NCBI GenBank assembly: GCA_964457525.1
Contig: CAYWGS010000071.1
Coordinates: 1-7,476, forward strand
Direction of reading: 5' to 3'
Origin: an uncultured Erysipelotrichaceae bacterium
Lineage (GTDB): Bacteria; Bacillota_I; Bacilli_A; Erysipelotrichales; Erysipelotrichaceae
Length of the DNA stretch: 7,476 bases
The notes beneath the pieces are model-generated. The model was given only the letters and a program-made list of their open reading frames with translations, searched no databases and was not told the origin of the DNA. This document shows positions 1 to 7,476 of the stretch, piece by piece. The translations under genes and the position numbers were made by a program. The stretch's first letter is position 1; the number at the start of each line of letters is the position of its first letter.

Positions 1-420
1 CATGTACTTCGTATTTTTTTGATTTAAACTTGCGGATAACGCTAATCCACCACACATGGATACACAATGGAGTGAGGATACAAGTCCATAAGCTACTACC
101 AATCCAATACTTAGATTTGATCGTGTAGGATCAAAATTGAATTGTCCGTATAAGTACTGAAAACCAACAAATAGAACTAAACCAAATACCAATATTAAAA
201 GATTGAGTCCATTCTTATCCTTATCAATCTCATATCCTAAAGGTTGAATCAATTGATTGATTTCTTGATTCGATATCCATTTTGGACCTTTGAGATACAT
301 TATTCCTGTTTTGTATGAAACCGAAACAGATTGAATGGAAGGATGTTTCTTTAATTCTTTTTTAATGGTTTCTTCGCAATGTGTACAAGTTAAACCAGAG
401 AGTCTAAGCTTTCTTTCCAT
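1..420 (-). CDS. Partial CDS (N-terminus present, 3' end beyond the window): HMA (heavy-metal-associated) domain fused to a DsbD_2 / TauE-SafE-like (COG2836-type) integral membrane protein; putative fourth gene of the cop operon
   Basis: I translated the minus strand by hand from the ATG at 420-418. It stays open for 140 codons to the window edge: MERKLRLSGLTCTHCEETIKKELKKHPSIQSVSVSYKTGIMYLKGPKWISNQEINQLIQPLGYEIDKDKNGLNLLILVFGLVLFVGFQYLYGQFNFDPTRSNLSIGLVVAYGLVSSLHCVSMCGGLALSASLNQKNTKYM... Residues 4-63 have an HMA-fold layout with a CxxC metal site (LTCTHC). Hydrophobic segments follow, along with the SSLHCxxMCGG motif that I recognise from DsbD_2/TauE-like COG2836 membrane proteins. The ORF track omits it because no stop codon lies in the window. 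The start is 1 nt after the csoR stop (TAA-A-ATG). Confidence 0.65.
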   Translation of the reverse strand, partial: MERKLRLSGLTCTHCEETIKKELKKHPSIQSVSVSYKTGIMYLKGPKWISNQEINQLIQPLGYEIDKDKNGLNLLILVFGLVLFVGFQYLYGQFNFDPTRSNLSIGLVVAYGLVSSLHCVSMCGGLALSASLNQKNTKYM

Positions 421-421
421 T

Positions 422-709
422 TTATCGTGTTAATCGTTTGATTGTGGTTAAGACTTCATCCACAATCTCAGGATGTCCTTGTTTTATATCTCGAACAACA
501 CAGGTTTTTAAATGATTCTCAAATAAGTTTGAAGAAAACGCATCAAGGGCAGACTTAACCGCTGCCACTTGAATTAAGATGTCGTCACAATACACATCTT
601 CTTCAACCATATTTTTAATCCCACGTATTTGACCTTCTAATCGATTGAGACGATTAATTAGTTTTGATTTTTCGTCTTGTTCACGATGTGTATGTTTACA
701 TTCATCCAT
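422..709 (-). CDS. csoR: CsoR-family copper-sensing transcriptional repressor (DUF156 / metal-sensitive repressor family)
   Basis: 95 aa, with the typical CsoR helical core (KLINRLNRLEGQIRGIKNMVEED.YCDDILIQVAAVKSAL). The Cu(I) ligand triad is C41, H66, C70 (YC...NHLKTC), with the same C-x24-H-x3-C spacing as characterised CsoR proteins. It sits directly downstream of copA (5-nt gap), and a GAGG Shine-Dalgarno lies inside the copA 3' end, 8 nt before the ATG. Confidence 0.9.
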   Translation of the reverse strand: MDECKHTHREQDEKSKLINRLNRLEGQIRGIKNMVEEDVYCDDILIQVAAVKSALDAFSSNLFENHLKTCVVRDIKQGHPEIVDEVLTTIKRLTR

Positions 710-714
710 AGTTT

Positions 715-3168
715 TTACCTCATTTTAAAGAATCTTAAGCGTAATGCGTTCGTCACAACTGATACTGAACTTAATGCCATTGCGGTACCAGCTAAAACTG
801 GATTGAGTAATGGACCACCAAAATAGTAGAACACACCTGCCGCAAATGGAATACCAATAATATTATAAATAAATGCCCAGAATAGATTTTCTTTGATATT
901 AATCATCGTGGCTCTGGATAACTTCAACGCCTTAGCCACATCCTTTAAATCTGATTTCATTAAGACGACATCAGCGGATTCCAACGCAACATCCGTTCCT
1001 GATCCAATCGCAATTCCAACATCTGCTTTCGTAAGCGCAACCGCATCATTAATGCCATCTCCAACCATTGCGACAATATATCCTTGTGCTTTAAGTTTAT
1101 CCACTTCTTCTCCCTTATCTTGAGGAAGAACTTCGGATAATACAAGGTCAATACCAACTTGTTTCGCAATTGCATTGGCTGTTTTATGATTATCACCTGT
1201 AATCATGGCGACTTTAATACCCATTTTCTTGAGTGCTGTGATTGCTTCTAAACTACTTTCTTTAACTACGTCCGCAACCGCAAATAATCCTAAAGGTTTT
1301 GAATCATAGGCTACCCATAAGACTGTTTTGCCTAAAGATGAACATTCATCCGCCCATTCCTTTTCTTGGACAGGAATGTTATTTTCTAACATCCAAGCTT
1401 CATTACCAATAAGAATCGGTTTTTGATCTACGACAGCTTTAAGTCCTCTACCACTGACTGCTTCAAACTGATCTACCGACAATAGAGTTATTTCTTGATC
1501 TACTGCGTATTTAACCACAGCTTTCGCTAGTGGATGTTCCGATACAGACTCTGCACTTGCAATAATACTTAAGAATGTTTTTTCATCGATATCAATTGGT
1601 TTTAAATCGGTTAATGTAGGAGCACCTTTTGTGATCGTACCTGTTTTGTCAAAGATAATCGCATTAACCTTATGAGCTGTCTCAAGGGCTTCTCCGCCTT
1701 TAAACAAGACACCCATTTGAGCTCCTTTACCGGTCCCAACCATAATGGCAGTTGGGGTTGCTAAGCCTAGAGCACATGGACATGCAATAACAAGCACAGT
1801 CACAAAACTACTTAATACGAATGGGAAATCCTTACCATTGAGTGCCCAGAAACCTGCACTCAATAATGCGATCACAATAACAACAGGTACAAAGTAAGCC
1901 GATATAACATCCGCTAACTGAGCGATTGGGGCTTTTTGGCCTTGAGCATCTTCTACAAGCTTGATGATTTGTGCTAACGCTGTATCTTGACCCACTGCAC
2001 TTGCTTTCATGGTTATGACACCATTTGCGTTGAGTGAACCACCAATAACTTTATCCCCAACATTTTTCTCAACTGGTAAACTTTCACCCGTTAACATACT
2101 TTCATCGACTGCACTTTGACCACTGATAACAATTCCATCAACCGGAATCTTTTCACCCGGTTTAACCAGTAGAATATCATGAATCACAACCTCTTCAAGA
2201 AGCACATCAATTGTTTCAGTTCCTTGTACTAAATGCGCTGATTTAGGACTTAATCCCATTAATTTCTTAATGGCTTGGGATGTCTTTCCTTTTGAACGTT
2301 CTTCTAACCATTTACCTAAAAGTATGAGGGTTATTACAACACCAGCTGATTCGAAGTACAAATCATTGACAAGTTCATGATTGCCTTGATAGATACCAAT
2401 TGTGTTATATACACCGTATAAGAATGCGGCACCTGTACCAATCGCAACCAATGAATCCATATTTGGAGATCCATGACTGAGTGTTTTAAAACCTACTGTA
2501 AAGAACTTACGTCCTGCATATAGTATTGGAATACTTATGAATAACTGAACTAATGCAAAGTTGAATGGATTCATATGGGGTTCTAACCACATTGGTAACC
2601 AAAGTTTTATCCCTGGAATCATATGTCCCATCGCTAAATAAAGTAAAGGCAATGCAAAGATTGACGCTAGAATAAGTTTAAACGTCATTTGCTTAAGCGC
2701 TAATTCTTTGCGTTTATCATCTTCATCTTTCTCGATTTGTATGTCATTGGCTTTGTAGCCTGCTTTTTCTACCGCTTGTTTAATGGTAGATAACTTTATT
2801 ACACTAGGATCATAGGAAAGTGTTGCCTTATTGGTTGTAAGGTTAACACTAACAGATTGTACCCCAGACTGTTTCTTAATAGCGCGTTCAACCGCTGCAC
2901 TACAGGATGCACAAGTCATTCCTTCAATATCGAGGTTAATTTGACGGACTTGAGTTGGCTCGACTAAACCGTAACCTGCTTTTTCGACTGCTTGTTTTAG
3001 GGTTGAGAAATCAACATCCTTGCTCAACTCAACAGTAAGCTTCTCCGTGCTAAGATTTACCTCAGCACGGGAAACTCCATCTAATTTAGAAACTGTTCTT
3101 TGAACAGCTGCAGCACAACTTGCACAGGTCATATCCGTCACGGTATAGTGGCGAATGTTATCCGACAA
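715..3168 (-). CDS. copA: Copper-translocating P1B-type ATPase CopA (Cu+ exporter) with two N-terminal HMA domains
   Basis: 817 aa with two GMTCASC/DMTCASC HMA domains (residues ~6-70 and ~76-140). P-type ATPase motifs are TGES (MLTGESLP), the CPC transmembrane metal site ([11 protein letters not shown]), the DKTGT phosphorylation site, SEHPLA, MITGDN and GDGINDA. The TM7 YN (FIYNIIG) and TM8 M..SS (MALSSVSV) residues are typical of Cu(I) pumps. The start codon at 3168-3166 is TTG; the first in-frame ATG is the Met of the MTCASC motif and would delete beta-strand 1 of the first HMA domain. Confidence 0.95.
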
Positions 3169-3361
3169 GTTTATACCCCGCTTCTTCTACAGCAGCACGT
3201 AATGTATCAAAGGATACAGAATCCTCTGAATTAACAAGTGCAGATTTTTCTGCTAAAGATACTTTCACATCTTTAACACCTTCTACTTCACTTAATGCGA
3301 CTGTGACATGATGGACACAATGGTTACATGTCATACCTTCAACTGTATATTTCTTTAACAT
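3158..3361 (-). CDS. copZ: Copper chaperone CopZ (single HMA domain)
   Basis: 67 aa, [19 protein letters not shown]...AGYKLVG. This is the classic beta-alpha-beta-beta-alpha-beta HMA length with a GMTCxxC motif. A strong RBS (AGAGGTG) lies 6-7 nt upstream of the ATG. It is the first gene after the CsoR-operator promoter and is immediately followed by, and overlaps, copA. Confidence 0.9.
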
Positions 3362-3379
3362 ATTTTCACCTCTGTGACT

Positions 3380-3408
3380 ATAATATACCCCCCTTGGGTA
3401 TAATGCAA
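3380..3408 (-). promoter_or_regulatory. Sigma-A-type promoter of the copZ-copA-csoR operon
   Basis: The minus strand reads TTGCAT (-35, 3408-3403), a 17-nt spacer, then TATTAT (-10, 3385-3380). About 10 nt further on is the RBS AGAGGTG (3373-3367), then the copZ ATG at 3361. This gap and 7356-7428 are the only places in the window where a promoter could lie outside coding sequence. Confidence 0.55.
3384..3402. promoter_or_regulatory. Putative CsoR operator (inverted repeat TATACCC-N5-GGGTATA around a G/C tract)
   Basis: The plus strand 3384-3402 is TATACCCCCCTTGGGTATA, with perfect 7-bp arms (3384-3390 and 3396-3402) around a C/G-rich core. It fills the -35/-10 spacer and overlaps the -10. 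It has the general form of described CsoR operators (ATACCC...GGGGTAT, G/C-tract pseudo-palindromes), and a csoR gene is encoded in the same operon. Confidence 0.65.
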
Positions 3409-3419
3409 GAGTTTTGCAT

Positions 3420-3440
3420 AAAAAAAATAAGCTAAGCTTA
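3420..3440 (-). terminator. Weak candidate rho-independent terminator after yhaM
   Basis: The minus strand reads TAAGC-TTA-GCTTA (5-bp stem, 3-nt loop, including the yhaM stop codon) followed by T8 (3427-3420). The stem is short and has only 2 G:C pairs, so termination may be leaky, allowing read-through into the cop promoter region. Confidence 0.35.
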
Positions 3441-4379
3441 TTCTTTTGGTTTATAGAAACTACGATTCTCTAACGCAAATACACGAGTTGTCCATTCACC
3501 TGGATTAACTTGATCCAATGCTTTGGTTAACATATTCATACGAGCATCCACGTTATCAATATAATTGAGCATTTCAGCTTCCATTAACATTGGTAATACG
3601 GGTGAACCAAATTCATATTCACCATGATGGGATAGAATCATATGGCGCATAAGGGTTACTTGTTCAGACTTCTCAACACCCATCTTTGTCGCTACTTCAG
3701 AGACTTTACTTTGCATAATTGAGATATGACCTACTAACTTACCTTCTAAAGTATATTCAGTTAGAATCGGTCCAGAAAGTTCTTCCATCTTACCTAAATC
3801 ATGTAAGATAACACCCGCTAAGAGTAAATCACGATTTAAAATTGGATAGAGTTGGCAAAACGATTCAGCCAAATCAATCATCGCGATCATATGCGTCGCG
3901 AGTCCACCAACAAAGTCATGGTGATTCTTTGCGGCTGCAGGATAAACAAATAATTTATCGGCATATTGAGAAACGATGGATTTACAGATTCCTTGATAGA
4001 TTGGATCTTTCATTGACAACAAGGTTTCTTTAATACGTTTTTGCATGAACTCTAAACTAAGTGTCGTGCTTACAACATAGTCTCCTGGATTAAAGTCCGA
4101 TTCATTTAGTGGACTAACACCATAGAGTCTTAATTGGTTCGCATTACGATATTTCAAGACTTCACCAGTAACCTGTACGACTTTACCCGCTTCAATGGAT
4201 GCGAGCATATCTTCCTTAACATCCCATAATTTAGCTTCTATCGTGCCTGTTTGGTCTTGAAAACTAAAAGAAACATAAGGAGCTCCAGCATTTGTAATCC
4301 CTTTTGTAAGTTGAGTAATTAATAAACTGGTATTAACCTTCTCACCTTCCACAAAACTTTGAATTGTTTGTCTACTCAT
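3438..4379 (-). CDS. yhaM: 3'-5' exoribonuclease/exonuclease YhaM (N-terminal OB-fold + C-terminal HD phosphohydrolase domain)
   Basis: The N-terminus has an OB-fold pattern (VNTSLLITQLTKGITNAGAPYVSFSFQDQTGTIEAKLWDV) closely resembling Bacillus YhaM. The HD domain carries ILHDLGK, GHIS and ILSHHGEYEFGSPVLP. The maximal ORF starts at 4397 (MKWSGMMSRQ...) but no SD precedes it. A GGAG lies 7 nt upstream of the second ATG of the ATGATG pair (4379-4377), so I place the start at 4379; 4382 or 4397 remain possible. The start overlaps the stop of the upstream GT4::RecX gene. Confidence 0.85.
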   Translation of the reverse strand: MSRQTIQSFVEGEKVNTSLLITQLTKGITNAGAPYVSFSFQDQTGTIEAKLWDVKEDMLASIEAGKVVQVTGEVLKYRNANQLRLYGVSPLNESDFNPGDYVVSTTLSLEFMQKRIKETLLSMKDPIYQGICKSIVSQYADKLFVYPAAAKNHHDFVGGLATHMIAMIDLAESFCQLYPILNRDLLLAGVILHDLGKMEELSGPILTEYTLEGKLVGHISIMQSKVSEVATKMGVEKSEQVTLMRHMILSHHGEYEFGSPVLPMLMEAEMLNYIDNVDARMNMLTKALDQVNPGEWTTRVFALENRSFYKPKE

Positions 4380-6354
4380 CATCCCACTCCATTTCATTTA
4401 ATATAATATAAATATCATCTAGATTAAATCCTTGATGATCCAAATAACTAAAGACTGAATTTCTTAAACTTGTGCCTGTCGCCTTAGACGCATACTTACG
4501 TTTAGCCTTCATTGCGGCTTTACGTAATACATCCAACTCACCTTTCTCATCTTCAGTGAAGTTTAAACTACGCATAACCAATTCAATAACATTAAAATCA
4601 AAGCCTTGAGTCATTAATTTTTGTGTTAATTTTTGTTTCTTCAATCGAACAGACTTATCTTTAATGTTTGGTTTAACTTTCTCAGCCAAAGCCAATGCAT
4701 GTTCAACCTCATTTTCAAGATTATCATCTTGAATCACTCGATCAATAATTTCCTGAGCAATCCCTTTTCTACGTAAGGTTTGAATAATCTTTTGTTTACC
4801 TTGTAATAAAGCTTGAAGAGACGATACGGTATCACGTGCATACGCTTCATCATCGATGTATTTTCTGAACTCTAAATGTTCTACAATTCGATTAATTTGA
4901 CTAATATCCAAAGTTGTATTTTCAATCAAATAATCATAGATTTCTTTACGACTTCGGTCTTTAACACTGATCTTACGAATACAGCTTTGGTAGGCTTTTA
5001 CAGCTTGTTCGTGTTCAAGCAATTGTTCAATCGTTTCTTGACTCAACTCATTTCCCTTCCTTAAACCAAGTTGTACAAACATTTCCATACTAACTAAAAT
5101 GTTTAAACTACGGTTCTTATTCTCTAGTTCACATTCCACAACATCTTTCGTATGTTTAACTGATTTTAACAACATACTTTCTTGTGCTTGTGTTATCGCA
5201 TTTTGGTAAACCTTAAGTACTTGGTTCACAAACACTTCTCGATCATATGGCAATGAGCTTGAAAGAGCATTCCTACGAATCTCATGTTTTTGTTCAGTAT
5301 TAAGTTGGTAATACTCTTTTACCTTAGTACTGAAATCTTCCGCATTTTCAAAGAAATAACCATTCTTTCTAGGAATAATTAAATCCATTAATACAGAATC
5401 TTCACGCGCAAATACCACCTTACCACTTGCAAGTGCTTCAATAAAGGTCATTCCTTGTGTTTCCGTTAAGGAAGCAGATACGAAGATATCACAAGCATGA
5501 TAATAGATTGGAATCGTATGTGCAGCCTTTTTGCCCAAGAATAAAACAGTACCCTTATCCGCAATACGATCAGCGAGTTCTTTTAACTCATCTTCTTGAG
5601 GTCCTGCCCCAACAATAACTAATCGACTCGGTATTTGTGATTGATCTATTTTCGAGAATCCTTCGATAACTAAATCAATACTCTTTTCTTTCGCAATACG
5701 ACCTACATAGAGAATGGTTAGCTTCCCATCTAAATCGAGTTCAGATCGAAGATTATTCACATCATCAAAATGAACATTCTCTTGTTTAAATCGATCAAGA
5801 TTTAGACCTGTAGGAATAACTGTAATTGCACGTTTAATACCATAACCTTCTAACATTAATTTTGTTTTCTCAGAAGGTGAGATTGCGCCATCACTTGTTT
5901 CTACATAGAGTTTAGATAATTTTGAGACTGTCTTCTTCGCAACTTTCTCAAATGTTTTCGATTTAAATAAATTTACGTAATGTGTGTAGTCTTCATAAGT
6001 TGTATGATAGGTCACAACCAACGGTTTATGCATTAAACGAGCAACAATACGTGCAAAGATACCAATACCAAACTCGGTATGTGCATGTAAAATATCTAAG
6101 TTCATTTCTTTTACAATGTCATACGCACGGATATGAAGTGGTGATGTTAAGACATAACCATACATTTGTTTTAGTTGAATACCTGGTAATCGTAAAATAC
6201 GATTTTCATATGAAATTGTTAAAATAGAGGCATGTGTTGTCACAATAAAAACATCATGTCCCATCGCTTCTAAACCTTCTTGAAGCGTAACGATTGAAGA
6301 TACTACACCATTAATTTCTGGTGTGTATGTATCTGTAAATAATGCGATTCTCAT
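4372..6354 (-). CDS. Fusion protein: N-terminal GT4 (GT-B, retaining) glycosyltransferase resembling alpha-monoglucosyl-diacylglycerol synthases (residues 1-~393) + complete C-terminal RecX (RecA regulator) module (residues 394-660)
   Basis: The N-terminal part has MRIALFTDTYTPEINGVVSSI, HAHTEFG, VVTYHTTYEDYTHY and the EX7E motif ETQGMTFIE. This is the pattern I recognise from the Acholeplasma MGS / Streptococcus Spr0982 / Enterococcus BgsB / Listeria LafA class of GT4 glycolipid synthases. From M394 (codon 5175-5173) onward the protein is collinear with full-length (~264 aa) Bacillus-type RecX. MLLKSVKHTKDVVECELENKNRSLNILVSMEMFVQLGLRKGNELS corresponds to the N-terminal beta-rich segment. The repeated helical units follow (RSRKEIYDYLIE...IVEHLEFRKYIDDEAYARD...; GKQKIIQTLRRKGIAQEIIDRV; KQKLTQKLMTQGFDFNVIELVM; LRNSVFSYLDHQGFNLDDIYIIL). 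It is one uninterrupted reading frame. The ATG at 6354 overlaps the upstream TGA (ATGA) and is preceded by AGGGGGA. Confidence 0.8.
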   Translation of the reverse strand: MRIALFTDTYTPEINGVVSSIVTLQEGLEAMGHDVFIVTTHASILTISYENRILRLPGIQLKQMYGYVLTSPLHIRAYDIVKEMNLDILHAHTEFGIGIFARIVARLMHKPLVVTYHTTYEDYTHYVNLFKSKTFEKVAKKTVSKLSKLYVETSDGAISPSEKTKLMLEGYGIKRAITVIPTGLNLDRFKQENVHFDDVNNLRSELDLDGKLTILYVGRIAKEKSIDLVIEGFSKIDQSQIPSRLVIVGAGPQEDELKELADRIADKGTVLFLGKKAAHTIPIYYHACDIFVSASLTETQGMTFIEALASGKVVFAREDSVLMDLIIPRKNGYFFENAEDFSTKVKEYYQLNTEQKHEIRRNALSSSLPYDREVFVNQVLKVYQNAITQAQESMLLKSVKHTKDVVECELENKNRSLNILVSMEMFVQLGLRKGNELSQETIEQLLEHEQAVKAYQSCIRKISVKDRSRKEIYDYLIENTTLDISQINRIVEHLEFRKYIDDEAYARDTVSSLQALLQGKQKIIQTLRRKGIAQEIIDRVIQDDNLENEVEHALALAEKVKPNIKDKSVRLKKQKLTQKLMTQGFDFNVIELVMRSLNFTEDEKGELDVLRKAAMKAKRKYASKATGTSLRNSVFSYLDHQGFNLDDIYIILNEMEWDDE

Positions 6355-7355
6355 ACAATCCCCCTAACTTTCTCATAAATCGATTTTAACTTCTTTCCTA
6401 CTTCTGGAATACTTCTTTCAACCGCTAATTGATAGCCTGCTTCACAGGTATCAATCTGTTCTTTATTTAAGATTTGCTTAATATTGTTCGCGAATCCTTC
6501 GTTATCGATTGCCTTGAAACAGGATACATTATGTTCTAGCCAATCTTCATATACAGGAATATCACGAATGAGTACTGGGCACTTAGACGCAAGTGCTTCT
6601 AGAACAACAATCCCTTCTGTTTCTTCATAGGATGGAAAGAAGAAACAATCCGCAGATGCATAAGCACCTTCAATGATAGGCCCTTTAACATAACCTGGTA
6701 ATATAACATTTCTTGGATGATCATGGATCAAATCACGAACAGATTTAGGAATCGAAATCATCGGTGTATAACCAAACCAGATAAACTTAACATCTGGGAA
6801 ATACTTAGCGACTTCCATGAAGTCTTGTATCCCTTTGCGTTTAAAGTAAAGTCCTACGGATATAACAACTTTCTGATCATCCGATAATGAAAAATATCTT
6901 CTAAACGCTTTAACCTTTTCTTCATTATAGTTAAAACGATTTAAATCAATTCCATTCGATACATCTTCAATCTCAACCTCTATTCCATAATTTTGTAATA
7001 GTCGCTTCGAATAAGGTGTTGGAGTAATAATATAATCCGCTAATGAATAGAGATGAATTAAATGCTTACGCATAAATGGTGCAATCTGATTCGATAAGAT
7101 AAATGAGTTTCTAAAATCCTCTTCTGTACTGTGAGCATGGTAAATGACCTTTGCCCCATTCTTACGAGCATTCTCGATAACGGATGTACTTGTAATACCT
7201 ACAGTATTAATATGCAGAATATCAAACTTATCCTCTACATTTGTTGTATACTCGACACCGGCACTTTCAAGTGCTAGTTTCTGATGATGAAATGCACGAC
7301 CAATTCCAGATGTTTGAATTAATTTTTCTGACTCAAAGTATAATGCTACTTTCAT
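6351..7355 (-). CDS. GT4 family glycosyltransferase, probably the partner glycolipid (diglycosyl-diacylglycerol) synthase (CpoA / BgsA / LafB / alDGS-like)
   Basis: 334 aa with a GT-B fold pattern: N-terminal SGIGRAFHHQ, and the C-terminal EX7E signature (EETEGIVVLEALASKCPVLIRD) typical of retaining GT4 enzymes. A ~330-aa GT4 paired with a ~400-aa MGS-like GT4 is the conserved glycolipid/LTA-anchor synthesis pair in Lactobacillales, Listeria and Acholeplasma. The specific sugar and acceptor cannot be read from the sequence. The RBS AAAGGTG lies 6 nt before the ATG. Confidence 0.8.
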   Translation of the reverse strand: MKVALYFESEKLIQTSGIGRAFHHQKLALESAGVEYTTNVEDKFDILHINTVGITSTSVIENARKNGAKVIYHAHSTEEDFRNSFILSNQIAPFMRKHLIHLYSLADYIITPTPYSKRLLQNYGIEVEIEDVSNGIDLNRFNYNEEKVKAFRRYFSLSDDQKVVISVGLYFKRKGIQDFMEVAKYFPDVKFIWFGYTPMISIPKSVRDLIHDHPRNVILPGYVKGPIIEGAYASADCFFFPSYEETEGIVVLEALASKCPVLIRDIPVYEDWLEHNVSCFKAIDNEGFANNIKQILNKEQIDTCEAGYQLAVERSIPEVGKKLKSIYEKVRGIV

Positions 7356-7378
7356 ATTTTCACCTTTATCACATTAAA

Positions 7379-7387
7379 ATTATACCA
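7379..7387 (-). promoter_or_regulatory. Extended -10 promoter element (TGGTATAAT) for the GT4 / GT4::RecX / yhaM operon
   Basis: The minus strand reads TGGTATAAT (a TGnTATAAT consensus match) about 24 nt upstream of the ATG at 7355, followed by the RBS AAAGGTG. No good -35 is visible, because that region is the T-run of the upstream terminator. This is consistent with an extended -10 promoter that does not need a -35. Confidence 0.55.
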
Positions 7388-7391
7388 TACT

Positions 7392-7423
7392 AAAAAAAGG
7401 ATAACTTTTAGAAGTTATCCTTT
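7392..7423 (-). terminator. Rho-independent terminator of the upstream (partial) gene
   Basis: There is a perfect 12-bp stem (7396-7407 AAAGGATAACTT paired with 7412-7423 AAGTTATCCTTT) and a 4-nt loop (7408-7411). On the minus strand the stem is followed by and merges into a T7 run (7398-7392). It begins 6 nt after the TAA stop at 7431-7429. Confidence 0.8.
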
Positions 7424-7428
7424 AATCA

Positions 7429-7476
7429 TTAAGCAGCTAATTTAACTAAACGGTTATAACGTTTCTTAGCATCTTC
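7429..7476 (-). CDS. 3' end (15 codons + stop) of an unidentified gene continuing beyond the right edge
   Basis: The minus-strand frame reads ...EDAKKRYNRLVKLAA* with TAA at 7431-7429, followed directly by a strong terminator. It is too short for a product assignment. Confidence 0.5.
   Translation of the reverse strand, partial: EDAKKRYNRLVKLAA

What the first reader, a model, noticed from the sequence alone, without database searches (positions are those of the whole stretch)
4372..6354. In-frame fusion of a complete membrane-glycolipid-type GT4 glycosyltransferase with a complete RecX (RecA inhibitor)
The 660-aa ORF is two full-length proteins joined without a linker. Residues 1-393 form an entire GT4 enzyme; the EX7E motif is present and the C-terminal helix ends ...VLKVYQNAITQAQES. 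Residue 394 is a Met (codon 5175-5173) that aligns with the initiator Met of stand-alone Firmicute RecX, and residues 394-660 (267 aa) match the RecX length and repeat layout end to end. RecX is normally a small soluble protein that caps or destabilises RecA filaments, and I know of no functional link between it and a sugar transferase. MGS-type GT4 enzymes are monotopic, membrane-surface proteins, so a covalent fusion would tether the RecA modulator to the inner membrane leaflet; this is inference. Only a weak, badly spaced purine patch (AGAAAG, 1 nt from the ATG) precedes M394. This argues against efficient independent RecX translation and for a genuine fusion protein. I cannot tell from the sequence whether this is a lineage-wide architecture or a strain-specific stop-codon loss.
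Basis: partly seen in the sequence, partly recalled or inferred. Interest (0 to 1): 0.75.

Follow-up and report, generated by a model that had tools for sequence, protein, structure and literature searches.

The report
Glycolipid synthase fused to RecX
One 660-residue protein joins a membrane glycolipid-making enzyme to RecX, a regulator of the DNA-repair protein RecA; the fusion is real, ancient and shared by a whole bacterial order (Erysipelotrichales) but has apparently never been described or studied.

Summary
ORF 4372-6354 (-) encodes a 660-aa protein. Residues 1-393 match an alMGS/BgsB-type GT4 glucosyltransferase end to end, and residues 394-660 match a long Firmicute-type RecX end to end.

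It is not a strain-specific stop-codon loss. At least 120 protein clusters and 77 of 79 species-level genome loci across Erysipelotrichales carry the same uninterrupted ORF (655-668 aa), down to 34% identity. These include Erysipelothrix, Bulleidia, Solobacterium, Holdemania, Anaerorhabdus and Thomasclavelia. The junction is the only stretch with no indel in 74 species. Both halves are under strong purifying selection (dN/dS 0.01-0.08).

M394 is not a relic start codon. The position is Tyr in 43 of 74 species and Met in only 6, and it has no Shine-Dalgarno sequence.

The stable genomic unit is recX followed by overlapping yhaM. In Solobacterium moorei the GT catalytic domain was deleted in place while RecX stayed strongly constrained, so RecX has its own function.

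Membrane tethering of RecX is a plausible physical consequence but is untested. Databases name these proteins after one half only, and no paper describing the fusion was found. Verdict: a real, undescribed variant of known parts, of moderate interest.

The parts
6351..7355 (-). Upstream gene: BgsA/IagA-type glycolipid glycosyltransferase (second step, diglucosyl-DAG synthase). Its stop overlaps the fusion start in an ATGA overlap.
   Evidence: NCBIfam NF053513 scores 508.1 bits, above the cut-off of 460. The overlap was read from the sequence. The gene is conserved directly upstream, or one gene further upstream, in most loci.
4372..6354 (-). The 660-aa fusion ORF (GT4 glucosyltransferase::RecX), 75.6 kDa
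5176..6354 (-). GT module, residues 1-393: retaining GT4 / GT-B fold, alMGS/BgsB-like 1,2-diacylglycerol 3-alpha-glucosyltransferase
   Evidence: Pfam and NCBIfam hits. AF2 model with Foldseek top hits BshA, MshA and PimA. G16, H117, R219, K224, E298 and E306 are invariant in 74 of 74 species.
5437..5463 (-). EX7E catalytic/donor-binding motif (E298-TQGMTFI-E306)
   Evidence: Invariant in A1, A2 and the 74-species alignment
5149..5241 (-). Junction: last GT helix (res 372-391), two connecting residues, and the first RecX beta-strand (res 394-402). No linker.
   Evidence: AF2 secondary structure and pLDDT 83-89. Zero of 31 alignment columns (res 370-400) contain a gap in 74 species.
5173..5175 (-). 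Codon for M394. It is not an internal start but a lineage-specific substitution at a conserved aromatic position.
   Evidence: Residue counts are Y 43, M 6, F 5, L 5, V 4. SD dG is -0.7 kcal/mol, and 67% of in-frame positions in the gene bind at least as well.
4375..5175 (-). RecX module, residues 394-660: a three-stranded beta subdomain (394-422) followed by a stack of three-helix repeats (439-654)
   Evidence: Pfam RecX_HTH1/2/3 and PRK14135 positions 9-264 of 267. PDB sequence hits 3d5l (2.4e-14) and 3e3v. AF2 model. dN/dS 0.012-0.076.
3438..4397 (-). Downstream gene yhaM (OB + HD 3'-5' exonuclease), overlapping the end of the fusion. The likely true start is M6/M7 at 4382/4379, using a GGAG that lies inside the RecX C-terminal 'EMEW' codons.
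   Evidence: NCBIfam NF010007 at 5e-114, 380.6 bits, below the cut-off of 460. SD analysis. The gene lies directly downstream, overlapping in most cases, in essentially all 79 loci, in the stand-alone recX loci and in S. moorei.
7396..7423 (-). Terminator-like hairpin (12-bp stem plus T-run) upstream of bgsA, marking the 5' boundary of the bgsA-mgs::recX-yhaM unit

Best explanation
This is a genuine, ancient gene fusion that is fixed across the order Erysipelotrichales. One 75.6-kDa polypeptide is translated from the GT start codon. It consists of (i) an alMGS/BgsB-type monotopic GT4 enzyme that makes monoglucosyl-diacylglycerol, the first step of the membrane glycolipid / LTA-anchor pathway, whose second enzyme (BgsA/IagA type) is encoded just upstream, and (ii) the lineage's RecX, the factor that dismantles or caps RecA filaments. 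The two are joined rigidly, helix to strand, without a linker.

Both modules keep their own function. The fusion sits in a translationally coupled operon, bgsA - mgs::recX - yhaM. The older, more stable pair is recX-yhaM, a nucleic-acid-metabolism pair, onto which the GT was joined.

The physical consequence is inferred, not shown. RecX would be made constitutively, 1:1 with a housekeeping membrane enzyme, with no SOS box. It would be held at the cytoplasmic face of the membrane rather than diffusing freely as in B. subtilis. Its action would therefore be biased towards membrane-proximal RecA and away from nucleoid filaments.

Shown here: the ORF, the identity of both modules, order-wide conservation, purifying selection on both halves, absence of an internal start, synteny, and the independence of RecX from GT catalysis. 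Inferred: membrane association of the GT half, RecA binding by the RecX half, and any selective advantage of tethering.
For: Domain identity end to end. Order-wide distribution: at least 120 clusters at 90% identity, all 656-666 aa with 99-100% coverage, down to 45% identity. The best 80 species loci span 34-88% identity and two families. 77 of 79 loci are uninterrupted across the junction and none has a stop at the junction. The junction has no indel in 74 species, whereas every other region has gapped columns. dN/dS is 0.029-0.083 for the GT half and 0.012-0.076 for the RecX half. GT catalytic residues are invariant in 74 of 74 species. There is no SD at M394 and the Met is not conserved. 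Synteny: the fusion is followed directly by yhaM, usually overlapping, in nearly all loci, and stand-alone RecX in some Erysipelotrichales MAGs occupies the same recX-yhaM position, so the fused RecX is the locus orthologue and not a spare paralogue. Natural experiment: in S. moorei, at the orthologous locus, the GT C-domain is deleted, yet RecX stays at dN/dS 0.08 while the N-terminal remnant is relaxed at 0.19-0.51. Its RecX is nearest to Solobacterium/Bulleidia fusions in 459 of 500 bootstraps. Membrane plausibility: no TM segment, N-domain pI 8.9, and an amphipathic +5 helix at about 131-152. AlMGS is described as a monotopic enzyme, and its irreversible binding to an anionic bilayer surface is the subject of a paper cited there (PMC6506492). 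E. coli RecA storage structures and bundles associate with anionic phospholipids at the inner membrane (PMC6363387). Free B. subtilis RecX is dispersed in the cell and forms nucleoid and polar foci (PMC3527212).
Against: Nothing here shows that the protein is at the membrane or that it touches RecA. Both halves score below NCBIfam's equivalog cut-offs (270.7 vs 400 bits; 157.1 vs 240 bits), so exact substrate and activity are not guaranteed. The pTM of 0.62 gives no confident relative placement of the two modules, and PAE was not available. Secondary separations are tolerated (stand-alone RecX lineages and the S. moorei truncation), so the covalent link is not indispensable. Post-translational cleavage cannot be excluded from sequence. 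Whether a second recX exists elsewhere in these genomes could not be checked.
Confidence: 0.6

Rival explanations
1. Neutral, 'frozen accident' fusion. A stop codon between neighbouring genes was lost once in the ancestor of Erysipelotrichales, and the fusion persists only because both modules are needed and splitting them again is improbable. Tethering would have no adaptive or regulatory meaning.
For: Stand-alone RecX lineages and the S. moorei form show that the two functions can be uncoupled. The pTM of 0.62 gives no evidence of a co-evolved interface. No functional link between the two pathways is published.
Against: The junction is the only indel-free stretch in 74 species over divergence down to 34% identity. 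That argues for a structural constraint on how the modules are joined rather than a free tether. 77 of 79 species retain the fusion. S. moorei kept a trimmed N-terminal Rossmann remnant plus the last GT helix, in frame and indel-free, rather than reverting to a bare RecX.
Confidence: 0.2
2. One ORF, two proteins. Free RecX is released by internal translation initiation at or near M394, or by proteolytic processing at the junction, so that RecX works as an ordinary soluble protein.
For: The window and its five closest relatives do have an ATG at residue 394.
Against: The Met is absent in 68 of 74 species. SD dG is -0.7 kcal/mol, against -4.4 to -9.3 at real starts, and is weaker than at 67% of in-frame positions. 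Promoter-like sites in the region are not above chance, with 15 found against 19 expected. The junction is an ordered helix-to-strand connection with pLDDT 83-89, not an exposed linker.
Confidence: 0.1
3. The RecX-like module has been co-opted as a regulatory or scaffolding domain of the glycolipid synthase and no longer modulates RecA. For example, it could couple lipid synthesis to DNA or nucleotide status, or mediate oligomerisation.
For: The RecX half scores below the equivalog cut-off (157 vs 240 bits) and evolves faster than the GT half (mean pairwise identity 33% vs 47%). One paper title reports that the A. laidlawii regulatory glycolipid enzyme is stimulated by double-stranded DNA (Vikstrom et al. 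2000, seen only as a reference; the paper was not read).
Against: In S. moorei the GT catalytic domain is gone while RecX remains at dN/dS 0.08. Stand-alone RecX occupies the same recX-yhaM locus without any adjacent GT. The RecX module is full length with all repeats and has strong similarity to solved RecX structures. The conserved partner gene is a nuclease, not a lipid enzyme.
Confidence: 0.08
4. Assembly or sequencing artefact, or a strain-specific stop-codon loss joining two ordinary adjacent genes.
For: None was found.
Against: The identical protein is on record as a cluster of 36 member sequences on 2 contigs. The same ORF is present in isolates and MAGs of dozens of genera. No locus has a stop at the junction.
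Confidence: 0.01

Closest known systems
Bacillus subtilis RecX (YfhG, 264 aa), the long Firmicute form of RecX
   Same: Length and layout match residues 394-660: an N-terminal extension followed by tandem three-helix repeats, covering PRK14135 positions 9-264 of 267. It is a RecA-filament modulator needed for repair and transformation (PMC3527212, PMC5587729).
   Different: B. subtilis RecX is a free, dispersed cytoplasmic protein that forms nucleoid and polar foci. Here the module is covalently joined to a 44.5-kDa membrane-lipid enzyme and has no start codon of its own in most species. RecA interaction was not tested here.
Acholeplasma laidlawii alMGS and Enterococcus faecalis BgsB (1,2-diacylglycerol 3-alpha-glucosyltransferase, GT4)
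   Same: Residues 1-396 match the MGlcDAG-synthase model end to end, and the EX7E motif is present. The gene lies directly downstream of a BgsA-type gene, as bgsB does in E. faecalis (PMC3083329). AlMGS is a monotopic enzyme (PMC6506492).
   Different: The score of 270.7 bits is below the equivalog cut-off of 400. The known enzymes end at about 400 aa, whereas this one continues into RecX without a linker.
Solobacterium moorei 384-aa 'RecX family transcriptional regulator' (for example P0347, P0320)
   Same: It occupies the orthologous locus, directly followed by and overlapping the yhaM-like HD gene. Its RecX module is closest to Solobacterium/Bulleidia fusions. The N-terminus still begins MRIGFLTNAYP like the GT.
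   Different: The GT is reduced to about 112 residues: a trimmed Rossmann-like half-domain plus the last helix. It has no donor-binding domain, no EX7E motif and no GT Pfam hit. The remnant is under relaxed selection, and no bgsA gene lies upstream.
Membrane sequestration of DNA-damage-response factors in E. coli (membrane-associated RecA storage structures and bundles; UmuC held at the inner membrane)
   Same: This is a resemblance in how it may work, not in family. Access of a recombination or SOS factor to DNA is controlled by where it sits relative to the membrane (PMC6363387).
   Different: Those cases involve non-covalent lipid or protein association in a proteobacterium. Here the association would be hard-wired by gene fusion. 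No experiment links the two.

Membership tests
GT4 retaining glycosyltransferases (GT-B fold) | Paired Glyco_transf_4 (N) and Glycos_transf_1 (C) domains above Pfam gathering scores | tested here: met
   PF13439 scores 94.3 bits (cut-off 28.5) and PF00534 scores 106.9 bits (cut-off 26.4)
GT4 retaining glycosyltransferases (GT-B fold) | EX7E motif and the conserved Arg/Lys of the donor-binding site | tested here: met
   E298, E306, R219 and K224 are invariant in 74 of 74 species
GT4 retaining glycosyltransferases (GT-B fold) | Two-Rossmann GT-B architecture with the C-terminal helix crossing back | tested here: met
   AF2 pLDDT 86.7. Foldseek top hits are BshA, MshA and PimA with E-values 1e-18 to 1e-19.
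alpha-monoglucosyl-DAG synthase (alMGS/BgsB; NCBIfam NF049988) | Full-length match to the family profile | tested here: met
   Residues 1-396 align to profile positions 1-397 of 398, E = 2.6e-80
alpha-monoglucosyl-DAG synthase (alMGS/BgsB; NCBIfam NF049988) | Score at or above the curated equivalog cut-off (400 bits) | tested here: not met
   270.7 bits, so it is a relative of the family. The exact substrate and product are inferred, not assigned.
alpha-monoglucosyl-DAG synthase (alMGS/BgsB; NCBIfam NF049988) | Genomic pairing with the second-step (DGlcDAG, BgsA/IagA-type) synthase | tested here: met
   The upstream gene hits NF053513 at 508.1 bits, above the cut-off of 460, and overlaps in ATGA. 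The pairing is conserved in most loci.
alpha-monoglucosyl-DAG synthase (alMGS/BgsB; NCBIfam NF049988) | Monotopic association with the cytoplasmic membrane face | tested here: inconclusive
   There is no TM segment (maximum 19-residue Kyte-Doolittle mean 1.24), the N-domain is basic (pI 8.9), and residues 131-152 form an amphipathic +5 helix. These are compatible with monotopic binding but are not proof.
alpha-monoglucosyl-DAG synthase (alMGS/BgsB; NCBIfam NF049988) | UDP-glucose:DAG glucosyltransferase activity | not testable with these tools
   Needs an enzyme assay or complementation of a bgsB mutant
RecX (long Firmicute form; Pfam RecX_HTH1-3, NCBIfam PRK14135) | Three tandem three-helix repeats, each above the Pfam gathering score | tested here: met
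   HTH1 42.9 bits, HTH2 34.8 bits, HTH3 50.7 bits, each with a cut-off of 26
RecX (long Firmicute form; Pfam RecX_HTH1-3, NCBIfam PRK14135) | End-to-end coverage of the ~267-aa Firmicute RecX profile, including the N-terminal extension | tested here: met
   Residues 398-656 align to positions 9-264 of 267, E = 6.6e-46. AF2 shows a beta subdomain at 394-422 followed by helical repeats to residue 654.
RecX (long Firmicute form; Pfam RecX_HTH1-3, NCBIfam PRK14135) | Score at or above the curated equivalog cut-off (240 bits) | tested here: not met
   157.1 bits. RecX diverges fast: mean pairwise identity within the fusion family is only 33%.
RecX (long Firmicute form; Pfam RecX_HTH1-3, NCBIfam PRK14135) | Sequence similarity to RecX proteins of solved structure | tested here: met
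   3d5l at 2.4e-14 and 3e3v at 4.8e-12
RecX (long Firmicute form; Pfam RecX_HTH1-3, NCBIfam PRK14135) | Small free-standing soluble protein | tested here: not met
   It is fused in frame to a 393-aa enzyme in 77 of 79 species loci, with no internal start
RecX (long Firmicute form; Pfam RecX_HTH1-3, NCBIfam PRK14135) | Binds RecA and inhibits or disassembles RecA filaments | not testable with these tools
   Needs biochemistry with the cognate RecA
RecX (long Firmicute form; Pfam RecX_HTH1-3, NCBIfam PRK14135) | It is the lineage's orthologous recX, not an extra paralogue | tested here: inconclusive
   It shares the recX-yhaM locus position with stand-alone RecX of Erysipelotrichales MAGs and with S. 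moorei. Whole genomes could not be searched for a second copy.

The most novel reading that the evidence does not exclude
The covalent link is functional. By hard-wiring RecX to a monotopic, anionic-lipid-seeking glycolipid synthase, Erysipelotrichales would regulate RecA spatially. RecX would patrol the membrane surface, where RecA stores, RecA bundles or incoming transforming DNA are found in other bacteria, and would be kept off nucleoid filaments. Alternatively, the coupling could run the other way, with glycolipid synthesis adjusted to DNA or RecA-filament status through the RecX module. Either version would be a previously unrecognised coupling between the membrane-lipid and recombination machineries.
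Probability: 0.25. Interest if true: 0.7.

Novelty: new variant of a known kind. Interest (0 to 1): 0.5.

Why it matters
RecX is studied as a small diffusible inhibitor of RecA. Here an entire bacterial order, which includes the pathogen genus Erysipelothrix and common gut and oral genera such as Solobacterium, Bulleidia, Holdemania and Thomasclavelia, has only, or mainly, a version welded to a membrane enzyme. That makes a natural test case for whether RecA regulation has a spatial, membrane-linked component. This idea has so far rested on E. coli cytology (RecA storage structures and bundles at anionic lipids).

There is also a practical point. Automatic annotation names these 660-aa proteins either 'glycosyltransferase' or 'RecX family transcriptional regulator'. 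Pathway reconstructions for these genomes will therefore miss either the first glycolipid step or RecX.

The S. moorei truncation and the stand-alone lineages provide ready-made natural controls.

Tried and rejected
1. Internal translation start at M394: rejected. The Met is present in only 6 of 74 species, there is no SD, and no other plausible in-frame start lies near the junction.

2. Stop or frameshift at the junction in relatives: four loci were flagged. Two were my own range overshoot past the natural stop (L047, L061). One is a 10-N scaffold gap (L072). One is a real in-frame stop, but at about residue 447 inside RecX, in a MAG (L073).

3. SOS regulation: no Cheo/LexA box in the window. 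The single 2-mismatch hit lies inside copA and is at chance level.

4. Internal promoter near the junction: promoter-like sites are not above the shuffled expectation.

5. Several apparently stand-alone or intermediate-length RecX relatives from the representative search turned out to be, or probably are, contig-edge fragments of fusions. P0132, P0151 and P0147 start inside the GT. P0127 and P0146 lie on contigs of about 1 kb, and P0127's cluster contains GT-named fragments. They were not counted as splits.

6. An NJ tree of RecX modules, meant to polarise fusion against fission, gave deep branches too noisy to use, and the taxonomy of the 'outgroup' sequences is unknown. Only nearest-neighbour bootstraps were used.

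7. Inter-module packing: only pTM (0.62) is returned and no PAE, so whether the modules contact each other stays open.

8. Literature: nine full-text searches found no description of a RecX-GT fusion. One metaproteomics paper mentions both RecX and Erysipelotrichaceae, but its RecX hits come from other taxa. The Vikstrom 2000 paper on dsDNA stimulation of the Acholeplasma enzyme could not be read.

9. A search of whole genomes for a second recX was not possible with the tools.

Full report
**What is in the window**

The minus strand carries a tight gene series. It runs from a 334-aa GT (6351-7355), to the 660-aa ORF in question (4372-6354), to a 319-aa OB+HD protein (3438-4397), and then copZ, copA and a csoR-like gene.

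- The first gene is a BgsA/IagA-type glycolipid glycosyltransferase. NCBIfam NF053513 scores 508 bits, above its cut-off of 460.
- The third is a YhaM-type 3'-5' exonuclease (NF010007, 5e-114, 380.6 bits, below its cut-off of 460).
- The bgsA stop and the fusion start overlap as ATGA.
- The end of the fusion overlaps the start of yhaM.
- A strong terminator-like hairpin lies upstream of bgsA.
- The yhaM-copZ gap holds a promoter-like pair and a CsoR-type operator.

The transcription unit of interest is therefore bgsA - fusion - yhaM.

**Checking the observation**

- Pfam finds Glyco_transf_4 (res 14-188) and Glycos_transf_1 (203-363), plus RecX_HTH1 (454-478), HTH2 (501-540) and HTH3 (547-593), all above gathering scores.
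- NCBIfam aligns residues 1-396 to positions 1-397 of 398 of the alpha-monoglucosyl-DAG synthase model. It aligns residues 398-656 to positions 9-264 of 267 of RecX PRK14135. Both hits are end to end, but both are below the equivalog cut-offs (270.7 vs 400 bits; 157.1 vs 240 bits).
- By sequence, the RecX half hits the solved RecX structures 3d5l (2.4e-14) and 3e3v, and the GT half hits BshA-type GT4 enzymes.
- The EX7E motif is E298...E306.
- The ATG for residue 394 lies at 5175-5173, preceded by ...AGAAAGT.

**Strain accident or lineage trait**

This was the open question, and the answer is clear.

- A search of 5.8 billion proteins returned 2692 relatives with E <= 1e-10. The best 120 clusters are all 656-666 aa, cover 99-100% of the query, and reach down to 45% identity. 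The few that carry names come from Erysipelotrichaceae or Anaerorhabdus.
- A scan of one genome per species returned 80 loci at 34-88% identity. All but three that are cut by a contig end span residues ~1-660. They include Erysipelothrix tonsillarum and aquatica, Bulleidia extructa, Solobacterium, Holdemania, Anaerorhabdus, Lactimicrobium, Traorella, Merdibacter, [Eubacterium] hominis, Amedibacillus dolichus and Thomasclavelia. These belong to at least the families Erysipelotrichaceae and Coprobacillaceae.
- Of 79 loci holding both halves, 77 are uninterrupted across the junction. One has a 10-N scaffold gap. One MAG has an in-frame stop at about residue 447, inside RecX and not at the junction.

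An assembly artefact and a strain-specific stop loss are both excluded.

**The junction**

- In 74 complete orthologues (655-668 aa), no indel occurs between the last GT helix and the first RecX strand. Residues 370-400 are the only stretch of the alignment without a gapped column.
- Position 394 is Tyr in 43 species, Met in 6 (the window and its five closest relatives), and otherwise Phe, Leu, Val and others.
- In true stand-alone RecX the equivalent position is an internal aromatic residue 4-7 residues after the start. The Met is therefore a local substitution, not a fossil initiator.
- The 22 nt upstream pair with the anti-SD at only -0.7 kcal/mol, against -4.4 to -9.3 for the six real starts in the window. 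Two-thirds of in-frame positions in the gene do as well or better.
- AlphaFold (89-sequence alignment, mean pLDDT 86.7) shows helix 372-391, two connecting residues, then strand 394-402, with pLDDT in the 80s. This is a rigid, ordered joint, not a linker.
- The pTM of 0.62 does not allow a confident statement on how the two modules sit relative to each other.

**Are both halves alive?**

Yes, on three counts.

- dN/dS is 0.029-0.083 for the GT half and 0.012-0.076 for the RecX half. The least saturated pair gives 0.029 and 0.012.
- G16, H117, R219, K224, E298 and E306 are invariant in 74 of 74 species.
- The GT half folds as a GT-B enzyme closest to BshA, MshA and PimA.

RecX diverges faster than the GT (mean pairwise identity 33% vs 47%), as is usual for RecX.

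**What the relatives reveal**

The most conserved neighbour is yhaM. It follows the fusion directly, with overlapping frames in most cases, in essentially every locus. The position of bgsA varies. It is adjacent in close relatives. In others it is separated by an LPG_synthase_TM membrane-protein gene, shown in L011. In some loci it was not detected within the flank held.

A search with the RecX half alone against 1.84 billion representatives found mostly ~660-aa fusions plus shorter proteins. Several of the shorter ones are contig-edge fragments. Two classes are real.

- *Stand-alone RecX of 275 aa in Erysipelotrichales MAGs.* These lie in the order HAD hydrolase - recX - yhaM, again overlapping yhaM and with no GT nearby.
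- *A 384-aa protein fixed in Solobacterium moorei and its near relatives.* It is 382-385 aa in every listed relative, down to 84% identity. It sits at the orthologous place, directly before the yhaM-like gene, with no bgsA.

The RecX module of the S. moorei protein is nearest to Solobacterium/Bulleidia fusions in 459 of 500 bootstraps. Its first ~112 residues begin MRIGFLTNAYP like the GT. They are predicted as a trimmed Rossmann-like half-domain plus a terminal helix that runs straight into the RecX strands. The donor-binding domain and the EX7E motif are gone, and no GT Pfam hit remains. Between diverged members, RecX is at dN/dS 0.08 and the remnant at 0.19-0.51.

This natural experiment shows two things. 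The RecX module has a function that does not depend on GT catalysis. The fused RecX is the locus orthologue of ordinary RecX.

**How it most likely works**

*Shown:* one polypeptide is made from the GT start. It contains two intact, selected modules that are rigidly joined, in an operon with a glycolipid partner enzyme and a nuclease.

*From established knowledge:*
- BgsB/alMGS-type enzymes make monoglucosyl-DAG (PMC3083329).
- AlMGS is described as a monotopic enzyme, and its irreversible binding to an anionic bilayer surface is the subject of a paper cited there (PMC6506492).
- RecX promotes RecA filament disassembly. In B. subtilis it is dispersed in the cell and forms nucleoid and polar foci (PMC3527212, PMC5587729).
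- In E. coli, RecA storage structures and bundles associate with anionic phospholipids at the inner membrane (PMC6363387).

*From the sequence:* the GT half has no TM segment, a basic N-domain (pI 8.9) and an amphipathic +5 helix at about 131-152.

*Inference:* the fusion places RecX at the cytoplasmic membrane face, at a constitutive level tied to a housekeeping enzyme, since no LexA box is present. Its action would be biased towards membrane-proximal RecA.

I put about 0.9 on 'genuine, ancient, bifunctional single polypeptide' and about 0.5 on 'membrane-held RecX with functional consequences'. The combined figure is 0.6.

**Rivals**

- *Neutral frozen accident (0.2).* The tolerated separations fit this view. 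The uniquely indel-free junction and the retention of the remnant in S. moorei argue against it.
- *Free RecX released by internal initiation or processing (0.1).* The missing Met and SD and the ordered junction argue against it.
- *RecX co-opted as a GT regulatory domain (0.08).* A 2000 JBC title reports dsDNA stimulation of the Acholeplasma regulatory glycolipid enzyme (seen only as a reference). The S. moorei form and the stand-alone lineages argue against it.
- *Artefact (0.01).* Refuted.

**Novelty**

The parts are textbook, and the architecture is abundant in sequence databases. There it is named for one half only: 'glycosyltransferase', 'RecX family transcriptional regulator' or '1,2-diacylglycerol 3-alpha-glucosyltransferase'. 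Nine full-text searches found no description of it.

I class it as a new variant of a known kind: a RecX that is constitutively fused to a membrane glycolipid synthase across a whole order. Interest is moderate (0.5). The fusion is real, old and clean, and it offers a testable link between membrane and recombination. It does not bear on a long-standing open question, and the functional link is still inference.

Noticed in passing
L084 7001-8155 (S. moorei chromosome AP028934.1); also L085, L086, L087: Solobacterium moorei and its near relatives carry a 384-aa protein made of a ~112-residue trimmed remnant of the GT N-domain plus a full RecX. It sits at the orthologous locus, followed by the yhaM-like HD gene, murT and gatD. 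The remnant is under relaxed selection (dN/dS 0.19-0.51) but is still in frame and free of indels, while RecX is at 0.08. Sources name it 'RecX family transcriptional regulator' or 'hypothetical protein'.
   Followed up: yes
P0180 (366 aa) and P0158 (386 aa); taxa unknown: Two further proteins combine a short non-GT-scoring N-terminal region (about 100-130 aa) with a full RecX. They differ in sequence from the S. moorei remnant, which suggests that erosion of the GT half happened more than once.
   Followed up: partly
window 4372-4397 (-): The likely yhaM start (M6/M7 at 4382/4379) uses a GGAG that lies inside the codons of the conserved RecX C-terminal motif N-E-M-E-W. Part of the conservation of that motif may therefore reflect the ribosome-binding site of the overlapping downstream gene. 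The ORF start listed at 4397 has no SD.
   Followed up: partly
window 3380-3440 (-): The yhaM-copZ intergenic region contains TTGCAT (3408-3403), a 17-nt spacer and TATTAT (3385-3380). A CsoR-type inverted repeat, ATACCCAAGGGGGGTAT (3401-3385), overlaps the spacer. A short palindrome plus T8 lies right after the yhaM stop. The cop genes (copZ, copA with a TTG start overlapping copZ, and a csoR-like gene last) therefore look like a separate copper-regulated unit.
   Followed up: partly
L011 3951-4991 (+) (Holdemania MAG); a ~1-kb bgsA-to-fusion gap is also seen in many other loci (e.g. L012, L019, L022): In many more distant Erysipelotrichales, bgsA and the fusion are about 1 kb apart. In L011, the only such locus examined, the gap holds a 346-aa LPG_synthase_TM-family membrane protein (PF03706, 4.3e-38). 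It could be a lipid-translocation partner of the glycolipid enzymes. The window's lineage lacks it.
   Followed up: partly
L073 around position 6132: One Erysipelotrichaceae MAG (RUG12927) has an in-frame TAA at about residue 447, inside the RecX N-terminal region. This is either a sequencing error or a lineage in which RecX is being truncated or re-initiated.
   Followed up: no
L081 5450-7625; L082 1-2012: In the Erysipelotrichales MAGs with stand-alone RecX (275 aa), the gene order is HAD-family hydrolase, recX, then yhaM with overlaps. In L081 a ComK-family gene lies about 3.5 kb upstream. Whether these genomes have an MGlcDAG synthase elsewhere is unknown.
   Followed up: partly
Literature (reference lists seen): Vikstrom, Li & Wieslander 2000 (J Biol Chem 275:9296, pmid 10734070). 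The title states that the regulatory glycolipid enzyme of Acholeplasma laidlawii is stimulated by double-stranded DNA. This is a possible older biochemical hint of DNA-glycolipid-synthase coupling in a related lineage. The paper was not available to read.
   Followed up: no
window 5887-6354 (-), fusion residues 13-17, 60-70 and 124-127: The only low-confidence (pLDDT < 50) segments of the AF2 model are three loops of the GT N-domain. One includes the conserved aromatic stretch LK-x-(L/M)-YGYV. Such disordered N-domain loops are where membrane and acceptor binding would be expected in a lipid GT.
   Followed up: no
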